Shown here: piece after piece, positions 1 to 64,000 of the stretch
Numbering within the stretch: position 1 is the first letter of the stretch
Layout: every line of letters begins with the position of its first letter
DNA from: a virus
Taxonomy: Duplodnaviria > Caudoviricetes
Length of the DNA stretch: 64,000 bases
IMG/VR virus record: IMGVR_UViG_3300028832_000134
Span: 6,086 to 70,085 of that record
Direction: 5' to 3' (one strand)
The notes under the pieces: model-generated
What the model saw: only the letters and a program-made list of their open reading frames with translations
The model's database searches: none
What the model was told of the DNA's origin: nothing
Program-made: the position numbers and the translations under genes

Positions 1-1210
1 GACCAGGCACATACACATCAGTTCGACATCTAGCGACTTCAGGATGTTGCAAGTAGTACTCTACTGATCTGATAGAATTGCTGCATCGATTTATGAATGT
101 GTGTAGTGCATTTTTCTCGTTCTGCAGCAGATGAGGACACAGGCCCTGTATCAAATGAACAAGATTAGTATGGATTTTGAGTTCAGACAACTCAGGCAGA
201 AAAAAGATATCCGATACACAAGTAAGATGACCATCAGCTACTTCATGCTTGAATCTATCAGCAGAAATTTGAGGAAGTCCTAGCTCTTTCATGAGACGGA
301 TGATACGAACATACAATGAGGACTTGCAATTCTTGTCCGAACACTTAGTTCGACCAAAAACAGAAGTATCTAGCGGAGCTCCACACACAGGACAGAGCTT
401 AGACATTATACTTTTATCTTTAAGCGGATAGCGATATGCGATAGTAACTTGATCTTCATCAACAATGAAAGATCCTTTGCGAGACAACGCATTTTCTAGC
501 CCAGTAGCGTAGTCAAACACATATGTCTTGCCAACAAGATCAGTGACCTTAGACCAGAAGTAACCAGCGTCATCAGTTTCTTGATGCACTGATTTGATGC
601 ATACTTGAGTATATCCAGATCGATACAAGAAGAACTTATCAACGCGATAGACAGCCATCATGATCGGCAGAGGCACATTTGTGATATCACCGAACACTCT
701 GATCCACATCTGATTCAAGAAGTTCTCATCAGAAGGCAGTGAAATAGACATCAGCTGACCTCGGAGAGTACGGAATCCGGACATGTCCAACCAACGAAGT
801 GTAGCATAAGCCCCGATGAATTTCGTTGCATAGCTAACTGCATGATAACAGTAGAATTTCAGGTCAGCTGCTTTCTTACTGTCTAATGCAGAAGAGATGT
901 AATTGAACATGCAATCAGGCAGCCTGCCGTTGGCCTTAGGATCAATCGGAGCAACTAGCACACCAAACACATGAGTAGTTCCTCCGACAATCGAGATCCT
1001 GGATGGAACTAGACTGTACTTGATGAATTGCTCCTTTATCTCTACAGGGAGCTTCTTCAATGGTTTGGATCCTTCTTCATCATTATCAAACTTGATATTG
1101 GTGAAGATTGCTTTTAGCACTCCCTTATCGCTGTATTCCAGCTTCAAAGGAAGACCTGCAGGAACGGGAATAAAATAGTCGCCAGGCTTGAGAAGGTTTC
1201 TCAAATTCAT
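1..1210 (-). CDS. Degenerate NAD+-dependent DNA ligase (LigA)-like protein, runs off the window edge
   Basis: Not in the ORF track. Manual translation from ATG at 1210 (SD AGAAAGAGGT) is open to base 1: MNLRNLLKPGDYFIPVPAGLPLKLEYSDKGVLKAIF...CPVCGAPLDTSVFGRTKCSDKNC...GLPQISADRFKHEVADGHLTCVSDIFFL. Collinear with the LigA adenylation, OB, C4 zinc finger and HhH regions, but no KxDG. Confidence 0.65.
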   Translation of the reverse strand, partial: MNLRNLLKPGDYFIPVPAGLPLKLEYSDKGVLKAIFTNIKFDNDEEGSKPLKKLPVEIKEQFIKYSLVPSRISIVGGTTHVFGVLVAPIDPKANGRLPDCMFNYISSALDSKKAADLKFYCYHAVSYATKFIGAYATLRWLDMSGFRTLRGQLMSISLPSDENFLNQMWIRVFGDITNVPLPIMMAVYRVDKFFLYRSGYTQVCIKSVHQETDDAGYFWSKVTDLVGKTYVFDYATGLENALSRKGSFIVDEDQVTIAYRYPLKDKSIMSKLCPVCGAPLDTSVFGRTKCSDKNCKSSLYVRIIRLMKELGLPQISADRFKHEVADGHLTCVSDIFFLPELSELKIHTNLVHLIQGLCPHLLQNEKNALHTFINRCSNSIRSVEYYLQHPEVARCRTDVYVPG

Positions 1211-1235
1211 TGCATTTACCTCTTTCTTAGAATGA

Positions 1236-3173
1236 TTATCGCCTACCTCCCTGACGAGAGAGGCCAGGAAACATGGAAGGAAGTTGCGGTGTACCACGAT
1301 TAGTATTTGGAGATAGTCTGCTACCATTGATCGAAGCAATAGCAGACGCTACCTTAGAAGTAGGCACAGGAACAGATACGTTATTCTTAATAGCATTCCA
1401 GATAGCACCTGCAAGCGAGTCAGCCACGTCTTTTGATCCACCTACGGGGTGATCACAAATACCCGAGAATGCATCACGCTGAAGATGAATGATTTCATGT
1501 TGGAGTAGCTCACAATCAAGCAGATCGATCCGCTGTTCTAGGAACACTGACTTCAGTGCTTCATAACCGTCAGGAGTTCTATCTAGCGAAATCTTATCAC
1601 TTATGAATCCTTTTGCTTCAAGCAGTTCTCCAAGGTACTCACTTTGGTACTGGTCTCGGCTAGTTCGCTGAATATTGAAACCCTGTGTTCTCAACCAACA
1701 AGTAAATTCTAGTATCTTCTGATACGGTATCTTATCTCCTCTAGGTGCTTGTATTGCTACTGAGAAGATATGAGAGAACGCTGGAAGTGATACAGTAGTC
1801 CCATCCGGCAACTTAATGTCCTTTCTACCTGAGATACATACACCGGAGATACCCGATCGGTCAGTATTCAAGGACAAGTCAAAGTGCAAATACAGCGGAC
1901 ATCGCTTGAGCCTTGCGTCAATCACATCTATGTGGAAGAATTCTTCAATAGTGAACGGGCTAAGAGTTCCTAACTCTACGACATCACTAAAGAACGGATT
2001 ACGTCGTGTCTTAGATATACATGCGCTGATAGTTGCCTGTGTAATGAAGGACAACGCGCCTGGAACAGCAATACCAGCAAGATCCCGCAAGGCGATATCA
2101 AAATCTGCAGTAAACTCAGGGCGCATGTCGATCGGAACTTCAAGCAGCTGAAAGCCTTGTTTGGTTATATCAGCAAGCCCTTCGGGATTGTTCTGAGTAT
2201 CAGGAACAACAAACCCATGCTGATGTCGGTTACCTACAGCAATATAGAATCGCTCGCTATGAAACATTGACGGAGGCAAAACCTCCCACTGCGGCTTGTC
2301 AAATATATACATGTGTTCGCCAGCACCACTCTGGAGTTGACGAGACACATAATACTCCATAAAATCATTATCGCTTTTCTTGGAGGATATTGCAAACAAC
2401 TTTCCGTATACTTCGCCTCCTTGACGGAAAGTGCCTTTGATACGAGCGGAGATTGTGTTGTAGGTATCTTGCATGCGAGCTTTCGCTTTGTTGATATCTT
2501 TGATGCCGGCCTTAGCAAAGTTCGCCTCATCAAGGAAACCAACAAATATCTGCTGGCCTAGGCCATGCGAACCATCAGATCCGTAATCTATTACAATCTT
2601 ACCACCATCGGGAATGTAATAGAAATTCTGCTCACTGTCAGAGAACTTCCCATGGTTACAGAACCATGGACTAGCTTTCAGTGTGTCGTTAAATTCACGG
2701 AAAGCAACGCCTTTGGCCAAATCCTTAGTGACGTTGAAAAACAGAATTGAGAACTTGGATACATCTTTCTTGTGAAAGAAAGCTTGAGGGTCTCGCAGAC
2801 ACATTAGTCGATACAGCATGTAAGCTGTGCCTGTGATGCCTGTGGAAGTCTTTCCAATACGCGTTGCACCAGTTAAGACTACTTCGTCAAACTTGTTTCC
2901 ATTGTTGAAAATATCTCGAAGTACCTTACGCCACGCAGGATAAACAGCAGTTCCATTTCGGGTTACTTTACCAAGGTACAGCGGATCTTCTATGAATGTG
3001 TCGATAGATACTGGAATCTCGATGTAGTCGGCCATCCAGATGTCTTCAAGCGTCGGCGATTCTCCATACTGACTAAACTCTCTTAGTATCTGCCGCAAGT
3101 AACTTCTTTCTTCTTCAGAACAAGATTGATATGCATCTTGGATCCGCTGTAAAATTTCTGGACCATCAATCAC
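1236..3173 (-). CDS. terL: Terminase large subunit
   Basis: Walker A GATRIGKT, Walker B FLDEANF, C-terminal RNase H-like nuclease (FDLS...HPVGGSKDVADSLAG). Confidence 0.9.
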   Translation of the reverse strand: MIDGPEILQRIQDAYQSCSEEERSYLRQILREFSQYGESPTLEDIWMADYIEIPVSIDTFIEDPLYLGKVTRNGTAVYPAWRKVLRDIFNNGNKFDEVVLTGATRIGKTSTGITGTAYMLYRLMCLRDPQAFFHKKDVSKFSILFFNVTKDLAKGVAFREFNDTLKASPWFCNHGKFSDSEQNFYYIPDGGKIVIDYGSDGSHGLGQQIFVGFLDEANFAKAGIKDINKAKARMQDTYNTISARIKGTFRQGGEVYGKLFAISSKKSDNDFMEYYVSRQLQSGAGEHMYIFDKPQWEVLPPSMFHSERFYIAVGNRHQHGFVVPDTQNNPEGLADITKQGFQLLEVPIDMRPEFTADFDIALRDLAGIAVPGALSFITQATISACISKTRRNPFFSDVVELGTLSPFTIEEFFHIDVIDARLKRCPLYLHFDLSLNTDRSGISGVCISGRKDIKLPDGTTVSLPAFSHIFSVAIQAPRGDKIPYQKILEFTCWLRTQGFNIQRTSRDQYQSEYLGELLEAKGFISDKISLDRTPDGYEALKSVFLEQRIDLLDCELLQHEIIHLQRDAFSGICDHPVGGSKDVADSLAGAIWNAIKNNVSVPVPTSKVASAIASINGSRLSPNTNRGTPQLPSMFPGLSRQGGRR

Positions 3174-3676
3174 TTAATCTCACCTGCCTCGATAGCATGC
3201 AAGACCGTCTGCGCAGCATTCATGAGGCGTTCTCGAGACGACGGATCTAGTATCTCTGCTGTCTGCGATTGTGCACCTTGTGGGATTGTTTCAACAATGT
3301 TGAACGCATCAGAATTCAAATAAGGTTCTAACAACTTCTGGGACTTTATCATGTTGTCCTGTAGCTTTTCTTGAATACGAAGAAGGACCATCCATGCCGT
3401 AGGTGATGTGGGATCTGCATGATCAATAGTATTTTCTATAGACTCATACAGCTTATCGTCTAATTTATCCATTAACTCTAGATAACGAATGATCCGAGCT
3501 ACTTGATGATAGATACGCATCACAGTTATGTTGTTAATTGCGTTTCGGCATGATGCAAAATTATCTAAGGAGCACGCAAGCAGCGTAGCCCGCATACGAG
3601 CTACGTTTGCTTTCTGTGCTCCATAGATAGGATTCATTATCTCTTTGTATCCATCGACGGTTTCGATGTCTGCCAT
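3170..3676 (-). CDS. Hypothetical helical protein, terminase small subunit candidate by position only
   Basis: 168 aa, overlaps the terL start by 4 nt; no diagnostic motif. Confidence 0.35.
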   Translation of the reverse strand: MADIETVDGYKEIMNPIYGAQKANVARMRATLLACSLDNFASCRNAINNITVMRIYHQVARIIRYLELMDKLDDKLYESIENTIDHADPTSPTAWMVLLRIQEKLQDNMIKSQKLLEPYLNSDAFNIVETIPQGAQSQTAEILDPSSRERLMNAAQTVLHAIEAGEIK

Positions 3677-3707
3677 GATTAGTTCCTCCGATACTGGATA
3701 GAGACAA

Positions 3708-3911
3708 TCAATTCAGTCCGAGCATTACAACTCCCAGATCTGCGATTGCGTTTGCAGCCGTAACATTCTTAGGATCCTTCTGATCTAACGCAACCTTAGC
3801 AAGAGCGTCAATAGCACACTGAATGTGATGTTTGGATTCAGCGTAGCTGTCGGCGGCTGAAACCTCAGACGGTTTCTTCGAGATCTGCTTGCTGTTCCTG
3901 GATATCTTCAT
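3708..3911 (-). CDS. Hypothetical protein
   Basis: SD GGAGG, packed in operon. Confidence 0.6.
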   Translation of the reverse strand: MKISRNSKQISKKPSEVSAADSYAESKHHIQCAIDALAKVALDQKDPKNVTAANAIADLGVVMLGLN

Positions 3912-4224
3912 AGGACATAACCTCCTTGACGGCTTCTAGTAAGTTGAAGAAATCTTCGTCACGATCAATCAACTTCTGGAATTCTTCAATTGCATCTTTT
4001 AAGTCCTTATCGTCGCTCAGATCAACAGCAGCTTCGATGTCAGACTTCAGCTTAGAAAATGCGGTCCGGAGAGCCAACATGTCAGGAAACGCGCTGTAAC
4101 ACTCCATCTCCACATCGACCAGATTTGCAACTGTATCAAATGGCCAGATGTACTTTCGAACTTGAACATACAGTTCAATGTACCGCCGGCGAAGATCCTC
4201 TACATCGATAAGTTGACGACTCAT
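3865..4224 (-). CDS. Hypothetical protein
   Basis: Coupled overlaps with neighbouring genes. Confidence 0.65.
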   Translation of the reverse strand: MSRQLIDVEDLRRRYIELYVQVRKYIWPFDTVANLVDVEMECYSAFPDMLALRTAFSKLKSDIEAAVDLSDDKDLKDAIEEFQKLIDRDEDFFNLLEAVKEVMSYEDIQEQQADLEETV

Positions 4225-4430
4225 TTGTGAATCACATCACCTTTCTGGGTTTCTGCTTCAATTATTCGAGACATACTGATCAAATTCAGATCAGATTGCT
4301 TGCTAAGGAATTGACATTCGCTTACTATGTTATCATCTTGCACCATACACATGTAAGCGACATAGTACTGTGCGAATGTTTGTTTAGATGCTTGCGTCTC
4401 CAGCAGGCACTGCTTCAGTAAGTTGAGCAT
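4221..4430 (-). CDS. Hypothetical protein
   Basis: Packed in operon. Confidence 0.5.
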   Translation of the reverse strand: MLNLLKQCLLETQASKQTFAQYYVAYMCMVQDDNIVSECQFLSKQSDLNLISMSRIIEAETQKGDVIHK

Positions 4431-4743
4431 TGTATTTATTACAGATCAATGTATAAAGCGGAATGAGTCTAGAAGGTACGCCTTGAACTTCTTTCTCGTG
4501 CTTTATATTTACATCATAGAACCATTGGAGTGCTTCTACAGCGTCTAAGAGCTCATCAAGCCGAGGTATGCGAATGTACTCTCCACCAGCATACTTACAA
4601 AGATCAATCAAACTCTTATGCCCTATGATAGAAAATAGTTCTGGGAGCCATGCATATTCAGGAACATCACTCAACGGAGGCATCAAGCCTAACAAGTAAT
4701 GGAAATCAAGCTCCTCCGTCAACGGAAGTCGATTAGAGCTCAT
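4384..4743 (-). CDS. Mor-like transcription activator (tentative)
   Basis: IIGHKSLIDLCKYAGGEYIRIP resembles the Mor-family iG.e...L...fGG..iYiP motif. Confidence 0.45.
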   Translation of the reverse strand: MSSNRLPLTEELDFHYLLGLMPPLSDVPEYAWLPELFSIIGHKSLIDLCKYAGGEYIRIPRLDELLDAVEALQWFYDVNIKHEKEVQGVPSRLIPLYTLICNKYNAQLTEAVPAGDASI

Positions 4744-5438
4744 TGATTTATCTCAAACACAATTGCGTTATCAGTTCGAGCAAGTCGATTGAACGTCAAC
4801 TGATTGTATCCATGACTTTCGATGCTGTCAACAACAGCTGTCATGAGACGATTCAAGTTGATCTTGTCTTGATAGTAGACCCATAGCTCAGAATCGCTGT
4901 CTCGTGTTGCTACACGAACTACACCAGCAGTAGATTCATCTGACTCTAATATGTCCTTGATAGCGGATGCAATGTCCTCATTCATGATATTTGTAGCTTC
5001 GGATACTTCATCAGTAGGTCCAGGAACATCTGGAACAACATTCATACCAGGAACGTCTGCATCTTCAGGAGGAGTTTCCTCCGATTCGTCAGTAGATAGA
5101 TCCATATCCGGCGGTGCATCAAAATCAAGCGAAGGACTAGACCCACCAGAAGGCCTAGGGGGAGGTGATCCTCCGAAATCGCCAGAATCGGTGAACTCTT
5201 CAGCATCACCGAAATCATCCGATAGATCAACATCTTCAACTTGTTCAGAAGACCCGTCATCGGGAACTAAGTAATCCTTAGTGCGATACTCCGGATCAAT
5301 GTATTCTGCTAACTGCTGAACCAACTTGACATTCATTGGAGCGTTTGCAGCTCGAATCAACTCGTCTTGCCGAGTGGTAGAAAATGACCTATACAGCCGA
5401 CTCGCTGATAAGATCTTGACAACATCTAGTTCAGCCAT
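4740..5438 (-). CDS. Hypothetical protein with acidic/Pro-rich linker
   Basis: 232-aa ORF, D/E/P-rich middle. Confidence 0.7.
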   Translation of the reverse strand: MAELDVVKILSASRLYRSFSTTRQDELIRAANAPMNVKLVQQLAEYIDPEYRTKDYLVPDDGSSEQVEDVDLSDDFGDAEEFTDSGDFGGSPPPRPSGGSSPSLDFDAPPDMDLSTDESEETPPEDADVPGMNVVPDVPGPTDEVSEATNIMNEDIASAIKDILESDESTAGVVRVATRDSDSELWVYYQDKINLNRLMTAVVDSIESHGYNQLTFNRLARTDNAIVFEINQ

Positions 5439-5453
5439 TTTCCAACACCTCCA

Positions 5454-6536
5454 TCAGTAATCATAATCAACACGATAGAACTTACTGCGATAGGATTCTA
5501 GATCCGAACGAAGTTCTGAGATAGTATCAGCACGGAAATAAACGATCGGAGCTGTCTCTTTTCTAGGATCGTCGTCAAATGCGGCCATCTCTGCTTCGAA
5601 TCTATCTCCATCCCACCGCTTAGCTTCATCGCCATAATCGACGCATTTCGTCAGAAGCGGTTGTGCCCATGCCGGCAACTTTATCAAGAGCCTCCGGTCG
5701 TCCATGTCACCGTAGTACTTAGGATGGAATGTAGCTTTTGACACAGCTACTGTATCTTCAATAGTTTTGCGAATCTGATACATCCATTCACGGACCTGAA
5801 CACGAATCTTCTCCATGGTCTTGGACTTATTGATATCAAAGTCAACTTTCGGATTGAACTTGATGATAGCTCGAAGAGTCTTGACCCACTTCTGGCTCAG
5901 CATCCCCTTCTCAATGAGATCAGCGAACTGCTCTTGATAAGTGTCGTTTGGAATACAACGAGCAACTATCAGAAGTGTATATTCGTCTTGCAACTTACTG
6001 GTAGAAACATATCCGTCCATGTAAGGTGCTTTCTTCTTCAATTTTTCAAAGTATGCAGTCAAGAAACTCACATACTCATCGACTAAGTCTTGATCAAATC
6101 CAGGACTATCTGGAATAGTATCTTCCCCATTGCGGATCAACCAGTAATCGTTGACATACCAGCTCAACGAGTTCCAAGTGTCCCAGATAGTTCCATTTTC
6201 TAGACAAACTACATGAGACGATAGCCCATACGCTCGTTTACCTACAGTTACTAGATAAGTGCCGGTAGGATGGCTATCAGCAAACTCAGTTAGCGTAATT
6301 GCGTCTTTACTGACATTTCTCTTAGTTATGTATCCATGATCGCGAACATACTTGGTCCAGATAGAATCGTACCAGTATTCACTACCGATCTTAAGCAGGT
6401 CTCGATGAACATCATCATATCGTTGACCGTATGCAATGCACAACGCACGAATTGTGCAGTCACCGGTGTTATTGTTTCGAGAATTTGCATTGTATCTCCG
6501 CAGTTCCGCTGCTTCAACATTACTCAACGGAATCAC
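5454..6536 (-). CDS. Protein with N-terminal papain-like/C39-like Cys-His domain
   Basis: GDCTIRAL...SHVVCLENGTIWDTWNS pattern. Confidence 0.5.
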   Translation of the reverse strand: MIPLSNVEAAELRRYNANSRNNNTGDCTIRALCIAYGQRYDDVHRDLLKIGSEYWYDSIWTKYVRDHGYITKRNVSKDAITLTEFADSHPTGTYLVTVGKRAYGLSSHVVCLENGTIWDTWNSLSWYVNDYWLIRNGEDTIPDSPGFDQDLVDEYVSFLTAYFEKLKKKAPYMDGYVSTSKLQDEYTLLIVARCIPNDTYQEQFADLIEKGMLSQKWVKTLRAIIKFNPKVDFDINKSKTMEKIRVQVREWMYQIRKTIEDTVAVSKATFHPKYYGDMDDRRLLIKLPAWAQPLLTKCVDYGDEAKRWDGDRFEAEMAAFDDDPRKETAPIVYFRADTISELRSDLESYRSKFYRVDYDY

Positions 6537-6906
6537 TCCTGTCCATGTATATGTAAGGCTTCTCAGGTGATTCTGTTTGAATAGTATATGAGAAATAGTA
6601 CGAAACTATATCATCACCCGTAGTGAGGAAGCGCACAATGTACTTATGATACCCTGCAGTTTGATTCAACTGTCCAACAGCAACATCAATCCATGGACGA
6701 CCTTGAACAAACGAAAACTGAACAAAAGTCAGATCATCACAATTATCGTCAGTGATTTCTCGAATCTCAATAGGCCGAAAAGCGAAAAGAGGACAAGGAA
6801 CTCTGAGATAAATGCGAGAATTGAATTCCCTTGGATTGATTATAACAGAGTTCGATGCAAGGTCAGCGTAAGTACACAACTGAATTTGAATTGTCGGAAT
6901 CTTCAT
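6520..6906 (-). CDS. Hypothetical protein, possibly structural
   Basis: 128-aa beta-rich ORF coupled to neighbours. Confidence 0.6.
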   Translation of the reverse strand: MKIPTIQIQLCTYADLASNSVIINPREFNSRIYLRVPCPLFAFRPIEIREITDDNCDDLTFVQFSFVQGRPWIDVAVGQLNQTAGYHKYIVRFLTTGDDIVSYYFSYTIQTESPEKPYIYMDRSDSVE

Positions 6907-6912
6907 CTTGCA

Positions 6913-7218
6913 TCACGCCCATGAAATGATATAAGACGCGTGATTGTTAGCCATCGCGCGTGGCGTCAGCACATAGCCGTTTAGCTCCAGCGTAGATTGC
7001 ACATTGTCGCTTATCTCTTTGTCATAGATTACAGAAGTTGCACCTGTGTTAGCTGCGGTATTGATGGCATAAGCTATTGATTGAGTTTCGTGTATCTCAC
7101 TAGCGTTCTCTGCAACATTTTTCACATCAGCTGCAGGTTGTAATTCAGTTAGTTGATCTCTTGGGATCAACGTAGGTACATTTACAGGTACAATAGGTAC
7201 ACCTTGTCCAGAAGCCAT
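6913..7218 (-). CDS. Hypothetical protein
   Basis: SD GAGGAGG, follows an AACCTTGTATA motif. Confidence 0.65.
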   Translation of the reverse strand: MASGQGVPIVPVNVPTLIPRDQLTELQPAADVKNVAENASEIHETQSIAYAINTAANTGATSVIYDKEISDNVQSTLELNGYVLTPRAMANNHASYIISWA

Positions 7219-7274
7219 TCTAGTAACCCTCCTCGATGGTCAGATACATTCATGTGTATACAAGGTTGTATCAG

Positions 7275-7733
7275 TTATCTTCTACCATCAGCGCGCGCTT
7301 TCGTCTGCGCCTTAGCCAACTTATCGCATCGATCATTCAGCTGATTTCCAGAATGCCCTTTGATCCACTTGAAAACAACAGTATGAAATGTGATAAGGTG
7401 TGACAGCGTATCCCACAAATCTTGATTCTTCACTTCATTATCATCAGACCGCTTCCAGTTATTACTTCGCCATCGTTGAAGTCGACCATTGGTCACTGTG
7501 TTGACGATGAATTGACAATCCGTGTATAAGGTTACATCAGAAGGTTTCCGAAGCAACTCTAGCGCGCGAACGATAGCTGTGAGCTCCATCCGCACGCTTG
7601 TTGTTTTTGTTTCACCACCTGTTAACTCCCTGACTCTCTTGCCTTGCTGTATGATTGCAGCCCATCCTCCAGGTCCATCATCTCGCGAACATGATCCATC
7701 TGTATAAATCACCACTTTTGGGCAATTTTCCAC
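7275..7733 (-). CDS. rnhA: Ribonuclease HI
   Basis: IYTDGSC, GGWAA, RMELTAI, YTDCQF, VKNQDLW, WIKGHSG, NDRCDKLA. Confidence 0.95.
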   Translation of the reverse strand: MENCPKVVIYTDGSCSRDDGPGGWAAIIQQGKRVRELTGGETKTTSVRMELTAIVRALELLRKPSDVTLYTDCQFIVNTVTNGRLQRWRSNNWKRSDDNEVKNQDLWDTLSHLITFHTVVFKWIKGHSGNQLNDRCDKLAKAQTKARADGRR

Positions 7734-7739
7734 AAGCCC

Positions 7740-8693
7740 TCAGATATCAAACAACTTCTTAGGCCTGGGTTTTCTAGAGGGGTGATATGGATTGTTTCGC
7801 ACATACTGCATTACTGCCCACATATCTGCAGCAGCTCTTGCAGCATTAGACTCTTGGACATCTTGAATGGTTAGATGAAGGTGAGCAAGGTAGTCAGAAA
7901 GTTCTTTCAGATTGTACTCGTCGGCGCAGTCAACAAAACTCATATTAGACTTTACTCGACTTGTACGGCTTTGCTTGGAAACAGAAATCACTCCCCACTT
8001 GGTAGTATACATCTTACCATAAGCAGAGCGAAGACGATGACTTACACTATCCGCAGAGTATGCGGGGATCTTAGAAAGTGATTCAAGTGCAGTCATACCG
8101 AACAAGTGAGTTTTTACATCAGGGTTGCTTGATTGCTTGATGACATCATACACATTCTGCATGTAGATGTCCTTGACTTGCTGAGAAGTGTCGTTTGCAG
8201 GCGAAACTCCAAGATAAGGAAGCGGGTTACCTTCTTCGTCTCTCCATTCCAGCACTTTGCGAAGATGATCAAACGACTCGCCATGATGGAATACATAGAT
8301 AAGCTTCTCAGGAGACTTCAGCCTAGTCCGCATATGTAAATAGTTCTCACAGGATTTCATCGCACTCTCTTTGTAATCCTGAGGTGACTTAGGCTGACCA
8401 AACCGACCAGGAATAGTATCAAGTTGAGCAACAGCTGCGGTGTACTCATCAATGCTATTCACATAGTCAATGTATTCATCGAGGTCTACAGTTGCTTTAC
8501 CAGTATGGACTGAGAATGCTCCAGAATCAATAAACAGATGACTAGCGATACCTTGCTTGCAGTACTCGATAGCCTGACGGATAGAAGACCGATCCAGCTG
8601 AGAAACTAGAATAGCAATTGGATCGACATCTGGCATCTTAGCAAGAAGATCAGCCATCTGCTGAGTAAATGATCCGCTAAAGTAATATATCAC
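7740..8693 (-). CDS. TGT-fold base-exchange enzyme (DpdA-like, tRNA/DNA-guanine transglycosylase family)
   Basis: LFIDSGAFS, AQLDTIPG, HLFG, SADSVS motifs typical of TGT/DpdA TIM barrels. Confidence 0.7.
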   Translation of the reverse strand: MIYYFSGSFTQQMADLLAKMPDVDPIAILVSQLDRSSIRQAIEYCKQGIASHLFIDSGAFSVHTGKATVDLDEYIDYVNSIDEYTAAVAQLDTIPGRFGQPKSPQDYKESAMKSCENYLHMRTRLKSPEKLIYVFHHGESFDHLRKVLEWRDEEGNPLPYLGVSPANDTSQQVKDIYMQNVYDVIKQSSNPDVKTHLFGMTALESLSKIPAYSADSVSHRLRSAYGKMYTTKWGVISVSKQSRTSRVKSNMSFVDCADEYNLKELSDYLAHLHLTIQDVQESNAARAAADMWAVMQYVRNNPYHPSRKPRPKKLFDI

Positions 8694-8702
8694 ACTATCA
8701 CC

Positions 8703-8969
8703 TCACCCTGTGATATTTTCTAAACTGCTGACGGCTTCTTCTAACGCACTGAGTACGTCATCAAAGTAGCTGTCAGCTTCACTCATGTACTCAGATGCTT
8801 CTTCCGAAGCTTCATAATTAGGACCGGACTGTGCGGCCATGTTATCACGAGCTTCCTCCTCTTCATCCGCAATAGAAGAAAGATCGGATTGAGCAGATTC
8901 AATCTCCTCACGAAGAGAAGCGATCCGCTCGATGATTTCGGAAATAGATTTTCTACGCTCTGCGTTCAT
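8703..8969 (-). CDS. Acidic coiled-coil hypothetical protein
   Basis: SD GGAG, downstream of an ATCGTTATAGT motif. Confidence 0.7.
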   Translation of the reverse strand: MNAERRKSISEIIERIASLREEIESAQSDLSSIADEEEEARDNMAAQSGPNYEASEEASEYMSEADSYFDDVLSALEEAVSSLENITG

Positions 8970-9018
8970 TGATGTGAGCTCCTTTCTTGATGTAAGTACT
9001 ATAACGATTCATGAAGAA

Positions 9019-9804
9019 TCAGCTACCATACTTACACTCAAACAGGAACTTCGATATAGCAGCATTAGTGGAGATTCTTCCAGACGAGATGTCTTGAATA
9101 CACAGAATTCCACAACGCTGAATATAAGAATTAGTGCGATTCAACTCCATGATTGCTCGGATAGATAGTTCAAGCGGAATATCACGACCATCAGGAAACT
9201 TACTCAGTGTCCAAGCGATCCAATTTACTGGGTCTTTGAACGATACTTTAGTGCGGAATTCTTCAATGTAATTGACTTGTTCATCCGTCATGAGAAGAAA
9301 TGAATTGACTTCAGTTAATGTGCGAACACATCGCCACAGTAGAAGATCCTTTCGTTTCTGATAAACTGGAGCATTTATCGTCTTAGCATACATATCTAGA
9401 TCGGAATCAATAGGAGGCGAGGTAGAAATGCACACGCTACGACTAACGATAGTATCAGGAACACGCTGGAGATTTCGGCATGTTACCACAATAAATACGG
9501 TAGATCTAGGCTCCTCTAAGAACTTCAGTAGTGTGTAAGCAGCGCCTAGCACACCTAGATCAATGTTCTCAATGCAGAGGACAATAGGAGTAGATAGAGA
9601 CAAACACGTATCAATACTCTGACGAACTTCCTGAACTGTGGGCTGCACAATATGAAAGTCGGTGATGCCAAGAAACTTCGCATACAGAGAAGCTAAGTAA
9701 GTTTTACCGCAACCAGAACATCCATCTATCAAAAGACTGTGATGAGGCTGTTCGGCAATTCTGCGAAGTTCGGAAACTGCAGCAGCTTGACACTTCAGCT
9801 CCAT
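9019..9804 (-). CDS. Clamp-loader subunit, HolB (delta')-like
   Basis: HSLLIDGCSGCGKT, LLKFLEEP, VPDTIVSRS. Confidence 0.75.
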   Translation of the reverse strand: MELKCQAAAVSELRRIAEQPHHSLLIDGCSGCGKTYLASLYAKFLGITDFHIVQPTVQEVRQSIDTCLSLSTPIVLCIENIDLGVLGAAYTLLKFLEEPRSTVFIVVTCRNLQRVPDTIVSRSVCISTSPPIDSDLDMYAKTINAPVYQKRKDLLLWRCVRTLTEVNSFLLMTDEQVNYIEEFRTKVSFKDPVNWIAWTLSKFPDGRDIPLELSIRAIMELNRTNSYIQRCGILCIQDISSGRISTNAAISKFLFECKYGS

Positions 9805-10724
9805 GTCATGTCCTCCTTAGCTGGGATCTTTGTGAACTGGATCAATCCGAATAAGTAGAGTAGAATCATTTCCGGGTCAACTGATACAGATCGAATGCAC
9901 TTGAGCGCTTCGTACCCATGATTGAACATGTTGTAAATATCTTCTAGAGTCCACCTACTTACTAGTGCAGCAAGTGTAGAATCAGATGGTTTTCTGACCT
10001 TGTGCTTCTCCAAATCAATCAGCGTTCGAAGCATCATGTAGATAAGATCATCTACAGAACCTGTGTACTTTTGAAAATGAGCGTACAAGGCAGGAAAGTC
10101 CTTACGCATGAATGCTAACGAGAATGCAGCTTCGCTGAATGAGGAAGAGAGAGCAAACAGAGAAGACATCTCCTCCTGAGACAGATCTACAACCTTCGCT
10201 TGATCCAACATGTCTGCGCATCGAGTCATGTTTCTAGCATGACTGTAGTTGACTGCATTCGAAGCAGCAAACTGAAGGAACTGATCACAAACCTTTGGAA
10301 ATTCTGATTTCAGATAGCGCTGAATGAATTTAGGATCTACACTTTCAATAGAAGCGGTGCACTTAGGGAGATACTTAAGAAGCTTGTTTGCTGCTTTATC
10401 GGATTCGTAGATGCAAACAATCGTTCCGCAGATCTTAGTACGGAGGATATCATGCTCGGTTCGATCGTTCAGAGACGATAAGAAACTGTCGTCATACCGT
10501 ACCACATATAAACAAGGGTCAAGCGGAATGAGTCGCTTTGTCTGCATTATGTGTAGTACATCGGAAACAGAGTCAACTGTTTTCATGTCACCATAGTAGG
10601 ATCGAAGGACAGACAAGTACCTTTCTTTGATGCCATATTCAGACCCAACCCATGCGTAGAAACTCCGAGGATTGTTAGAAAGAATCTCAACACCAAGCTC
10701 TTGAATTGTGATCATTAACTCCAC
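9795..10724 (-). CDS. Clamp-loader subunit, HolA (delta)-like
   Basis: N-terminal FYAWVGSEYGIKERYL resembles delta YllyGeE.yl; size and position fit. Confidence 0.5.
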   Translation of the reverse strand: MELMITIQELGVEILSNNPRSFYAWVGSEYGIKERYLSVLRSYYGDMKTVDSVSDVLHIMQTKRLIPLDPCLYVVRYDDSFLSSLNDRTEHDILRTKICGTIVCIYESDKAANKLLKYLPKCTASIESVDPKFIQRYLKSEFPKVCDQFLQFAASNAVNYSHARNMTRCADMLDQAKVVDLSQEEMSSLFALSSSFSEAAFSLAFMRKDFPALYAHFQKYTGSVDDLIYMMLRTLIDLEKHKVRKPSDSTLAALVSRWTLEDIYNMFNHGYEALKCIRSVSVDPEMILLYLFGLIQFTKIPAKEDMTWS

Positions 10725-11242
10725 CCCATTGCTTGACAGATCTCATGAAAAAGCGGAAGCGATGCAAGCAAGAAATCATTGTTAGCATGATGGACACGTA
10801 GCCCGGCAGTATCAGAAGTTTGACCAGCTTCCGAATACAACTTAGATAACTCCTCGGAGGATATCACTATGTTTGTGTTGAACTTCTTGTTACAAGCGAA
10901 CCAGTTAGCAACAGCTGAACTAGCGTATACATCCGACCAGCTTATTGCGTTGAATCGTAACAAACACCAAGTATGGTCAACCTTCTGCGTACCGTCATCT
11001 ACAAACAACACTGCGTACTTGAATCTAGATGCCGCTTCATCCGACAGCTTGTTCCAGACAGTTTGCACAAATGTATAACGAGATACCGGTTTGGTGTGTG
11101 TCTTACATTCACCTAACCATTGGTCGGACTGAATATCACCAGGTCGGCATGCCCTGGATCCGCTGCCTGGTACAACACTCCATCCAAGGTAACTAGCGAT
11201 CATGTGTTCCTGTTTAGAACTAACATCTTTCTTATCAGACAT
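10715..11242 (-). CDS. Holliday junction resolvase-like PD-(D/E)XK nuclease
   Basis: QEHMIA...GSGS...GDI...LGECKT; start set at MSDKK just after the recA stop. Confidence 0.65.
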   Translation of the reverse strand: MSDKKDVSSKQEHMIASYLGWSVVPGSGSRACRPGDIQSDQWLGECKTHTKPVSRYTFVQTVWNKLSDEAASRFKYAVLFVDDGTQKVDHTWCLLRFNAISWSDVYASSAVANWFACNKKFNTNIVISSEELSKLYSEAGQTSDTAGLRVHHANNDFLLASLPLFHEICQAMGWS

Positions 11243-11243
11243 A

Positions 11244-12419
11244 TCATAACCCCGCGGAAGATTCAGCAACATCCAACTCTGCGGGCTTGTTGCTGATGTC
11301 ACTCCAGATGAATGTTTTCAACTTCTCATAATATTCAGGATGCATCTGAAGATAATCGTAGACCTTTGCGAGACCGTTCACCTTTACTGGACGACCTTCT
11401 TCCTCAAGCACAACACCAGTTACCGGATCCGTGATAGTGAACCATGCGCCAGCTTTTCTGATGATGTTGTACTTTGTAATGGCGAGTTTCGCATAGTCGT
11501 AATCAGGGCGAATGCCGCTCTGAGTCATGAGATAGTAAGTTGCATTCTTGCGATCATGTGGGGCTGTCTTCTGCTTCGTCAGTTTTGCGTTGACGATATA
11601 GCCCGCTGGATTCTCAGTACTCATCGGAAGCTCGTTTCCGAGGAAGTCAACCGGCGTTCCAATCTTGAAATATATACGGAGCGAAGAATAGAACTTGATG
11701 GCCTCACCACCAGGAGTCTTAGGAACATAAGGATTGTCCATATTCGCCCTGATCTGGTTGATAAAAATCAGCGTAGTCTCATATCGAGTAAGAAGGGGGA
11801 TCACTTTGGTGCAGAATGTAGTAAGCAGTCCAGCAAGCGAAGCAACCGTCCGCTCTCCGAGCTTCTTCTCTAACACAGCACGAGGAACAAGAGAAGGGAT
11901 TGAATCTAGAACAATCAGCCCAATCTCTCCAGTGGCAATGATGTTGAGAACAGTCTGGAGTAGATCTTCAGCTACAATGTTAGGTGGTTGCATGATGTCA
12001 ATATCCGTATCAACAATACCTAAGGTAGATGCCCATGCGCGATCGAATGAATGTTCTAGATCTAGATACAATACCTTTCTAGGTCCTCGTTCTTGCAGAT
12101 CCTCGAGTTCACCTTGAGCAGATTTGTTACCGCGCGATGCAAACTCACGAAGAGAAGAAAGTTCGGCTTCGTGCTCCTGCTTGAAGATATCACAAGCAGA
12201 CTTGCAGATGTCGATTGCTGTAGTACTCTTACCACCAGACGGCTCTCCATAGAACTCTGTCATAGCATTGCGTGGCACACCACCATAAGTAGCATAGTTC
12301 ATCATGGGAGACGAAAACGGAATCTTGTTTCCTCGAACAGTCTTCGCTCCGTCCATCAGATTGTCACAATTCCAATCCTTCTTACACCTGGTAATGATAT
12401 CAGCATAGCTATCAGCCAC
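11244..12419 (-). CDS. recA: RecA/UvsX-like recombinase
   Basis: GEPSGGKST, LDLEHSFD, IVLDSIPSL, FINQIR, TPGGEAIKFYSS. Confidence 0.92.
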   Translation of the reverse strand: MADSYADIITRCKKDWNCDNLMDGAKTVRGNKIPFSSPMMNYATYGGVPRNAMTEFYGEPSGGKSTTAIDICKSACDIFKQEHEAELSSLREFASRGNKSAQGELEDLQERGPRKVLYLDLEHSFDRAWASTLGIVDTDIDIMQPPNIVAEDLLQTVLNIIATGEIGLIVLDSIPSLVPRAVLEKKLGERTVASLAGLLTTFCTKVIPLLTRYETTLIFINQIRANMDNPYVPKTPGGEAIKFYSSLRIYFKIGTPVDFLGNELPMSTENPAGYIVNAKLTKQKTAPHDRKNATYYLMTQSGIRPDYDYAKLAITKYNIIRKAGAWFTITDPVTGVVLEEEGRPVKVNGLAKVYDYLQMHPEYYEKLKTFIWSDISNKPAELDVAESSAGL

Positions 12420-12461
12420 TTTATCACCTCATTGAATTGTATTGATACTTACTATAACGAT

Positions 12462-13028
12462 TTACTTGATGTATACTCCAGGCACGCTGTACTTAGGCAA
12501 CTTATCAGGGTCAACTGCGCCTTCGCTCACAGGCATGCTTCTCTCTGTAGCTCGACGACCGTCCCAGATCTTCTTTGCACTCATGATCAATTCCTTACAA
12601 AATTGAATACGAGAACTTACTAGATCAATTACACAAGTGTGGATCTGAACAGCAAGTTCATACGGAATCATCTCAATTGGAACAACCCGACTGATATATT
12701 CCTTGGTCTGTGCAGGAGTAAAATTTGCGGTATCAGTAGACTGTGCAACAGATCGCATTACATCTTCTTTGATCTCTTTGTTCTTCAGCTTAATCGTTTC
12801 TAGCGCAACTTTCAAACGATTCAGCTCTTCAGAAACAGCGAACAGCTCAAGAGGAAGAAGAGTCAAAATGTCTTCAAGTTCTTGATCTGTGATAGGTCTA
12901 GATCTAGATTTCAAACGCTGATACAGTTCATCTACTAATCCAAAATGAGATGCGAACCTGCTCTGATACAATTCGTCAACATCAGCCTGAACTTCATTTA
13001 CTACATCATAGTTCTCTGAATAATTCAT
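12462..13028 (-). CDS. Hypothetical coiled-coil protein
   Basis: Start set at MNYSE with GAGG SD; lies between dnaX and recA. Confidence 0.6.
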   Translation of the reverse strand: MNYSENYDVVNEVQADVDELYQSRFASHFGLVDELYQRLKSRSRPITDQELEDILTLLPLELFAVSEELNRLKVALETIKLKNKEIKEDVMRSVAQSTDTANFTPAQTKEYISRVVPIEMIPYELAVQIHTCVIDLVSSRIQFCKELIMSAKKIWDGRRATERSMPVSEGAVDPDKLPKYSVPGVYIK

Positions 13029-13035
13029 AGTGTCC

Positions 13036-14058
13036 TCATTTCTTAGGTGTAGTACACAGATATGCAAGAGCAAGCTCCTGAAGGTACTGTGTAGTCCGGA
13101 GTTCATGATTCAACATGACAAGCCGATTCGCTAACTTCAAGCAAACGGAAAGATGTGCAGTACCATATGGAGCCATCTTCTCAGCGTAGTAAGTAGGAAT
13201 CATCGTCGCCTCGATGTCCTGCATCAAGATATACTTGACCACATTCATTACAAAGGACAAGAACCCCTCAAACCACTTCACAAAATTGATTCCGGAATTA
13301 TACACCTCATCAACAATAGATGCGATAGCAGCATTGTCCTTTCGTGCACATGCAGATAGCATCTTGAAATACACATCATAGCTGGGAAGGTTTAGCGCAG
13401 ATACTAGTTTCTCTGTAGTGATATCTTTGCTGTACACCAGCGCCTTGTCCAGAAGTGTCAACGAATCACGCATACCGCCGTTGGCTAACTTAGCGATATA
13501 TCGAATAGCATCTTCAGTATAAGTGATACCTGCACCTTCTGCATTCTCAAGCGCAATCACATGAATGAGTCGATTATAGATACCAGTTAAACTGATCTTA
13601 GACAGCTGAAATGTTTGAACACGAGAAAGAATTGTCGGTGGGATTTTCTCAGGATTAGTAGTGCAGAACATGAATACGGATTTGGCAGGACCTTCCTCAA
13701 TAGTCTTCAGCATCACTTGCCAACCTGCAGAACTTATAGAATGACACTCATCAATGATGAATACTTTCCAGGAACAGCCTACAGGATATGCACGTGCCTG
13801 TTGAACGATTTCACGCATTGCATCTACACCGCTGTGGGAGGCCGCATCAACTTCGATAGGCTCACCCTGCCCAGCGTTGAGAACATTCGCAGCAATTCGA
13901 GCCAATGTGGTCTTACCACAGCCCGAGGGGCCAATCAGCAAGAAGTTTCGGTTAGTAAGAACCGAATCACTACACATCTTCTGAAAAATATCAACTACAA
14001 CTGACTGTTCAGTTACATCATCCCAAGTTCTGGGTCTGTATTTGGTCGCTAGACTCAT
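13036..14058 (-). CDS. dnaX: Clamp-loader ATPase DnaX (gamma-length)
   Basis: LATKYRP, GPSGCGKTT, EVDAAS, IIDECH, ILSRVQ, GGMRDSL. Confidence 0.92.
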   Translation of the reverse strand: MSLATKYRPRTWDDVTEQSVVVDIFQKMCSDSVLTNRNFLLIGPSGCGKTTLARIAANVLNAGQGEPIEVDAASHSGVDAMREIVQQARAYPVGCSWKVFIIDECHSISSAGWQVMLKTIEEGPAKSVFMFCTTNPEKIPPTILSRVQTFQLSKISLTGIYNRLIHVIALENAEGAGITYTEDAIRYIAKLANGGMRDSLTLLDKALVYSKDITTEKLVSALNLPSYDVYFKMLSACARKDNAAIASIVDEVYNSGINFVKWFEGFLSFVMNVVKYILMQDIEATMIPTYYAEKMAPYGTAHLSVCLKLANRLVMLNHELRTTQYLQELALAYLCTTPKK

Positions 14059-14061
14059 AAA

Positions 14062-14868
14062 CTATCTCCCCCACTGTGAACAAGTTCGAGCATACACACA
14101 TCCATTGCAGAACGGATCATTTCGAGGAAGCGGCGTAGGAGCGATGTTAGCTTCAACACACTCCATCACATGTTTCATTCGATTGAGCATGTCCTGCGCT
14201 TGATATGTTTTCACTACATAGGTGTATACTTTAAGATCTCCATACTGACGATCTTGATAGATCATCATGACATTCTCGATACCTAGTAGCGTGCTATACA
14301 GATGAACTTGATCAACATGATGTTGCTTCGCTGAAGTTAGCGAAATGAAACTAGAATGCTCAGCAGTCTTTATCTCTAAGAGATAATAGACTCCACTAAT
14401 TTTAACGATGCCGTCACATGCGAACTTAACCGGGAACGGAGAATGAATCTCAATCTGAGTTTCATACTCATTCTCGTGATTGACTGTGTATTCATAGGGG
14501 ATAGGATGATCACGCAAGTAGTCCTCTACCGGAACCCACTCAAAATCATCATTACCAGAATATTCAATCAATGTGCGTTGTAGTGCTTGATGACATGCTG
14601 TACCAAGCACTGCCATGAATGACATCGAGCGATCTACAGGAGCATTCAAATCAGGCTGTGTGCCGCGCAGACGAAACCAACTCCGCCGATCACAACGGAA
14701 ACTAGATGGAGCAAAAGTTCTTGACGAAACTCTCTCGTTCTCTTTGCGAATAGAAGCATCTACAAACGATTGATAACCTGTCAAGAACTTATGCCCAACA
14801 GCCGAATTGAATCGAGCTGCAGCGGCAGCATCGATAGAATAGAAGGCCATGTTAGTCGGTACCAGCAA
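14062..14868 (-). CDS. Cas4-like PD-(D/E)XK exonuclease
   Basis: PSSFRCDRR, GTACH, DGI..LLEIKT, QVHLY, C-terminal CxxC...C. Confidence 0.75.
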   Translation of the reverse strand: MLVPTNMAFYSIDAAAAARFNSAVGHKFLTGYQSFVDASIRKENERVSSRTFAPSSFRCDRRSWFRLRGTQPDLNAPVDRSMSFMAVLGTACHQALQRTLIEYSGNDDFEWVPVEDYLRDHPIPYEYTVNHENEYETQIEIHSPFPVKFACDGIVKISGVYYLLEIKTAEHSSFISLTSAKQHHVDQVHLYSTLLGIENVMMIYQDRQYGDLKVYTYVVKTYQAQDMLNRMKHVMECVEANIAPTPLPRNDPFCNGCVYARTCSQWGR

Positions 14869-15976
14869 GTACAGTAGTTACATCATTGTTCCAGAAAACA
14901 ACACCAACGACTTCGTCGTCCTGACGGATCGGACACATGCGGATCATCTCGTCAGCAGGATAGTGCCCAACCACAGACTTGAGGAAAGAAGTCTTGAACT
15001 CTACTGTATAAGGTGGCACCGGCTTACTGTCCGTCACGACAGAACAGTCAACATTGTTATCGACTAGCCGAACCTTGTTACCTTCTACCATGAACTTGAT
15101 GGTGTCCTCTACACTACTAGAGAGCAAATCCGCCTGGTTCAAGAAACGACTGAGTGCAGATGCGCTGACAGAAACAGCCTCATCGTCGTTGTGATGCAGC
15201 ATGTCCAGAATCATGTCGGAATGATAGTCACCGACATCTTCGTTTGACTCGTACTCCGGAACAAATTGAGTAACCAGCTCAAATCCATCGGTACGAACGA
15301 TGATCAGATAGTTTGACCCATCAGAATAGAGCTTAGCGCCATCAGGCAGAGAGTTAAACAGGTTGACGATAGTATCGGAAACAAGACAAGTACTACCTAA
15401 CACTCCCTTTCGAGAATGCGTAAAGAGACTGTTGTCAAAATCTCCGACCAATACATCACCGTCGGCACCGAGCCACACTCGAGTATACACCGGATGTGTG
15501 AACGACATTGCGATTGCATACATCTGATAGTCCTTGATAAACTTCCAACCGGTCTTGTCAACAGCAACACCAGGAACGGCGGACATGACAGAAATGTCCG
15601 GCTGCTTGAGCGAGATATCAGATTCATCAAGCATCTTAGGAAGGTTGAATTTCGACTTACCTGAATGAATAATCAGGCCACCTTCAGACAGCTCTAACAT
15701 AATAGTGGGAGAATCCAACGTGGCAGTAAGTTGCTTGAGCAGCAAACTATCAACGAAGATGGTCCGGAACTCATCCTCAGGAGCATCGCCAGTCGTCCCT
15801 TTGAGCGAGATAGCAGAACAGATAGAAGCGGCTTCAAGATTAACATGGAGGGTGCTCTTGTCGACAACAGTGAGCTGAGCAAGGCAGCTTGTCTTATGGA
15901 ACTTAGACACATTAGCTGGAATGATGCCTAGCCCAAGAGCATCAACAAATGGCTTGGTGTTTAGCGTGAATTTCAT
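14852..15976 (-). CDS. Sliding clamp, DnaN (beta)-like
   Basis: 374 aa, starts MKFTLNTK, three-domain beta-clamp-like spacing, adjacent to polymerase and clamp loader. Confidence 0.6.
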   Translation of the reverse strand: MKFTLNTKPFVDALGLGIIPANVSKFHKTSCLAQLTVVDKSTLHVNLEAASICSAISLKGTTGDAPEDEFRTIFVDSLLLKQLTATLDSPTIMLELSEGGLIIHSGKSKFNLPKMLDESDISLKQPDISVMSAVPGVAVDKTGWKFIKDYQMYAIAMSFTHPVYTRVWLGADGDVLVGDFDNSLFTHSRKGVLGSTCLVSDTIVNLFNSLPDGAKLYSDGSNYLIIVRTDGFELVTQFVPEYESNEDVGDYHSDMILDMLHHNDDEAVSVSASALSRFLNQADLLSSSVEDTIKFMVEGNKVRLVDNNVDCSVVTDSKPVPPYTVEFKTSFLKSVVGHYPADEMIRMCPIRQDDEVVGVVFWNNDVTTVLAGTD

Positions 15977-18672
15977 TTCTGAGGTACAACTCCTTTTTCT
16001 ACTGTAGTTTTGATGTGTAAAATAAAGTCCTGCTCTGTTATACTATAACGATTGCAATAGGCTTTCACAGCGGCAATCATTTCGTCAGATATGCGGCCGT
16101 TCACACCCTTTGCAGCATCACCTCTGGGTTTCTCTCCATTCTTATCCTTATACACAGGAAGCAGATACTCGCTTTCAACTAAGTGGTACTGGACCCATTG
16201 GATTTCTTCCGGAGACATTGAATCAAGATCATAAGAAGAAGGTTGAGGATACTTACATGGGTAGGCCAACCCATACCAACGATAAGTAGTTTCAACGTCA
16301 CACTTACTCGGATAAGGCAAGAAGTCAGCCGCCTTACACATCAGTCCGCTGAGGATCTTCGCACCTTCTTCGGCGTATTCTTCGGGAACCTCAGCGATGA
16401 TCTCATCATGAACAGGTATGAGAATCCTACCTCCAATACGCTTCCATTCTGGATCGTTTGCAATAAGCAGCAACGCCATCTTAGTCTGTTCTGCGGCGCT
16501 CCCCTGGATAATTGAGTTGCCGGTGATATAAACTTTCCCTTCTCTCCTGGCAATCCAAGTACCTTGCGATGTAGTGACGCACCATACACCCGATGCAACC
16601 TCTTGATGTTTAAGATGAGGATAGATCTGCGCTCTATTTACTCGAAGAACACACACATCATAGTACCCGCTGGTAACTTTCGGGATGTTGGACATGGATG
16701 AATACAACTTATGATTACTATGATTATCTCTATTTTCAGCATCAATGTAATAGGAATTACTAGCGTATCCAGCGCGGAAACATAGATATTGAAAAGCATC
16801 TGCCATGGACTTAGATTTGCAGACGAGCGACACTCGTGAATTCCGTAAGAACTGGCCAGACCCATCTACTCCAGAACCATCCCCTTGGAGCATTGCTCGC
16901 ATTAGTATATCAGCCTGACGTTGTGAAAGTCGAGAAACTAGATCAAATGTAAGGCACCGATCTGGGAATGTGTGCCATATCCATGCAGTGAACATTGTCT
17001 GTTCCAAATAGATTTCATGATAGAACCCATCTCGGCAAGCATCCGTTACTTCAACTCCAGCTGCGCTAAGCGTAGCTATCATGTCAGCATACACTTCAGC
17101 ATTCTTTTGGCGTCTAGTAGACTGATAAAGGTGAATTGCATAGTGCGGACCACCACGATTACCGTCAGTGAAAAACCAACCTAGGATCTTCAACTGAGCA
17201 TCAGTTAAGTCCTCATCGTCTCTAAATTGATTATCAGCTACACGAAGTATAGGATAATCAGGCCACTTATTCCGGTTTATCTCACTTGTTGTTTTGATCC
17301 TGGGAACTTCATCCGCCTCTCCAACAACCCAACGATGATCAAGGGTGCTAACTGCGGAGAACGTCGGGCTATCAAATCGAACAACAGGGGACAGCTGATT
17401 GGAGATATGAATAGCTTCGATACTATCAGACACAATACAGTGGTCTGTCATGGAGTACGATAAGATTGAATCGCCTTCATGTATTTCATCATATCTCTTC
17501 CAACCATCTACTGTAAGTATCTCGGTATCAAAATCAACACAGTTCACACATTGCCTGCTTGCGTCATTTATCTTTGACCGATTGTTGACTACACGAATAC
17601 GATGTTCTTGCAGCTCCTTAGTTCTACGAGCAATCTGACCGAAGTACTTGTACTGGGAGAATTCCTCTTCGAGCTGGCGTACAATTCGTTCAGGAATCTC
17701 TTCTCGATTGACAAGTGTAGTCATATCAAGCGGATCAACATCAGGGTTTACATATCCTGACATTGCGTGGAACTCAAACGGCTTCAGCTGCATGTCTGGA
17801 ATATGACGACGACGACCTAAGATAGTAGTAACATAACCATACTTGCGAGCGTGTGCTTGAGCAGTATTCATCAGTGCACGCAAGTTAGGGAACGCATCCA
17901 GAACGGAATCATAGACCTTCTGAGCTTTTGCAACCTTCTCCTCATCGGTAAGTGATTCGTCGGAACCGAACAACTGCTCAGCGATAGTTACAACAGAACG
18001 ACCATAAGTGATTCCAAGTACTATGGTCTTTGCTTCGCCGCGCCGTGCTTTACCATCAGGCTGATACTCTCCGCTCTCAGGATGAAATTCCAAACACTTT
18101 TCATAGGGAAGGCCAAAAGCGAGTCCGGCGATAGTTGCGTAAATGTCTCTACCTTTTTGGAAGGCTTCAATCATCTTAGGATCTTGACTGACAAATGCAG
18201 TGAGCTTCGGTTCCTGCTGAGAATAGTCACTAGACATCATGACATAAGGAGGCGACTTCACTGTAATCTGCCAACTACCTGAAAGATCATCAACTGTAGG
18301 TACACTGAATTCAAATTTGATAAGACCGATTTCATCACCATCAGAGATGCTTGCAACAGCAGCAATACAAGAACCGTCACTATTGCTCACGCAGACATGA
18401 TCACCGATTGCTAAGTCATGAGCAGACTTCTCTGTATCATCAACCACAACGCGATAGTAGTTAGGCATAGTAACTGTTAAGTACCTATCACGAAGACCGC
18501 AAGTCAATTTGACCAGAGATTCTGCGGAAGCTCGGAACATGTGACGAATATCGGTTGCATGCGAAGGAATGTTCTGTAAGTTGGGGTCATAAGACGACAT
18601 TCGTCCTGTATCAGCACCAACTGATTTGAATCGTGCATGAATACGACCATCGGCAGCAATCGAATTGGGCAA
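15973..18672 (-). CDS. polA: Family A DNA polymerase, C-terminal polymerase domain with intein
   Basis: DTGRMSSYDPNLQNIP, motif A SSDYSQQEPK, motif B KTIVLGITYG, motif C PVHDEI. Confidence 0.92.
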   Translation of the reverse strand: MPNSIAADGRIHARFKSVGADTGRMSSYDPNLQNIPSHATDIRHMFRASAESLVKLTCGLRDRYLTVTMPNYYRVVVDDTEKSAHDLAIGDHVCVSNSDGSCIAAVASISDGDEIGLIKFEFSVPTVDDLSGSWQITVKSPPYVMMSSDYSQQEPKLTAFVSQDPKMIEAFQKGRDIYATIAGLAFGLPYEKCLEFHPESGEYQPDGKARRGEAKTIVLGITYGRSVVTIAEQLFGSDESLTDEEKVAKAQKVYDSVLDAFPNLRALMNTAQAHARKYGYVTTILGRRRHIPDMQLKPFEFHAMSGYVNPDVDPLDMTTLVNREEIPERIVRQLEEEFSQYKYFGQIARRTKELQEHRIRVVNNRSKINDASRQCVNCVDFDTEILTVDGWKRYDEIHEGDSILSYSMTDHCIVSDSIEAIHISNQLSPVVRFDSPTFSAVSTLDHRWVVGEADEVPRIKTTSEINRNKWPDYPILRVADNQFRDDEDLTDAQLKILGWFFTDGNRGGPHYAIHLYQSTRRQKNAEVYADMIATLSAAGVEVTDACRDGFYHEIYLEQTMFTAWIWHTFPDRCLTFDLVSRLSQRQADILMRAMLQGDGSGVDGSGQFLRNSRVSLVCKSKSMADAFQYLCFRAGYASNSYYIDAENRDNHSNHKLYSSMSNIPKVTSGYYDVCVLRVNRAQIYPHLKHQEVASGVWCVTTSQGTWIARREGKVYITGNSIIQGSAAEQTKMALLLIANDPEWKRIGGRILIPVHDEIIAEVPEEYAEEGAKILSGLMCKAADFLPYPSKCDVETTYRWYGLAYPCKYPQPSSYDLDSMSPEEIQWVQYHLVESEYLLPVYKDKNGEKPRGDAAKGVNGRISDEMIAAVKAYCNRYSITEQDFILHIKTTVEKGVVPQK
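16516..17541 (-). mobile_element. Intein (342 aa) with LAGLIDADG-type homing endonuclease
   Basis: QCVN|CVDFDTEILTVDGW ... VWCVTT...YITGN|SIIQGSAA; LGWFFTDG and AMLQGDG blocks. Confidence 0.92.
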
Positions 18673-19868
18673 CTTTCTACATAAGTAGAAATGAGCTTCA
18701 ATGCGCCTCGCATACGAAGTATCTGATTAGCAACAGGCAGATTGAGTTCAGATAATGTCTCCTTATCTGCGCTTACATTCCCTTGCTGGAATCTCGGAAT
18801 CTTCAATATATCGCGGAACAAATGAATCACATGCGGAGTTGAGTTTCCATTGAAATCTCTGCCACTAGTGAACAATTTACCTGTCCGACCACCAACAAAA
18901 CTAGTTGGATGAGTGTCCAGAATCTCTTGAACCATAGCAGACAGCTTGGCCTGTTCTTGCTCATATTTCTGCTTGTATCTTACCTTGAGATGACGACAAG
19001 TTTCTTCGTCTAAGTAGATGCCAACTCTATGCAGATTCTGGCAGACCTTGACCATCGGCATCTCGATCTGCCAAACAAGATCAGCAATAGCTTGCAGGCC
19101 GTGCTCCTTACACTTTACATGCTCTTTAGTGATGTAAGGAAGCTCAAACAAGAACAGTTCATAAGTGATCCTCGCGTCGTTCGCAGCATAAAGCTTAGCA
19201 ATTTCAGGACGGCAATAGCGGAACAATGCAGCACTAAAGAAGTCACTGAACTTCTTAGGATCACCTTTGCCCTTCAGCACATACTTGTTGTACAGACCCT
19301 TCAAGGAGTTGTCTTTCTCGTCCTCCTTCAAGCACCTCCAAGTATTCAACACATCAACATACATGTTGTCATTGAAATCTACGTGAATATCTTTATAGAT
19401 CATAGCAAGATCAAAGTCAGCGTTTGCAAAGATCAAACGAACACCTTCATCTGCCATTCGCTGAAGCTCCACCCTTACTTGCTCATAAGTAAGCTGGTTC
19501 TTGACGGGGACGTCAAAAATAGGAACAAGATGCTTGATTGGAATGTAACACTCCACGCCACCAGGATAGTACAAAGAAACACCAACAATAGTATCTCGTA
19601 CAACATCTAGGCCGGTGGTCTCAGTATCGATGCCAGCATAGCGCACCTCTATGAGCTCACTCACATAATCGTGCAACTGTTCCGGAGTAGTGATCAGTAT
19701 TGCAGAAGAATCGCTAAAGTACTCTTGAACCATCTCAGAGATCCGAATCAGATCCGCATTGACAGATCGACTAGATTTGCTGGAGCCTTTCTGAGGCTCT
19801 AACGGCTTTGCGCTTTTCTTCGCAACGAGATCTATTTGCTCTCTTTGTGCGGGACTAAATAGACTCAT
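18504..19868 (-). CDS. polA: Family A DNA polymerase, N-terminal 3'-5' exonuclease/thumb half (frameshifted relative to the C-terminal half)
   Basis: GIDTETTG, FANADFD, YAANDA; homology ends at KLISTYVE where the frame changes. Confidence 0.88.
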   Translation of the reverse strand: MSLFSPAQREQIDLVAKKSAKPLEPQKGSSKSSRSVNADLIRISEMVQEYFSDSSAILITTPEQLHDYVSELIEVRYAGIDTETTGLDVVRDTIVGVSLYYPGGVECYIPIKHLVPIFDVPVKNQLTYEQVRVELQRMADEGVRLIFANADFDLAMIYKDIHVDFNDNMYVDVLNTWRCLKEDEKDNSLKGLYNKYVLKGKGDPKKFSDFFSAALFRYCRPEIAKLYAANDARITYELFLFELPYITKEHVKCKEHGLQAIADLVWQIEMPMVKVCQNLHRVGIYLDEETCRHLKVRYKQKYEQEQAKLSAMVQEILDTHPTSFVGGRTGKLFTSGRDFNGNSTPHVIHLFRDILKIPRFQQGNVSADKETLSELNLPVANQILRMRGALKLISTYVESCPIRLLPMVVFMHDSNQLVLIQDECRLMTPTYRTFLRMQPIFVTCSELPQNLWSN

Positions 19869-19940
19869 GATGTTCTCCTGTTAAGTAAACTTGACCGTCA
19901 TTCCATTTCTGAAACAACGGTCAAGCATCTTATAGATTTG

Positions 19941-20663
19941 TTAGAAAACAGGCTCGCCAAGCTCATCCATGGGATCAGCAGATGCCGCTCCCTCACCGCC
20001 ATCGAACTCTACCCCAGGAACTGCATTCATGGGAGGAGGAGCAATGGTAGCTGTCGGCGCAGATCTCGGAATCACACTGTAGGAAGGAAGATCAGCAGCA
20101 CCGGAGGCTGAGCTGGAGCTGTTGAACATGCGATTCATCTCAGTGATCGGTACATCCTTACAAACCATCTCATAAGAGTCGGGGAACTCGAGGCTACAGG
20201 ATTTCAGCAGATCGCTGTAGGTGGTTGTACTGATGCCCTGGATGACGATGTCGTAGGTGGTGTTCATGTCGCCGGCAGCGCCTCTGCGAGTGATCCGGAA
20301 GATGTAGGCGGAAGGATTCGGATAGTTAGTGAACACGCTGTCCATCAGCGTCTGGTTGAACCGGACATTTCTGTCCCAGAAGGCGACCTTGTTGACCGGC
20401 TCGTTGTTGATGGCGAACACATACATCGGAATGAACAGCTTGTTCTGGACGCGAATGTTGCGTGCACACGCAGGGCATCCGCGACCCTGGCAGTGGACAT
20501 ATCCGCTGTAGTCCGCCGACTTGATGTAGTGGACGCTGGCGGCCATCACATCGTTGTAATCTCGATAAAGGAAGACGACATCTGCGAAATCCCCATCGTT
20601 GCGGAGCAGGAAGAAATCGCCAGTCCGCTCCTCAGTGTACTCTTTCATTGACTTGAATGCCAT
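19941..20663 (-). CDS. Single-stranded DNA-binding protein, gp32-like
   Basis: FFLLRNDG, HY..GYVHC..CPAC zinc motif, acidic tail ending EPVF. Confidence 0.65.
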   Translation of the reverse strand: MAFKSMKEYTEERTGDFFLLRNDGDFADVVFLYRDYNDVMAASVHYIKSADYSGYVHCQGRGCPACARNIRVQNKLFIPMYVFAINNEPVNKVAFWDRNVRFNQTLMDSVFTNYPNPSAYIFRITRRGAAGDMNTTYDIVIQGISTTTYSDLLKSCSLEFPDSYEMVCKDVPITEMNRMFNSSSSASGAADLPSYSVIPRSAPTATIAPPPMNAVPGVEFDGGEGAASADPMDELGEPVF

Positions 20664-20724
20664 AGATTTTTACCTCCTGTTGGTTTATTGATGTTGGCAT
20701 AGTATATAACGATTCTGATAGATA

Positions 20725-21432
20725 TCAACAGCAGAATCCGGCCGCCATGAGAGCGGTGCGGATCTTGCTTATGACAGTAGCTTCGTACTCCCGATTGACG
20801 CGGCAGCGGGGAGTGGACTTTTCACAAGGCCCGAAAGCGGTCTTGGTCTTAGTGTCGTCTACATAGAAGGCAACAAGACCGGCAGTGCCTCCGAGTAGTT
20901 TGTTGAGAACAGCTTCCGTTCGGCCGTCGATACTGCCGTCATCGTCGCGACAAGCGGAGTAAACGATGTTCCAGAACTTGCGCCGAATGAGCTCAGCGTC
21001 GAGCCCATCCTTGCTGGGAACCAGATCGAAGAGGTCCACCTCACCATCATCAGTGAGAGTAACATTGCTGATCTCTCGAGCAAACCGCTCACGCTCAAGA
21101 ACAAGATCGTGACAGATACAGTACAAGCAGTTGAAAGCTACCTGATAGATGTAAGAGGGGCTGAACCGCTTAGAGTTAGCTGAGATGACCGGGACGTTCT
21201 TCTGGAGGTACTGAAGGATGGTGGATACGCCATCTTCCTCAGGCGTGTAGTAGCTGCGGACCTTGTACCAGGCGAGGGTTATCTGCTCGTAGAACTGAAC
21301 ATACAAAGCCGCTGCCCTAAGATCATCGGACGGCCGAGAAGAAGACAAGGCCATCCAATCATCAAAGGTCAGCGGATTGGTATAACAAAGAGCCTCAACG
21401 AAGAGAGATCTAGTTTCAGCGAAAGCGTTCAT
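20725..21432 (-). CDS. ECF/sigma70-like factor (tentative)
   Basis: EEDGVSTIL...KRFSPSYIYQVAFN resembles sigma region 2; preceded by a consensus sigmaA promoter. Confidence 0.45.
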   Translation of the reverse strand: MNAFAETRSLFVEALCYTNPLTFDDWMALSSSRPSDDLRAAALYVQFYEQITLAWYKVRSYYTPEEDGVSTILQYLQKNVPVISANSKRFSPSYIYQVAFNCLYCICHDLVLERERFAREISNVTLTDDGEVDLFDLVPSKDGLDAELIRRKFWNIVYSACRDDDGSIDGRTEAVLNKLLGGTAGLVAFYVDDTKTKTAFGPCEKSTPRCRVNREYEATVISKIRTALMAAGFCC

Positions 21433-21525
21433 GGGAGTACCTACCTTTCTGTCCTATTGGACTTCTTGATGTATGTTGAGAGTATGTAGGTTAAAAGAAT
21501 TGAACATGGTCCTACCTACAAGTAT

Positions 21526-21554
21526 ATTATAAGCCCTGCAGGTTGAGAAGTCAA
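21526..21554 (-). promoter_or_regulatory. Host sigmaA-type promoter
   Basis: TTGACT-17 nt-TATAAT. Confidence 0.85.
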
Positions 21555-21581
21555 GTATTATTTTGAATTTCTTCAAAAATT

Positions 21582-21785
21582 TTAGTGTTCATTATCACAG
21601 ATAACATGAAGAAGCGTTGTCATCGCAAGCTCCATTCCTGCGACCTTACCAGCTAAGAAGACATTCTCCTGTGTCTTCTGTCGGTTGGAACGCTTCATAG
21701 CAGCAATAATATCACGAAGTGCGTTGTTCTCGCACTGTAGTTGTTCGTACTTAGTAAGATGATTGGACAATAAATACACCTCCAT
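21582..21785 (-). CDS. Hypothetical protein
   Basis: Coupled to the primase stop. Confidence 0.55.
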   Translation of the reverse strand: MEVYLLSNHLTKYEQLQCENNALRDIIAAMKRSNRQKTQENVFLAGKVAGMELAMTTLLHVICDNEH

Positions 21786-22780
21786 TATTCACGTTCAGAG
21801 TACAGTTTATCAAACTCTTCTTTGGTTACATCATTGACATCTTTTCCTGGTGGAAATCGAACAGTCCATATGATAGCTACATCGCTTAACTGTCGTTTGA
21901 GCTTAGCCGCGGCACGACTTCCTGCATCATCACCATCCATGCACAACACAAATTCAGGCACCCCTAATTCTCGAAGTTGCTGTAGCTGATACGCATTTCC
22001 TGTACCAAGCAAGGCAACTGCCGGATAGCCCCATGTCCAACAGGTCAACGCGTTGATTGCTGACTCACAGATGATCAACGACTTACATCTAGGTGGAATC
22101 ATGTCGACCCCAAACACAGGCTTAGTAACACCTTCAGGATAGTTGTACATCTTTCCCTGAATGGATCGTCTACATAGAAACAAGGTTCTTCCCTCCTTGT
22201 CTCGTACTGGAATGGTTATGCAAGGCACAGGCTTGCTCCTTCCAGGTGGGATCCAATTAGCATCATAACCAACATCAAATTGTTCAATCACAGCATCAGT
22301 CAAGTGTCGCTCATACATGTAAGGAACAATGAAACGATAAGATGCTAGTTCTCCTTCAGATACAATCGGCCATGCAGGAGCATTCTGTGCAGCTTTCAGA
22401 TAGTTGATAGCAAACTGATTAGATAGATCCTGGATAAGAGTATCGGGAACAAGCAGATCCAAATCAGCACTTACATCAAACCCTGGTATATTTTCCTTCA
22501 GCCAATCTAGTCCAGATTTGCTGATGGAGTGATTCTTTAGTATGTCAGTTAGTGCGGACACCATGTCGTTCACATAACCACAAGAAAAGCAATGCCACCA
22601 GCCCTCAGGATAGTGCTGACCGTTTCGCCACTGATCTACAAGAAGGACACCACAAGATGGTTTCTTCTCATTTCCAGAACTGTGGAATGGACAGTAGCAG
22701 GTCATGTAATCCCCGCTTACTTTATTCAATCGAACTAGCTTTGCTGATTCTAACCGATCTAAGATTGCACGAACGTCCAT
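21785..22780 (-). CDS. dnaG: DNA primase (CHC2 zinc finger + Toprim)
   Basis: CPFH...WHCFSC, ICESAINAL, CMDGDDAG. Confidence 0.9.
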   Translation of the reverse strand: MDVRAILDRLESAKLVRLNKVSGDYMTCYCPFHSSGNEKKPSCGVLLVDQWRNGQHYPEGWWHCFSCGYVNDMVSALTDILKNHSISKSGLDWLKENIPGFDVSADLDLLVPDTLIQDLSNQFAINYLKAAQNAPAWPIVSEGELASYRFIVPYMYERHLTDAVIEQFDVGYDANWIPPGRSKPVPCITIPVRDKEGRTLFLCRRSIQGKMYNYPEGVTKPVFGVDMIPPRCKSLIICESAINALTCWTWGYPAVALLGTGNAYQLQQLRELGVPEFVLCMDGDDAGSRAAAKLKRQLSDVAIIWTVRFPPGKDVNDVTKEEFDKLYSERE

Positions 22781-22795
22781 AAGGTCACCTTCAGT

Positions 22796-23098
22796 TTACA
22801 AGAATGCCCCACAGTATGGACATCTTGGAGGCATCTCATACTGAATTGTTGTTTGGTGTTTGTGCTTACAAACCGAACAGGTCTGAGTGACAATACCATC
22901 CGATCCATGATAGACATCTTGCCAGCGACCCGAAACTACTTCAACAACATTCGCAGGTTGCATTGAACTCGCAGCTAAGAGTATCTGACCTTTAGCGTAG
23001 TTGTACTTAGGATCACGCTGAGCCGACTTTGTGAATGGAGGAGTTCGATCAATTATCTCACGGAATTCGTGAATCTCGAAATAATGTTTGTCAGCCAT
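22796..23098 (-). CDS. Zinc-ribbon protein
   Basis: CSVC...CPYCG. Confidence 0.6.
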   Translation of the reverse strand: MADKHYFEIHEFREIIDRTPPFTKSAQRDPKYNYAKGQILLAASSMQPANVVEVVSGRWQDVYHGSDGIVTQTCSVCKHKHQTTIQYEMPPRCPYCGAFL

Positions 23099-23553
23099 TA
23101 TCCTGCCTCCTTAATTGGATTTCCGCAGAATGGGCAATAGCGCGGCAGTGTGTTAGCTTTCATAACAGTTCCACCACCAAAACATCTATCTCCTTCCCAA
23201 GACTCAGTACGAAGAGTGGTCCGACACATTGAGCAGAGATAACGCTTGCGATAGTACCATCGTGAAGGATCACCCGACATCGGCTCGCTAGGATCATCTT
23301 CAATCACTAGAGACTCTGCTGGAGGATCGAAAACCGCACCACCAAGCGAAGTTGACTGAATGGTGTAAGCGTTTCTGAGAGGATGCATTCTATCATACGG
23401 CGTCTTTGCGCAAGTCTCACCAGAATGGTATGCTACAAAAGCACCATCCGCACGGAGTGACTTGATCCTACCTAGCTCAAAGCTATCTCCATTCTGGTAT
23501 ACAATATAATCACCAGGATGAAGAACAGCATCACCAAGATTTACTTGATCCAT
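23098..23553 (-). CDS. Zinc-ribbon protein
   Basis: CSMC...CPFCG. Confidence 0.6.
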   Translation of the reverse strand: MDQVNLGDAVLHPGDYIVYQNGDSFELGRIKSLRADGAFVAYHSGETCAKTPYDRMHPLRNAYTIQSTSLGGAVFDPPAESLVIEDDPSEPMSGDPSRWYYRKRYLCSMCRTTLRTESWEGDRCFGGGTVMKANTLPRYCPFCGNPIKEAG

Positions 23554-23556
23554 GAT

Positions 23557-24246
23557 TCAGGCCCCCTCTCGATACATTTCTGCTCGCATGCCGTTTCCAA
23601 GAATGTTGAAATACTTAAACAAGAACGCTCTTTGTGCTTTTGTGAGCGGCTTTGTATGCGTGACAACAATCCCATCAAGCCCTGGAGAGTCGATGAGGAC
23701 GTATCCTCTCTCCTCAATTAGATAAGTCCGCCAGAGATCAACTTCATCCGACTTCTTCCAACCATTTCTTTCGACAATCTTGAACGCTTCGCTTTCGTGC
23801 ATTCCCCATGGGCTCGGATCAAACTCTCCCTCCGGGGAAAGCCATCCGTATTTTGACGGCATCTTCGTCTCCGGTGGGGAAGGCACATCTTTCTTGTAGC
23901 CTTCCGGAAAGATCCCAGCTACGTAGTCGGCCAAGTGCTTATTCAGCTTCTCCATATCAGGCTCTAGATCCATGACCTCGTTTCCTGTAAGCCACGGCGC
24001 GTCTTCTCCTTGTGATACAGAGATCCACTCCCAAGACGCTCGAGAGCAAAAATGGAAACCGACATGATACACTTCTGCGGCATAATAGAGTCCAAGCCTC
24101 ATGTCCATGCTAAGCGAAAGAGTCGGAAGCATGTTCGAATCTCCCATCTCAATAAGTGGAGAAAGCATGCACTTCATGAAACTTCTGAGGTTCATATCAC
24201 GCACATCTTCCACGAACAACACCTCCTTAACTGTGTTCAATAACAA
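23557..24246 (-). CDS. Hypothetical phage protein
   Basis: GWLSPEG...H motif common in phage ORFs. Confidence 0.6.
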   Translation of the reverse strand: MLLNTVKEVLFVEDVRDMNLRSFMKCMLSPLIEMGDSNMLPTLSLSMDMRLGLYYAAEVYHVGFHFCSRASWEWISVSQGEDAPWLTGNEVMDLEPDMEKLNKHLADYVAGIFPEGYKKDVPSPPETKMPSKYGWLSPEGEFDPSPWGMHESEAFKIVERNGWKKSDEVDLWRTYLIEERGYVLIDSPGLDGIVVTHTKPLTKAQRAFLFKYFNILGNGMRAEMYREGA

Positions 24247-24252
24247 TAACGA

Positions 24253-25599
24253 TCAGAACTCAACATCAGTATCCCAATCATCTCCGTTGTCAGAAATGAT
24301 ACTAGGATCCGGAGCAGACTCAGGATTAGTAATAGGAGTAGTAACTGATGCAATGGTTTGACTCAAGCTGTCAGACCCACCTCCAGGAAGATACTGACAA
24401 TTGCCGTTGTCTACATCCCAAGCATAAGACAACACAGGTTTCTGGTTCGCAGCATTTCTAGATTTTTCAAGACGAATATCCAAAACATGTTTCTCGAAGA
24501 CTTGACGAAGTGAAAACGCCTGCGTTGCAATTCTACCAGGATGATCAGATCCTTCGGCGTTGTACAGGTTAGGAAATGGTTCACCTTTGTCATCTTTAGA
24601 CTCTCGGGTTTCTCTGTTTGCTTGCATTGCAACGACGACCGCACAGCCGAACTCCTTACTTAGCTTGAATAGATCACCACAGATGTTCTTGTACTTTTCA
24701 TGGTCTCTAGTAGATGGACGATCGTCTGCCATGTAAGACAGACCATCGACAATTAGAAGTTTGATACCATGTTTCTGTACAAGCGCTCGAAGACTAGAAA
24801 CAGAAACGGATCCTCCTTCCATATCTTTGTCTTCTACAATGAATGCAGGCGTCTGCTCATTCGATAGATGCTGTATATATTCGATATACTGGGTTGTGTA
24901 CTTTCCTTGATGCAGCTTGCTATTTTGGAAGTGACCACGCCAAGTATCAAATCTAGTACCTAAGAAACTGGACTGCATCTCAGGAGAATAGTACAACACA
25001 GGAAATCCATTCTTCTGTGCACTCTCCATCATTCGAGTACACACCCAGGACTTACCTGTATTAGTTCGAGCTAAGATGATGAGTAACTCTTCTACGGTAG
25101 ACAATCCACCATACATGAGTTTGTCGATTTCAGGAAATCCTGTTGGTATTCTCGCTTTCTTGTTGAATTCTACAATACGATCAGCACGTTCAGCAGCATC
25201 CTTGATAATGTCTAACGGTTGAGTAGGATTGAGCTGTTCAACTCGATCGCACTGCATAGCAAGGAACTTCCAAGCATCATTCACATCACCTGAACCAAGA
25301 TCCTTAAGTCGATTGAATGTCTCTAGTAAAATGATCCGCTTCTTGTTGTTGCGAAGCTCCTCTACTAGGAAATCCAATGGCTCAGATACCTTCACTAAAG
25401 TGACATCTGGATACTGTGACTGGAAAGTAAATATATCTGGAACTGTGTTATATTGTCGAACATGCTGGAGAATGAACTGCATGTGAGGCCGGAACACAGA
25501 ATAGTAAGTATCATCAAACTCCAGAAGACGCGCAACCTCTCGTTCGTCAGAGGAAGTTAACAGCTTAGAAAGTATCTGGAGCTCAATAGAAGCAATCAT
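24253..25599 (-). CDS. dnaB: Replicative helicase, DnaB-like (SF4)
   Basis: IPTGF, ARTNTGKS, YSPEM, IVDGLSYM, MQANR, LEKSR. Confidence 0.9.
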   Translation of the reverse strand: MIASIELQILSKLLTSSDEREVARLLEFDDTYYSVFRPHMQFILQHVRQYNTVPDIFTFQSQYPDVTLVKVSEPLDFLVEELRNNKKRIILLETFNRLKDLGSGDVNDAWKFLAMQCDRVEQLNPTQPLDIIKDAAERADRIVEFNKKARIPTGFPEIDKLMYGGLSTVEELLIILARTNTGKSWVCTRMMESAQKNGFPVLYYSPEMQSSFLGTRFDTWRGHFQNSKLHQGKYTTQYIEYIQHLSNEQTPAFIVEDKDMEGGSVSVSSLRALVQKHGIKLLIVDGLSYMADDRPSTRDHEKYKNICGDLFKLSKEFGCAVVVAMQANRETRESKDDKGEPFPNLYNAEGSDHPGRIATQAFSLRQVFEKHVLDIRLEKSRNAANQKPVLSYAWDVDNGNCQYLPGGGSDSLSQTIASVTTPITNPESAPDPSIISDNGDDWDTDVEF

Positions 25600-26261
25600 C
25601 CGACAGTGTCGCCTCCTTCCCCGCGAAGCTTGCGCTTCAACAGATCAAAGAAACTACCCTTGCCGACTAGGTTGCTAACATCAGGAATGACGATAAGTGT
25701 TTTCTGCTCCGGCTTAGATCGACTCTGAATCAAATTGAGGAGCGTTTGGCTTTCAAAGTCTCCGAAACTTACATAGTCTAGATTTGAGATAATAAGTACT
25801 CTAGCAGAGCCTGCCCAGATCCGTGTATACTCTAGCTCCTCAGATTCAACTTTTGTATTCCAGCTCTGTTTCAGCATGTCCAGATACTGAGAATATCGAA
25901 GATTGTATACAGTGCAGTGCAGTTGACTACCTTTCCAATTCTGGCAGATGGCACAGTAAGTCAAAAGCTCAGCAGCAGCGACGGTGTTCTGTGCATTCAC
26001 TACAGAAAATGACTTAGTCTCATTCAGCTTATCTAAGTAGAAATTCACATGACGGACATCTTGACGAAATGTTGGACTACTCATGTGAATGTCATTTCGA
26101 TCTAGAAGATACGAGGTTTCTGCGAGAACAGGACAAGCCTTGTCGCAAACAAGCTGAGTACAATGTGCGCTAAAGATACAATTATCCATTGCCCAACCTC
26201 CTAAGAATAGGATTTCGGGTCTGTTTGTATGATACTCGAGAACAGACACATTTTCGCGCAA
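25596..26261 (-). CDS. DnaC/IstB-like helicase loader with degenerate P-loop
   Basis: VLIISNLDYV...LLNLIQSR...TLIVI; adjacent to the helicase. Confidence 0.55.
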   Translation of the reverse strand: MRENVSVLEYHTNRPEILFLGGWAMDNCIFSAHCTQLVCDKACPVLAETSYLLDRNDIHMSSPTFRQDVRHVNFYLDKLNETKSFSVVNAQNTVAAAELLTYCAICQNWKGSQLHCTVYNLRYSQYLDMLKQSWNTKVESEELEYTRIWAGSARVLIISNLDYVSFGDFESQTLLNLIQSRSKPEQKTLIVIPDVSNLVGKGSFFDLLKRKLRGEGGDTVG

Positions 26262-27318
26262 GCTCTACAGGATCATCAACTACACCCAACTCTGCGTATT
26301 CCGCAGGAGTAGTGAACAATGTTAAATAACGATCAAGCGATCCAAACATCGGATAGTTGTGCTTGACGCCAGAATCGCGTTCCAGCAAGTATCGCCGAAC
26401 CACATACTCTTTGATGTACTCTGCTGTCTTGGGCAGATTCTTCGTGTCTGGAAGAATGTCCCACACATCCTGAATCGGATAGAGCTCACCGTTCATTTCA
26501 ATGCTATGATAGAAACTGACGATACCTTTGGGAGTAACACGCCGTAGTTGATAGAGGTGAGGATATTCAATCACATTCCGTCTGATCTGATCTTCAGTGA
26601 AACCATTGAATGGAATTAAGAGACCTAGCTGGTCATCAAATGGGACTCCCGGCAATTCATTGTACATTACAGGGCTTCGAGTACGAATGAATTGATTCGG
26701 ATACAGCTGTAACAGCTGCACATTCGTCATGTTATTTACATCAGTGGTCACAGATATCTCATTCTGCTTAGTAGGAATTTCTGGCAAAGATGTATAGATG
26801 ACCAAGACATCGTTCCCATCAATCACCTTAACATACGGCTTAGTGTAGTCGAATCTAGGGACTAACGGAGGTTGAATATACAAGTCCTCTTTCGGAGTTG
26901 CAACAAGTTTTGGTTGTTCTTTAGGATCCAGAGGAACAAAAGCAGGAACGACTCTGTGGTTATTAGCGTCAGTAGGAATCACATCCCACTCAATAGAAGA
27001 CTCATCAACATACAATGACATCTTACTCAAGTAGTACTTCAAGACAGCATCGTCTTCTAATGATAGATTGTTGAGAGGATCCTCAGGCGACCATTCATTG
27101 GGCATGTAATCTCCAGACACAACACGATAAGTGATTGTGTTGATAACTTGACAGACCCGACGACGAAAGGCGACTCGATTCTCATAGTGATTCACTACAT
27201 AACTCACTACACTGATATGATATGTAGATAACTTGCTCTTGATATTTGCTGGATACCGAAGACGATCAGGTAACTGAGTAAATTTGATCACAGACATATT
27301 ATAATGTATCACCTCCAC
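26182..27318 (-). CDS. Hypothetical protein
   Basis: 378-aa ORF. Confidence 0.7.
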   Translation of the reverse strand: MEVIHYNMSVIKFTQLPDRLRYPANIKSKLSTYHISVVSYVVNHYENRVAFRRRVCQVINTITYRVVSGDYMPNEWSPEDPLNNLSLEDDAVLKYYLSKMSLYVDESSIEWDVIPTDANNHRVVPAFVPLDPKEQPKLVATPKEDLYIQPPLVPRFDYTKPYVKVIDGNDVLVIYTSLPEIPTKQNEISVTTDVNNMTNVQLLQLYPNQFIRTRSPVMYNELPGVPFDDQLGLLIPFNGFTEDQIRRNVIEYPHLYQLRRVTPKGIVSFYHSIEMNGELYPIQDVWDILPDTKNLPKTAEYIKEYVVRRYLLERDSGVKHNYPMFGSLDRYLTLFTTPAEYAELGVVDDPVELARKCVCSRVSYKQTRNPILRRLGNG

Positions 27319-28273
27319 GCTTATGAAGTTTCAGCAACTGAATACCGTCAGGATCAATCAATTCATAGTGTGTATGCCAATGAGCAACTCGAGGACAAAC
27401 ATCATGACATAGATCCAACAAATCATTAGAAGTGAAGTAGATATGAGAACAAGATGATGCTGACATTGATTGAAGCCCATAATCCATAAGAACATCCCAC
27501 AACACCAATGAGACCGCAGACATCTTGTCCTCTGTCAGATTCTTCTGAAACTGATAGACACTATAAGGTAACGGATAGTTGCTAGTATTAGGATCGTCTA
27601 GTGATTTGCACCAAGAGTTGAACGTATCAATGAAGGTGCTTTCATCACCATGTGCGATTGAGTGACCGTAGGCCAGCACGATTGCGCGAGCCCAATCTTT
27701 CACATGATTGATGTTGTACCGAAAGTTGCTTTCTGATTGACGATCATTCAAGAACCTGTGATGATACCAAGTGGAAAGCAATCGAGCACACCGAGATGCT
27801 TCAACAAACGGCAAGTCCATTTCACTCATTTTCTGTAAGATGTTGCCGAACTTCGCAATCTCAATTCTTCGATCTGATTTCGTTGACTTCTCTGTTCTAT
27901 CAGCAGGGCGAATCAATTGCAACGATCCACACTTGATCAATGTATCAGTTATGTGCCGTTGAATAGTGCTACATGTACTGTAGATTTCAGCTAGATCTGA
28001 TTGTGTTTGAGAGTACGGTCGAGTAGCCGAAACTTCTTCAATATAGCGCAACAGCTTCTGCGCGTGTACCTTTGCTGCTGCAGAGCTAATCAATCGTGAA
28101 TGCACCTCCTCCCCAAAACAAAAAGACGGTGGTTGTAGCGTTGACTCTATGCTAACCTCTCTCCCGGCAGACCGCGTCAGCTTCCCTGAATCATCGACAG
28201 AGCCTTGCGACAAGATGCGCCAAGGCGGATGAGTCAGATCCACTCGGTTGCTTAATATCGGAACCGTGAACAC
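27299..28273 (-). CDS. Hypothetical protein (possible origin-binding initiator by position)
   Basis: 324-aa ORF directly downstream of the sigmaA promoter and repeat array. Confidence 0.6.
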   Translation of the reverse strand: MFTVPILSNRVDLTHPPWRILSQGSVDDSGKLTRSAGREVSIESTLQPPSFCFGEEVHSRLISSAAAKVHAQKLLRYIEEVSATRPYSQTQSDLAEIYSTCSTIQRHITDTLIKCGSLQLIRPADRTEKSTKSDRRIEIAKFGNILQKMSEMDLPFVEASRCARLLSTWYHHRFLNDRQSESNFRYNINHVKDWARAIVLAYGHSIAHGDESTFIDTFNSWCKSLDDPNTSNYPLPYSVYQFQKNLTEDKMSAVSLVLWDVLMDYGLQSMSASSCSHIYFTSNDLLDLCHDVCPRVAHWHTHYELIDPDGIQLLKLHKRGGDTL

Positions 28274-28343
28274 AGTAGGTCGTAGCTACTGCGTTCCAGT
28301 TAGCACAGAATCAACGCTACGACCGCCGTCTCTGTACACAGAT

Positions 28344-28372
28344 ATTATAAGCCCTCTGGCTTGAGAAGTCAA
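28344..28372 (-). promoter_or_regulatory. Host sigmaA-type promoter
   Basis: TTGACT-17 nt-TATAAT, near-identical to 21526-21554. Confidence 0.85.
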
Positions 28373-28519
28373 GATAATTTTGTCAAGATGCACAAAAATC
28401 TAGTTCACTAACTATAACGATTCACCAGGCCTAGAAGGTTGCATATAATTCTTTTTGTTGTTTTCATTTTATGAAAACTGTATTATCTGTATTCTATTAT
28501 TTGTATATTTGTGTCCAGT

Positions 28520-28692
28520 CAAATCCTTCATTTGACGAATTTGTCCATATCAAATCCTTCATTTGAAAGATTTGATACCATGGATTGCAACCGGTATCAC
28601 AGACCAAATCCTTCATTTGACAGATTTGTCCACATACAAATCCTTCGTTTGACAGATTTGATGCACCACAAATCCTTCATTTGACGGATTTC
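28520..28692. repeat. Iteron-like array, 5 x 24 bp CAAATCCTTCATTTGACRGATTTG
   Basis: Copies start at 28520, 28551, 28605, 28637, 28669; AT-rich tract at about 28440-28510; sixth copy at 29340-29363. Confidence 0.85.
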
Positions 28693-28754
28693 ATTTTTGA
28701 TTGATTACTAAAATGAGATCATTCATAACCTTATATACAATTGAGGTGAATAAA

Positions 28755-29285
28755 ATGAATTCAGTAGTATGGAAAACTACAACAATGAATGCAGGGTATG
28801 AGGTATCAGAAGATGGCCAAGTTCGTCGAGCTCACAAACTGATGAATCTGCCAGAGGGCGGTACATTGAGCTTAGCAGAACAGCCATTGCGTCCATATAT
28901 CAATCAAGGATACCTGTTTGTGAATTTCTCTGGGCGGAGCTTTGCTATTCATCGCCTAGTTGCAGAACACTTTGTTGATAACCCTAATCACTATAATAAT
29001 GTTCACCATGTCGACGGTAATCACTTCAACAACAAAAAAGACAATTTGAAGTGGATTTCTGATAAAGAACAGATGGATCTGATTAGAAAATCTCCTAGGT
29101 ACACAGAGAGCCGCAGAAAGTCAGTTCAAGTCATTCGACAAGAAACAGGAGTAAGCTACAGCAGCATTCGTGCAGCATATGAGGCAATCAAACCTGAGAT
29201 TGAAGGCCCATTCATCTATGAAAAACTGCGTCAAAGTGTACAGAACTCGACTAGTTACTGTGGGGTCACATTAACTCGAACATAG
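28755..29285 (+). CDS. HNH homing endonuclease (NUMOD4-like N-terminus)
   Basis: YEVSEDGQVR, IHRLVAEHF, VHHVDGNHFNNKKDNLKW; start set at MNSVVWK after GAGGTG. Confidence 0.85.
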   Translation: MNSVVWKTTTMNAGYEVSEDGQVRRAHKLMNLPEGGTLSLAEQPLRPYINQGYLFVNFSGRSFAIHRLVAEHFVDNPNHYNNVHHVDGNHFNNKKDNLKWISDKEQMDLIRKSPRYTESRRKSVQVIRQETGVSYSSIRAAYEAIKPEIEGPFIYEKLRQSVQNSTSYCGVTLTRT

Positions 29286-29430
29286 AATTTACGAAAAATT
29301 TACGAAAATTTAATAATTTGTGAACTATCCAGCTTCGCACAAATCTTTCATTTGACGGATTTGATTCAATATGTGAAGATCGTTATAGTAATTGCGTAGG
29401 TGTGAAACAACACCTTAGGAGGAATAGATC

Positions 29431-30204
29431 ATGGCAAAGTACGACAAGGACTATATAAAAAAGCGTACGCTAGAGATCTATGACTCTATGCCACAAGACA
29501 AAGCGCTCCGAATGCGGTGTCTCAAAGAACGCGATGAGTTGATAGAGATCAATTACTCATTCTTCGGATACATTGCAACACACACATTTATCAACAATTC
29601 CTCTGTCACTTATGAAGATAAACTTCAATCAGCTCTGTTACATTTCTGTGAATGTTTCTGGTGGTACAAATGGGACGGGTCAGGTGATCCAAACCACAAA
29701 GGATATCGCAGTGATCTAGCATTCACTGTTTTCTTCAAGCCACGTATTGGAGAGATGATAGAGCGAGAGCTCAACGAGGTCAAGTATTCAATACGCCGTT
29801 CATTGTGTATGGAGGCAGGAGAACAACTTGGAAAGCACTGGGGACAAGTAAAGTATGATGACTTAGCTCAAGTGACACTTCCAGCTGATAAGATGAATTC
29901 ATTGAAAGCAATATTCGGATCCATGTATTGGGCTGACCTAGATACGCATGCGATGTTCATCGCTGCATCTAGTAAGATCCCATCTGTACTAGATACTCTT
30001 AATGATAGATATGATTCATTAGAGGATCTGCTCATCCATGAGATGATAGATGTTGAACGTCGTCTCACCGATGCTGATTTAGTACAGATGGGAGATTTAT
30101 ATTGCATCTCAGTTGAAGACCTCAGACGCGCACTCCCAAGAGCTGAGGATATTCTATACAAACAACTTAAGGATCATCAACAGATCGCAGAAACATTTGA
30201 ATGA
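29431..30204 (+). CDS. Phage sigma70-like factor
   Basis: ERDELIEINYSFFGYIA...EDKLQSALL...FTVFFKPRIGEMIEREL resembles sigma regions 2.1-2.4. Confidence 0.6.
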   Translation: MAKYDKDYIKKRTLEIYDSMPQDKALRMRCLKERDELIEINYSFFGYIATHTFINNSSVTYEDKLQSALLHFCECFWWYKWDGSGDPNHKGYRSDLAFTVFFKPRIGEMIERELNEVKYSIRRSLCMEAGEQLGKHWGQVKYDDLAQVTLPADKMNSLKAIFGSMYWADLDTHAMFIAASSKIPSVLDTLNDRYDSLEDLLIHEMIDVERRLTDADLVQMGDLYCISVEDLRRALPRAEDILYKQLKDHQQIAETFE

Positions 30205-30220
30205 AAGGACTAGTAGTTAC

Positions 30221-30577
30221 ATGGAGAACACTCAAGTGAATTGGTCAGAACTTCTTACAGTAATTCCGGAAGAAGTGAGAAACAAGATGATATGCCAGCC
30301 GGACAAGTGTTACATCGATCTGGCGCAAGAAACTCTAGATGAGATCATTCGACAAGATGAAATCTATGGAAACCAAGATCATGTTACACCGTTTGAATGG
30401 ATGAGTATTCTAGCAGAAGAAGTAGGTGAGCTCGGTGAGGCCATCAATGAGACATTCTCGAGTGCGATCCGGCATCCAGAGCGTGGTGGCATTGAGCTAA
30501 TTCGCAAAGAAGCGATCCAAGTAGCTGCTGTTGCTTTACATATGGCGATTGTATCAGAATATCATCTGCCGAAGTAG
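30221..30577 (+). CDS. MazG-like nucleotide pyrophosphohydrolase
   Basis: LAEEVGELGEAI...RKEAIQVAAV. Confidence 0.7.
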   Translation: MENTQVNWSELLTVIPEEVRNKMICQPDKCYIDLAQETLDEIIRQDEIYGNQDHVTPFEWMSILAEEVGELGEAINETFSSAIRHPERGGIELIRKEAIQVAAVALHMAIVSEYHLPK

Positions 30578-30592
30578 CAGTTAACATAGAAG

Positions 30593-30619
30593 TGCCGAGG
30601 CTGAAAATCAGCCTCGGCA
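30593..30619. terminator. Terminator hairpin between convergent genes
   Basis: Perfect 12-bp stem TGCCGAGGCTGA/TCAGCCTCGGCA. Confidence 0.75.
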
Positions 30620-30635
30620 TATTTGCGTTCTTCTA

Positions 30636-31619
30636 TCAAGCGACGAGACGATCTTTGATCTTGAGGAACTTGGTGACCATACCAGCGGGAGTGTCTACCG
30701 CTCCCATTCCGGGCATCAGCTTCATGCGGTAGTCCAGATCATAGGCCTTGTCGACCTTCGCGAAGTAATGTGTCGTGAAGTCTGTCAGTGCATTGAAGAT
30801 CTGATAGTTGGTCCCGCGGAAATTGGCCAGGTTGTCAGCTCCCATGCACTGAGACAAGAAGGTATCACGCATCATGTCGACGCGCTGGTTGGCCTTGCTG
30901 AACAGCGAATCCGGATCGTTAGGATCGCCGGTCTTGGGAAAGAGCTCGTCCAGGAGCTTCTCGATGCTCTCACGAGAGACATGCTCCAGGGCCATCTTCT
31001 CACATCGGGTCTGAAGATTGCTGATTGCGGAATCTACGGAGACCAGCAGCTTGTCCATCAGATCTCTGTTGATGCCGATGTCGGAAGTGACAGGAATACG
31101 CAGCCGATAGCAGTTGTTGCTGAGGGCAGCTGCGAGTGTGTTCTGACAGACGACACGGATCGGAGTGTTGAGCACTGTGATCTTACCGTCGGGACGAAGA
31201 TGCTCGTTCATGACAACGAAGTAGTGATCAACCGCATCGTCCAGCAGCGTGTATTTGGATCGGATCTTGAAACAGCCGAACACTATCTGACCTCCGGACA
31301 GAGAAGCAGCGGTCTCGAAATCCACGCTATGATCAATCATCTCGTTGAAGGCGTTGAACGTGTCAGAATTCTGAACGATGTTGACGCGCTTCTGATTGAC
31401 TACGCCCAGGATGTCCATCGTGTCGGTTCTGTACAGAGTGTGGTATCCGGGGATCTTGCTGTGGTGTTCGGTGTACATGGGATCGGCTGCGACGGCCCAG
31501 TTCAGCTTTGCGCCGTCAATGATCTCCTGAGAGGATTTGGGAGCCTTGTCGTACTTGACGCCAAGACCGTGCCAAGGAACTTCGCCCACGTAGAGCATTG
31601 TGTCGATACTTGCAGACAT
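30636..31619 (-). CDS. DUF932-family phage/plasmid protein
   Basis: VPWHGLG, VQNSDTF, FETAASL, TPIRVVCQNTL, IFNALTDF. Confidence 0.85.
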   Translation of the reverse strand: MSASIDTMLYVGEVPWHGLGVKYDKAPKSSQEIIDGAKLNWAVAADPMYTEHHSKIPGYHTLYRTDTMDILGVVNQKRVNIVQNSDTFNAFNEMIDHSVDFETAASLSGGQIVFGCFKIRSKYTLLDDAVDHYFVVMNEHLRPDGKITVLNTPIRVVCQNTLAAALSNNCYRLRIPVTSDIGINRDLMDKLLVSVDSAISNLQTRCEKMALEHVSRESIEKLLDELFPKTGDPNDPDSLFSKANQRVDMMRDTFLSQCMGADNLANFRGTNYQIFNALTDFTTHYFAKVDKAYDLDYRMKLMPGMGAVDTPAGMVTKFLKIKDRLVA

Positions 31620-31634
31620 TTTTATTCTCCTTTC

Positions 31635-31919
31635 TTAGTTGTGATTGTCCGCCATCTGTCCTTGTGCAAATAGCGACTGAAATGTACTAGTTGCTACAAC
31701 AGGACGAACATCATAGATGAATGTGTATGCGCTGATGTGATACTTCTCGAGTTCGTAGATGTCATCCCAGTGTACTGTGACGACTTCTCCTGTCGGCCTT
31801 CCGCCTTGGCCGAGTGCGAGGTCTGCCATCGGTTGATATCCGTCCTTCAAGAAAATGCGAACAGCGTAGACAGGAATTCGCCGAATGTCAGGATACAAAT
31901 CGTTAGTATTACACTGCAT
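31635..31919 (-). CDS. Hypothetical protein
   Basis: Strong SD, follows a promoter motif. Confidence 0.6.
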   Translation of the reverse strand: MQCNTNDLYPDIRRIPVYAVRIFLKDGYQPMADLALGQGGRPTGEVVTVHWDDIYELEKYHISAYTFIYDVRPVVATSTFQSLFAQGQMADNHN

Positions 31920-31959
31920 TTGATTTCTCCTTTCCGCGTTGGTGATTACTATAACGATG

Positions 31960-32895
31960 CTACGATAATTTTCTGCGAACTAGTTCTGTGGTGATCTCAA
32001 ATTTAGTGATCGCAGGATCAGGAAGAGCGAACTTTACATCCAAAAGGATCTTCTCCATCAGACGACGGAGGCCGCGAGCTCCGATGTTTTCTGTCTTCGC
32101 TGAGACAGCAATCAGTTTTGCAGCATCATCATGTAAGGTCAAGATACATCCAAGCTGACGAAAAAGTCTCTTATTCTGCTGAAGAATAGAATTCTTCACA
32201 TTGCACAAAACATCAACCAGCTCCTGAGTAGTAAGCGGAGATGTACGGGCTATGATTGGAAGACGACCTATCAGTTCAGGAATCAGTCCGAACTGAACAA
32301 GATCCCAAGTGTAGATAGTGTCTCGATCGTTGATGCCCTCAAAAGCGCCTCCGCAGATGAAGAGAACATTCTTGGTATTCATTTGAATATACCCAACACC
32401 GTCAGGACGCTTCCGACCGCCGTCAGCCGGAACATTGACTATAGATCCCTCAACAATCTTCAACAGTGCCTGCTGAACGCCCTCACCAGAAACGTCACGA
32501 GTGATGGACGCAGATTCAGATTTTCGCGCAATCTTGTCGATTTCATCGATGTATACGATACCTTGTTCCGCACGGTGAACATCGCCGTCAGCAGCTTGTA
32601 TCAGGCGAAGCAGCACGTTCTCGACATCCTCGCCTACATAACCGGCCTGAGTTAAACTTGTCGCATCGGCTATTGCAATTGGCAGCTTCATGGCTTTCGC
32701 AAGCGCTTCAGCCATTCGAGTCTTGCCGCTGCCGCTTGGACCAATGAGAATGATATTAGACTTCTCTAACTCATCCTCTGGGTTTGAACATCGGATGATG
32801 TGATCTCGGACCGCAACAGCAAGTATCTTCTTTGCTTCTTCTTGGCCTATCACATACTGGTCCAGCATAGCTTTGATTTCTTTTGCTGATTTCAT
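31960..32895 (-). CDS. clpX: ClpX-like AAA+ unfoldase (no zinc-binding domain, no IGF loop)
   Basis: [57 protein letters not shown]. Confidence 0.93.
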
Positions 32896-32975
32896 TATAC
32901 TGTCCTTTCATGACCGTTGAAAATAAAATGAATGTGTAGAAGTTTCCTCCTACACATTCTATAACGATCTATTGA

Positions 32976-33527
32976 TCATGAAAGGTCATATCTGCTGAGT
33001 TGTGCTTTCCATCTGCTTATGCCATTCCCGTCACTAGGTTCATCTAATGTGCTCAGCCATCGTTTTGACCAGTTCCAGCTATCAGCAACGTTGAATCCGT
33101 CATAATCATTCCGAACCCACAGCCACTTCGAATGCCAGATGTAATTGGAGTGACCAGTGCTAATTGATCCATCGCTGCAATCGACTGTGATGTAATCACC
33201 AACTACAGGTTCTCGAGCTGTATCAAAATCAGGGGCTTCTTGGAATGATACTTTTTGTGTTTTTGGGCTCCATCGAATGCAGTTGTATTGGAAATCTGGA
33301 TACGCTTCCTCAAGAATCTCTAAAGCGTTGTGCCAACAGCTAGATGGCACTACTTCTTGAGCATAGTCCTTGTGCACATAGATGTCTCCTCCAATCTCTT
33401 TGCCTACTCCGTACTTAGTGCTCCGCTTGATGACGCTTCCTTTCTTCGTCTTAAGCGGCCCTCCTACTGCTGTTTGATTTTGATTGTAAGTTACCGGATC
33501 GGTAGCAGTTCTAATGTATCTTTTCAT
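32976..33527 (-). CDS. Hypothetical protein
   Basis: 183 aa, starts MKRYIRTA. Confidence 0.7.
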   Translation of the reverse strand: MKRYIRTATDPVTYNQNQTAVGGPLKTKKGSVIKRSTKYGVGKEIGGDIYVHKDYAQEVVPSSCWHNALEILEEAYPDFQYNCIRWSPKTQKVSFQEAPDFDTAREPVVGDYITVDCSDGSISTGHSNYIWHSKWLWVRNDYDGFNVADSWNWSKRWLSTLDEPSDGNGISRWKAQLSRYDLS

Positions 33528-33528
33528 G

Positions 33529-33924
33529 TCAGTTTATTCCATTCGGAAGGTGAGTTCTCTTATCACCCGTGAGCTTCCGGTACCTGTAATTGTTTCTTAT
33601 GTACTGCCAGAAGAAATGACCTTTGGATGGTGCGGTGTGCCAGCGGCGATACAGAGTGACAGGAACATCAAAATACATGTAGATGTCATCAGGGCCTCCG
33701 TTTCGTCCTTTGAACTGAACAACTACATCTCCGGTTGGATCCCCGTTCTGGCGGATGTTGATGTTATATGCCCATATGTTAGACGATTTGACACGAACCA
33801 TGTTCTTCGTCAGATCTCGACTTGAAACAGCACATTCAATCACATCATCTCGATAATCTGAGATGACAAAGGACATCTGAACAATTACAGGGATTGGCCG
33901 TACTAGTATCTTCATGAGGAACAT
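33529..33924 (-). CDS. KTSC-domain protein
   Basis: VKSSNI...VQFK...YMYFDVP...APSKGHFFWQYIR. Confidence 0.8.
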   Translation of the reverse strand: MFLMKILVRPIPVIVQMSFVISDYRDDVIECAVSSRDLTKNMVRVKSSNIWAYNINIRQNGDPTGDVVVQFKGRNGGPDDIYMYFDVPVTLYRRWHTAPSKGHFFWQYIRNNYRYRKLTGDKRTHLPNGIN

Positions 33925-33963
33925 CCTCCTAGTATGCTGATCTTACAGCATTATAGAAGGTTC

Positions 33964-34320
33964 TTAGCTGTAGAAGATAATTGCATACATATCCGGTTCG
34001 TCACTTGCATGCGCTGTAGTTCGCCAGTTGTCTCGATTTTCAGGGATTTCAGTCTTGTTCTCATCAAAGATGATGCTATGATCATACTCTACTACGCTCA
34101 TGCTCCGGTGAGATAATGTAGTGTAAGTTACAACATAGCAAGCTCCACGACCTAGATCAGGAACTGCGGTTGCAAGCCACCGGAACCACTCAGGCGTATT
34201 CATTTCAATCGCTCGATCTCGCAGAGTAGCCGAACAATAGAACTTACCGTTGGGCTTGTAAGACGAAACATGGACTTCCATTTCGCCGGACTGTAAAGGA
34301 TCATGATCCGCGAATCTCAT
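33964..34320 (-). CDS. Hypothetical protein
   Basis: SD GGAGG. Confidence 0.55.
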   Translation of the reverse strand: MRFADHDPLQSGEMEVHVSSYKPNGKFYCSATLRDRAIEMNTPEWFRWLATAVPDLGRGACYVVTYTTLSHRSMSVVEYDHSIIFDENKTEIPENRDNWRTTAHASDEPDMYAIIFYS

Positions 34321-34531
34321 CTGAAACCTCCAGTTCTAGTTTAGCAAGACGTTCTTTCTTCTCTTTGCGTCGTTCATCCATAAAGATGTAGTACAAGAAT
34401 CTGAATGCAGCTTTGCATGCGCTACCTAGATCAAAATCACGCTGTGTAGTAGCTTCGTCAAGCAGCTTTTGTCCATATTCTTGTCCATTCCACGCTAGGT
34501 TGAGGCCTTCTGTTATTGTATCTTTATCCAC
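34301..34531 (-). CDS. Hypothetical protein
   Basis: Packed in operon. Confidence 0.5.
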   Translation of the reverse strand: MDKDTITEGLNLAWNGQEYGQKLLDEATTQRDFDLGSACKAAFRFLYYIFMDERRKEKKERLAKLELEVSDEIRGS

Positions 34532-34546
34532 GATATTACACTCATT

Positions 34547-34948
34547 TCATAAACAGTATCTACTACATAATGCTGCATCAGGAACGAACAGCTTCTCTCT
34601 TTTGAGTTCCTCTAGCTTGTTGTATTGAAACTGCGTGATAGATTCTGGAGCAATCATATTGCGCATCCAGAGTGAAATGCATCCTGTGATATTGCACAAG
34701 TACTTGCAGAAATCGAAATAGAATTCTGGAGGGCATTCGTCTCCGATCTGCTTCCGAGTTTTATTCAGAGTTTCACAAGCAACAGCTATCAGCTTCTCTT
34801 GATGTGAAGGAACAGCATATTCTACAGTTCCATCTGGTCTTACAATCACCTCAAGATAGTTAACATAGTGTGCCTTATGTTGTTGAATGTCGAACTTACT
34901 GTGGAGATCATAAGTATTGCCACGATTTGACTTTGTATCTGCAATCAT
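34547..34948 (-). CDS. Hypothetical protein
   Basis: Packed in operon. Confidence 0.55.
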   Translation of the reverse strand: MIADTKSNRGNTYDLHSKFDIQQHKAHYVNYLEVIVRPDGTVEYAVPSHQEKLIAVACETLNKTRKQIGDECPPEFYFDFCKYLCNITGCISLWMRNMIAPESITQFQYNKLEELKREKLFVPDAALCSRYCL

Positions 34949-35132
34949 CAGTTATCTCTCCATCAAATGTCCAGTACCACTTGCCATCAGCGCCAAGTGC
35001 CGCTGCACCTCCACCTACACTATCTTCGTTCTCCTCGAGATCGATACAGAGCTGAACATTTGGTTCTGGAAGCTCATCTCGGACTAGGTGTACTCCATCA
35101 TAAGGAAGTGACTTCACCTTAGCCATAATCAA
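34908..35132 (-). CDS. Hypothetical protein
   Basis: Coupled to the deaminase. Confidence 0.5.
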   Translation of the reverse strand: MIMAKVKSLPYDGVHLVRDELPEPNVQLCIDLEENEDSVGGGAAALGADGKWYWTFDGEITDDCRYKVKSWQYL

Positions 35133-35626
35133 TAGATAGTGCTGTTCATTGCAGCGTATTCGTCATACATCGCTTTGACTGCCCGTCGACTAGCTTCACC
35201 ACATAGAATTAGATCCACGATTGTGTCATCGCCGAACCCGGCGTGGCCGTTCTCGAGGAAGTCGTAGATGAACTGATCACAGAACCCGATGGCTTCTGCG
35301 TCTTTGACTTCGCCGCCAACATACACTACTTTGATGTTTGCCCAAATGATTGCACTCAAGCACATTGGGCAAGGACTACCGGTAGCGTAGAGCTCGCAAC
35401 CAGACAGATCATAAGTATCAAGTGCCTTGCAGGCTTCTCGGATGGCGTTTATCTCAGCATGAGCAGTAGGGTCGTTGTCTGCTAGGACTGAGTTAGATGT
35501 GATGACAATCACATGCCCATCCTTTACAACAGCTGCACCAAATGGACCACCTTGGCCCCGTGCCATTTTTGTCCGCGCATGATCAATACACTTCTGCATT
35601 ATCTCAGGATTGTATGTATTACTCAT
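35129..35626 (-). CDS. guaD: Guanine/nucleoside deaminase (CDA fold)
   Basis: GGPFGAAVV, DPTAHAEINAIREAC, PCPMCLSAIIWA. Confidence 0.85.
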   Translation of the reverse strand: MSNTYNPEIMQKCIDHARTKMARGQGGPFGAAVVKDGHVIVITSNSVLADNDPTAHAEINAIREACKALDTYDLSGCELYATGSPCPMCLSAIIWANIKVVYVGGEVKDAEAIGFCDQFIYDFLENGHAGFGDDTIVDLILCGEASRRAVKAMYDEYAAMNSTIY

Positions 35627-35659
35627 GAATAACCTCCCGGAGTCAAAAGATAATCAAAA

Positions 35660-35697
35660 GATAGTGTACAGCGTGTTGGTACATACTGTACACTATC
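35660..35697 (-). terminator. Intrinsic terminator after the amidase gene
   Basis: 12-bp stem GATAGTGTACAG/CTGTACACTATC followed by a T-rich run on the minus strand. Confidence 0.6.
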
Positions 35698-35709
35698 TAT
35701 AACGATCTC

Positions 35710-37215
35710 TTATCTACTCAGCTTAGTCCACACAGGAATGAAATTGTCCATCCAAGGATTGATTTTCTCAAGAGTTCGCGCTACTGCGAACACTTGATCA
35801 TCTCGATACTGACGACCAATCAGCTGAACGCCGATCGGAATATCCTGATCATTTTCTCTAATTAGACCACCAGGAACAGAGGCTGCTGGATATCCGACGA
35901 AATTGGCCAGAGGAGTTTCGGCGAACGAGATGAAATCTGTTTCGCTGTCTAGAAACTTTCCATCAATTCGTTCATTGCAGTGGCCATGCTGATGCTGTTT
36001 CATTGGAAGACAGATGGCAGTAGGAGACAAGATAAGATCATAAGACTCGAAGATATCTTCAAAGTTATCTAAGATGTCTGTCTTGACGTCGTTGAAGGAC
36101 CGAAAAACATTGATATTCATCTCCGCAGCATACTTGTTGTACGTGATGAACTCTTTTGGAACTTGCTCGAAATACTTTCCTTCAAAATTTATACCACGAG
36201 CACGCCAAGCAGCTAGATCGAGTGCAGTATCAACAGAGATCCAAGTTGCCCAAGTTCTCATTATCTCATTTACATCGTGCTTGAAGTTGAAGTGAACTAG
36301 GTCAACAGTTATTCCAGCAGATTCTAGTTTCTTTGCAACTTCCCAAGTGAGCTGTTTCACCCGATGATCTACCACAGGCCACAGATCAAAGTCGAATGTT
36401 ACAGCAACACGGAGACCAGATACTGGCATCTCCATCTGTTTTACGAAATCCACGTTCGCATTGATCGGCAAACTGAATGGATCTCTCGGATTGTAATGGG
36501 CCATTGCATTCAGCATAGTTGCACTGTCTGCTACTGTCTTGGTCAAGCATCCATTGAAGCAGAAAGGATGTGTAGCTGCCCATGCATCGGGTCTGCACAC
36601 ACTAGGCACAGTTCCAAGCGAGGGCTTGAATCCGAACAGATTGCACCAACCTGCAGGAATTCGGATAGATCCACCTGCGTCGCCGCCTTCGCCAAAGATG
36701 GCAAGTCCTGATGCAACTGCCGATGCTGTACCGCCAGAAGATCCTCCAGAAGTCCGGTTCAGATCAAATGGATTAGCTGTAGCCCCATATTGGAAATTCT
36801 CGCAAGCACCGCTGAATCCGAAAGCGGGAGCATTGGTCTTTCCGATTACGATCGCACCAAGCGACTCAGCTGCTTTACAGAACTCTGAATCATATGCGTC
36901 TACATCGGTTAGAACCGGAACACCACCGTGGGAATTTGTCCATCCGGTTTTGGAAGGTAAAAAGTCCTTCAAGCAGACTGGCACACCGGCAAACGGTCCG
37001 CAATACTCGCCGGCAGCTAATCGCTGTTCTAGCTTCTCTGCAGCCCTGAGAGCTTCATCCTTTCGAGTATAGGTGTATGCAGTTAGCAGACCGTTCCACT
37101 TTTCGATACGGTCAAAGAAGTACTCAATGATGTCGGTAGGAACAAGCTCGCCATCGTTGACGAGCTTGCCTATCTCAAGACCAGAGAGTCTCTCTAATTT
37201 AATGTCAGACTTCAA
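35710..37215 (-). CDS. Amidase-signature (GatA-like) amidase
   Basis: LKD, GKTNAPAFG, GGSSGG, GDAGGSIRIPA (Lys-cisSer-Ser triad). Confidence 0.9.
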   Translation of the reverse strand: MKSDIKLERLSGLEIGKLVNDGELVPTDIIEYFFDRIEKWNGLLTAYTYTRKDEALRAAEKLEQRLAAGEYCGPFAGVPVCLKDFLPSKTGWTNSHGGVPVLTDVDAYDSEFCKAAESLGAIVIGKTNAPAFGFSGACENFQYGATANPFDLNRTSGGSSGGTASAVASGLAIFGEGGDAGGSIRIPAGWCNLFGFKPSLGTVPSVCRPDAWAATHPFCFNGCLTKTVADSATMLNAMAHYNPRDPFSLPINANVDFVKQMEMPVSGLRVAVTFDFDLWPVVDHRVKQLTWEVAKKLESAGITVDLVHFNFKHDVNEIMRTWATWISVDTALDLAAWRARGINFEGKYFEQVPKEFITYNKYAAEMNINVFRSFNDVKTDILDNFEDIFESYDLILSPTAICLPMKQHQHGHCNERIDGKFLDSETDFISFAETPLANFVGYPAASVPGGLIRENDQDIPIGVQLIGRQYRDDQVFAVARTLEKINPWMDNFIPVWTKLSR

Positions 37216-37942
37216 TGTTGTACTCCTTCAAGTAAGCTGCACCAACCTGATCCTTCTTCCAGTTCTTCGCAAGACGATAACCGATAGGAGAGAATACGAC
37301 CTCGAAGGCCAGCTCAAGTAGCATCATCATGAACGAGCAGACGAGAACTTGCTTCCAAGTCCAGCCGAAGAACACGTAGGACACGAACAGTGCAAATACA
37401 AAATTGTCAACGAACTGACCTGCAGCAGTGGAGAGGAAACTGCGAATAGCAAATCCACCATAGGTGTCTTTCTTATCGACATGTTTGCCAACGAACTTGT
37501 TTACAACAGAATTAGTGACACCGCCAAGGAACATTGCAAGAGCAGACCCAATCACTACATACCAAGTAGAAGCAAGAGTAGCATCTAATCCGTTGTTGAT
37601 AGCTGTACTGATCTCTTCTGTAGCTCCAGCATAACTTGCGGCCCAAATGCCTGGAATCTTCACAATCAGCATATACATTACAGCAGTGAGCAGATTAGCG
37701 AGCATCGCAACGGTGTTAAGGATAGTAGCGGTCTTTGCGCCGAATCGCTTGCAGACAGCATCCATGCACAGGAAAGAGATCCATGAAACAAAGATGCCCG
37801 CCGTTGACGCAAGCCACGGCAGGTTGAAAACAGATTTATTTGCGAGGAGATTCATGGAGACGACGGAGAGGATGAAGATTGCTGTGACCATTCCAGGGAT
37901 GGCACGAAGAGCATCTTTGACTTGAGTTAGTAGCTTTTTCAT
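37205..37942 (-). CDS. yhhQ: Queuosine-precursor transporter (YhhQ/VUT family)
   Basis: Multiple TM helices, MNLLANK, SFLCMD..KRFG, RSFLSTAAGQFVDNFVF. Confidence 0.85.
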   Translation of the reverse strand: MKKLLTQVKDALRAIPGMVTAIFILSVVSMNLLANKSVFNLPWLASTAGIFVSWISFLCMDAVCKRFGAKTATILNTVAMLANLLTAVMYMLIVKIPGIWAASYAGATEEISTAINNGLDATLASTWYVVIGSALAMFLGGVTNSVVNKFVGKHVDKKDTYGGFAIRSFLSTAAGQFVDNFVFALFVSYVFFGWTWKQVLVCSFMMMLLELAFEVVFSPIGYRLAKNWKKDQVGAAYLKEYNIEV

Positions 37943-38012
37943 GATTGTTGTTCCTCCTAAGAACTTCTAGATTTTGTACTACTTGATGATCAGATACCTC
38001 CATTCAGATCAA

Positions 38013-38054
38013 TCATGAAGTCCGAGGAACATTCTTCGCGTGGTTCATTTTCAT
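38013..38054 (-). CDS. 13-aa leader peptide MKMNHAKNVPRTS
   Basis: Perfect AAGGAGG SD 7 nt upstream of ATG. Confidence 0.5.
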   Translation of the reverse strand: MKMNHAKNVPRTS

Positions 38055-38061
38055 GTTACTT

Positions 38062-38113
38062 CCTCCTTTATTTTTGTTTTACGAGGGGCTGTCAGGATGC
38101 TACAAAACCCTCG
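38062..38113 (-). promoter_or_regulatory. preQ1-I-like riboswitch candidate
   Basis: CGAGGG-loop(U...C)-CCCUCG-UAAAACAAAAAUAAAGGAGG upstream of yhhQ, starting about 7 nt after a promoter motif. Confidence 0.55.
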
Positions 38114-38157
38114 GTAGATATACTGTAACGATCTACGCAACTTTATATAAGGTGATC

Positions 38158-38625
38158 TCACATCACATTCGGAGGACTAAAATAGCTCACAATTGCATAG
38201 CGATCTTTCAATCGCGTGTAGCGGAAGATAATGACCTGACGATTCAGAGCAGACCGGACTGTATCGGTTTCTTCTGCTTGGATGCGCTTGAGAGTGTAGA
38301 ACACAAAAGGCATACTCTGAATGATCATGTCGTGAATAGACTTTTCTTCCGGAAAATCAGGATAGAGTGCGCAGTTTGCATGATCAGGAAGATAATCCGC
38401 AAGCTGCTTTAGCGTGTTGCAGATACCTGTACTATCAAGCAATGCATCAAACTCAGATTTTGTCAACAACCTATCTGAAAGATAGTACAATGCTGAGGTA
38501 GAACCTTCATTGATGATATTGACCAGAGCGTCCATTACACTGCGCCAGAATTTATGAAATTCTTCACCGAGTTCTTGTGTACGAACTACTCGACAGCAGT
38601 CTTTCAGTGTGAAATGATTAACCAT
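38158..38625 (-). CDS. Hypothetical protein
   Basis: 155-aa ORF. Confidence 0.55.
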   Translation of the reverse strand: MVNHFTLKDCCRVVRTQELGEEFHKFWRSVMDALVNIINEGSTSALYYLSDRLLTKSEFDALLDSTGICNTLKQLADYLPDHANCALYPDFPEEKSIHDMIIQSMPFVFYTLKRIQAEETDTVRSALNRQVIIFRYTRLKDRYAIVSYFSPPNVM

Positions 38626-38959
38626 TGGTACCGACCTCTTTCACCTTATTTGCTAGTTCGTTGAAACAATCAGAACATAACACAATTACATGCCCCATTC
38701 TATCATTGCTGAATTCTATCTCTCGAACATCTTTGCGAGAGAAACAGCAGTTACAAGAACAGGCAAAGCTACCTTCAGGCTTAGTTATAGTGATCATCTG
38801 TCTACCTCCAGAGGTTCGAAATCAGGACAGTTGTCAGCGTCATATTCGTCTCCACAGATCACATTGTCCAGAAACCACTTACAGCAAGACGGGTCACCTT
38901 TTTCACGCGCATCATTCACGCGTTTGTTGACTTTGCATAGCTGACAGCGTTCAAACATG

Positions 38960-39394
38960 TTATAGTCCTCCATAGGCTCGAAGACGTTCTTGAATCTGTT
39001 CGAGGCCTGGTATTGTATTAAGCGCGTCTTGAATAGTAGGCTGAGACTCATCTCGAATGTTGGCTACGCCGATTTGTACTGACACTACAATGTCAAGATC
39101 GCTTTCGAGCGTCGCCCTGTAGCGTAGTAACGATCGCTGAACGATCAACTGAGCGATGTTCGAAGCTACATTTTCTTGCAACATATTCGTTAGATCGTCA
39201 CGATTGAATACTCCGAGGTTTCTTCGATCCAGTCGAACCTGAGTCCCGAACTGCTGTATGTCCGGACGGCGCATCAGCTGTTGATTGATGTATCGCTCAA
39301 CATCCAGCTTTGCTTGAAGATTGCTGATCGTTGTGAGGAGCTGCTTGTTCTCTTTCTTCAAGCGACGCCGCTGCTGCTTGACTTGACGATTCAT
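38960..39394 (-). CDS. Hypothetical coiled-coil protein
   Basis: Coupled to the ParB-like gene. Confidence 0.6.
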   Translation of the reverse strand: MNRQVKQQRRRLKKENKQLLTTISNLQAKLDVERYINQQLMRRPDIQQFGTQVRLDRRNLGVFNRDDLTNMLQENVASNIAQLIVQRSLLRYRATLESDLDIVVSVQIGVANIRDESQPTIQDALNTIPGLEQIQERLRAYGGL

Positions 39395-40254
39395 TCCTTC
39401 ACCTCATCTGCTCTGTAATGTTTGATCGCTTCAACAGAGACGATGCGATTGAGCAGATTGAACTGATCCGCAGTGATCTGATAGCGCAGCTGCGGGCTCT
39501 TCTGCTTGTTGTGGATGAAGCAGTAGATGCATTTGCAGCAGTACTTGATGAGATCGTCCTCATGAGAGTTGTTGCGCGGTTCGCCGTACCAGTACCGGAA
39601 GTTGACTGCGGCACGGAAATTGTAGTTGCCTTGACTCAGCTCAGCATGCGTAGCCATCTTATCGAAGTTGAGGACATCCTCCAAAGACTCTCCAGCAGCT
39701 ACGGCAAACATGAGCGCAGCAAAGTAAGAAGACGACCGGATAGGAGAATGCTTGTGGACAACTAGATAGTGAAGGCCATGGACCAAGTTGTCGTTCTGAC
39801 GAAGCAGGTCGTACAACTCTGTGGGGCTGAACTTCGTCTTCTGAGGAAGGTTGTGCGAGATGCGATACATCATCCGCATAGCAGAGATGACGATCTTGGA
39901 AGTGTATGCATTGTCCGCCGTCAGGAAGCCGATGCTATCACTTGCGGTTCGCGCAAGGCCGGTATCAATCATCGGCAGACACTCTTCCGGAAGGTTGTAC
40001 CACACCATCATAGGAACAGTACACTTAGACTGAATGACCGCGCGAAGACGATGCTGACCGTCAATCAGCCGGCCTTCTGTATTGAATGCGATACCTTGGT
40101 GAGTCAGCCGCCAGTTGCCATTCATCATGTCGCGTGCGAACTTGCTGACTTCGACAGCACGAACAGGACGGTTGTTGGCGACATTCTTCTCAAGCCACTC
40201 AGCTGCCATCTCCGGAGTGACATTGACCACTTCATTGTGAAATTCGAAGTTCAT
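39391..40254 (-). CDS. ParB-like N-terminal domain protein
   Basis: VTPEMAAEWL..NRP..GRLIDGQHRLRAV. Confidence 0.7.
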   Translation of the reverse strand: MNFEFHNEVVNVTPEMAAEWLEKNVANNRPVRAVEVSKFARDMMNGNWRLTHQGIAFNTEGRLIDGQHRLRAVIQSKCTVPMMVWYNLPEECLPMIDTGLARTASDSIGFLTADNAYTSKIVISAMRMMYRISHNLPQKTKFSPTELYDLLRQNDNLVHGLHYLVVHKHSPIRSSSYFAALMFAVAAGESLEDVLNFDKMATHAELSQGNYNFRAAVNFRYWYGEPRNNSHEDDLIKYCCKCIYCFIHNKQKSPQLRYQITADQFNLLNRIVSVEAIKHYRADEVKE

Positions 40255-40435
40255 TGATTTTTATCTCCTTATTTGTTTTGATATGTAAGAACATGTCCTA
40301 CATCTACTATAACGATTCATACAACAATGACCGCCTATCGCAATCCAGCTCCCCGTACTGGACATTGATAGACGGCCACCGTTTTATGTGAAAGGAGGTC
40401 ACATGGCTGATAGAGCAATTGCGGCCATTCCTCTA

Positions 40436-40819
40436 TCAGAAAAGGAAGTCAAAATCTTTGTATGCTTTTGAAACTCGTTTCACTACTTTTGCAAATATCA
40501 TATCTTTAGCTGCTTCTAGATCTTGGAGTTTCTCTGGTGGATATACATCGCAGCCAAGTGTCTTCTCCATAGGAGTTCTCTCTATGATGTTTACACGAAT
40601 CTTATTTTGATAAGTGGTGAGATTTAGGTTGATTGTCAGTTCATGAACATCGTTTTCTTCTGGTGTGTTGCTAGGACTTTGATCCTCAGGACGAAGTTGA
40701 TAAAGGAGGGTGAAGTAAACATCGCACATGTTAGATGAAGTAATGTATTTGAATGCACCATCCAAATGTTTGTATAGATATGTGCCGAGAATGTTTACTA
40801 GTTTATTGGCAGAAATCAT
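40436..40819 (-). CDS. Hypothetical protein
   Basis: SD AAGGTG. Confidence 0.6.
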   Translation of the reverse strand: MISANKLVNILGTYLYKHLDGAFKYITSSNMCDVYFTLLYQLRPEDQSPSNTPEENDVHELTINLNLTTYQNKIRVNIIERTPMEKTLGCDVYPPEKLQDLEAAKDMIFAKVVKRVSKAYKDFDFLF

Positions 40820-40830
40820 GATACATCACC

Positions 40831-42897
40831 TTAGGAGAGGTTTATGGTAACTTGCCGTGTAGTACCATCAACAAGCTCTGCGGTGGCAGTAATAGTTCCT
40901 GTGTTGGGCCAGTTATCTTGACCGCCAAGACGTTCTGTTATTCCAACTGCGCCAGTTACTGCACAAGAAGAGAACGAACCGGAAGCAGAATAAGGAGCAC
41001 TAGCTCCACCAATCAGATCAGATCGACCGTACACTACACCATATATCTTAGGTGAACCTGAACTTGCTATTGAATTAAATTTCACAATTGTATCAGCAAT
41101 TCCAGCAGAATTGATCGCTGAGATAATTCCTTTGATACGAATGTAGGCCATGATGTCTGTATGAACCCAACAGCTGGCACCCCAAACACCTTGATCCGCA
41201 TTTCGTAGCATTGATCTACCACCGCTAGCGATCATTATGCTGTTAGAACCTGTGTTAGCACTGCCCTTTCGCAGAGACAAGATGACATTCAGTAGCGTGC
41301 AGATATTAGTTCTATCATCAAGAACAAATACTTGATACCACTGGTCACAATTGGCGCCAAATTGGAAACCGTCATTCTTGATCATGGTCAATGTGGCTAA
41401 CATGTTCAATGTGTGCGTATATGTGGACTCTGAATCAGTTCCGTTGTTGTATGTAGACATGTAACCGAAGAGATCAAGTTTCATGTCTTTGAACATCGGC
41501 TTATTGCCAGTTACTGTAGATCCATTGAGCAACCGACAGTGTCCTTTGAAGGTGTTGTCAGAACCGAGGGCAGTTGCTGACGGAATCAAGTTCAACTGGA
41601 ACTTAGAAATCTCGTCATCGGAAAAGACATAATCACCGAGCGTGATATTGTTATTCTCTACATTGATGACGTATTGGCCGCTGCTTGCATCGCTCAGGCT
41701 GTTGCTAAGCTGACGCAAGAATGATGTCAACGCATCGATTCTACCATGGACCGTATAACCCGGAACAATTGCAGGATACAGATTATGCAGAGCTGGGATC
41801 AGATCAGACCACTTGATGTAACCATCTAATGAATTCGCGTTTACTGTGTATGTCTCATCAAGCTTAGAAATGTTACTGCGTGACTTCATTGACAGACCAA
41901 ACACAGGATCGTCTGGCTGCCCGTCTACATGCGGCATCACTTTGATGATAGCATCTTCAACAGTTTCAGTAGAACCATGAAGCCCGGATACCGTTACATC
42001 TTCATAAGAAACAGTAGTAACTGACATTCCCTCGATCTTATCTTCAATCTCGTCTAGACGCTGGTTGGCCCAATACATAGAATACGAGGGAGTTACAAAC
42101 ACGATCTTAGATGCCCAAGGGAACGTAGCAGGCCCTAAGAAATCTTGATCTAACGGATTGGGTGTACCTGATGCAGTAGGTGAAGGGTCTACTAAGCTGG
42201 TTCCTACTTCGCCAGCAACGACAGAGCGATTAGTCCAGCCGATCAAAAGGATCTCAACATCTTCATCGAAATCAGCTTTTGAATCGACAGCAATCTTCAA
42301 ACGAATACCAGGAGACTTCTTCAGATCAGGCTGTAAGAAGTATGAAGGAGAACCTCCGCTGGCATTTGGATTCTCGACCCAAGTACCTGGTTGAATTACT
42401 ACGCCATCAATGATCTTAGCATACAGCTCCGCCTTGTGCTTCATCGCATCTAGTGCAGTCGATTGGGCTGTAATCGGAACTGAGTTTATCGAAGAGTAAG
42501 CACCAGTAGGATGCTCAGATTGCGTGTTAGGGATCAAGTCACCATAACTGGCAATAGATGTTGCAATTCTCGGGAAACTATTGATAGTGTAGTTTCCATG
42601 TCCTGCAAACAGATGCGCAGTAATTGTATTTGCCGCGCACAGCCGCGTCATGTATGCATTAGTATTTGGAAGATTCATATCTAAGTAGAACCATCCAGTG
42701 TTATGCGCTACTGCGTTAGAGATACCTGCCGGGATCTTCAGCAGAACAGCAGATCCGCCATCAAGCATTGAAGCAAGCCATTCGCGTTCGCTTGCAGGCT
42801 CAATGCTACTTCCTAGTTCGGACAAGTGCTGCCGAATGTAGGTCTCATAAGCGCTGAAACCAACTACTCTACCTTCGTTGTAAATGATATCTGTCAC
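40831..42897 (-). CDS. Putative virion/tail-associated protein
   Basis: 688 aa, S/T/G/N-rich, in a putative late cluster. Confidence 0.55.
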   Translation of the reverse strand: MTDIIYNEGRVVGFSAYETYIRQHLSELGSSIEPASEREWLASMLDGGSAVLLKIPAGISNAVAHNTGWFYLDMNLPNTNAYMTRLCAANTITAHLFAGHGNYTINSFPRIATSIASYGDLIPNTQSEHPTGAYSSINSVPITAQSTALDAMKHKAELYAKIIDGVVIQPGTWVENPNASGGSPSYFLQPDLKKSPGIRLKIAVDSKADFDEDVEILLIGWTNRSVVAGEVGTSLVDPSPTASGTPNPLDQDFLGPATFPWASKIVFVTPSYSMYWANQRLDEIEDKIEGMSVTTVSYEDVTVSGLHGSTETVEDAIIKVMPHVDGQPDDPVFGLSMKSRSNISKLDETYTVNANSLDGYIKWSDLIPALHNLYPAIVPGYTVHGRIDALTSFLRQLSNSLSDASSGQYVINVENNNITLGDYVFSDDEISKFQLNLIPSATALGSDNTFKGHCRLLNGSTVTGNKPMFKDMKLDLFGYMSTYNNGTDSESTYTHTLNMLATLTMIKNDGFQFGANCDQWYQVFVLDDRTNICTLLNVILSLRKGSANTGSNSIMIASGGRSMLRNADQGVWGASCWVHTDIMAYIRIKGIISAINSAGIADTIVKFNSIASSGSPKIYGVVYGRSDLIGGASAPYSASGSFSSCAVTGAVGITERLGGQDNWPNTGTITATAELVDGTTRQVTINLS

Positions 42898-42901
42898 CTA
42901 G

Positions 42902-43981
42902 TTACACCTCACTCAATACGGTATTGTTCAATGATGTATTCATGACAACAGGTGTGTTGTTAACATCAGTACGGACAATCAACGATCCGACAATCACATT
43001 GTCCTCGAATACGCAGTAGCTACTCCACGGATCCAAGAAATCAACAATTATCTCTGTCAAGTTGTTCGATGGATCTGTGAATCGGAATGTATTACCTGTG
43101 ATAATGATTGGAATCATCTCAAACTCAGATTTCATAAATGGTTTGGTGGTTGCTGTGGTTGTATCCACAAACATCACTGAGGAGTCGATGAGTTTGAACG
43201 GACTGGCGGACGAAACTACAATTGTTGATGTTGTTCCATAGGCGCCATAACCGTGTTGGAGAGCACATCGAATCAATTCGACTTGCTGTATTGTGTAGAT
43301 GTCGAAGATGAATCCGCACACAGCAGTTGTATCGAGTCCAATGATCTGAACTTTACCACCAGCGTGTGACGCTGATCCACGATACGATATCTCAAACATG
43401 CAGCCAGAATATGGATCGTCAGCAGTGACTGTTGCTGCGGAGAAGTCTAGTGTCAAGCTCTGATCCGGATTTGAAGCTAAGAGCGATAGCCCTAAGTTGG
43501 AACCGAAGTTCAATTCTCCGACGATCTTGATTGTCCCATACTGTCTATTTGAACTGTAGAAATCAGCGATAGCTGTGTTGATCCTGGAAACATCAGATGC
43601 GACTCCCGTACACGACATCACTGAGTAAGGTTCTACCCAGGTCTGATTTCGCCTCACATAATCATGAGAATCGTTGGGGACATCATCTTCGATCACATTT
43701 CCTGCAATTCGGATCCACTCTGTGTGTAGTTCATTAGGCACATATACACCAGGGCTGTAAGATCCATCCACTGCAGTCAGCAGGTAAATTGCCGGAGAGG
43801 CCTCAACAATATCAATAAGCGGAGGCAGTGTTGTTGTCTGTACTAGGCCACCGACATGCCAGCGCGTGTTGTCATGATCGTAGTAGTATCCCGGCGCATC
43901 TCGAAGGGCAATAACTTGACCGTTCTTGACCGCTACATTAGACAGATTATATGCACTTGTAGTTATGAATACAACATCCAT
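42902..43981 (-). CDS. Putative tail fibre/beta-helix protein
   Basis: DVPNDSHDYVRRNQTW linker then beta-helix-like repeats (IITGNTF, VFEDNVI). Confidence 0.55.
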   Translation of the reverse strand: MDVVFITTSAYNLSNVAVKNGQVIALRDAPGYYYDHDNTRWHVGGLVQTTTLPPLIDIVEASPAIYLLTAVDGSYSPGVYVPNELHTEWIRIAGNVIEDDVPNDSHDYVRRNQTWVEPYSVMSCTGVASDVSRINTAIADFYSSNRQYGTIKIVGELNFGSNLGLSLLASNPDQSLTLDFSAATVTADDPYSGCMFEISYRGSASHAGGKVQIIGLDTTAVCGFIFDIYTIQQVELIRCALQHGYGAYGTTSTIVVSSASPFKLIDSSVMFVDTTTATTKPFMKSEFEMIPIIITGNTFRFTDPSNNLTEIIVDFLDPWSSYCVFEDNVIVGSLIVRTDVNNTPVVMNTSLNNTVLSEV

Positions 43982-44019
43982 AGTCGAATCTCCTTGGATG
44001 ATTATTTAGCAGAAAGATG

Positions 44020-44580
44020 CTAAGATGATTGCTGAGCTTCGCAGGTGTCGGAACGAGCTAACATAGTTCCTGTAGACATTACAATCAAGTATTGGAGATC
44101 TTCTAGATCTTCACCCATGTATCCGATCTCAGTTACTTTGGCGATACATCCATTTGTTCCGACAACTACATCATTCACTTGAATGAATTCAGGGAAGATA
44201 GAAGGTTCACCGAATGTTTGTGCTACACCTGAATTGACTGCAATGATACCATCAATTGTGTGAATTGTAGCTCCTGCGAAGTTTGGATTTGGAACTGCCG
44301 GACCAGGAGTTACTGGGGTAGGATAGCAAGGACACGTTACTGGATGACCATCGCACAACACAACTAGTGTACTAAGTACAGGTTCTGTGATAGATGCAAT
44401 GTGACCATCAGATACGCGCGTCATGTACCACCCGGCCATCATTGTATAGGATCCAGGAATTTCTAGATGATACCACCCAAAATGAACTATCCAGCGTTCG
44501 GATGGATCTTCGGGAGTAGTTACGGCTGTGCCTTCTTGGATCATCTGACCAGCACCATTGAAAGTATAAAGTTTCTCCAT
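44020..44580 (-). CDS. Hypothetical protein, paralog of 44593-44841
   Basis: Shared W.vH.GWY...GWY.T motif. Confidence 0.6.
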   Translation of the reverse strand: MEKLYTFNGAGQMIQEGTAVTTPEDPSERWIVHFGWYHLEIPGSYTMMAGWYMTRVSDGHIASITEPVLSTLVVLCDGHPVTCPCYPTPVTPGPAVPNPNFAGATIHTIDGIIAVNSGVAQTFGEPSIFPEFIQVNDVVVGTNGCIAKVTEIGYMGEDLEDLQYLIVMSTGTMLARSDTCEAQQSS

Positions 44581-44592
44581 CGTGTCACTCCT

Positions 44593-44841
44593 TTATTCTA
44601 CCATGTAGATATCGTCAAGATCAATCAACTGGAGCGACCGAGTGATTGTTCCATCAGCTGAAGTCAAGTACCATCCACATATCGCTCGATTGCCATCAAA
44701 TGAGTACCACCCATGATGTAAAGTCCAAGTCTCAGTTTCAAACCGATCCAATCGAACTCGACTCCCTGGAACTAAAGTAATACCTAATTCAGGAATACTT
44801 ATGGATAAACAGGTACAATTACTCATATAGAACCGCCCCAC
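44593..44841 (-). CDS. Hypothetical protein
   Basis: WTLHHGWY...CGWYLT; follows an AACCTTGTATA motif. Confidence 0.6.
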   Translation of the reverse strand: MGRFYMSNCTCLSISIPELGITLVPGSRVRLDRFETETWTLHHGWYSFDGNRAICGWYLTSADGTITRSLQLIDLDDIYMVE

Positions 44842-45304
44842 AACTTTGTTTCATCTGTATACAAGGTTGTGAGGCGGTGTTTATTTAGTTTCGTTGGACT
44901 GTTTCTGGAGTTTTCGCATGTAGCGACCAAGCACAGCCATCATGTGTCTACGCTGTTTGACAGTCATTGCTTCTGGACAGCACTCCATGTGGAAGTCTCC
45001 AATATCTACAATCAGCGTCGGATTCTTGCCCGCACAATACTCACAGACATATTTTCCTGTTTCAAGGTGAATCATACTACTTTTAGGATATAGACCGCGG
45101 CATCTGCTACAGTAACTAAAGGTCATTCGTCCTCCTCAGTACTATCACTAGTATATACACGATACCTGGTCGTCTCAACACTAGTAGAGGTTGATGACGA
45201 ATAAGTATTTGATTGGTACTTAGGATTGATGCAAGCTGTCGTTCTACAGTAGCCTAACTCATTTCGGTTACTACAGTCCCAGTAAGGGCATTTACCTCCA
45301 TAGT

Positions 45305-45613
45305 TCACTGTTGTTCATCCTCCTTTGGATCCGGCGAGAATTGGTGCAGCACTTCCGACATCCATTTATGCAGATCATTGTTAAAGAGCTTTGCATACTT
45401 ATTATAGCTTTCAAGCTCTCCGTGTTCTAGTGCTATGCGCATGAGAACATATTCTATCTCTAGATATTCAGGAATTACTAGAGTTACATCTTTTCCATGA
45501 TTTTCAATCTTAATTGCACTTTCTAGAGAACTCAACCATCGATCTTTTTCTTCTAAACTTATGCTATTAGGTTTCAACTCATCTGCGGATCTGATTGCAG
45601 CTTCTCGACTCAT
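45305..45613 (-). CDS. Hypothetical phage protein
   Basis: SD GGAGGTG. Confidence 0.6.
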   Translation of the reverse strand: MSREAAIRSADELKPNSISLEEKDRWLSSLESAIKIENHGKDVTLVIPEYLEIEYVLMRIALEHGELESYNKYAKLFNNDLHKWMSEVLHQFSPDPKEDEQQ

Positions 45614-45781
45614 CTTATCACCTCCGTAGTTACGTCGATACTACTTTCATATCTGCCCTGCAGTATGGCGGCATTGAGCATCGTTCTATTGTGTCATGTC
45701 TCCATCAAATACTTTATCAATGCTAAGATTGCAAGAACATAAACAACAACACGAAAGACATCTATCATACAGTTGTAAACT

Positions 45782-46168
45782 TCAGTCATCATTGCATACC
45801 TCTTCTGGAAGATAGCCGTTTTGAGCAAAGAACAGCAACTTTTCTGCAAGTTCTGCTGCTTGCGTTCTATTGAGATGCATCCGAGACTGGATCACTGCTT
45901 CTTTCGGGATCGGAAAGTCACACCAGCCGTTTTCATTTGTTTCTGGATCGTTCTTATCCAATGTCAGGCCGTTCGCTACAGCATCCTTATACATGATTCT
46001 AACTTTTGGGCAATCAACTCCAAGCCATATGTGCGGAACCCATGCAGAACTTTCTTGTAAAGAACAATCTACATCGTAATCATCTTTGAAATGTTGTAGT
46101 TCAACCCTCTGTTTGTTTTCATCCGGGTACCTCGTTGTCAGCTTCAATGACAGTATCAGCAGCATCAA
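45782..46168 (-). CDS. Hypothetical protein
   Basis: Packed in operon. Confidence 0.5.
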   Translation of the reverse strand: MMLLILSLKLTTRYPDENKQRVELQHFKDDYDVDCSLQESSAWVPHIWLGVDCPKVRIMYKDAVANGLTLDKNDPETNENGWCDFPIPKEAVIQSRMHLNRTQAAELAEKLLFFAQNGYLPEEVCNDD

Positions 46169-46400
46169 TCACAGTCAATGCCCACGCATCTTCATAGCTT
46201 CTACCCGGCCGTCTTTCGTCAATTTCCTGTCTCACTTTATCCGCATCAATGCACCGACCGTGCGGAGGAAGGAAAACAGCATTGCCCTGCCTTCCACCAC
46301 CATGATCTGGTTTTATGTTGTAGACTGTTCCATCAGGATGGATGCAGAGCCACAGACTTTTATCTTTTGGCATCTCCATACCATTCACTAGTATGCTCAT
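46119..46400 (-). CDS. Hypothetical protein
   Basis: Coupled to the ligase stop. Confidence 0.55.
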   Translation of the reverse strand: MSILVNGMEMPKDKSLWLCIHPDGTVYNIKPDHGGGRQGNAVFLPPHGRCIDADKVRQEIDERRPGRSYEDAWALTVIDAADTVIEADNEVPG

Positions 46401-48301
46401 CCTAGTACCTCCATGTACTTTGCTCTGAATTCAGCTTCGGTGATTTTAGGGATGCCGAGTTTATCAGCTTTTCGATTCTTCTCAGATCCAGAATTTGGAT
46501 CATCTGTGATAAGATATGCTACACCTGATTTGATCTCTGAGATAACAAATCCATACTTGCGGAGCTCTGCGTCGAAATCGGATCTACGGACTGACAGTTT
46601 ACCAGTTATAGCGACAGGAGTGTACTGAATCAATGTCATCCCAACATCTACAAGACGATGTGAAATGAAATTCAACCTCTCTAACTTCACTGGATTGTTT
46701 TGAACAGACTCCGCGTTAGCTTTCCCGATAGCATCAGCTACTTCGTAGAAATTTCTGCGATCTAGAATATGATCAATAACCTGAGGCCATGTCATACCTT
46801 TGCCTCGAAGTGTGACAAAATACTGGTTCAACTTAGCTGCGTTCATGTCTGCAATTCTTGGAATATTAAGACACTGAATTGCCGAGACAGGACCCACCGG
46901 ATCATCGCTGTACAGTTTCTGTAACATTGTGTTACACATTGTATCTTGGACACCCGCAGGATCTTGGATAAGCGGCCGATCAGTCATCAGCTTTTCAATA
47001 CTAACATCTGGGCGTAACAGCTGCTTGAAATATTTAGTTCTAAGCGTATCACCAAATCCATCAATTGGAGCAAGAACATCAGACCAAACGAGCAAGTCTT
47101 GCAATTTAGCATTGCTACAATTTTCATTAGGACAAACAAGATGAACACCTTGCCAGTCTAGCTCTGTATAGCAACACGGGCATCTATAAGGAACCTGATA
47201 GAATTCTGAAGGCACAAGCACTTCATTTATATTAGGAATTATTTCTCCGTGTTTCTCTACAGAAACTACTGCACCGGGGCCAATGCGGTTGTTGAGGATA
47301 TACTCTGCGTTGTAACCCGTTGCCCAGCTTACGTCGGTTCCTGAAATATGAACTGTTTTCAGACTAACTCTAGGAACAAGTAACCGATTCTTTGTTAAGT
47401 TCCATTCCACATGATCTACTTCCGTCACCGCTACTTCTGCAGGAAACTTATATGCTTGTTCAGTATATGTGACCTCTCCTGTAGATGAATTCCATCCGAT
47501 GTCAAACAACTTCATAACAAGCCCGTCAGTAGGTAATGCGTTGCCGTTCAAGATTTCTGACAATTCTTTGAAATTATCACAACTGTTTAGAACGCCTCCA
47601 GCGTGAGGAGCTGTAAACATGAAATTATCTTGAAGCCATACATTCATAGTAGGCATGGACATAGGCGGTTTAGACTGTGAGCCTACAATCTTGTAAACTA
47701 CAATTGTAAGGTATTTGAGATCGTCTCGAACTTCATTTGCATTCAGTAGACCTGCAGTAGCGTTTCTTGAGTTCTTAGCTTCTGGATGCAGCGCTTTGAA
47801 CTTATCCCAATCAGAATTCAGCATAAGAATTTCGCCACGAACTGCTCCAGTGAAGGTTTTGTCTTTCAGATGGATCTGATGCTCTTCGACAACATGAAGT
47901 ATCTTATCAGTTACATCAATTCCAGTTACGCCGTCTCCACGAGTCACAGCTCGGACTAATACGCCTTGTTTGTAATACAAGACCATAGAAAGTCCGTCAA
48001 GTTTCAACGATATATCAACGTTCTTTCCTTTGAGGACTTTGTTGATTTCCTCCCAACTATGGGCCTTATCTAACGATCCTACTAGCCCATAAGTGTGTTG
48101 AAACTTTTCACCTGGAGTACTATCTTGGCCGACCTCATATCCCCAACCGACCTGTGACACTTCTGCTGCATCCGGGTTGTGCTCCTTGAGCAGTTTCTGT
48201 GCAGCGTCAAACACTTCATCCGACATTGTTTGCTTGCCGGTGGTGTAGTACTCCTGCGACGCTTCTTTGAGCCGTGCTGCTAAGATGTTAAACTGTGCCA
48301 T
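46397..48301 (-). CDS. ligA: NAD+-dependent DNA ligase
   Basis: KLDG, AVTRGDG, RGEI, NSRNATAG, DGLV, AYKF, GEIIP, C4 zinc finger, C-terminal BRCT (TGK...K.RKADKLGIPKITE). Confidence 0.95.
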   Translation of the reverse strand: MAQFNILAARLKEASQEYYTTGKQTMSDEVFDAAQKLLKEHNPDAAEVSQVGWGYEVGQDSTPGEKFQHTYGLVGSLDKAHSWEEINKVLKGKNVDISLKLDGLSMVLYYKQGVLVRAVTRGDGVTGIDVTDKILHVVEEHQIHLKDKTFTGAVRGEILMLNSDWDKFKALHPEAKNSRNATAGLLNANEVRDDLKYLTIVVYKIVGSQSKPPMSMPTMNVWLQDNFMFTAPHAGGVLNSCDNFKELSEILNGNALPTDGLVMKLFDIGWNSSTGEVTYTEQAYKFPAEVAVTEVDHVEWNLTKNRLLVPRVSLKTVHISGTDVSWATGYNAEYILNNRIGPGAVVSVEKHGEIIPNINEVLVPSEFYQVPYRCPCCYTELDWQGVHLVCPNENCSNAKLQDLLVWSDVLAPIDGFGDTLRTKYFKQLLRPDVSIEKLMTDRPLIQDPAGVQDTMCNTMLQKLYSDDPVGPVSAIQCLNIPRIADMNAAKLNQYFVTLRGKGMTWPQVIDHILDRRNFYEVADAIGKANAESVQNNPVKLERLNFISHRLVDVGMTLIQYTPVAITGKLSVRRSDFDAELRKYGFVISEIKSGVAYLITDDPNSGSEKNRKADKLGIPKITEAEFRAKYMEVLG

Positions 48302-48310
48302 TATGTCACC

Positions 48311-48601
48311 TCACTGAATCAACTTGTTTCGATGCAAGTAAGTTAGCATGGTTTCTTGATACCCTGTGATTACGTTCTCAAACAAGAAGTGATCTAGTTT
48401 CATACGACCAATGAATTTGGAGTGAAGATCATACACATCTCCGTAGACATCGTCATTGCTATCTTTGTGTATTGATTCTACTGATACTAAGTACATCCTA
48501 CCAATTTCGATTTGTTTAGGCAAGCTCGTGCTGGCTGTCTTGCATCTTGCAAAGATGATCTCCATGGCTGACTCCTCCTTACTCAATGTAGAAACTCTCA
48601 C
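48311..48601 (-). CDS. Hypothetical protein, tandem paralog B
   Basis: Aligns end-to-end with 48579-48845. Confidence 0.65.
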   Translation of the reverse strand: MRVSTLSKEESAMEIIFARCKTASTSLPKQIEIGRMYLVSVESIHKDSNDDVYGDVYDLHSKFIGRMKLDHFLFENVITGYQETMLTYLHRNKLIQ

Positions 48602-48845
48602 GAAGCCGGGCCAGGAGATCTTCTGTTTGTTTTGTCACTACATCTTCGAACTGAAAATGCGTAACAAGCATGTTGCCGACAAATCGCTCATCCTTAGTGT
48701 AGATGTTTGCATATACTTCGTCTTTTTTGACCTGCCAGATAGAATCGAGCGACAGCAGATAGCTCTCACCTACTTGAACTTGATCCGGCATGCTATCTCG
48801 AATAGAGATACATTTCACAGGAATAGAATTCAGATAAGTACTCAT
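48579..48845 (-). CDS. Hypothetical protein, tandem paralog A
   Basis: Start set at MSTYLN after GGAGGT. Confidence 0.65.
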   Translation of the reverse strand: MSTYLNSIPVKCISIRDSMPDQVQVGESYLLSLDSIWQVKKDEVYANIYTKDERFVGNMLVTHFQFEDVVTKQTEDLLARLRESFYIE

Positions 48846-48996
48846 TTTGATACCTCCGATGATCGTTGATTTGTGTTGAATCATGTACAATAACGATTCT
48901 ACAACAAAGAAATGCCGCCTATGTGTGGCGGCACATAGGCGGCGGCGCAGAAAGGAACGGAACAGTACAGCACATGGGAGGGCATCGTGTGTACCC

Positions 48997-49072
48997 TGGA
49001 GCAGGAGACGGGACTCGAACCCGCGGCAGTCTGCTTGGAGGGCAGATACTCTACCATCTGAGTTACTCCTGC
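48997..49072 (-). tRNA. tRNA-Gly(UCC)
   Basis: Full cloverleaf, encoded CCA. Confidence 0.95.
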
Positions 49073-49074
49073 AT

Positions 49075-50135
49075 GTTGGCATACTACCGATGATCAATCG
49101 GCTGTCTCCCCTGGGGTATGCCAGCTTCCAGCGGACGCTGTTTTAATACGCGCACGCCTTTGCGTAAGCTTCCATCAAGCTCTAAGAGTTGTTTTTGATC
49201 ACAGGCCGAACCAATCCTGATTTAATTTGATGAAACAATGACGGCCCCTTTACGAACAATCTCTCCGGTTACATTACGCCTGACGCTCAAGTAAGAGTTG
49301 GTCATCGTAGCCTCTGCTCAATTCATGTCCGCTATCCTACTGGGGACGCATCCCCAACCCTCACCGGATTGATTGTCGGAAAGGGGCCGATCACAGCTTG
49401 TGTCATTTTCGATCCATTCGCTCTTGCAGCTCGCTCACAGATCTCCATCTCTGCTGAGGTCTACTTCTGGCACAAGATACTTTATTCTGCACTCTCGTAG
49501 TAAATGTTGCAATGGAGAATTTCCCGGGGTTGTTAGGTACCCGTACAACAATAACCTGCACGCCCCCACTATACTATGTACCATCACACAGGCAGTATAG
49601 TGTCGCTTCCGTCAGATATATCTTTTCACTGACGGTGACGTACTTTTCGTGTGGCGCCTTTTCCCACTTGGCGCCTGGGTCGCATCTCTCGTCAAAGTCT
49701 GCTCAACATGTTACCATGCTTCTTGCCTTCGTCCTTGTTGACAATTTGACAACAAGACGGGCGACCCCCTGAGGCCCAATAATGTTGCCGGATCTACGGC
49801 TCTAACAAGGAATGTGCATGCTCCAACAGATAGTGCTATTCGTATCACTCAGAGCTACACGTTATTACTCCTCGCATCCTTGCTAGATCACATGGGGCCG
49901 CTCTTCTGCGTCACTATCGGCGCGTGCGGCCAGGCTCCGACAGCTGAAATGATCTGCTGCCGGGGCAACTCCCTCCCGATTTCAGTTGCAGCTACGGGTT
50001 ATAATACTGCAACCTAGTGGGGCAACCGGACTTCAGGAGAGCGTCAGCACCACTTGACCTATGTGTTAACTCCCTACACGACTACTTACTTGCCTGGTCG
50101 TCGTCGTATCCGGCCGGCAGTGTGCGTCAATTAGA
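49075..50135 (-). ncRNA. Large structured ncRNA candidate (GOLLD/ROOL-like)
   Basis: About 1.06 kb with no credible ORF between two tRNAs, many nested helices. Confidence 0.5.
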
Positions 50136-50138
50136 CGC

Positions 50139-50222
50139 TGGTGCGGATGACAGGACTCGAACCTGCATGGTCTATCCACTGGAACCTAAATCCAGCGTGT
50201 CTGCCAGTTCCACCACATCCGC
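50139..50222 (-). tRNA. tRNA-Leu(UAG)
   Basis: Cloverleaf with variable arm, CCA. Confidence 0.95.
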
Positions 50223-50225
50223 AAG

Positions 50226-50510
50226 TTAATCAGGAAGATTAGTTTCGCCTACATTGAAGTAGTGAACGGTCTGCGTAACCGTGTACAGATCTCTGCTGGT
50301 CATCGTGTGAGATGCCAGAATGAAATTGTAGGCTTCGCTGTCGATCTCGCAATCCACGGTGCTGAGTACGTCACACCGGAAAGGCTTAACTCCTTCCTCA
50401 TGGTTGAGCATCACCTCGTACCCCGGACGGATGCTGCCAAATGCCGGTGCAGTGGCAATCACGAGAGTACCGTGATCTCTCCTCTTGCAAAGAACCAACT
50501 TGATGTACAT
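50226..50510 (-). CDS. Hypothetical protein
   Basis: Start MYIKLV after GGAGGT and a promoter motif. Confidence 0.6.
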   Translation of the reverse strand: MYIKLVLCKRRDHGTLVIATAPAFGSIRPGYEVMLNHEEGVKPFRCDVLSTVDCEIDSEAYNFILASHTMTSRDLYTVTQTVHYFNVGETNLPD

Positions 50511-50584
50511 ATCAGTACCTCCTTGAATTTTATTGATGTGTTGGCTGCTTACAACTACTATAACGATCGAGAAAATTTGAAGAA

Positions 50585-50660
50585 TGGAGCTGCTGGACGG
50601 ACTCGAACCGACGGCCTGCGAATTACAAATTCGCTGCTCTACCAACTGAGCTACAACAGC
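50585..50660 (-). tRNA. tRNA-Thr(UGU)
   Basis: Full cloverleaf, CCA. Confidence 0.95.
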
Positions 50661-51041
50661 ATCTCCTGCCGAATAGTTTAATGTGATGACAGATATTCCC
50701 TACATTATTTTCTGCCTGTCCCAAATGACGCATTCAGATAACAGCCACTTTGTGATAATATTATTTCGTATTATCTCGTTTTTGTTAGCCAGGACAACTT
50801 GTTACACCTGTCGTTGAATATAACGATCAGGGGACAAGTATCACATTATTTTGATAGTGTCCCGTAGTCGACGCCTTAGTCCGACCATCCATAGGTTCTT
50901 CGGCGATCCAACGATCTTTCCTATGCGCACGCAGGCGAATTTTCGTGCGTCCGGGACGTTTTAGTTACCCCTTAGATTGTGTAGCAATACTCTAAGCATG
51001 AGGATTTTCTGATGTGTGGCATGATCTCAAAGCTACGCCCC

Positions 51042-51118
51042 TGGCGACTCTGACGGGAATCGAACCCGTGACCTCTGGCGTGACAGGCCAGCGCTCTAAC
51101 CATCTGAGCTACAAAGCC
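51042..51118 (-). tRNA. tRNA-Asp(GUC)
   Basis: Full cloverleaf, CCA. Confidence 0.95.
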
Positions 51119-51594
51119 ATGTAGATGCCTTATTCATCATGACTTAGTTGACCTTTCCCGGCATGGGTGACCGGTTCTCGGTCCAGTGTACCGTGCTGCC
51201 ATTTTTGTCGAATACACCAGATCGGCAGATCCTTCAGCAGAGCTAATCTCACTGGCCCACCAAGTAGCAATGCATTTCATTCTCTCTGAAGGCAGGCACC
51301 CCTCAGATCATCGGGAGCTACCCGATTCTCGTCTCTCCGAAGCGTCACGGTGCTAAGTTCCCTGCTGCTTGAGTGTCACACCGTTTGTACCCACTGTAAC
51401 CCGTGCAGGCTTGAGGCACATCTTAGCTGGAGTGCATCGATATATGCATCCTTCCCTTGTATCAGCTGAATACAAGTCTCCATAGGACTACTGGTAAGTG
51501 TAAGATCTCCTGGTACAGCGATATCCTCCAGATCTTGTCGAACTATTTCAACACTGGATGCCAGGACTGTTTGGGGATCGTTTATCTTACACTT

Positions 51595-51668
51595 TGGCTG
51601 GGGATACTAGAATCGAACTAGTTCAAACGAGGTCAAAGCTCGTTGCGCTGCCAATACGCTAATCCCCA
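51595..51668 (-). tRNA. tRNA-Gln(UUG), divergent
   Basis: U1 start, ACGAG-CTTTGAC-CTCGT arm, CCA; 5' end overlaps the endonuclease stop codon. Confidence 0.9.
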
Positions 51669-52282
51669 GTATCTTTAGTTAAGTATGCATCAATTTGTTT
51701 CTGATATCGAATGAACCACTCTAACGATCTATTGCAGCATACACATAACATCCCTCGAAACTTATTAGTAGAATGATCATGATCAACTGACAGCCCCATT
51801 TTTCGTTTATTTCCATTTACTGTTTGATAATGGCTAAAATCGCGTCCGCATATTTCACACACAGGATGTGCTTGTTTGTATTCATCTAGCTGTTTATAGT
51901 TAATATCTAGTTTGATAAGTTCTGTACCGTTGTATGCTGAAACAAATTTATTAGATATTTTTTGATTACTACGGAGATGCATGCTAAAATGATTACTCAA
52001 TCCAATATAATTTTTGAACGATTTTCCACATTCCGGACACCTAAGTGGATCATCTGCATCCCAAACAAATTCTGGCAACTTATCTAATCTTTGTTTACAA
52101 CCTAAATTAAACTTATCTTTATCTTTGTGCTTACCTTTTAGTGTATCCGACACTCTCTTGTTTACTTCACTTCTGTGCATCCGCGAAGCATATTGGCGAC
52201 TACAATGTGGTGAACAAAATCTGCCTGATCCATATTTCCCATCATGCGTTACACCGCAATTCTCACAGATATAAGTTGACAT
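51659..52282 (-). CDS. Endonuclease VII-type HNH nuclease with zinc fingers (homing endonuclease-like)
   Basis: CENCG..FCSPHC, C2H2 finger CPECGKSF..LSNHFSMH, CEICG..VDHDH..RGMLCVCCN. Confidence 0.8.
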   Translation of the reverse strand: MSTYICENCGVTHDGKYGSGRFCSPHCSRQYASRMHRSEVNKRVSDTLKGKHKDKDKFNLGCKQRLDKLPEFVWDADDPLRCPECGKSFKNYIGLSNHFSMHLRSNQKISNKFVSAYNGTELIKLDINYKQLDEYKQAHPVCEICGRDFSHYQTVNGNKRKMGLSVDHDHSTNKFRGMLCVCCNRSLEWFIRYQKQIDAYLTKDTGD

Positions 52283-52323
52283 TTTGAACCTCCAATTTTA
52301 TGATGTTACAATAAAATTAAAGG

Positions 52324-52361
52324 TTCAAAGTCCGATGTGATTACCATTTCACCACATCCCA
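52324..52361 (-). pseudogene. 5' half of tRNA-Gln(UUG), truncated after the anticodon loop
   Basis: TGGGATG TG GTGA-AATGGTAA-TCAC A TCGGA CTTTGAA, then unrelated sequence. Confidence 0.8.
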
Positions 52362-52551
52362 TTATGTAACACAATCAAGCAGCGGATGTGCTGTTGTCCT
52401 AACCTTATCTGCATGATTGTGTGCGAGTGATCGGAGTGGAAGATGTGACTGGTGACATCTTCCGGCACAGCACATTACAGGAGCACCCTTGCCTGTCCCT
52501 CATGTCTGTCTGGACTGAGGTACTATGAACAATTCCGCACAGCGCGCGGCC

Positions 52552-52627
52552 TGGTGGGCCCAGCAGGACTCGAACCTGCGATCAACCAGTTATGAGCTGG
52601 CAGCTCTGCCAACTGAACTATAGGCCC
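52552..52627 (-). tRNA. tRNA(CAU), probably Ile2
   Basis: GGGCCTA acceptor, CTCATAA loop, CCA. Confidence 0.9.
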
Positions 52628-52776
52628 ATATAGGGCAGCCCATTGCTGACCCAAGGGCTGCATCACAGCTCGTGGCCGGCTTTTTGCGTAGGCTGGTTGG
52701 TCAGACTCCGCTTCCGGAGTTTCGCATCTTATGGTCTGTTTCGTAGAATGCCTTCTACACGGGCAGACTTCCCGAA

Positions 52777-52871
52777 TGGCTCACCCGGCAGGAATTGGAC
52801 CTGCATCTCCCTTGCGCATCAGGTGTTTTACCGAAGGACTTGTTGATCGCCTTACATTAAACTACAGGTGA
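52777..52871 (-). tRNA. Atypical tRNA-like RNA (expanded D-loop, poor anticodon stem)
   Basis: Acceptor TCACCTG/CGGGTGA+GCCA and T-arm intact. Confidence 0.5.
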
Positions 52872-52877
52872 ATATTG

Positions 52878-52953
52878 TGGTGGAATTGATGGGACTCGAA
52901 CCCACGACCTATTGCTTGCAAGGCAATTGCTCTCCCAACTGAGCTACAACCCC
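52878..52953 (-). tRNA. tRNA-Ala(UGC)
   Basis: G3:U70, CCA. Confidence 0.95.
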
Positions 52954-53082
52954 ATGTATGAATCAAGTAAATAGCTGTGACCATCCATTCAACTACAGCT
53001 TTGCACATATAGCGTGCTTTCCGGTGTGGTTAGTACCTTACTCCAAGATGTCTCCGGCACTTCGTAGCACTATTTACCTGAT

Positions 53083-53167
53083 TGGTGTTCAGCGTGGGAC
53101 TCGAACCCACATGCATTGCTGCATCGGTACTTGAAGCCGACATGTCTACCAATTCCATCAGCTGAAC
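53083..53167 (-). tRNA. tRNA-Leu(CAA)
   Basis: Cloverleaf with variable arm, CCA. Confidence 0.9.
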
Positions 53168-53171
53168 ATGT

Positions 53172-53260
53172 TGGCGGAGCAGGTAGGATTTGAACCCACG
53201 GCTCCTTGCGGAGTCACCGGTTTTCAAGACCGGCTCCATAAACCACTCGGACACTGCTCC
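53172..53260 (-). tRNA. tRNA-Ser(UGA)
   Basis: Long variable arm, CCA. Confidence 0.95.
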
Positions 53261-53373
53261 TTATATGTTCGGATACTAGGTCCATATGTGACACTAGAAA
53301 CGTTACAATCTTCGTGCCGGACCTAGTACCCTCCCCAGAATCTGTTGATTCTTTAGTGGACAATCATATTAGA

Positions 53374-53449
53374 TGGTCCAAGTGGAGGGACTCAAACCCC
53401 CGACATCCGGTCCCCAAGGCCGGCGTTCTATCAACTGAACTACACCTGG
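53374..53449 (-). tRNA. tRNA-Pro(UGG)
   Basis: Cloverleaf, CCA. Confidence 0.9.
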
Positions 53450-53652
53450 ATGTATTATCTGCATCATTTATCTAACAAGATAGCTGCTTGTCGTAGTTAG
53501 TATCTGACCTGTACTAGACTTTACTGCCGGCTGTCGCTGCAGACAACAGCTGCCACAGCATCTTGCGAGCTACTTCTTTTGGGCGGGACAAGTAGCAAGC
53601 CCTAGGCAACTAATGAACGACGAAGGATACTTCTTCATGATTCATACCTTTC

Positions 53653-53738
53653 TGGTGCCGCTAACCGGACTCGAACCGGCACGGAATAACTCCGGCGGAT
53701 TTTAAGTCCGCTACGTCTACCAATTCCATCACAGCGGC
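53653..53738 (-). tRNA. tRNA-Leu(UAA)
   Basis: Cloverleaf with variable arm, CCA. Confidence 0.95.
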
Positions 53739-53743
53739 GTTTA

Positions 53744-54183
53744 TGGTGGACCCGGCGAGAGTCGAACTCGCGTCCAAAATTCCTACATAAACACAATCTT
53801 CTTACGCAGTAGGAAACTCGTTTCTGGCATTCAGTAGGCTGCCAAGGACCTTACCATGACCTTTGTGCCTGTTAGGGCTGCCCAGTTATGGGTTCGCCTC
53901 CACCACCTTGTTTTTCCGACAACAAGGAACGTCATTCAGTACCGCCAGCATAAGTCTGTTATACCTGGCGACCTGCTAATTCTTTGACCTCAAGTGTTTA
54001 CCTAGCAGGAGGTACACTGTTTCGGATCCTGTAGTGCTTAAGCAGCAGCCTTCAGAGAGGAAGCAGCGAAAGCAGGATGGATAGCGATGATAGTAGTGTC
54101 AGTTAATTTGTTGTTGACCCTTAGGCGGTATCATACCTGCGAATTGTGTTTTCTCAGAACCCTGTCGAAACCTTTACGGGCCC
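53744..54183 (-). ncRNA. ssrA: tmRNA; tag (A)DTTIIAIHPAFAASSLKAAA*
   Basis: 5' GGGCCCGTAAAGGTTTCGAC, 3' GTTCGACTCTCGCCGGGTCCACCA with G3:U, resume context AAATTAACT|GAC, tag frame 54100-54038. Confidence 0.93.
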
Positions 54184-54691
54184 ATGTGGGGGTGTATCTG
54201 CACATATCTACTTAACTTCTGCCAGATACTGGGAGGGGAAGAACGCTGGATGCATCGCGTTATAGATACCTTGAGCCGGTTGAATCAAAATGTGAGTAAC
54301 CGCATTTATGTAACCTCACATGAAACAGCTATCAGCAAAGATGGCATCAACACCGAAGCTCCGCCGGAGGCGTGATCAGACTGTTTCTTTTGAACACTTG
54401 CTCTTGGTTACGACTTGTCAAAGGCTAGTAAAGAGAGCAACCAGATAGGAGCGAACGGTCCAGGTAGGTCAGCTCGGACTAGATATGGGGGCAAGTCGGG
54501 CAAGCGGTTGGAATGGAAAGCAACGAACCCTCTAGTTTAATGCACCTATTATGACAAGTATCACTACTTTGTCTCCCGGGATTTTCTGCTATTCAGTGCA
54601 TCCTGTGTCACTTGTGCTGGCGATCAACTCAGGTCCATGATAGGGAGGAGATCTAAGGTTCCGTTCATTTCGGGACTACGGATTCGTCACT

Positions 54692-54767
54692 TGGTGGGAA
54701 CAGCAGGACTCGAACCTGCGACCCCTTCCTTGTAAGGGAAGTGCTCTACCAGCTGAGCTATACTCCC
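54692..54767 (-). tRNA. tRNA-Val(UAC)
   Basis: Full cloverleaf, CCA. Confidence 0.95.
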
Positions 54768-54930
54768 GTGTATGGTTGGCGGTGGGGATCCCTTTGGATA
54801 TGGTTCCATACCCCTTCGGCACCGCCTGCGGAATGTGTACCGCACCAGCCTGCTTGGAAGGCAGGCGTCGAACCTGAGAAAACGGAAGGCCTTCCGTCTT
54901 CATCTACAATAACGATCGACAGATGACGAA

Positions 54931-55380
54931 CTACTTGCGCCGTCTACTGTCTTTCTTGCCCCTTCTCATCTTATCTTGATAAGCTCTGTTAGAGGCAGCG
55001 ATCATATCATCTAAGGTCGTCAATTCTTTGCGAACCTTAGGGTGATACATGTTCGTAGGTCTAGGATCTGCTTGTTTCATTTTCTCCGGTCGAATTGGAA
55101 TCTTTTCAACTGCTGCTACAAACTGTTCCGAATCTGAAAGACGGCGACGCAACTTGAGGTGCTTCAGGGACAGCTGTACTTTACCGTTGAATCCACAGAT
55201 GCATTCGGCCTCGTATTTATCACCTGGCCGAACATAATCAGCAGGAGATCGGACAAATTGATCTGAGATATTGGATAGATGAATTAACTGAGTACTGTTA
55301 TCTGATAGCTTTACTACAACACCTGCATTTACTATGTGAGAAACAATGACGGGATACTTATCACCTACAACAAGCTGCAT
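54931..55380 (-). CDS. S1 RNA-binding domain protein
   Basis: LVVGD..V..IVNAGVVV..LIHLSNISDQFV..YVRPGD..VQLSLK. Confidence 0.85.
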   Translation of the reverse strand: MQLVVGDKYPVIVSHIVNAGVVVKLSDNSTQLIHLSNISDQFVRSPADYVRPGDKYEAECICGFNGKVQLSLKHLKLRRRLSDSEQFVAAVEKIPIRPEKMKQADPRPTNMYHPKVRKELTTLDDMIAASNRAYQDKMRRGKKDSRRRK

Positions 55381-55448
55381 GACGGATCCTCCAAATGGTT
55401 TTGGTATTTACATAAAAGGTAGGATTCGTCATGCAGCACGCTGTTGTA

Positions 55449-57281
55449 TTAGATGCTGATAAGTGTCACATGATCATTGGCGCAGCCAACTACACCGGCG
55501 AGGATGTACTGAATCTCCGGATGCGATGCTAACATAGCGGTCAAGATATCGTGATTCTGATCATCCAGATGATCAAACAAGTCGTCAATCATCAGAACCT
55601 TGAGCGGAGATTTGGCACGATTGATGATAGCCATCATGAGAGCAGTAGACACTACGCACTTCTCACCACTTGAGAGCAGCGAGAACGGAACATAATCGTT
55701 GGTTTCGGTATTCTGCAATCCGAAACTGAAGGAATTGGCTTTCTCCGAGATGATGAACTTCGGAGTTCGCTTGTCGCCGAATATCGGAGAAGTGTAGTTA
55801 CACATATCTACTGCCAGGTGAGCGAACGGTCTAACAGAAAGAGCAGACTGAATGCCGTTCGGACCTGTAGCTGCAATCAACCGCTTCAGAACCTCGAGCT
55901 CAAGATCTACTTTGAACTTATCTTTGGTCATAGTATCTGCGAGCTTAGCATACTGCACATTTGCGGTGATGTGTCCGATCCGATGTTCCAGATCAGTGAT
56001 GATAGCATCGATCTCAGCAAGGTCAGTAGACCCTTCCGGAGCTACAGGTGCCTCAATCTGCATTGCGCTGATGTGAAGATAGTTGTCGTGATTCACACGA
56101 ATCTGAGACAAGTCCTGACCCAACTGCATCATCTGCTTGCGGAGACCCTCCAACTCCTTCTCCATATCAATAATGCGATTAGATACTCCTAAGTAATCTT
56201 CTTGGATCAATGCATGAGAAGTACGTGCATCATCTAGCAGACCTTTGATACTATCGCAGATTGATTTAGTAAAAGGACAAGTCCCATCGGTACTTTTGAG
56301 AAGAGCTTCTAGCGGAGCCATCTGGTCCCGATACTGATCACGACGACCACGAAGACGAATAATAGCATCGCTGAGATCGGTCATCTTCTGCTGCACTTGG
56401 AGGAGCGCGCTGTTTGCAGCAATGTAGTCCGGATTCTCCTCGAGCGGAAGTTGATCATTCATCGAGAACCTCTGGAGCTCGGCTTGAACACGATCATACT
56501 GGGCCTTTTTGTGGAGATAATCCGCAACATGATCTCTATGGGCCCTGACTTTCCTTCGCTCTTCCTTGACCGCCTCAAGTATGCCTTCGTCCGAACTCTC
56601 ATCATCGTAGCGGATCAGCGAATTGATAGTGCCGGAGACACGAGTCTGTTCAGTCAGCTTGAGCTGCCGAACTGACTTGAGGTAGTTGTTGAAATGCGCT
56701 AACGCTGCAGACACGCCGCCTGTCATTGCTCGATATTCATGCCACTGCTGCATGAGACTGATGACGAACTCAGCCTGAGGATCTAGATGCAAGTCGTTGA
56801 GAGACTCCATCAGTTTAAGTTCGACACCTTGGTCATCTTCGACCTCCGGCAGGAACTTGATGAACCAGTCCTTTTGCATGTTGGCCGTCATGCCCAGCAG
56901 CTCGTTGAAGTTGAATATCGGTAGCTCCAGATCATTGACGATAGCGTCAAGCGAAGTACCTTCGGGATCCACCATCACTTCACTAGTGTTCTTTCCGCCA
57001 TTGGAGAAGAACATACGCGTGATAGTGACGGACTTGTCGCCGTCAGCTAACTCGAGAATGATCTGCATTGTCTTGCCGCTCATGTGCTGAAACACAGAAC
57101 CTTTGGCCTTGCCTGTCATCGGAACGTAGCCCAGCAACGCTAGCTGAATCGCTTGCAGGACTGTGGACTTACCGCTGCCGTTTGGCCCGATCAGGTATGT
57201 GATGTTGTCGAATGTGTACTCCTTCTGGACAACATTGTGCATGCCTCGAATGGTGATTTTGCGAATCTTCATACATGACAC
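55449..57281 (-). CDS. SMC/SbcC (Rad50)-like ATPase
   Basis: GPNGSGKS, coiled coils with central CPFT hook-like site, LSSGEK, IDDLFDHLD. Confidence 0.88.
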   Translation of the reverse strand: MSCMKIRKITIRGMHNVVQKEYTFDNITYLIGPNGSGKSTVLQAIQLALLGYVPMTGKAKGSVFQHMSGKTMQIILELADGDKSVTITRMFFSNGGKNTSEVMVDPEGTSLDAIVNDLELPIFNFNELLGMTANMQKDWFIKFLPEVEDDQGVELKLMESLNDLHLDPQAEFVISLMQQWHEYRAMTGGVSAALAHFNNYLKSVRQLKLTEQTRVSGTINSLIRYDDESSDEGILEAVKEERRKVRAHRDHVADYLHKKAQYDRVQAELQRFSMNDQLPLEENPDYIAANSALLQVQQKMTDLSDAIIRLRGRRDQYRDQMAPLEALLKSTDGTCPFTKSICDSIKGLLDDARTSHALIQEDYLGVSNRIIDMEKELEGLRKQMMQLGQDLSQIRVNHDNYLHISAMQIEAPVAPEGSTDLAEIDAIITDLEHRIGHITANVQYAKLADTMTKDKFKVDLELEVLKRLIAATGPNGIQSALSVRPFAHLAVDMCNYTSPIFGDKRTPKFIISEKANSFSFGLQNTETNDYVPFSLLSSGEKCVVSTALMMAIINRAKSPLKVLMIDDLFDHLDDQNHDILTAMLASHPEIQYILAGVVGCANDHVTLISI

Positions 57282-57290
57282 TCCTTTCTT

Positions 57291-57761
57291 TTATGTGTTG
57301 GTTTCTTGCTGTTCCTCCGCTTTCAGCGTATCCTCCACATCGTTCTCTGTGAAGTATCCCATGTGCAGGAAGTTGCCGTTTTCTACATCATCAGGATTAG
57401 TTACAGTAACTGACCGGAAGAAGCCAAAAGTGGCCTTCAAACACACCTTAGTGATCCTGACAATCTCACCTTTAGTAACAGCCCGAAGATGTTTGTCAGG
57501 AAAGAGATAAATGCCACGAGTTTTCATGCCGTTGGTTGGGACCTGAATGAACGGACCGCGGTCCGTCTGTTCAATGATTGCGTAGAAGTTGCGATCAGAA
57601 ACATCGATCCACACATTGTGTTCCATTTCGTTTGCAGGGAAGTAATTCATCTCATCCATAAGTGATCCTCCATCATGTTTGGTTGTACATACTATAACGA
57701 TTCTATTAGCGAATACGAACCCATCGTCTAGATTTTTTGTCGATAGATGGCTGATATTCAT
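57291..57761 (-). CDS. Hypothetical protein (true start probably near 57657)
   Basis: GGAGG SD before MDEMN, after a promoter motif. Confidence 0.55.
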   Translation of the reverse strand: MNISHLSTKNLDDGFVFANRIVIVCTTKHDGGSLMDEMNYFPANEMEHNVWIDVSDRNFYAIIEQTDRGPFIQVPTNGMKTRGIYLFPDKHLRAVTKGEIVRITKVCLKATFGFFRSVTVTNPDDVENGNFLHMGYFTENDVEDTLKAEEQQETNT

Positions 57762-58110
57762 AAGTGCCCGGCACTAAGACATTCGGGTAGATATGTGTCA
57801 CGCCGAACTCATCTGTTCCGGCATATAGCTCGCTGTCTCGCTTAATTATGTGTTCTACGATGTTCAGCTTGCTTGCAGATTTTCTGGTGTGACGATCAGG
57901 ATAAACCATCACGGGAGGAATGAACACGACGGAACATCTGCCAATGATCACTTGATAAGTGAGCTGATGGCACTCCATTCTCCCTGATAGTCTTTTGGAG
58001 ATGCGAAGAAGAAAGTCTCGAGTATAATCAGATCGTCCTTCTTCAGCATCGTGAAGTACTTTGATTGTAGTCATGTTTCCTCCTTCATAACTTGTATCAA
58101 TATCCACCAT
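57706..58110 (-). CDS. Hypothetical protein
   Basis: Packed in operon. Confidence 0.55.
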   Translation of the reverse strand: MVDIDTSYEGGNMTTIKVLHDAEEGRSDYTRDFLLRISKRLSGRMECHQLTYQVIIGRCSVVFIPPVMVYPDRHTRKSASKLNIVEHIIKRDSELYAGTDEFGVTHIYPNVLVPGTYEYQPSIDKKSRRWVRIR

Positions 58111-58381
58111 TATATTCAGATAGCCATTCTTTCACAGCTACTTGAGCTTGTGCAAAGCATAGCTCCATGTCGATAGATGTCTCACAGCACAAGATTACAT
58201 CGTCGTCTACATGCGGAGATTCCGGATAATCTGATGCACATCCTTTTTTCGTCACGAGGATCTGCCAATCGGTTCGCTTACTGTAAGTTATCTCAACGTG
58301 AACAGGAAACCACGTGACAAGTCCTTCAATGAATTTCAAGAAATCATTCATGATACTCCTCCTACAGCTGAATTTCGACAA
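58097..58381 (-). CDS. Hypothetical protein
   Basis: Packed in operon. Confidence 0.55.
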   Translation of the reverse strand: MSKFSCRRSIMNDFLKFIEGLVTWFPVHVEITYSKRTDWQILVTKKGCASDYPESPHVDDDVILCCETSIDMELCFAQAQVAVKEWLSEYNGGY

Positions 58382-59975
58382 CTAGCCGATCTCTTGCTCG
58401 AGTAATTCCTACATAGAACAGATTCTTTGCTGCCTCGTCAATCAGCTTGAATGTATGAGAACCTACATGAAGAAGATAAACTACATCATACTCGAGTCCT
58501 TTGGAGGAGTGGATTGTTCCTACATACAGCGAAGATTCCTTGGATGCGGAAGCAGCTTCAGCGAGAAGATTCAGCATATCTTGCCATCCAATATCATCTG
58601 ATAGATCTTCCGGATCAGGAACATCAACGCTCAAATATCTACAGAGACTGCTCCATCGACTAATTGCCAATTCTTCTGTATCTTGTGACAACTCCCAGAT
58701 TCTCTGAATTGCTTTCCATCTGTAGCTGATCTGCATAGCGTTTTTGTGCATATTGAGGAACCTCTCTAGCCGATCCTCATCGTCGTCATCAGGCAGAGCA
58801 GAGATAGTCTCTACTCGAATGTAGTAAGCATACTTCTCTGCATTGAGATATGTAGATAACCAATCTAGTGCATACTTGCTATCCAAGGCGGACTTAAGGA
58901 GATGAATAGCTTCATTATTCTGCTTACCGCTGATGAAATCAATTCCGCGTTTTGTCAGCTCCTTACCTACAGCTTCTACCTCAGCGTTGGTCCGGCAGAG
59001 GATTGCACCCGAACAATTCGACTGGTTTCTCCAATCGGCAACAACCATGTCGAATGCTTCTGGAGCAAGATACCAGCTACTTTTCAACTTGCAAGGAATC
59101 ACATCAACAGATTGCCCGAGAGATCTTTCAGAGATGATGTCAACTCGATACGCCGGATCAGCGTGCTTGCTGTTTCCGTTTGCATAATCACATATAGATC
59201 CAGTGGATCGATAGTTCTGCACAAGTCGAATCACTTCCCATTCGGGATCGACAGCGAGAGCCTTGATGATGCTGCTGTCTGCACCACGGAAGCCGTAGAT
59301 AGCCTGGAGGGCATCACCGACCACGAACAAATTAGAATCAGGGAACGATGATACAAACTCCCACTGACGCGGATCAGTATCCTGGAACTCGTCTACAAAT
59401 ATGTATTCATACTGATCTTTGTATTTCATGATGTAGGGCTTGTTGTCTTTGAACATCTCGCATACACCATAGCAGAGTCGATCAAAAGTTATGAGGCCAC
59501 GAGTACGCATCTCTTTAGCGAAAGCCTTGTTGTAGACCTTCAACATATCTTGATCTCGAAGATCTGTAGACTTAGCAAGTGCTCTGTAGGACTGCTTGAT
59601 GCCTAACTTCAGCAGGCAGGCCTTTTCTATCTGCTTCAAATCTTCAGGTTCAGCTACAGTAGGGATGGATGAATATCCGAGGGCCATGCGGACAGAGGAG
59701 TTGGTGATGATAAGATGATAGCAGAAACTATGGAATGTCCGAAACTCCGGAATTCTAGGAGAGTTGCTCAGCTTAGTGAACCTGTCCTTCATCTCAAACG
59801 CAGCTGCATTTGTGAACGTCAGTGCCAAGATGCTTTCGGGAGGTACGCCCTGATCCACCAGATGTTTGATGCGAGCAATCATGGTGTAGGTCTTACCGGT
59901 TCCTGCTCCCGCCAGACACAGGATCTTTTTTGCAGTAGAATTCACTGCACTCTCTTGAGAAAGGTTCAGTCCCAT
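58362..59975 (-). CDS. UvrD/PcrA-like SF1 helicase
   Basis: AGAGTGKT, LTFTNAAA, VDEFQD, VGDALQAIYGFRGA, NYRS, TIHSSKGLE, YVGITRA. Confidence 0.93.
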   Translation of the reverse strand: MGLNLSQESAVNSTAKKILCLAGAGTGKTYTMIARIKHLVDQGVPPESILALTFTNAAAFEMKDRFTKLSNSPRIPEFRTFHSFCYHLIITNSSVRMALGYSSIPTVAEPEDLKQIEKACLLKLGIKQSYRALAKSTDLRDQDMLKVYNKAFAKEMRTRGLITFDRLCYGVCEMFKDNKPYIMKYKDQYEYIFVDEFQDTDPRQWEFVSSFPDSNLFVVGDALQAIYGFRGADSSIIKALAVDPEWEVIRLVQNYRSTGSICDYANGNSKHADPAYRVDIISERSLGQSVDVIPCKLKSSWYLAPEAFDMVVADWRNQSNCSGAILCRTNAEVEAVGKELTKRGIDFISGKQNNEAIHLLKSALDSKYALDWLSTYLNAEKYAYYIRVETISALPDDDDEDRLERFLNMHKNAMQISYRWKAIQRIWELSQDTEELAISRWSSLCRYLSVDVPDPEDLSDDIGWQDMLNLLAEAASASKESSLYVGTIHSSKGLEYDVVYLLHVGSHTFKLIDEAAKNLFYVGITRARDRLVVEIQL

Positions 59976-60337
59976 CAGTTGTAGTCCTCCATGTGAACAT
60001 CATCGTAGTAAGCGCTGTCAGCAATGAATCTGCTGAGATTAGCATACCCGCCGACGTTGATCCGAATGAGGTTGAGCGTCTTAGACAGCTTGCCTCCGCG
60101 ATGAAAATTAACATAAACAAATACGAGCACTACCGCTGCCCATCCGTAGATGTGACGATAGTACTTGCGAGGATCGCTAAGAAAGCAGCCGATGCTTGTC
60201 CCTCCGATGAAAGCTACACAGCCCCATCGAAGTAAGATGCGCCAGTGTTCAGAACTTTCGGCACCGAGCATGACAAAGAACCCAACCGCAGCAACAGCGG
60301 CGAAGAAGTAGACAGCGATCTTTTGTACGGTTTTCAT
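59975..60337 (-). CDS. Membrane protein
   Basis: Three hydrophobic segments. Confidence 0.65.
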   Translation of the reverse strand: MKTVQKIAVYFFAAVAAVGFFVMLGAESSEHWRILLRWGCVAFIGGTSIGCFLSDPRKYYRHIYGWAAVVLVFVYVNFHRGGKLSKTLNLIRINVGGYANLSRFIADSAYYDDVHMEDYN

Positions 60338-60434
60338 TTTAACTTTTCCTCCTATTAGAGCATTGATAAAAAGTTATCTGTGTAGACACCTAAGGATTAG
60401 GCATCTACACAGATAATAACGATTCTAGGTTAGG

Positions 60435-63400
60435 TCAATCTTTTCCAACCTCGATGTTCTCGATTGAGGACTTCTTATAGTTGAAATCGATTTCTACATT
60501 ATCATCATCGACAATGTATTCTTCATCATCCGGACCGTAGCTTTCATAGTAGACAGGAACCATCACATCGTATGCAAGATGAATTCTACCACGAACTCGA
60601 TATGTTCCCGGTTCGGCAGGAAGTTGCGGCAATAGCAGATCAAGCACATTCTCTGCTACAGATTCGGAATAGTCAAATTGAATACTAGGATGTTCATCAA
60701 CAACCCAGTCAGCTTCATCTTTCTCGAACTTAGGACTACCTACGAAATCTACAGTATCAACTTCAACTATGATATCATCATCTAGATCGACGGTGATATA
60801 TTCTACACTTTCTTTTTCCTCAGGATCATCATAATCAGGAGGCTCAAGTGGTGGTTCAGGGAAGTCAAACACTGATGACTCTACAGGCGTCATGGTATCG
60901 GCAGTCACTTTCTTATTGAAGATGAAGGCCTCCATGATACCGGGAGCTACCATGTCGAAGTAAGCGTTCTTATCGTAACGTGCAACAATTGGATCTAGAG
61001 CCTCTGCTAACTTCTCCATTCCGCGATAACTGAGTTCGCAACGAACTTCAATCTTAAGCGCACCATCTTCAGTTTCTTCCTCTTCTACAATGAGGTAATC
61101 AGCGATCTCCGATAGCGGGAAGCCCATGTCACTCTTCTGCATGCGCTTACTAGCAGCATTGAGAAGTTTGTCATGAATAGCTTTCATTGAGATAGAAGAA
61201 GCAGACATGATAGTTTCAGCATCCTCAACATACTGTTCCATGATGTCGAGACCGGCAGTAACCTGACCGTCTTTATTAACGCCAAAGCTCCATGTGATAG
61301 GACAATTAGAACCCTCTTCTAACTCATGAATCGCATCCAGCATCGCTCTAGGCACATTGTCCTTGAGGGCAACGAAGTCATTCTGAGGAACATGAGATGT
61401 TTCATTTATGACCTGTAGATGAACAGCTCCCATCCAAGTCTTACCAGGATTGGTCTTGTATGCCGGGTCAAGGATGAATCCGTACTGATCCAGAATGTCG
61501 ATCAGAGAATCAACTACTTCTTTCGGCGTTTCTACAAGAGCAGCTTTGACTGGCTGTCCTTTGACCTTTCGAGAACTAGTCAAGTCAGATACATAACTAG
61601 GAATCTGAATATCCTTCCAGATCTTCATCCAACTAGCACGCTGTTGCTCTGTCGCTTCAGGCTCTACATAGTCCCAGAAGGAACTAGCAATCTGTTCAAA
61701 TAGAGGAGCTACATACTTGTATAGATCCTTGACTCGTCTGACTTTCCGCTTATCTATCCGAACAGTTCCTTCATGCTCTGCACCATCAATTGAAAAAACA
61801 ACAGTTAGCATGTTGTTGTCCAGATAAACACCGCTGAACTGTACATCGCTTCCAGGATCTTCATCATCGGCAAGATGTTGAATCATCGGTTCTAGTGAAT
61901 CCGCAAACTCCATCAGCTCATCCTTGCTGAAATACTCATCATCTGCAATGTCGTAAGCTCCTCCGTAGTTTGCAGCTGTGACTTTATCTCCTTGTGCTCG
62001 CCAGTAAAGATCATCAGAAATGTCTTTACCAATAGCAGCGGGTGACTTGTCAGAACGAGCTTCTTCGGAGTACTTAGTGTACAGTTTCTTGTCTACTGAC
62101 AAGAGTGAAGAAATGATTTCTTCTAGATCTTCAGCCGTAGTTACTTCAGCGGCCTTCTTAGCAAGGAACATCAAGTCTTTGTTTGAAACGCCACTTGCAC
62201 CTTCAACATAATCGTCTTCATCTTCTAAGAACCAATCTTCACCTTGTTCATGAATTGACCAGCCCCACACTATAGTTTCGGCTTGAGCGTGAGAGCAGTT
62301 GAGCATCTCCATCACATCATCTACTTTTTGATTGTAGTCGGTGTAACCACCGCATTCGGAGAGATACTCATAAATCTCATCCATTTGTTCGGCAGAGACT
62401 TCAATGTCGTGATCCTCATCAGCTCCAGGCTCCCAGTATCGACTAGGCAGCGAAACATCACTAGTTACTGCACTTCCAGAAGGATGAGCGATGATCAGCT
62501 TGCCCTTTCTGATAGCATCAGGAAACACTTCTTTGATCTCATCGAGGTAGTCCGCAGTCTTGCGATTCAGCTGATAGCCGCTCTTGGTCGGACCTTCGTT
62601 ACCTCTGCCTGAACCTTCGTAGACGGTGATGTACACTACACCTTCAGGCTTGACTACACGACGAATATTCTCGAGTACATTTCTGCGAACCTCAGGCTCC
62701 TTGATGACATTCAGAACATTAGAACATGTAGCTGAATCAGCACCGCCGGCCTTGCGAATAGTTCGAAGAACTTCACGATTGTGTTCCGGGGTTCTGTTGT
62801 AAGGATCGTAGACCAAGTTGATTACATCCATCGGAGCAAGATATTCGGCAACATTATCAAACTTGCCGCCGCCATAGTCGATGTTGATTGTACCTGGCTC
62901 CAGATGAATCATCTTGAAGATAGCCGGCAGCTTGCCACTATTGATGGAAGTATTCTCTGAGGTGAATTCTTGAGAGATCTCTCGGATATCATCTTCATAC
63001 TCATCTACATCTTCAGAAGCAGTTACTGCAGCAGTATCACAACCTACCAAGACAAATCCATCACGTTCTGCACCGAGACCACCTCTACCTAATAGCCGAG
63101 CTCGAGTGTATGGTTCGGGAATTACAGCATCCATCTCCTCTTCAGCTTCGCTGAAATCTGAAGAATTGAATTTGAATAGAATCTTGTGTTGATTTCCATT
63201 GATATCAGTGTACTTTGCCATCCAATAGGTATCACTGTCCTGTGCAGCAGTAACACCAGATTCGCTGATAATTTCATCAACACACTTCTTAGCAGACTCT
63301 AAGGAAGAGTGCCCAGCATCTTCTAGCTCACGATGTTTGTCGTAGATGTTGTAACCATCACCGCCTCGGTCTAGTACAATGAGGTATCCTCTGTATCGCA

Positions 63401-63953
63401 CAGATGTAGGTGAAAGACGACGATCTGTTTTGTGCGTTGCGTCTGCTGCTGTCTGTACAGGCTGCTTAGTTACATTGTGATACTCCTCTTCTGCTCGCTT
63501 CTTGTCATCAGCAGTCAGCTTAGAAGAAGGAATGCCCCAAGTAGATTGGCAATACTCATCAAACGTCACGGGCTCCTTCTTGGAGCTTGCCTTGACTTCC
63601 TTAGCAGAGTTCACACGACGCTTGATGCTGTCTACATAAGCTTCCCAACGACTGTACCAGTAGTCGTAATCATCATCAGTTAGATCGTCAGGGCCGCCCG
63701 GACCGTGACGCTGAACATATTCATTGAACGGAAGGGTGAATTTCACTTCTCCGTTATAAAGTGGATGTGCTTCAAATTCAGCACCGCATTCATTGCAGAT
63801 AAATACTTCGCCTTCGTCTACCAATGGCGTGTTGTCAGGATAGACGGGCACAACTGCCTTATTATGGCATTCAGGACAAGTATACCACTTGTCTGCTTTA
63901 GACGCCTTGATTGGTGCCTTTGGATGTTTTGTAAACTTTCTCATTTTCTGCAC
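60435..63953 (-). CDS. Large acidic multi-module protein with an internal class I SAM-dependent methyltransferase domain
   Basis: IDYGGGKF, YDPYN, SNVLNVI..RR..L..I.R..KP.G at about 62480-62960; N-terminal CPEC...CNEC zinc ribbon. Confidence 0.75.
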   Translation of the reverse strand: MQKMRKFTKHPKAPIKASKADKWYTCPECHNKAVVPVYPDNTPLVDEGEVFICNECGAEFEAHPLYNGEVKFTLPFNEYVQRHGPGGPDDLTDDDYDYWYSRWEAYVDSIKRRVNSAKEVKASSKKEPVTFDEYCQSTWGIPSSKLTADDKKRAEEEYHNVTKQPVQTAADATHKTDRRLSPTSVRYRGYLIVLDRGGDGYNIYDKHRELEDAGHSSLESAKKCVDEIISESGVTAAQDSDTYWMAKYTDINGNQHKILFKFNSSDFSEAEEEMDAVIPEPYTRARLLGRGGLGAERDGFVLVGCDTAAVTASEDVDEYEDDIREISQEFTSENTSINSGKLPAIFKMIHLEPGTINIDYGGGKFDNVAEYLAPMDVINLVYDPYNRTPEHNREVLRTIRKAGGADSATCSNVLNVIKEPEVRRNVLENIRRVVKPEGVVYITVYEGSGRGNEGPTKSGYQLNRKTADYLDEIKEVFPDAIRKGKLIIAHPSGSAVTSDVSLPSRYWEPGADEDHDIEVSAEQMDEIYEYLSECGGYTDYNQKVDDVMEMLNCSHAQAETIVWGWSIHEQGEDWFLEDEDDYVEGASGVSNKDLMFLAKKAAEVTTAEDLEEIISSLLSVDKKLYTKYSEEARSDKSPAAIGKDISDDLYWRAQGDKVTAANYGGAYDIADDEYFSKDELMEFADSLEPMIQHLADDEDPGSDVQFSGVYLDNNMLTVVFSIDGAEHEGTVRIDKRKVRRVKDLYKYVAPLFEQIASSFWDYVEPEATEQQRASWMKIWKDIQIPSYVSDLTSSRKVKGQPVKAALVETPKEVVDSLIDILDQYGFILDPAYKTNPGKTWMGAVHLQVINETSHVPQNDFVALKDNVPRAMLDAIHELEEGSNCPITWSFGVNKDGQVTAGLDIMEQYVEDAETIMSASSISMKAIHDKLLNAASKRMQKSDMGFPLSEIADYLIVEEEETEDGALKIEVRCELSYRGMEKLAEALDPIVARYDKNAYFDMVAPGIMEAFIFNKKVTADTMTPVESSVFDFPEPPLEPPDYDDPEEKESVEYITVDLDDDIIVEVDTVDFVGSPKFEKDEADWVVDEHPSIQFDYSESVAENVLDLLLPQLPAEPGTYRVRGRIHLAYDVMVPVYYESYGPDDEEYIVDDDNVEIDFNYKKSSIENIEVGKD

Positions 63954-64000
63954 CCATTCTCCTCTTTGAATTTATTAAAACAGGTGTATGAACACATCTC

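Follow-up and report, generated by a model that had tools for sequence, protein, structure and literature searches.

Organisms that do not make 7-deazaguanine bases obtain them by described routes comprising the transporters YhhQ and QueT and the enzymes QueK and QueL. Yuan et al. reportedly described in 2019 the salvage of queuine and queuosine in Clostridioides difficile via QueK, QueL and QueT (cited in PMC11130926). For organisms and phages unable to make preQ0/preQ1, the supply of these bases is only partly known. Among phages, the DNA of Streptococcus phage Dp-1 carries dPreQ1, and its cluster comprises a queF-like gene, queC, queD, queE, folE, queT and dpdA (PMC6884629). Hutinet et al. 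(2019) noted that some phages encode YhhQ and proposed that phages with DpdA only use imported or host-made precursor (PMC6884629). The features of the preQ1-I riboswitch, types I-III, are listed in a review (PMC11625349).

Organization of the cassette

The window analyzed here, a stretch of 64,000 nucleotides, belongs to a large rumen or gut phage whose record is 70 kb long and only ~47% complete. All elements of the cassette in the window lie on the minus strand (Table 1), in the 5'-to-3' order promoter-like motif, pseudoknot leader, uORF, yhhQ, amidase gene, and hairpin with U-run; a second promoter-like motif abuts the 5' arm of the hairpin, and the gene of a GuaD-like deaminase lies 3' of the U-run. 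Every element listed by a first-pass annotation of this DNA, including the 13-aa uORF, the overlap of yhhQ with the amidase gene and the terminator, was found again. The cassette is a co-regulated yhhQ–amidase unit plus a separately transcribed deaminase.

Table 1. Features of the cassette and the dpdA-like gene (window coordinates)
Feature	Position	Strand	Basis
DpdA-like DNA guanine transglycosylase homologue, DSGAF motif	7740..8693	-	phrog_887 at 8.5e-38
GuaD-like CDA-fold deaminase, 165 aa	35129..35626	-	PF00383 at 8e-25
Hairpin of 12 bp (GAUAGUGUACAG / CUGUACACUAUC, 14-nt loop), then U-run	35645..35697	-	sequence reading
Second promoter-like copy, AGATCGTTATAG	35697..35708	-	abuts 5' arm of hairpin, ahead of deaminase
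Amidase-signature enzyme, 501 aa	35710..37215	-	PF01425 at 2.5e-84
yhhQ / COG1738 (Vut_1), 245 aa	37205..37942	-	PF02592 at 1.8e-20
Relay helix (predicted)	37950..38030	-	MFE fold and centroid fold
uORF, 13 codons, MKMNHAKNVPRTS	38013..38054	-	ORF call, sequence
preQ1-I-like H-type pseudoknot aptamer, expanded 20-nt loop (52 nt)	38062..38113	-	sequence, covariation, CM R1
Promoter-like motif, phage, AGATCGTTACAG	38123..38134	-	motif recurrence; directly upstream of leader

The promoter-like motif AGATCGTTAYAG occurs nine times in the window against 0.65 copies expected, mostly preceding minus-strand genes, with one copy upstream of the leader and another upstream of the deaminase gene; it may act as a promoter. 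The hairpin and U-run 3' of the amidase gene are likely the terminator of the yhhQ–amidase transcript, missed by a consensus terminator scanner because of the loop of 14 nt. Transcription starting within the hairpin arm would let the deaminase transcript escape this putative terminator.

A covarying, preQ1-I-like leader RNA

The leader is a real RNA despite its missing Rfam match, since its 37 distinct copies covary. Across this set, P1 is 100% paired, with compensatory changes at four of five pairs, and the P2 core is 97–100% paired, the UCCU/AGGA pairing being replaced by CCUU/AAGG, CUCAU/AUGAG, AACCUU/AAGGUU or CAACU/AGUUG. The covariation score was reached by none of 500 shuffles, and slid controls were 42–66% paired; helix cells of the alignment were 90.3% paired versus 66.6% in shuffles, with both helices covarying. 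In the window copy, P1 joins 38113..38108 with 38087..38082 (arms CGAGGG/CCCUCG), and P2 joins the loop UCCU (38097..38094) with the SD AGGA (38067..38064), which lies 3' of an A-rich tail (38081..38068). Position 38088 is an unpaired, invariant C. The invariant columns of the alignment are G10, U11-14, C30 and C31, the A-rich tail is also kept, and the conserved signature of the expanded-loop leader reads GUUUUGUA...UGA.A.C.

The window leader scores 69.8 bits against CM R1, while Rfam returned no match to it, either at the gathering score or at E<=10. RF00522 matched none of eight motif-bearing loci at E<=1 and likewise missed the leader type with a 15-nt loop; a relative with a 12-nt loop reached 25.7 bits (E 0.002), below the gathering threshold of 39 bits. 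Loop lengths among the relatives are 12, 13, 15 and 20–21 nt, that of the window being 20 nt.

The genes found 3' of the motif in viral contigs fall into two families only, Vut_1 with 30 distinct proteins and QueF with 12, and in phages the leader precedes only yhhQ or queF(-queCDE-folE). At two loci it heads the combined array yhhQ-SDR-queF-queC-queD-queE-folE. The expanded-loop motif also grades into near-canonical preQ1-I leaders ahead of the yhhQ–amidase pair, and a preQ1-I-like leader is present at 47 of 53 distinct amidase loci, the background rate being 0.012 per 310 nt. The earlier description of a preQ1-like leader is thus borne out by covariation, preQ1-I hallmarks and the yhhQ/queF context. 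The putative ligand is a 7-deazaguanine base, most likely preQ1.

The SD paired in the predicted P2 is that of the 13-codon uORF. Further 3', the last uORF codons, GUUCCUC GGACUUC (38030..38017), are predicted to pair with GAAGUUC..GAGGAAC (37967..37950) in a relay helix that would cover the yhhQ SD (37957..37953). On folding of the window leader region the energy z-score of this helix was not significant, and the helix is therefore treated as putative. The uORF has nine codons in one relative, where its stop sits within a terminator hairpin instead of a relay helix; it is absent in three others, and relatives lacking it do not need the relay helix.

The yhhQ–amidase pair and its bacterial carriers

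The Vut_1 domain of the window YhhQ is full length (PF02592 profile positions 1–151 of 152), and its score against the NCBIfam equivalog TIGR00697 is 36.9 bits, below the cut-off of 50.95. We assign the protein as a homologue of queuosine-precursor transporters; its association with the riboswitch, que genes and DpdA suggests transport of preQ0/preQ1. The amidase gene starts with TTG, 7 nt 3' of the SD AAGGAG, overlaps yhhQ by 11 nt and is translationally coupled to it. Across 13 homologues, K83, S159, S183 and the GGSSGG motif do not vary, and the Lys/cis-Ser/Ser triad of the amidase-signature (AS) family is intact. The nearest solved relative is the aryl acylamidase 4yj6 (2e-85), with GatA at 7e-45. 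Assignment as GatA itself was rejected: the TIGR00132 score, 197.6 bits, falls short of the cut-off (481), and the gene has yhhQ and the deaminase gene beside it, not GatB/GatC.

In 59 of 68 related loci the gene directly upstream of that for the amidase is yhhQ, with YhhQ identity of 33–97%; the pair annotated first in the window is conserved and co-regulated. We found no amidase placed in que or dpd pathways in the literature, in agreement with the first-pass annotation. Our favoured guess is that the amidase frees preQ1 from a precursor with an amide linkage, such as N-acylated preQ1, e.g., formyl- or acetyl-preQ1. Against this guess, formyl-preQ1 in the DNA of one phage (PMC10516641) is the only natural N-acyl-preQ1 documented in the literature.

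The yhhQ–amidase cassette is not specific to phages. The pair was found in three Clostridia genomes as a stand-alone operon among ordinary chromosomal genes. These genomes encode TGT (about 1e-166); QueF was not found in them, and QueC-like matches reached 20–32 bits only, leaving no real QueC. Because Clostridia unable to make the base carry the unit, the amidase is a candidate for a missing salvage enzyme. We propose that the phage two-gene unit originates from gut or rumen Clostridia, where it would be used for tRNA queuosine salvage.

DpdA and the source of the base

The closest isolate DpdA to that of the window is Dp-1 gp7 (45% identity, 8e-48). The window gene has no Pfam match, PF01702 included, and no solved homologue by sequence (no PDB match below E 0.4); its earlier designation as DpdA/TGT-like therefore holds through homology to Dp-1 DpdA and phrog_887, without a Pfam TGT match. 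Homologues were detected in all four close phage relatives and, among 29 other phage records with the riboswitch, in 22; of the 15 records with a completeness of 90% or more, 13 have one. Two complete 41-kb phages carrying riboswitch–yhhQ–SDR lack one.

Genes for QueC, QueD, FolE, QueF and radical-SAM enzymes are absent from the 70-kb record, as the first-pass annotation had noted for folE, queD, queE as well as queC within the window. None of the five records of the window lineage contains QueC, FolE, QueF or radical-SAM genes, and three relatives that are 96–100% complete contain no QueC, QueE, FolE or QueF. Since the lineage keeps DpdA while these nearly complete relatives lack the de novo pathway, scavenging of the precursor, as originally suggested, is the best reading. 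The modified guanine is probably written into phage DNA. As dpdA lies 27 kb from the cassette, the link between cassette and DNA modification rests on co-occurrence.

The deaminase as an optional neighbour

The best solved relative of the deaminase is Bacillus subtilis GuaD (1wkq, 1.5e-32), compared with 1e-18 for TadA; plant guanosine deaminases, at 1e-27, match nearly as well as GuaD. The zinc motifs HAE (HAEINAI) and PCxxC (PCPMC) are kept, the Asp of FCDQ aligns with D114, and the C-terminal Tyr (..TIY) is retained. With GuaD as closest characterized relative, the protein appears to be of the GuaD type, with guanine as its putative substrate. Its gene forms a transcription unit apart from yhhQ–amidase and is absent beside the amidase gene in 64 of 66 related loci, as well as from four more complete relatives. 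Of the co-occurrence of yhhQ, amidase, guaD and dpdA that the first-pass annotation proposed to test, the part on yhhQ with the amidase and, in relatives, that on dpdA are supported, and the part on guaD is weakened. A looser functional link is possible because a homologue 43–62% identical adjoins the que operon in 11 of the 29 other riboswitch-bearing records (a sister lineage). The GuaD-like enzyme may remove guanine, both product and competitor of the exchange.

Proposed function and alternatives

We hypothesize that the locus is a 7-deazaguanine salvage operon repressed by its ligand, most likely preQ1, and supplying a Dp-1-type DpdA for guanine exchange in phage DNA, a reading that falls slightly on the probable side. 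Transcription would start at the promoter-like motif, and the leader would fold into an H-pseudoknot of the preQ1-I type whose loop is enlarged. With the base in ample supply, this loop would pair with the SD of the uORF; left untranslated, the 3' codons of the uORF would hold the yhhQ SD paired, keeping yhhQ and the coupled amidase off. When the base is scarce, translation of the uORF would free the yhhQ SD, YhhQ would import the precursor, and the amidase would produce the usable base from an imported form that bears an amide. The deaminase would be an optional, separately transcribed neighbour.

The commonest reaction of AS enzymes is the hydrolysis of primary amides, which would favour conversion of ADG (7-amido-7-deazaguanine) to CDG (7-carboxy-7-deazaguanine), and relatives such as GatA were matched. 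The amidase would then catalyze this step or its reverse, the phage would insert or use an ADG/CDG-type base, and the switch would sense that base, not preQ1. Phage DNAs with dADG and with dCDG are known (PMC6884629, PMC10516641), and the enlarged loop, together with the failure of RF00522 on the window and 15-nt-loop leaders, may leave room for altered ligand specificity. We regard this reading as unlikely. The ADG-to-CDG step, suggested by the first-pass annotation, fits poorly because CDG would be useless to the bacterial carriers, which have TGT and, lacking QueC and QueF, could not make it into a TGT substrate. Moreover, the 20-nt-loop motif heads phage queF-queC-queD-queE-folE operons, which yield preQ1 as their final product, and the window DpdA is closest to that of the dPreQ1 phage.

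The presence of DpdA in all four close relatives and in nearly all complete motif-bearing records also argues against a cassette serving tRNA, in which imported preQ1 would let the host TGT maintain queuosine in the GUN tRNAs of host and phage during infection, DpdA being unrelated; so does Dp-1, as DNA modification is documented for phages that combine DpdA with a precursor transporter. Such a role is improbable, even though the yhhQ–amidase operon accompanies tRNA TGT in bacteria, a tRNA-Asp(GUC) encoded in the window could benefit through host TGT, dpdA is distant from the cassette and the two 41-kb phages manage without a DpdA homologue. Very unlikely, in our view, is an amidase that is a passenger acting on an unrelated substrate, e.g., a vitamin amide imported by a Vut_1 protein of other specificity, behind a generic translational pseudoknot. 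The sub-threshold TIGR00697 score, the Pfam family name 'putative vitamin uptake transporter' and the leader's missing Rfam match would suit it; the restriction of the motif to yhhQ and queF operons, its gradation into near-canonical preQ1-I leaders before the same gene pair, and the retention of that pair across the whole range of YhhQ identity speak against it.

Returning to the preferred salvage operon, a wider and only tentative version of it joins the bacterial and phage observations. The amidase would be a new Q-precursor salvage enzyme that frees preQ1 from an N-acyl form imported by YhhQ. In Clostridia of rumen and gut it would serve tRNA queuosine, whereas in large phages, having been captured, it would supply the DpdA-dependent modification of phage DNA with dPreQ1, with control by the expanded-loop switch and uORF relay and with help from GuaD. 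The window leader and the 15-nt-loop bacterial form would, as part of this version, be new expanded-loop subtypes of preQ1-I.

A transporter–amidase operon, conserved under a preQ1-type switch both in Clostridia that depend on salvage and in phages with DpdA, suggests a salvage substrate and an enzyme beyond those described. The role of the amidase is directly testable with the available gene, RNA and candidate substrates. Phages of a lineage of about 120–175 kb appear to rely on scavenging the base with which they would modify their DNA against restriction. Whole groups of preQ1-I-like switches, those with 15- or 20-nt loops, escape RF00522, which affects riboswitch annotation in phages and in gut and rumen metagenomes.

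Comparison with known systems

The leader shares with preQ1-I riboswitches (RF00522) the H-type pseudoknot, a 5–6-bp P1, a P2 formed with the SD, the U-run after the P1 5' arm, the unpaired C preceding the P1 3' arm, the A-rich 3' tail and the position before yhhQ and que genes. It differs in its loop, 20–21 nt here and 15 nt in the bacterial relatives found most often versus ~12 nt, in its conserved signature, and in gating a uORF in the window, the transporter not being gated directly.

The aryl acylamidase (4yj6/4yji) resembles the window amidase in the AS fold over its full length and cleaves an N-acyl arylamine, setting the aromatic amine free; this chemistry may be a lead to the substrate of the window enzyme. 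In contrast, the aryl acylamidase degrades xenobiotics and has no tie to a transporter or to deazapurines.

As in Dp-1, whose QueT is a preQ1 transporter, a 7-deazaguanine transporter is paired with DpdA. Dp-1, however, synthesizes the base de novo in addition to encoding QueT, whereas the window lineage lacks synthesis genes and carries YhhQ with the amidase. Relative to the DpdA-only phages of Hutinet et al. (2019), the riboswitch control, the partner enzyme and the bacterial counterpart operon are absent from that description. C. difficile salvage is similar in combining a transporter with a processing enzyme and in regenerating preQ1 in organisms without the de novo pathway; there a nucleoside hydrolase or radical-SAM lyase does the processing, whereas here the enzyme is an AS hydrolase, with an SDR in sister phages.

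Organization of the yhhQ cassette

The IMG/VR record is 70,085 bp long and about 47% complete according to CheckV; the window, corresponding to bases 6086-70085, carries replication genes together with 12 tRNAs and a tmRNA. The cassette elements listed in the first-pass annotation were all recovered within 35129-38154, and every gene discussed here for the window lies on the minus strand. The amidase gene overlaps yhhQ by 11 nt, its translation starting at a TTG that lies 7 nt past an AAGGAG within the last part of yhhQ. The window YhhQ scored under the cut-off of TIGR00697. The 12-nt sequence AGATCGTTAYAG (one mismatch allowed) occurs nine times in the window versus 0.65 expected, mostly immediately 5' of minus-strand genes, a behaviour that makes it a candidate phage-specific promoter element. 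Against GenBank phages, neither megablast of the cassette nor tblastn of YhhQ gave a match, and tblastn of the amidase returned only matches below 35% identity, mostly to unannotated or contaminated records.

Coordinates of cassette features, other window features and SDR genes coupled to yhhQ
Feature	Position	Strand	Details
Promoter-like motif AGATCGTTACAG	38134..38123	-	pattern search; ahead of leader
Leader	after AGATCGTTACAG motif	-	CGAGGG / 20-nt loop / CCCUCG hairpin, A-rich tail, AAGGAGG
uORF	38054..38013	-	13 codons, MKMNHAKNVPRTS
yhhQ	37942..37205	-	own GGAGG; PF02592 1.8e-20
Amidase-signature gene	37215..35710	-	PF01425 2.5e-84
12-bp hairpin and U-run	between amidase and deaminase genes	-	
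Second promoter-like motif copy	between amidase and deaminase genes	-	abuts 12-bp hairpin
Deaminase gene	35626..35129	-	GuaD-like
DpdA-like gene	8693..7740	-	matches PHROG that holds phage transglycosylases
tRNA/tmRNA stretch	48997-54767	-	12 tRNAs, including tRNA-Asp(GUC), a queuosine-target tRNA
tmRNA	53744-54183	-	78.8 bits
AGATCGTTAYAG copies	12452, 29377, 32959, 35697, 38123, 50558, 51719 and others		
SDR gene, phage-like contig L157	5297-5986	-	coupled to yhhQ
SDR gene, locus L012	6742-7422	+	coupled to yhhQ
SDR genes, further loci	L018, L019, L020, L028, L030, L032, L037, L041, L052, L056, L057, L059, L069		coupled to yhhQ

A structured leader RNA resembling preQ1-I riboswitches

Searched with cmscan against Rfam at the gathering score, the whole window yielded tRNAs and the tmRNA only; no match was obtained at E<=10 for the 500 bases around the leader or at E<=1 for eight motif-bearing loci. 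Loci of relatives nevertheless had this element, its stems differing in sequence, and a pattern scan of IMG/VR for the motif returned 63 stretches. In an alignment of 37 distinct copies, the hairpin stem P1 was paired in 100% of the copies, with two-sided changes in four of its five pairs. A second helix, P2, forms between the SD region and four to six bases of the loop, and it covaries (UCCU/AGGA, CCUU/AAGG, CUCAU/AUGAG, AACCUU/AAGGUU, CAACU/AGUUG). None of 500 shuffles attained the observed pairing score, and just 42-66% pairing was left in a control in which the partner was slid by 1-3 columns. The leader RNA is genuinely structured, and Rfam misses it. Its invariant positions include a U-run past the 5' arm of P1 and an unpaired C right before the 3' arm, where class I preQ1 riboswitches carry their U(U) flank and specificity C, respectively (PMC11625349).

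The first long ORF after 58 motif copies in viral contigs encoded only Vut_1/YhhQ (30 distinct proteins) or QueF (12). One copy precedes yhhQ-SDR-queF-queC-queD-queE-folE in L157; L012 has one ahead of yhhQ-SDR and a second ahead of queF-queC-(HNH)-queD-queE-folE. Since the motif thus gates the SD of operons that make or import preQ1, the leader is most simply read as a preQ1-type OFF switch; its original description as preQ1-like is supported. L157, a 127-kb phage-like contig in a Clostridia MAG, was the one real case among the matches listed in a pattern scan of bacterial genomes, which gave at least 120 matches, nearly all by chance. Two expanded-loop copies lie within 260-600 nt of each other in two loci (L062:4244-4316 and 4502-4574; L269:508-581 and 1093-1165) and may be tandem riboswitches. 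A NUMOD4/HNH homing endonuclease gene sits between queC and queD of a phage que operon (L012:8800-9459, plus strand), and a phage QueF of 503 aa instead of 172 (L013:7495-9003, plus strand) has a block of about 330 aa directly past the active-site region (..EFTSKC | ... | PKTGQPDF..) that resembles an intein containing a homing endonuclease.

Distant yhhQ-amidase pairs have the same leader architecture with shorter loops. A preQ1-I-like architecture was found within 300 nt of yhhQ in 47 of 53 distinct loci, versus a same-strand background of 0.012 per 310 nt, with loops of 12-13 nt in nine loci, 15 nt in 34 and 20-21 nt in four. This architecture scan supplied the 15-nt-loop leaders, which were not recovered by R1, our covariance model of the 20-nt-loop type; a 15-nt-loop leader had no match to the Rfam preQ1-I model RF00522 in E-value mode. 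In L261, a locus with a 12-nt loop followed by an intrinsic terminator, RF00522 aligned at 25.7 bits (E 0.002; gathering score 39). Because loop lengths grade towards canonical preQ1-I while RF00522 matched only L261, we file the window RNA as preQ1-I-like: it probably works like a preQ1-I riboswitch and derives from one, although by Rfam's own test it falls outside that family.

In the window, the SD sequestered by P2 is that of the uORF, not of yhhQ. The MFE prediction, like the centroid one, pairs the 3'-terminal codons of the uORF (GUUCCUC GGACUUC) with GAAGUUC..GAGGAAC spanning the yhhQ SD, and a ribosome translating the uORF would open this SD. Because the fold energy of the uORF-yhhQ region was no better than that of shuffles, we go no further than to infer that the uORF may relay the switch onto yhhQ. 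A 9-codon uORF in one related locus, L001, has its stop within a terminator hairpin; three others (L002, L004, L006) are without the relay, the switch lying directly on the yhhQ SD.

The yhhQ-amidase pair and the substrate of the amidase

The amidase gene (54-61% identity) lies immediately 3' of yhhQ in six IMG/VR relatives, and a large protein search listed more than 120 amidase clusters at 51-92% identity. In 68 loci the sequence extended 900 nt or more 5' of the amidase gene; yhhQ was its immediate 5' neighbour in 59 of them, with YhhQ identity down to 33%. The two genes form an old, tight unit. In the complete 175-kb record G004, a gap of about 3 kb, reflecting an insertion, separates a riboswitch-led yhhQ (L009:6001-6723) from an amidase gene of 47% identity (9756-11198). 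Neither the GGSSGG motif nor the catalytic residues (Lys, cis-Ser and Ser) vary among the homologues aligned. The closest solved relative is an aryl acylamidase, matched over its full length (2e-85), with GatA far more remote (7e-45); the ESM Atlas returned generic amidase clusters only.

In many other phages, a short-chain dehydrogenase (SDR) of 224-232 aa takes the place of the amidase after the riboswitch-led yhhQ, with an overlap of 1-14 nt. This coupling is present even in phages with a full queF-queCDE-folE operon, and makes the SDR another candidate for the processing of an imported precursor.

The pair is not confined to viruses: it was found at 47-50% identity in three of 399 sampled Clostridia genomes, with a 15-nt-loop leader and amid unrelated chromosomal genes. 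All three carriers have a bona fide TGT (~1e-166) and no QueF, and their matches to the QueC model reach only 20-32 bits, where a true QueC scores about 190 bits; they must therefore salvage a TGT substrate. These genomes provide the main argument against the first-pass proposal that the amidase acts between ADG and CDG. Hydrolysis of ADG to CDG would suit an amidase, but the carriers could not use CDG, and the proposal is weak. An enzyme yielding preQ1 itself is favoured instead. Amide hydrolysis giving preQ1 would require an N-acyl-preQ1 as substrate, which we offer as a guess; the sole citable compound of this kind is formyl-preQ1, found in the DNA of one phage (PMC10516641).

The GuaD-like deaminase

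The deaminase is best described as GuaD-like: its top solved match is B. subtilis guanine deaminase (1.5e-32), and it keeps the zinc motifs, a C-terminal Tyr and the residue equivalent to Asp114. With a terminator-like hairpin in front and its own promoter-like motif, the gene should escape riboswitch control. The co-occurrence expected for the cassette holds for yhhQ with the amidase and for dpdA and fails for guaD, which adjoins the amidase gene in only two of 66 related loci and is absent from all four more complete relatives. From these counts the deaminase had been taken as a pure accident beside the cassette, a reading softened because a sister lineage has it next to the que operon. Of 29 other motif-bearing records, 11 encode a homologue (43-62% identity), and these are all large phages; those inspected carry the de novo operon, with the deaminase gene about 1 kb past folE and followed, as in the window, by the same KTSC gene. 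This recurrence could be conserved backbone synteny. A functional tie, such as removal of guanine as exchange product and competitor, is possible, though less likely than not.

DpdA and probable precursor scavenging

The DpdA-like gene had no match to the Pfam TGT profile, and a sequence search of solved structures gave nothing useful; its product shares 45% identity with Streptococcus phage Dp-1 gp7. A homologue (49-57% identity) is present in all four closer relatives (83%, 96%, 100% and 100% complete), while QueC, FolE, QueF and radical-SAM genes are absent from all five records, including that of the window. With DpdA kept and de novo genes missing, the suggestion that the phage scavenges the precursor instead of making it is well supported. 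One complete relative without QueC, QueE, FolE and QueF has a lone PTPS/QueD-like gene (G003:C1:124312-124731, 31.9 bits). DpdA homologues also occur in 22 of the 29 other motif-bearing phage records (13 of the 15 that are at least 90% complete). That of a complete 144-kb phage (G418:C1:142395-143414) matches in two neighbouring segments (query residues 3-157 and 150-315), which suggests a frameshift or split gene.

Together, our results indicate that the original interpretation is right in outline: a DpdA phage is served by a salvage cassette under a riboswitch. As to the reaction of the amidase and the role of GuaD, that interpretation is unproven or weak. As the first-pass annotation supposed, no amidase is mentioned for the que or dpd pathways in the literature searched, and the partner enzyme was found described nowhere. 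Phage Dp-1, whose DNA contains dPreQ1 (PMC6884629), differs in that its cluster includes QueT. Hutinet et al. 2019 (PMC6884629) noted phage YhhQ homologues and proposed that DpdA-only phages may scavenge the precursor; in contrast to their account, which has neither a riboswitch nor a partner enzyme, the window cassette combines both with YhhQ.

Follow-up and report, generated by a model that had tools for sequence, protein, structure and literature searches.

A gene for a yhhQ-type importer in a rumen phage is preceded by a leader that looks as if it might fold into a small RNA switch. The question is whether it does so and, if it does, what kind of riboswitch it is. The window analysed here is a stretch of 64,000 nucleotides from a 70-kb IMG/VR virus contig, approximately 47% complete, from a bovine gut metagenome. 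The public sequencing runs that contain the locus are bovine gut metagenomes of DNA; none is of RNA. A first-pass annotation, made from the sequence, had proposed a preQ1-I-like riboswitch here, and all the features that it named (a promoter-like motif, the stem P1, a 20-nt loop, an A-rich tail and a ribosome-binding (SD) sequence) are present on the minus strand. The candidate pseudoknot spans 38113-38062 on that strand, and its parts are listed in Table 1.

Table 1. Parts of the preQ1-like leader and the features downstream of it, in window coordinates.
Feature	Position	Strand	Basis
Promoter-like motif GATCGTTACAGT	38133-38122	-	-10-like TACAGT, ending 8 nt 5' of P1
P1, 5' strand, CGAGGG	38113-38108	-	Covariation
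Whole loop, 20 nt, first base U, last base C	38107-38088	-	Sequence
L1, UUUUGUA plus 3-nt variable linker	38107-38098	-	UUUUGUA identical in 75/75 distinct members, most of them collected with patterns demanding it
P2, 5' strand, UCCU (anti-SD)	38097-38094	-	Covaries, in the anchored alignment, with bases immediately 3' of AAAAAUAA
L2, GACAGC; final C (38088) is the candidate ligand-pairing base	38093-38088	-	Final C invariant
P1, 3' strand, CCCUCG	38087-38082	-	Covariation
L3, A-rich tail; 3' end is the invariant AAAAAUAA (38075-38068)	38081-38068	-	All members, most of them pattern-collected
SD AGGAGG; AGGA (38067-38064) is the P2 3' strand	38067-38062	-	Anchored covariation
13-codon uORF served by the masked SD; ATG 38054-38052	38054-38013	-	Sequence
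Relay helix, 5' strand, within the uORF	38031-38017	-	Predicted, MFE and centroid folds
Relay helix, 3' strand, includes yhhQ SD GGAGG (37957-37953)	37967-37949	-	Predicted, MFE and centroid folds
yhhQ-type queuosine-precursor transporter gene, 245 aa	37942-37205	-	Pfam Vut_1, E 1.8e-20; TIGR00697, E 3e-9, below its cut-off

The fold energy of the single window sequence is ordinary (MFE z = -0.07 against shuffles). The window sequence alone therefore proves nothing, and the comparison with homologues has to decide. One other reading of the P1 hairpin, as an intrinsic terminator, was rejected because the coding strand has an A-run, and not a U-run, 3' of the hairpin.

Homologues were collected in two ways. 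A first set of nine phage loci was found by YhhQ protein similarity alone, with no RNA pattern, and gave six distinct leaders. All six have common loop and tail blocks; the letters of P1 differ between them but are always complementary. The larger family set was obtained by pattern scans of viral, metagenome and genome collections together with a covariance model, R1 (built from 20 sequences, 63 positions), and consists of 102 matches, or 75 distinct sequences. The window holds a single copy, which scores 72.8 bits with R1, near the top of the family.

Both helices covary in the family set. P1 is paired in 374 of 375 cells (99.7%) over the 75 distinct homologues, and both sides change in four of the five pairs (110 cells). 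None of 500 shuffles reached this score, and slid registers pair only 36–55%. For P2, the two strands were anchored at fixed points, the base preceding GACA in the loop and the first base 3' of AAAAAUAA in the tail. Positions 2, 3 and 4 of the anchored helix are paired in 99%, 99% and 80%, with exchanges of C-G and U-A that no shuffle out of 500 equalled, this covariation being tied in part to a one-base indel that occurs on both strands. Position 2 is C-G in 45 members and U-A in 29; position 3 is C-G in 57, U-A in 13, U-G in 3 and A-U in 1; and position 4 is divided between U-A (29) and C-G (29). Swaps of the whole helix are also found (CUCAU/AUGAG, CAACU/AGUUG, GCCU/AGGC, CCCUU/AAGGG and AACCUU/AAGGUU). 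Together, the covariation of P1 and of P2 identifies the fold as an H-type pseudoknot. The leader is thus a real RNA pseudoknot, strongly conserved, in which a ribosome-binding site is hidden. The pairing of the loop UCCU with the AGGA of the SD, which had been proposed from one sequence, is borne out by the family, and P1 and the loop C are conserved in homologous yhhQ leaders; in every one of the 75 distinct members, U is the first base of the loop and C the last.

The order of the parts, from 5' to 3', is P1, L1, the P2 5' strand, L2, the P1 3' strand, L3 and the P2 3' strand, and only these two helices are supported by the comparison. Across the family, P1 is 5–9 bp, P2 is typically 3–8 bp and the whole loop is 18–23 nt. 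L1 consists of UUUUGUA followed by 0–6 nt, and is therefore 7–13 nt in total; because the length of the linker varies, L1 and the P2 5' strand together make up 12–17 nt. L2 is 6 nt long, with the sequence GACANC in 70 of the 75 members and GAAANC in 5. Its closing C is present in all 75, and the base preceding this C is C in 33, G in 25, U in 16 and A in 1. L3 is at least 11 nt long and variable, with AAAAAUAA at its 3' end in all members and a pyrimidine just before AAAAAUAA in 70 of 75. Approximately 21 unpaired bases are thus invariant while both helices vary freely, but most members were collected with patterns demanding UUUUGUA, GACA and AAAAAUAA, so the invariance of these blocks is partly by construction.

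Some members (L007, 2904-2986; L264, 6347-6429, minus strand; L280, 6718-6800) have an extra small hairpin with the stem CAGC/GCUG within L3, right after P1, which implies that L3 tolerates insertions 5' of the invariant AAAAAUAA. A helix between the U-run of L1 and the A-run of L3 was also considered, as the two runs are complementary in most members and a pyrimidine usually precedes AAAAAUAA. It was set aside: such a helix would cross P1 as well as P2, and a simple pseudoknot would need a longer L3.

The family is almost entirely phage-borne. It comprises at least 75 distinct sequences on approximately 100 phage or metagenome contigs, and its range extends from phages of Streptococcus to those of rumen Clostridia. 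A search of one genome per species (185,579 species) with the exact pattern gave only four true sites, on MAG contigs of 20–142 kb; the one of these four contigs that was examined is phage-like and again carries yhhQ and an amidase. The element was not found among 150 other Lachnospiraceae genomes. In a BLAST search against cultured phages, neither the 2-kb region nor the 59-nt element gave a real match, and the leader of the cultured pneumococcal phage Dp-1 matched only Dp-1. Dp-1 itself has the element at bases 78-133 (59.7 bits), directly 3' of the annotated -10 and 5' of gp01 (QueF), at a place where its record annotates no RNA. The DNA of Dp-1 carries dPreQ1 (PMC6884629).

The genes that follow the element belong largely to one pathway. 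A downstream gene could be called for 68 of the 75 distinct leaders: 47 are Vut_1/YhhQ, 15 are QueF, one is QueC, one is an SDR and four are unassigned. In one contig (L243, 151-938, minus strand) the first long ORF, 93 nt after the tail, encodes a short-chain dehydrogenase (adh_short) instead of a transporter or que protein, and a short ORF at the masked SD comes before it. Complete phage genomes have one or two copies each, always beside a yhhQ/queF cluster, and all of them have a DpdA-like gene. Three (G157-G159) have two copies, one 5' of yhhQ and one 5' of queF-queC, while two others (G155 and G156) have one copy and a DpdA-like gene but no QueC and no QueF. The window record likewise encodes a DpdA-like transglycosylase (phrog_887, E 8.5e-38), and QueC, QueF and Pfam TGT gave no match in its 70 kb, which represent approximately 47% of the genome. 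In this part of the genome, the presence of a DpdA-like gene together with the absence of queC and queF indicates that the importer probably feeds DNA modification.

In the window, yhhQ is followed by a gene for an amidase-signature protein and then by one for a CDA-type deaminase. The amidase-signature gene (approximately 500 aa, phrog_29364) overlaps or abuts yhhQ in the window (35710-37942, minus strand) and in two relatives, L002 (3001-5214; 58% identity) and L207 (2298-4662). The phages with this gene pair that were checked, G155 and G156, are the two that have a DpdA-like gene without QueC or QueF. The pairing suggests that an amidase acts on the imported base. Elsewhere in the window (49000-54767, minus strand) there is a cluster of 12 tRNA genes with a full-length tmRNA gene (53744-54183, 78.8 bits).

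Two types of expression platform follow the aptamer. In most copies, the P2 3' strand is the SD, which the pseudoknot masks. In approximately ten copies (for example L200, 8990-8860, minus strand), the SD is replaced by a strand with the same sequence as the 3' half of a terminator hairpin that lies downstream and has a U-run. Such a strand would act as an antiterminator unless it were captured by P2, so that formation of P2 would free the terminator. Both platforms appear from their sequences to be wired as OFF switches when P2 is stabilised, and we infer that this is the direction in which they work in vivo. The occurrence of one conserved aptamer with different platforms, in the leaders of genes of one pathway, is a general hallmark of riboswitches.

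On the minus strand of the window, the motif [AG]ATCGTTAT recurs approximately 18 times. Ten of these are the exact 9-mer AATCGTTAT, all on the minus strand (for example at 9009, 12462, 16053, 20714, 28422, 35707, 40317, 48898, 57702 and 60424), compared with approximately 0.5 exact occurrences expected by chance. There are approximately eight more sites of the form GATCGTTAT, and all but one of the AATCGTTAT and GATCGTTAT sites are on the gene-coding minus strand. The 9-mer is probably the promoter core of this phage group. The same promoter-like motif is also seen inside the terminator-type platforms of relatives, just 5' of the terminator stem. TCGTTA is located 8–16 nt 5' of P1 in 12 relatives, others have a canonical -10 box there, and in Dp-1 the annotated -10 ends 8 nt 5' of P1. 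Given the recurrence of the motif and these spacings, it is plausible that the start of the transcript coincides with that of P1 to within one or two bases.

The first-pass annotation treated the element as the leader of yhhQ. The element does precede a Vut_1/YhhQ gene, but the SD located 3' of the tail is that of a uORF of 13 codons and does not serve yhhQ directly. In both the MFE and the centroid folds, the last codons of this uORF are predicted to pair with a segment that includes the SD of yhhQ. A relative with a different spacer sequence (L239) has the same arrangement of uORF and yhhQ SD, with compensating letters. This suggests a relay in the window. The 3' half of the uORF would mask the SD of yhhQ, opening yhhQ would thus require ribosomes that translate the uORF, and the riboswitch would act through them. 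A ligand-bound P2 would hide the SD of the uORF, and both the uORF and yhhQ would be silenced.

In several close relatives (L287, 650-834; L237, 1810-2005, minus strand; L284, 575-725, minus strand) the riboswitch SD also serves a short uORF, and a large hairpin spacer of 100–170 nt lies between the uORF and yhhQ. The uORF peptides of these relatives have a common motif, R-I/L-S-(S)-C-L-S-P-P, and the window uORF resembles a truncated homologue. Such a uORF with its hairpin spacer may encode a leader peptide or add another layer of regulation.

On the basis of these observations, we consider it probable that the element is an uncatalogued and almost entirely phage-borne riboswitch RNA, with an aptamer resembling a stretched preQ1-I and an expression platform, that works as an OFF switch for a 7-deazaguanine. 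In the mechanism that we propose, a 7-deazaguanine base (preQ1 and/or preQ0) would bind at the junction of P1 and P2, pair with the invariant C and lock P2. The locked P2 would hide the SD or, in the sister copies, capture the antiterminator strand, and expression of the importer YhhQ, or of QueF or QueC, would be turned off when the base is plentiful. The element would then most likely shut off the supply of the modified base that is put into the phage DNA. It counts against this explanation that control of yhhQ in the window would require the uORF relay as an additional step.

The same pseudoknot could be a true riboswitch for a ligand other than preQ1 or preQ0, such as a 7-amido or 7-carboxy 7-deazaguanine, queuine or a plain purine. 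We regard this as unlikely. The blocks that would line the pocket are unlike those of every preQ1-I type (PMC11625349), phages of this kind make several 7-deazaguanines (PMC6884629), and the coupling of yhhQ to a conserved amidase-signature enzyme, in the window and in relatives, hints at an amide-bearing substrate. However, the same blocks are also found 5' of queF and queC in phages with preQ1 as the end point of the pathway, and dPreQ1 is the modification found in Dp-1. Every associated gene acts at or before preQ0/preQ1, and an invariant C adjoining P1 suits a guanine-like face.

It is rather improbable that the pseudoknot masks the SD without any ligand, as a constitutive damper of translation, an RNA thermometer or the operator of a phage or host protein. 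Pairing of SD with anti-SD can by itself lower translation, and the ordinary fold energy of the single sequence would suit such a role. A simple mask would nevertheless not be expected to keep so many unpaired bases invariant amid freely varying helices, which is typical of a binding pocket. Nor would it be expected to combine one aptamer with two unrelated platforms, or to be restricted to 7-deazaguanine genes in phages of such different hosts, and no conserved candidate gene for a regulator is seen adjoining the element.

The relation of this putative riboswitch to the known preQ1 classes can be judged from searches and from architecture. In Rfam 15, no family matches the window element, either at E<=10 at the locus (37850-38300) or at gathering thresholds across the window. 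The preQ1-I model RF00522 (45 positions, gathering score 39 bits) gave no match at E<=10 at the locus, anywhere in the 70-kb record or in the loci of 20 members. At E<=0.01 it gave none in the four MAGs that hold the element, and the B. subtilis control was found. The models for preQ1-II (RF01054) and preQ1-III (RF02680) gave no match at E<=10 at the locus or in the 20 member loci. Since no Rfam preQ1 model recognises the element, its homology to preQ1-I rests on architecture. The earlier proposal of a preQ1-I-like riboswitch therefore holds for a conserved, structured leader of riboswitch type with the fold of an H-type pseudoknot, and fails for membership of RF00522.

Aptamers of preQ1-I are compact, with an L1 of only 2–3 nt. 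The corresponding L1 is 10 nt in the window element and 7–13 nt in the family, which agrees with the suggestion in the first-pass annotation that the 20-nt loop marks a stretched variant and not a typical preQ1-I. Three other features of the class are present: a pseudoknot in which the P1 loop pairs with the 3' tail, the specificity cytosine as the base that adjoins the 5' end of the P1 3' strand, and an A-rich L3 that connects P1 to the P2 3' strand and that in the element is longer and ends in AAAAAUAA. Compared with the published description of preQ1-I (PMC11625349), the element thus has in common the topology, UU right after P1, the closing C, the A-rich L3, the burial of the SD and the regulon. 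It differs in the base before the closing C, which is A in types II and III and U in type I (PMC11625349) but is variable here, and in the length of L1 and L3, which is several times greater in the element.

Type III preQ1-I is found in yhhQ leaders of gamma-proteobacteria (RF00522; PMC10622847, PMC11625349). These also control yhhQ with an H-type pseudoknot, and have UU after the P1 5' strand, a pyrimidine-rich loop that buries the SD, C as the last base of L2 and a translational OFF logic. However, the type III loop is very small and stringent, whereas that of the element is 18–23 nt with invariant UUUUGUA and GACANC. Type III has A before the C, a position that varies in the element, and the element has a longer L3 ending in AAAAAUAA and is undetected by RF00522. 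In addition, type III is found in chromosomes of Pseudomonadota, and the element in phages whose hosts are of the Firmicutes type. Types I and II (Carnobacterium antarcticum; queC leaders of B. subtilis and T. tengcongensis) resemble it in P1, the A-rich tail and a short P2 with the 3' end, in the ligand-pairing C that adjoins the P1 3' strand, in having both kinds of platform, and in a queCDEF/queT/yhhQ regulon. The aptamer of the element is about twice as long (model of 63 positions versus 45), and its L1 and L3 blocks have no counterpart in these types.

It is very improbable that the element simply belongs to the known preQ1-I class and departs from it by no more than some extra bases in the loops: the topology, the gene association and the UU, C and A-rich L3 (PMC11625349) would all fit, but RF00522 is silent where its control is found, L1 and L3 are long and each has its own invariant block, and the base before the closing C varies. 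Judged from its sequence, the element falls outside RF00522 and is best regarded as a new variant of preQ1-I or as a sister class.

It resembles preQ1-II and preQ1-III in its setting in gut and rumen Firmicutes, in sequestering the SD with a pseudoknot and, probably, in its family of ligands. However, these two classes are HLout pseudoknots of approximately 80–100 nt with four or five helices, whereas the element has two supported helices. No description of this RNA family, of a fourth preQ1 class or of a phage preQ1 riboswitch was found in the published literature or in Rfam. In our judgement it is about as likely as not that the element constitutes a fourth structural class of 7-deazaguanine riboswitch, nearly confined to phages, with a pocket of UUUUGUA, GACANC and AAAAAUAA unlike that of classes I–III, that throttles both the import and the synthesis of the base bound for insertion into phage DNA by DpdA and acts in the window through a uORF relay.

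The leader of a distantly related phage yhhQ (32% identity) is of like architecture but has other loop and tail sequences (L009, 2938-3003). It has a P1 of 7 bp, a 19-nt loop of the form UU...C, an A-rich tail, and CCUU facing AAGG. Model R1 does not match it, and a search for relatives of this leader found none. It may be a bridge form toward preQ1-I.

A survey of the known classes in 2017 found almost no riboswitches in phages and speculated that phages might have classes yet to be discovered (PMC5473149), in agreement with the remark in the first-pass annotation that riboswitches are rarely reported in phages. The element would be such a class, an abundant one, tied to the anti-restriction hypermodification of DNA with 7-deazaguanines. 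Because the cultured phage Dp-1 carries it, the proposal is directly testable. If it is true, the best-studied family of small riboswitches would gain another fold variant and annotators would gain a marker for 7-deazaguanine genes in phage genomes, and it would mean that phages meter a precursor of DNA modification by means of RNA.

Follow-up and report, generated by a model that had tools for sequence, protein, structure and literature searches.

Bacterial and phage RNAs that exceed ~400 nt fall into very few known classes, and RNA-only assembly has only just been shown for GOLLD, ROOL and OLE. ROOL is a large ornate RNA of Bacillota phages and prophages and of rumen and gut samples that is often encoded near tRNA genes; to our knowledge, it has no known protein partner. 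The species 1 and 2 RNAs of phage T4 are stable, tRNA-like molecules of ~140 nt, which are co-transcribed with the phage tRNAs and released by tRNA-processing enzymes. GOLLD RNAs are large (>800 nt), structured and free of open reading frames (ORFs), and they are encoded by phages and prophages, in many cases within a tRNA island or beside one; their 3' part is conserved, their 5' part is variable, and their function is unknown (10.1101/2024.12.08.627333; PMC12286853). Both GOLLD and ROOL, found near tRNA islands, form RNA-only assemblies held together by kissing loops, some of which are palindromic (10.1101/2024.12.08.627333; PMC12286853). In the ROOL nanocage, the kissing loops are symmetric and have conserved loop sequences (PMC12286853).

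The RNA candidate described here lies in a 64,000-nt stretch of viral DNA (the window) taken from a 70-kb IMG/VR record of an uncultured gut phage. The record has an estimated completeness of 47%, from which the phage genome would measure roughly 150 kb. The phage looks Bacillota-infecting; the cultured phages nearest to it by their ligase are Listeria LIS04, Bacillus SP-15 and a Streptococcus phage, all large Bacillota phages, at ~30% amino acid identity. The genes around the tract are all on the minus strand and encode an NAD-dependent DNA ligase, an SbcC-like ATPase, a UvrD-type helicase and an EndoVII/HNH nuclease; a 96-aa neighbour protein has only two relatives. Clustered in this region are 12 tRNA genes and a tmRNA gene (ARAGORN, Rfam). 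The tmRNA (53744-54183; Rfam, 78.8 bits) is phage-encoded and sits inside the same tRNA array, and one of the homologous contigs described below, L010, has one too.

The tract occupies minus-strand positions 49073-50138 (1066 nt). Directly 5' of it is tRNA-Leu(UAG), with an encoded CCA (50139-50222, minus strand; ARAGORN, and Rfam tRNA at 55 bits), and directly 3' is tRNA-Gly(UCC) (48997-49072, minus strand; ARAGORN, Rfam). Both flanking tRNAs are complete, with scores of 55-64 bits. The original prediction had correctly placed its RNA candidate between these two genes, but its limits, 49075-50135, have to be widened slightly to span the whole gap called by ARAGORN and Rfam. The G+C content of the tract is ~50%, compared with ~42% in the neighbouring genes. 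We number the RNA along the minus strand, such that position p of this numbering (written q) is window position 50139 minus p.

The tract is non-coding. Each of the six frames contains 9-22 stop codons, and all three kinds of stop are present in every frame; therefore, no genetic code and no recoding would open a frame, which rules out a coding region under another genetic code. Not one ORF of at least 30 aa is intact across all four full-length homologues. As for small conserved ORFs, a 38-aa frame at 49332-49448 was considered and rejected, being broken in the contigs L150 and L018. With six broken frames and no short ORF kept in the four full-length homologues, the claim that the tract has no ORF holds.

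We scanned positions 48800-50400 of the window with the 4227 covariance models of Rfam 15, both at gathering thresholds and at a permissive cut-off of E<=10, and recovered only the flanking tRNAs. The best other match, to SgrS (14 bits, E 0.31), is a chance match. Permissive scans of the homologous loci in L009, L011, L015 and L018 returned no other Rfam family. At E<=10, the GOLLD model (RF02032; gathering score, 150 bits) has no match anywhere in the 70-kb record, and neither has the ROOL model (RF03087; gathering score, 99.1 bits), for which the control genomes were likewise without a match, so that the weight of this comparison lies in searching the tract itself with the model. OLE was equally without a match at E<=10, and no Rfam match was found in the tract or its homologues for HEARO, raiA, RNase P, tmRNA or the group I and II introns. 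The RNA is thus not a member of GOLLD, ROOL, OLE, HEARO, raiA, RNase P or the group I/II introns as Rfam defines them. Of the two options offered by the original prediction, a large member of the GOLLD or ROOL class or a new class, the former is not supported and the latter survives, as no Rfam family matches. The locus does share features with GOLLD, namely a tRNA-adjacent position in a phage and an identity that rises from 0.60-0.83 in the 5' module A to 0.99-1.00 in the 3' module D, but this is a likeness of context and not homology. A self-splicing intron in a tRNA gene was also considered and rejected, given that no gene halves flank the tract and both tRNAs are complete.

Homologues are present on eight metagenomic contigs from Logan and ENA, which we reached from the neighbouring ligase gene by way of a large collection of proteins. 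The whole tract lies between the same two tRNAs in the window, L150 (91% nucleotide identity), L010 (85%) and L015 (83%). In L018, the first hairpin of the tract (H0) is fused directly to q488 and the RNA runs to ~q940, without q16-487 (modules A and B). L009 and L152, whose ligases are 96% identical in protein to that of the window, have another 350-nt element after tRNA-Leu, followed by a diverged q238-625 (~72%) and an unrelated 3' part. L151, with a ligase protein identical to that of L152, is without the core of q238-487 and has module C1 only. L011 and L013 (ligase, 56% aa) carry the q253-487 core, which starts ~10 nt past tRNA-Ser, without A, C and D.

A covariance model of a 167-nt core, R1, scores 137-199 bits on the contigs carrying the B core and has no other matches; among relatives with 42-46% ligase identity, including five whole IMG/VR genomes of 113-146 kb, it matched none. 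A blastn search of INPHARED (50,697 GenBank phage records) gave no match to the tract, and pattern scans with four invariant motifs found 0 matches elsewhere in IMG/VR. The scan of JGI metagenomes returned 120 loci, all by chance and none matching the B profile, and that of GTDB eight loci, all of them GC-rich chance occurrences and none matching R1. IMG/VR has been screened on a large scale for structured RNAs (PMC10690425); the present RNA is unlikely to have been called in it, because the invariant motifs have no other IMG/VR match.

The tract can be divided into five parts, all on the minus strand. H0 (q1-15; 50124-50138) is a 5-bp hairpin, GCGUC-UAAUU-GACGC, which starts at the first base past the CCA of tRNA-Leu and is kept in the window, L150, L010, L015 and L018. 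Module A (q16-237; 49902-50123) is a variable 5' domain present only in the four full-length members, where it is 60-83% identical; it contains a hairpin of variable length with a 27-nt indel, and its fold signal is weak. The core of module B (q238-487; 49652-49901) is 75-89% identical and is common to the full-length members, L009/L152 and L011/L013; it is backed by the alignment counts and fold energy given below and by the R1 scores. The core is closed by a helix (49877-86 with 49802-11) and contains a conserved internal loop of 16 nt, a multi-helix junction (49763-67 with 49677-81), a hairpin with a GUAA tetraloop (49706-19) and a hairpin at 49653-75 with the conserved loop AGUGGGAAA.

Module C1 (q488-589; 49550-49651), also present in L018 and L009/L152/L151 and 76-87% identical, forms a three-way junction in which 49637-43 pairs with 49558-64 as the closing helix. 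One of its hairpins, 49567-49602, has a covarying stem, and the other, 49609-35, has a 13-nt loop (49616-28) that contains the palindrome GAUAUAUC. Module C2 (q590-940; 49199-49549) combines nested hairpins with a long-range helix (49363-89 paired to 49242-69); identity among the full-length members is 91-94%, and L018 has the module too. Module D (q941-1066; 49073-49198) is a 126-nt tail that abuts tRNA-Gly and contains the hairpin 49077-84 with 49116-23. It is confined to the four full-length contigs, and across these four lineages it is 99-100% identical, with only two substitutions, both G.U-compatible. This is above the conservation of tRNA-Gly (86-99%) and tRNA-Leu (89-93%), and identity drops to 47-81% just past tRNA-Gly. 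Nucleotide identity was rejected as a sign of selection on the RNA: the conservation is regional, because the window and L010 share 89-92% identity over the entire tRNA array (ligase gene, 71%).

Minimum free energies were compared with those of dinucleotide shuffles in four segments, A (q1-237), B (q238-580), C (q488-940) and D (q897-1066). On the minus strand, the z-scores are -2.3, -4.8, -3.1 and -0.2, respectively, and plus-strand folding is weaker than minus-strand folding in A, B and C. Nine coding controls have a mean z of -0.8, and of the seven other ORF-free tracts in this tRNA array, all but one score from +0.8 to -1.3. The sole other array spacer with such a signal, an ORF-free stretch between the EndoVII/HNH gene and tRNA-Met (52283-52551), has a z of ~-4.4 on both strands. 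Segments A, B and C thus fold with energies below those of shuffled sequences, as is generally expected of a structured RNA, and the original prediction is borne out energetically there; segment D does not stand out from its shuffles. The selected fold is that of the minus-strand RNA, because G.U cells outnumber A.C cells in the predicted pairs ~10 to 1 (B, 28 versus 3; C, 41 versus 4) and the sense strand has the better consensus energy (B, -61.4 versus -43.5 for antisense; C, -113.5 versus -82.1).

The fold is conserved, with covariation. Seven sequences of the B core give a consensus of 61 pairs in ten helices, with 94.7% of cells paired. Both sides have changed in 21 of the 61 pairs, compared with 12.5±2.1 in shuffles (0/500 reach 21) and 2-7 after sliding the partners 1-3 columns along; in a five-sequence version of B, 23/78 pairs are compensatory. 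The four sequences of C give 112 pairs (96.2% paired), 20 of them compensatory, compared with 7.4±2.1 in shuffles (0/500 reach 20) and 0-3 with slid partners. Compensatory pairs in related phages are thus above shuffles in both B and C, and the slid-partner controls fall 3-10 times below the observed values, as is generally expected of a structured RNA; the counts are inflated because the helices were predicted from the very sequences counted, and they draw on only ~six independent lineages known.

All six helices listed in the original prediction are present precisely where it put them, and their arms are perfect reverse complements. Five of them lie within helices with compensatory changes; the long-range pairing 49242-51/49380-89, for instance, is part of the C2 helix of 23 pairs, seven of which are compensatory. 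The sixth, 49077-84/49116-23, is in the invariant tail and without compensatory changes, its sole two substitutions both giving G.U. The GAAA-type loops reported at the same time were partly right, in that a GNRA tetraloop, GUAA (49711-49714), is invariant on a covarying stem. The loop AGUGGGAAA is likewise invariant on a covarying stem. The 13-nt loop UGAAAAGAUAUAU (GAUAUAU loop; 49616-28), also on a covarying stem, is identical in seven members, and L151 differs by one base outside the palindrome GAUAUAUC.

Several other helices were considered and rejected. Those joining q20-27, q109-115, q227-231 and q487-492 to q986-1020 over long range show no covariation and have broken pairs. No predicted helix linking A and D, and hence the 5' and 3' ends, has covariation support in the homologues. 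A helix GCGGCC/GGGCC is invariant but broken in L152, and a local hairpin, GGCCGC/GCGGCC, suits L009 and L152 better.

To judge from the contigs, the tract behaves as a mosaic of separable modules and not as one indivisible giant RNA, because L018 is without A and B, L151 is without the B core, and L011 has the B core alone. The single large RNA originally envisaged therefore has to be qualified: a densely paired RNA in a tRNA cluster it is, but its modules occur apart and the long-range helices that would join its ends are without support. The natural deletion variants (without A and B; without the B core) already mark domain boundaries. L151 and L152 encode an identical ligase protein, and their spacers from tRNA-Leu to tRNA-Ala measure 637 nt and 1223 nt, respectively; this difference shows a very recent gain or loss of RNA modules. 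The slot downstream of tRNA-Leu(tag) is a variable site. In L148 (7090-7247) it is empty, and a 274-aa ORF fills it in L002 and L003 (L003:3866-4690). Relative to L148, the present tract is an insertion, because tRNA-Leu(tag) and tRNA-Gly(tcc) are only 5 nt apart there.

A strong intrinsic terminator with a 12-bp stem (8 G-C) and a U-rich tail lies 54 nt past tRNA-Gly (48914-48943, minus strand). Its position is matched in L010 (7407-7436) and L150 (3180-3209), with differing stem sequences, and no sense-strand terminator was found inside the tract in the window, L010 or L150. The end of a small gene lies upstream of tRNA-Leu, where we identified no conserved promoter. Because tRNAs abut both ends of the RNA and a conserved terminator follows tRNA-Gly, with none inside, the simplest reading is that of one tRNA-RNA-tRNA transcript cut by tRNA-processing enzymes. 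The minus-strand transcript would end in a unit of tRNA-Leu(UAG), RNA, tRNA-Gly(UCC) and terminator. The 3' end of the RNA would be set by the RNase P cut at the 5' end of tRNA-Gly, and its 5' end would result from 3' maturation of tRNA-Leu.

The product of the tract is probably a multi-domain structured non-coding RNA that has not been described before, is modular and tRNA-processed, and is present as a free RNA during infection. The original prediction of a non-coding, densely paired minus-strand RNA in a phage tRNA cluster stands, and this RNA is conserved with covariation. It is a new family within a known kind, the large RNAs of phage tRNA clusters. Its modules (H0, the variable A, the core B, C1 and C2, and the near-invariant D) are gained and lost independently by the phages. 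By analogy with GOLLD and ROOL, the RNA would most likely be free and stable during infection, and neither a leader nor a coding element. The near-invariant palindromic loop suggests that copies of the RNA may pair with each other.

Comparison with the described systems reveals both likenesses and differences. Like GOLLD, the RNA is large, highly structured, ORF-free, tRNA-adjacent and more conserved in its 3' than in its 5' part; unlike GOLLD, it has different motifs and helices, gives no covariance-model match, fills the whole gap between two tRNAs and has modules that occur separately. With ROOL it shares the vicinity of tRNA genes and the setting in a gut phage, here one that looks Bacillota-infecting, and its near-invariant palindromic loop may be set beside the kissing loops of ROOL; in contrast, the ROOL model does not match at E<=10, the present RNA is about twice as long, and it is known from only ~six lineages so far. 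The T4 species 1 and 2 RNAs are also non-tRNA RNAs inside a phage tRNA unit, although release is inferred here, and the present RNA differs from them in its size of ~1 kb, its ~170 conserved pairs and the absence of a tRNA-like fold.

The main rival to a single modular RNA is a tandem of two to four independent adjacent RNAs (the B core, C and perhaps A and D), each processed and functional alone. This is a tentative possibility, to which the distribution of the modules lends some weight: the B core is found without A, C and D in L011 and L013, ~10 nt past tRNA-Ser; C is found without A and B in L018; the B core is present in L152 and absent from L151 despite the same ligase protein; C1 begins directly past a tRNA or tRNA-like 3' end in L018 and L151; and the inter-module helices are without covariation support. 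However, the order A-B-C-D is kept in four lineages, and where the modules of the window adjoin, no promoter, terminator or tRNA-like element intervenes. A deletion between short repeats would account for the L018 form, and single large RNAs also gain and lose domains, the 5' half of GOLLD being variable (10.1101/2024.12.08.627333). We regard it as improbable that the tract is a cis-acting structured spacer, which would control the processing, stability or read-through of the flanking tRNAs without accumulating as an RNA of its own. Such a role would suit its position inside a tRNA operon, adjoining both tRNAs, with the most conserved part, D, beside tRNA-Gly. Yet the same two tRNAs do not need the tract in L148, where they are 5 nt apart with no spacer, the B core occurs in another tRNA context in L011, and ~1 kb with ~170 conserved pairs is far beyond the need of any known tRNA spacer.

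The remaining explanations are less probable still. If the tract were what is left of a decaying selfish element (an intron, for example, or a homing-endonuclease cassette) that has no function today, this would account for the variability of the slot after tRNA-Leu(tag), which is empty in L148, holds the 274-aa ORF in L002/L003 and holds a further module, E, in L009/L018; an EndoVII/HNH gene also lies in the same array. We consider such an origin very improbable, since compensatory changes and the 10:1 excess of G.U over A.C show that RNA pairing is under selection, Rfam group I/II intron signals are absent, the flanking tRNAs are whole and no decayed reading frame was detected. The G.U excess also bears on a DNA-level element (an origin, packaging or recombination site with hairpins in DNA), which the many inverted repeats and the strict sequence conservation of D without a fold signal might suggest. 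Pairs that allow G.U and not A.C are strand-specific and RNA-like, the sense strand folds better than the antisense strand, and relatives without the tract (L148 and IMG/VR genomes) still replicate, which makes such an element most improbable. Finally, a divergent GOLLD or ROOL member is largely refuted and barely worth entertaining: the setting in a phage tRNA island and the similar size are shared, as is a 3' part that in GOLLD is more conserved than the 5' part (10.1101/2024.12.08.627333), but neither RF02032 nor RF03087 has a match at E<=10 in the whole record or in the L009, L011, L015 and L018 loci.

Related IMG/VR phages of 145 kb, L002-L008 (ligase, ~42% aa), have a second ORF-free tract of ~1 kb between their tRNA genes, at L003:935-1905, L004:2045-3031, L006:1868-2841, L008:1651-2679, L007:1990-2978 and L002:905-1895. 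Here, 24/265 predicted pairs are compensatory, compared with 12.1±2.2 in shuffles and 3-8 with slid partners, and a block of ~125 nt is 100% identical. The second tract has no Rfam match, no sequence similarity to the present RNA and no match to the B-core model. It resembles the present RNA in belonging to the same phage group, lying between tRNAs, and having a similar size, covariation and a 100% identical block; it differs in its unrelated sequence and its other flanking tRNAs. We consider it a candidate for a second large RNA family.

A more far-reaching reading, which we put forward as a speculation and think unlikely, would make the present RNA the founding member of a further class of giant ornate phage RNAs, the third besides GOLLD and ROOL: excised from a tRNA operon, self-assembling via GAUAUAUC and GNRA loops into an RNA-only complex, and built from cassette domains (B core, C, D) shuffled between tRNA slots. 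Taken with the RNA candidate of the sister phages, a large structured RNA in the tRNA array would then be a general trait of this gut-phage group. On the preferred reading, a modular RNA released from the tRNA transcript, the tract would add a further large structured RNA, unrelated to the known ones, to the same niche, the phage tRNA island, and with it an independent example in which to study what such RNAs do for phages; the hyper-conserved tail D points to a candidate binding site. RNAs of this kind escape the Rfam-based annotation of gut viromes.

Module E, which takes up the slot that follows tRNA-Leu(tag) or another tRNA, is an ORF-free element of ~350 nt that is 92% conserved (L018:547-896 and L009:2442-2815; also in L152 and L151). 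Its 3' end has a T-arm/acceptor-like fold followed by CCA, uncalled by ARAGORN. Positions 473-546 of L018 hold a tRNA-Gly-like gene (Rfam tRNA, 60.6 bits), to which ARAGORN assigns a four-base anticodon (gccg).

Follow-up and report, generated by a model that had tools for sequence, protein, structure and literature searches.

The locus considered here raises the question of how an endonuclease gene came to be lodged, in the tRNA array of an uncultured rumen phage, between the remnant of one tRNA gene and a complete gene for the same tRNA. The known habitats of homing endonucleases are introns, inteins and the space between genes, and some of these enzymes, such as SegB and those of T5, are found in phage tRNA clusters. 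The preliminary description of the 64-kb stretch of DNA analysed here (hereafter the window) had proposed that a free-standing homing endonuclease invades tRNA-Gln near the anticodon and restores the function by means of a carried copy. As it had reported, the 5' part of a tRNA-Gln(UUG) gene, an endonuclease VII (EndoVII) gene and a complete, divergent tRNA-Gln(UUG) gene all lie on the minus strand, among the following features:

52552-52627, minus strand: tRNA-Met(CAU), upstream neighbour of the cassette (ARAGORN, Rfam)
52362-52551: resident spacer of 190 nt which, with tRNA-Met, forms the left flank of the cassette
52325-52361, minus strand: scar, i.e. nt 1-37 of the displaced resident tRNA-Gln(UUG), reading TGGGATGTGGTGAAATGGTAATCACATCGGACTTTGA
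52278-52332, minus strand: leader hairpin of about 23 pairs, from the fold of a 92-nt stretch
51659-52282, minus strand: nuclease ORF of 207 aa (ORF list; Pfam, PHROGs, homologues, alignment and structure model)
52193-52273, minus strand: FCS-like zinc finger, aa 4-30, CxxCG..YGSGRFCSxxC (PDB profile, Foldseek)
51977-52042, minus strand: C2H2-type zinc finger insert, aa 81-102 (Pfam zf-C2H2, E 5e-5, just under the cut-off)
51713-51880, minus strand: Endonuclease VII-type beta-beta-alpha-metal domain, aa 135-190, DHDH...FRGxLCxxCN (PF02945)
51595-51668, minus strand: complete tRNA-Gln(UUG) with encoded CCA (ARAGORN; Rfam, 58.9 bits)
51595-52361, minus strand: tract of high identity with the contig L003, from the start of the scar to the 3' end of tRNA-Gln (blastn, sliding identity)

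The scar covers the 5' side of the acceptor stem, the whole D-arm, the 5' side of the anticodon stem and the anticodon loop as far as A37. It is identical at 33 of its 37 positions to intact tRNA-Gln(UUG) genes of other viral contigs, and the reverse complement, used as a control, gave 0 such matches in 90 regions. At position 38, the scar is followed by an A, while every intact tRNA-Gln compared displays a C. The break in the gene falls after A37; the clean 5' half announced by the preliminary description is therefore present as nt 1-37, but it ends inside the anticodon loop and not after it. The scar receives no tRNA call from ARAGORN and only 18.6 bits with the Rfam tRNA model (threshold 29), and the 3' acceptor strand CATCCCA that would partner it is absent from 49000 to 53500. 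The sequence thus indicates that the 3' half of the resident tRNA-Gln is gone, that its 5' half is left as a scar and that the cassette lies directly after nt 37.

ARAGORN recognises the downstream tRNA as complete in itself. Its first 10 nt, TGGGGATTAG, are also the final codons and the stop of the nuclease ORF, which confirms the overlap noticed earlier. Over its first 37 nt, it is only 63-68% identical to the scars found in the window and its relatives. Its anticodon loop, CTTTGAC, is the same as in intact tRNA-Gln genes, which leaves the suggested resistance to host anticodon nucleases unsupported. The cassette unit is made up of a structured leader followed by the nuclease gene, to whose 3' end a complete tRNA-Gln(UUG) is fused. 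Beyond it lies an ORF-free spacer of 476 nt (51119-51594), whose fold z-score is only -1.0 and which therefore gives, by that test, no evidence for a structured RNA.

Other types of insertion that affect tRNA genes do not match this anatomy. A split or interrupted tRNA was rejected, since no 3' half (CATCCCA, TCCGA) occurs at 49000-53500 and no Rfam intron family is found at E up to 1. Similarly, the nuclease gene does not lie inside a self-splicing intron or an intein, and there is no Rfam intron match in 47000-57000. A tRNA-targeting integrative element would be expected to carry an integrase gene and to duplicate the 3' part of the tRNA; here, the single ORF is the nuclease, the duplicated part is the 5' one and the full copy lies downstream.

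The nuclease matches Pfam Endonuclease_7 (PF02945; E 1.4e-7, 31.7 bits for a cut-off of 23.6) and PHROG 307 'endonuclease VII' (E 1.7e-12), and its structure model has a pLDDT of 87. The catalytic domain matches Hpy99I (E 1.2e-3) and T4 endonuclease VII (E 0.011) in profile comparisons with the PDB, and its best Foldseek matches are T4 EndoVII (prob 0.98-0.99). D167, H168, H170 and N184 are invariant in an alignment of 19 sequences; the nuclease domain therefore belongs to a superfamily recognised among homing endonucleases, and its catalytic residues are intact. The N-terminal finger resembles the FCS finger of Polyhomeotic (2l8e, E 7e-4, profile against the PDB) and the FCS finger 2w0t (Foldseek prob 0.97, rmsd 2.1 across 36 columns); its residues C6, C9, C23 and C27 show little or no variation in the alignment. 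This finger is presumed to be a nucleic-acid-binding, targeting module, and is a candidate for the recognition of tRNA genes. The C2H2 insert is found in part of the family only, homologues of about 162 aa being devoid of it. Two known families were considered and rejected. Searches of Pfam, PHROGs and NCBIfam yielded only matches of EndoVII/HNH type and zinc fingers, which does not support membership in the SegB or GIY-YIG family. A gp49-type resolvase orthologue would be a core gene product, a stand-alone EndoVII some 157 aa long that has the dimer architecture of the resolvase; the EndoVII match covers only aa 135-190, the FCS and C2H2 modules are additional and the relative L131 lacks the gene.

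The relatives compared are all metagenome contigs. Two of them, L131 and L133, display the same SbcC...ligase synteny as the window (ligase 56% identical); in both, tRNA-Met is followed, about 215 nt further on, by one intact tRNA-Gln(UUG), and there is no EndoVII gene. The nuclease gene is thus present or absent at the same locus among related genomes, the nuclease-free relative being, by its ligase, a distant one. The preliminary description had expected such relatives to carry one intact tRNA-Gln of the TGGGATG type; the single intact gene is indeed found at the same place, but it starts with AGGGGCG. Over nt 1-37, it is 58% identical to the cassette tRNA and hence not of the cassette type, so that cassette-free relatives already carrying the divergent tRNA, which had been named as the finding against the proposal, were not what was found. 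As the only nuclease-free relative recovered is distant and has this AGGGGCG start, the exact pre-insertion allele of the phage is not among the alleles seen. In the X7 and X9 run contigs, 498 different letters replace 625 at the locus. The contigs L039, L040 and L041, which cover the SbcC side, stop inside the tRNA array or are without tRNA-Gln. Inside the scar, two bases short of its end, L040 diverges from the contig L129; an intact allele is possible there and is not implied.

L003 and L129 represent two further lineages that carry the cassette, and in both the arrangement after tRNA-Met is syntenic with the window. This synteny, together with a junction motif, GAACCTTTAAT, common even to the distant clade of L006, which fits a single ancient insertion for the lineages concerned, could speak for an old and immobile insertion, i.e. 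a single ancestral entry followed by vertical descent, the nuclease or its tRNA being domesticated and kept under strong purifying selection. Sequence comparison makes this explanation improbable. The nuclease of the window is 97% identical to that of L129 and 92% identical to that of the L003 type (P0001), and the values for the ligase are 71% and 92% (for L003, about 90% at the DNA level). Where the residues agree, the third codon base agrees as well in 94% of cases for both nuclease pairs, versus 47% (L129) and 80% (L003) for the ligase. The contrast between 94% and 47% implies that protein-level selection cannot be the cause, since synonymous sites are near-identical too. Furthermore, the nucleases of the window and L003 differ by 16 non-synonymous and 12 synonymous codon changes, a ratio that speaks against strong constraint and looks like the relaxed constraint typical of selfish genes. 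For SbcC, the identity to the window is 59% for the protein P0024 of L040 and 39% for the L003 type, and the SbcC of L129 (611 aa) has the same length as P0024.

The limits of the similar region are also sharp. In 60-nt bins, tRNA-Met and its spacer are 28-83% identical among lineages (42-83% in comparisons with the window), whereas the bins from 52298 to 51639 are 87-100% identical among the three lineages. For the block of scar, nuclease and tRNA, the identity amounts to 90-100%. The identity steps up at the first base of the scar with L003 and past the D-arm with L129. At the other end, the block shared with L003 stops at the last base of tRNA-Gln (blastn), and the tract shared with L129, which begins near the junction, extends to about 50859 (blastn, sliding identity). 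The nuclease and the adjacent DNA are thus more alike than the rest, with sharp ends, as in a co-conversion tract. As the window and L003 are mosaic anyway, part of the raised identity reflects general recombination. On these comparisons, the cassette appears to have moved recently and horizontally between related phages, its copy of tRNA-Gln being identical in L129 and having 1 difference in L003.

The scars themselves argue in the same direction. The D-arm of the scar reads GTGA...TCAC in the window and L003 and GCC...GGC in L129, both D-stems being fully paired, and the two types break identically, ...ACTTTGA|ACCTTTAAT, after nt 37. Internally paired but distinct D-stems fit two alleles and not the decay of one scar, a further point against an immobile insertion. 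The scar of L129 is nearest to the native tRNA-Gln of L131 (78%, versus 68% to the cassette tRNA). Judging from these differences, two different resident tRNA-Gln alleles appear to have been invaded.

Two sister clades display the same anatomy. In L006-L011, the nuclease is 53% identical, a 22-nt scar is identical to intact tRNA-Gln genes, the junction GAACCTTTAAT is the same and tRNA-Gln begins straight after the stop codon. In L042 and L043, the nuclease is 48% identical; these contigs have in common a 760-nt block with 3 differences, which begins in the D-loop of the upstream tRNA-Gln scar, stops at nt 46 of the downstream tRNA-Gln and has unrelated outer flanks. With a coverage of 2x, the chimera in L043 may be an artefact of assembly. 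These clades bear on a second explanation, according to which the nuclease landed between pre-existing tandem tRNA-Gln genes, the first of which thereby lost its 3' half; the downstream tRNA would then be a resident and tRNA-Gln would not be the target. Phage tRNA arrays are plastic, close relatives differing in gene order, and two nearby tRNA-Gln genes do occur in other phages, for example in L044. This explanation nevertheless seems no less improbable than an immobile insertion: the nuclease-free relative has one tRNA-Gln and not two, the nuclease and the tRNA form one high-identity block that ends with the tRNA, the last codons of the ORF are part of the tRNA gene, each of the three nuclease clades (48-53% identity) is fused to a tRNA-Gln(UUG), and what L042 and L043 share between unrelated flanks is the nuclease with the beginning of this tRNA.

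A last element of the cassette is its leader, where GAACCTTTAAT (52326-52316) had been taken for a late-type promoter motif. The motif is indeed present at the junction, but it occurs once in the window, for 1.1 occurrences expected by chance, and a scan for sigma-70-type promoters found no minus-strand site in the leader. Its role as a promoter was therefore rejected in favour of that of a hairpin arm. The 92-nt fold of the leader reaches -31.4 kcal/mol (z -6.0; as good in 0 of 200 shuffles), and equivalent hairpins are found in L003 (z -3.8), L006 (z -5.3) and L042 (z -3.6), i.e. in all three clades, 2 pairs being altered on both sides. The 5' arm is made of the anticodon region of the scar and of GAACCTTTAAT; the 3' arm covers the Shine-Dalgarno sequence GGAGG (52293-52289) and flanks the AUG. 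In transcripts that read through the tRNA operon, this partly scar-made hairpin would hide the ribosome-binding site, while maturation of the downstream tRNA by RNase P would remove the last three codons of the nuclease gene, including its stop. Expression of the nuclease is thus probably held low in two ways, as proposed for segB of T4.

The most likely explanation, by a good margin of confidence, is that the locus holds a free-standing homing-endonuclease cassette whose spread relies on replacement of the target gene rather than on splicing out of it. The proposal of the preliminary description thereby gains comparative support from the contrast between cassette and flanks, the two invaded alleles, the nuclease-free relative and the two sister clades. 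During a mixed infection, the nuclease would cut a tRNA-Gln gene that lacks the nuclease insertion, within or close to the region of the D-arm or anticodon arm. The break would be repaired from the cassette-bearing genome, the left homology being provided by the 5' part of the tRNA and the upstream spacer, and the right homology by the 3' part of the tRNA or by downstream DNA. The recipient would retain its own 5' half, now a scar, acquire the nuclease gene along with the tRNA-Gln of the donor, and therefore keep tRNA-Gln function. As the carried tRNA differs from the resident alleles in every stem, we infer that it would be protected both from the nuclease and from deletion between direct repeats. 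The two invaded alleles, the nuclease-free relative and the sister clades act as natural controls and make this model directly testable.

Beyond these clades, the N-terminal FCS-like module is fused to unrelated DNA-nuclease domains (DUF559/Vsr-like, HNH, HNH_3 and EndoVII). Among 80 IMG/VR loci having this module, 78 have tRNAs within 2 kb and 25 have a same-strand tRNA that starts -30 to +10 nt from the stop. Homologues in other phages adjoin or overlap tRNA-Glu, tRNA-Ile or tRNA-Asp, and that of Felixounavirus JH2 lies between two 'DNA polymerase' CDS. A strict scan that compared family regions with the 5' halves of a set of intact tRNAs detected scars in 4 of 90, and the replacement design is therefore not universal in the wider family. 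Pairwise alignment of the downstream tRNA with its own upstream region gave scores not exceeding the best shuffled score, because the scar and the carried tRNA are too different. Other searches added little: exact patterns of the scar and of the spacer plus scar had no match in IMG/VR or JGI metagenome contigs (exact matching only), a peptide-pattern search of IMG/VR gave 0 matches for the nuclease and, for SbcC, one distant relative with no tRNAs nearby, and a contig search with the L129 nuclease gave no new genomic context.

FCS zinc fingers of Polyhomeotic-type proteins reportedly bind RNA, and this property, with the near-restriction of the N-terminal module to tRNA arrays, could mean that the protein acts on RNA, in tRNA processing or repair or in anti-defence, its finger binding tRNA and its position ensuring co-expression with its substrates. 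SegB, moreover, helps to evade a tRNA-cleaving defence (PMC13096335). An action on RNA is nonetheless very improbable, since fusion of one module to several unrelated DNA-nuclease domains is the pattern of modular homing endonucleases, related phages differ in whether they have the gene, scars, identity steps and relaxed constraint are signatures of DNA-level mobility, and the leader hairpin implies very low expression of the nuclease.

Returning to homing by gene replacement, a much broader proposal can be put forward tentatively, with somewhat less than even confidence. The FCS-like finger may mark a superfamily of tRNA-gene-targeting homing nucleases, large and so far undescribed, in which the catalytic domain can be exchanged (EndoVII, HNH, HNH_3, DUF559/Vsr-like). 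One branch or more would spread by "replacement homing", destroying the target tRNA gene, supplying a re-sequenced copy joined to the stop codon of the nuclease and recruiting the scar of the old gene as an arm of a silencing hairpin, and the superfamily might be a main driver of the turnover and sequence divergence of phage tRNA arrays. If the design were general, it would help to explain the plasticity of these arrays, the divergence of the stems of phage tRNAs from one another and from host tRNAs, and the tRNA fragments that litter the arrays.

Several known systems share part of these characteristics. Like T4 endonuclease VII (gp49, a Holliday-junction resolvase, PF02945), the nuclease of the window has a catalytic beta-beta-alpha-metal domain with a DHDH...N motif but, unlike it, has two zinc-finger modules, sits in a tRNA array and behaves as a mobile cassette. 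HNH endonuclease genes are described as the most widespread CDS in mycobacteriophage and mycobacterial tRNA arrays, where the diversity of the tRNA repertoire has been linked to them (PMC5966550, citing Pope et al. 2014); the accessible part of that source reports the association and describes no scars or carried replacement tRNAs. Homing-type endonuclease ORFs have also been found in a phage tRNA cluster (2004 work cited in PMC2330249), and the accessible discussion of PMC2330249 mentions a proposed down-regulation by processing of the primary tRNA transcript; the nuclease of the window resembles these ORFs by its location. The intron-encoded and 'intronless' homing of T-even phages (I-TevI; SegF, SegG; MobE) involves a double-strand break, gene conversion with flanking markers and translational control by hairpins (PMC2330249, PMC2790892). 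These elements lie in introns or between genes and their target is intact or spliced, whereas the element of the window destroys its target gene and puts its own carried copy in its place. The locus would thus represent a third way to invade an essential gene without killing, in which a divergent working copy is carried and the old gene is left as a scar, making splicing unnecessary.

The closest known system is SegB of T4, a free-standing GIY-YIG homing endonuclease whose gene lies inside a tRNA cluster (PMC2330249; phages T4/T6, PMC13096335). SegB cuts the tRNA genes of SegB-less relatives, so that the tRNA region is preferentially inherited and its flanks are co-converted (PMC2330249), and its homologues show a broad association with tRNAs across phages (PMC13096335). 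The segB gene has a stable hairpin over its Shine-Dalgarno sequence and start codon and, as its ORF adjoins a downstream tRNA, RNase P processing falls between its last codon and its stop (PMC2330249). Like SegB, the nuclease of the window is free-standing in a phage tRNA array, with an ORF that abuts a downstream tRNA and a hairpin over its ribosome site. In contrast to the GIY-YIG enzyme, it associates an FCS finger, a C2H2 finger and an EndoVII-type beta-beta-alpha-metal domain; its cassette lies inside the target gene, after nt 37, with a 5' scar and a re-sequenced full copy of the same tRNA, and the scar forms part of the repressing hairpin. The accessible text of the SegB paper contains no mention of truncated or duplicated tRNA genes (PMC2330249). 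By this comparison, the nuclease of the window would work like SegB while standing outside the SegB family, and the recurrence in an unrelated nuclease family of the regulatory layout proposed for segB suggests convergent control of nucleases that cut tRNA genes.

The cassette lies within a tRNA array, after the tRNA-Met gene, on a 70 kb IMG/VR viral contig estimated to be ~47% complete, most of which is covered by the window. Bovine gut metagenome runs contain DNA near-identical to the window, whose minus strand carries nearly all the long ORFs. Besides a tmRNA gene, the array has 12 tRNA genes (ARAGORN; Rfam); it lies between SbcC-like and ligase genes. The main features are the following.

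57281-55449: SbcC-like ATPase gene, one border of the tRNA array
52361-52325, minus strand: scar, i.e. tRNA-Gln(UUG) nt 1-37 (acceptor strand, D-arm, 5' anticodon-stem strand and loop through A37)
52282-51659, minus strand: nuclease ORF, 207 aa, beginning 42 nt after the scar
51668-51595, minus strand: complete tRNA-Gln(UUG) gene (ARAGORN; Rfam, 58.9 bits)
48301-46397: NAD-dependent ligase gene, other border of the tRNA array

The anatomy proposed in the preliminary description (a 5' part of a tRNA-Gln gene, a nuclease gene and a divergent complete tRNA-Gln gene) is correct, all parts being found at 52361-51595. The scar is identical at 33 of 37 positions to intact tRNA-Gln(UUG) genes of other viral contigs, and a reverse-complement control on 90 regions gave no comparable scar match. 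ARAGORN does not call it a tRNA, its Rfam score is 18.6 bits for a threshold of 29, no strand able to complete it is present nearby and Rfam detects no intron family around the cassette. The scar has A at position 38, where all the intact genes compared have C; therefore, the break lies after A37, inside the anticodon loop. The carried tRNA-Gln gene starts 10 nt ahead of the end of the nuclease ORF. Over nt 1-37, its identity to the scars is only 63-68%. It shares its anticodon loop, CTTTGAC, with natural genes, so that nothing points to an evasion of host anticodon nucleases, a role previously suggested for the replacement.

The nuclease matches Pfam Endonuclease_7 (aa 135-190, E 1.4e-7), a Pfam C2H2 finger near threshold (aa 81-102) and 'endonuclease VII' families of PHROGs. 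A profile built from 19 homologues and compared with solved structures relates the N-terminal CxxCG..YGSGRFCSxxC module to the FCS zinc finger of Polyhomeotic-like 1 (E 7e-4) and also matches Hpy99I, a beta-beta-alpha-metal enzyme (E 1.2e-3), and T4 endonuclease VII (E 0.011). Foldseek searches with an AlphaFold model (pLDDT 87) place T4 EndoVII first (probability 0.98-0.99) and retrieve the FCS finger of L3MBTL2 (probability 0.97), all with weak E-values, as expected since the chain consists of three small domains. As the residues of the DHDH...N motif (D167, H168, H170 and N184) are invariant, the enzyme is probably active.

Other loci carry tRNA-Met, spacer, scar, leader, nuclease and tRNA-Gln: L003-L005, found by exact-protein look-up of a 92%-identical cluster, and L129 and L130, found by a search from the ligase side. 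Their comparison with the window reveals a recent horizontal sharing of the cassette.

Identity to the window of proteins encoded by two cassette-bearing relatives
Nuclease protein: L129, 97%; L003, 92% (L003-type cluster P0001)
SbcC protein: L129, 59% (measured on P0024 of L040; the L129 SbcC has the same length, 611 aa); L003, 39%
Ligase protein: L129, 71%; L003, 92%
Same third codon base among identical residues, nuclease: L129, 94%; L003, 94%
Same third codon base among identical residues, ligase: L129, 47%; L003, 80%

In 60-nt bins, tRNA-Met and the spacer are 28-83% identical, versus 87-100% from bin 52298 to bin 51639. With L003, the rise in identity coincides with the first scar base and the block stops at the last base of tRNA-Gln. 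With L129, identity rises after the D-arm and the tract continues through tRNA-Asp. Between the cassette and tRNA-Asp, 51119-51594 included, identity is ~92%, versus only 42-83% for the spacer 52362-52551. Non-synonymous and synonymous changes are equally common in the nuclease gene (16:12 codons versus L003 and 7:15 codons in the second pair). These identity steps and the third-base contrast indicate that the shared ancestor of the cassette is much more recent than that of its surroundings. The ends of the shared tracts vary and are placed in or at tRNA-Gln sequence; judged from the alignments, this pattern is the footprint of homing with co-conversion.

The scars themselves differ. That of L129 reads TGGGATG TC GCC AAGTGGTAA GGC AC GGGA CTTTGA; its D-arm is unlike that of the window (paired as GTGA/TCAC) at nearly every stem position, and both scars break at the same place. 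The D-stem of L129 is nonetheless fully paired, and a decaying scar would lose its pairing. Different yet paired D-stems with the same break are simply explained by the invasion of two different resident alleles, each retaining its own 5' half. The best match of the L129 scar (78%) is the native tRNA-Gln of L131, which lacks the nuclease; that of the window scar (86-89%) is another natural type. L131 and L133 (ligase 56% identical; SbcC and ligase in the same order), which lack both the EndoVII gene and the scar, carry one intact tRNA-Gln(UUG) gene ~215 nt after tRNA-Met. The single intact gene anticipated in nuclease-free relatives is thus present, although it is not of the anticipated TGGGATG type and the relative is distant. 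Over nt 1-37, this gene shares 58% identity with the tRNA of the cassette, so that these cassette-free relatives, distant as they are, do not already carry the divergent tRNA.

Other contigs depart from the window within this region. In those of two bovine-gut runs (X7 and X9), 498 unlike letters replace the 625 of 51729-52353, while the sequence on either side is retained (the cassette tRNA-Gln with the final ~70 nt of the nuclease ORF, and the initial 8 nt of the scar with the spacer); the unlike stretch may be a shorter, divergent or decayed nuclease allele. The Logan contig L040 (14640-14666), close to L129, departs inside the scar (GGCACCA versus GGCACGGGAC) and ends 2 nt later, which may reflect either an allele that lacks the nuclease and has an intact tRNA-Gln, or an artefact of the contig end.

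The same anatomy is found in sister clades. Pig-gut phages L006-L011 (nuclease 53%, SbcC 31%) carry a 22-nt scar identical to intact genes, then the same junction and the nuclease, and their tRNA-Gln begins at the base following the nuclease stop codon. Two further loci, L042 and L043 (nuclease 48%), have 760 nt in common with three differences. This stretch starts in the D-loop of a scar located upstream (TGAGGTGTGGTGTAATGG in L043) and reaches nt 46 of the tRNA-Gln located downstream; outside it, the two contigs are unrelated, the L043 tRNA being a chimera. If this chimera (~2x coverage) is no assembly artefact, it would show a conversion tract ending inside the tRNA and would put the segment lost by the recipient at about nt 20-46.

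More distant homologues (35-40%) also adjoin tRNA genes: depending on the homologue, the gene shares 31 nt with tRNA-Glu and has a tRNA-like 5' fragment upstream, overlaps tRNA-Ile by 22 nt or lies 15 nt before tRNA-Asp. Among 80 loci kept from a profile scan of IMG/VR (L049-L128), tRNAs lie within 2 kb in 78, and in 25 the start of a same-strand tRNA falls at -30 to +10 nt relative to the stop. A strict scan found a clear scar in only 4 of 90 regions; the replacement design is therefore confined to some branches. Many family proteins share only the N-terminal finger, with DUF559, HNH or HNH_3 as other nuclease domains. The FCS-like zinc module, fused to DUF559/Vsr-like, HNH, HNH_3 or EndoVII domains (e.g. 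L055:1995-2663, L059:1986-2495, L077:2031-2795), is a candidate for the recognition of tRNA genes. At L105 (ORF 1992-2783), a 29-nt fragment located ~72 nt ahead of the nuclease start codon is 90% identical to the 5' end of tRNA-Tyr and may be a scar of another isotype; the next tRNA, 278 nt downstream, is tRNA-Lys. Among cultured phages, Enterococcus phage VRE9_2 carries the nuclease domain at the end of a tRNA array. In the Felixounavirus Escherichia phage JH2 (L136, NC_029023.1 37837-38319), an 'endonuclease VII' homologue between two CDS annotated DNA polymerase looks like a homing-endonuclease gene splitting a polymerase gene.

Other features were noted in and around the tRNA arrays. The tmRNA gene (53744-54183, minus strand; RF00023, 78.8 bits) also occurs in relatives L039, L040 and L129, the tag peptide ending in ...AAASLKAAA in two. 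Long, GC-richer, ORF-free spacers separate tRNA genes (51119-51594, 52362-52551 and 52628-52877, minus strand); the predicted fold of 51119-51594 is no better than that of shuffles (z -1.0). The T4 tRNA cluster includes small stable RNAs. After tRNA-Lys, L006:4897-4975 holds a tRNA-like sequence (acceptor GCAGTAT...ATACTGC, then TCCA) with an irregular anticodon arm, not called by ARAGORN. In the relative L041 (SbcC 44%), an IS605-type TnpB gene lies within the tRNA array and a nuclease gene of the GIY-YIG/NUMOD3 type close to UvrD (L041:9100-10353, L041:118-1164); L131 has an HNH_3 gene after tRNA-Val. The array thus serves as a landing site for mobile genes of different kinds.

The late-type promoter motif proposed at the junction, GAACCTTTAAT, occurs once in 64 kb, which is not above chance, and is thus ruled out as a recurring promoter. 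The leader is predicted to form a ~23-pair RNA hairpin from the scar anticodon region to just beyond the AUG, pairing the Shine-Dalgarno GGAGG and flanking the start codon (-31.4 kcal/mol for a 92-nt stretch, z -6.0). Counterparts exist in L003 (z -3.8), L006 (z -5.3) and L042 (z -3.6), and some pairs are altered on both sides between relatives. In L006, the arm CCTCATTTCGAAC pairs with GTTCGAAATGAGG; its clade has apparently lost five old anticodon-stem bases and re-paired the arm. As the hairpin runs from its anticodon region, the scar is drawn into a putative control element. Similar hairpins are reported or proposed to control T4 segB, I-TevI to I-TevIII and Aeh1 mobE (PMC2330249).

Comparison supports the core of the initial interpretation, a homing nuclease that invades tRNA-Gln and carries a copy of it. 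The nuclease would cut nuclease-free tRNA-Gln genes, and repair would copy the cassette. The divergent stems of the carried tRNA would protect it both from cutting and from deletion between direct repeats. Expression would be throttled by the hairpin and by an RNase P cut of the mRNA 10 nt before its end; the resulting non-stop mRNA would be a substrate for trans-translation, to which the phage's own tmRNA could be linked.

The closest known system is T4 SegB, a free-standing nuclease in a tRNA cluster that cuts tRNA genes at a T-arm motif and drives inheritance of the tRNA region; its ORF abuts a tRNA, and its ribosome site is masked by a hairpin (PMC2330249). SegB homologues are widely associated with tRNAs (PMC13096335), and HNH genes are the commonest coding sequences of mycobacterial tRNA arrays (PMC5966550). 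In the full texts searched, an incomplete coverage of the literature, neither scars nor replacement tRNAs of this kind are described. Compared with these systems, the cassette differs by the architecture of its nuclease, by being inserted within the gene that it targets, where it leaves a scar and brings a full copy of the same tRNA, and by the reuse of this scar in a hairpin.
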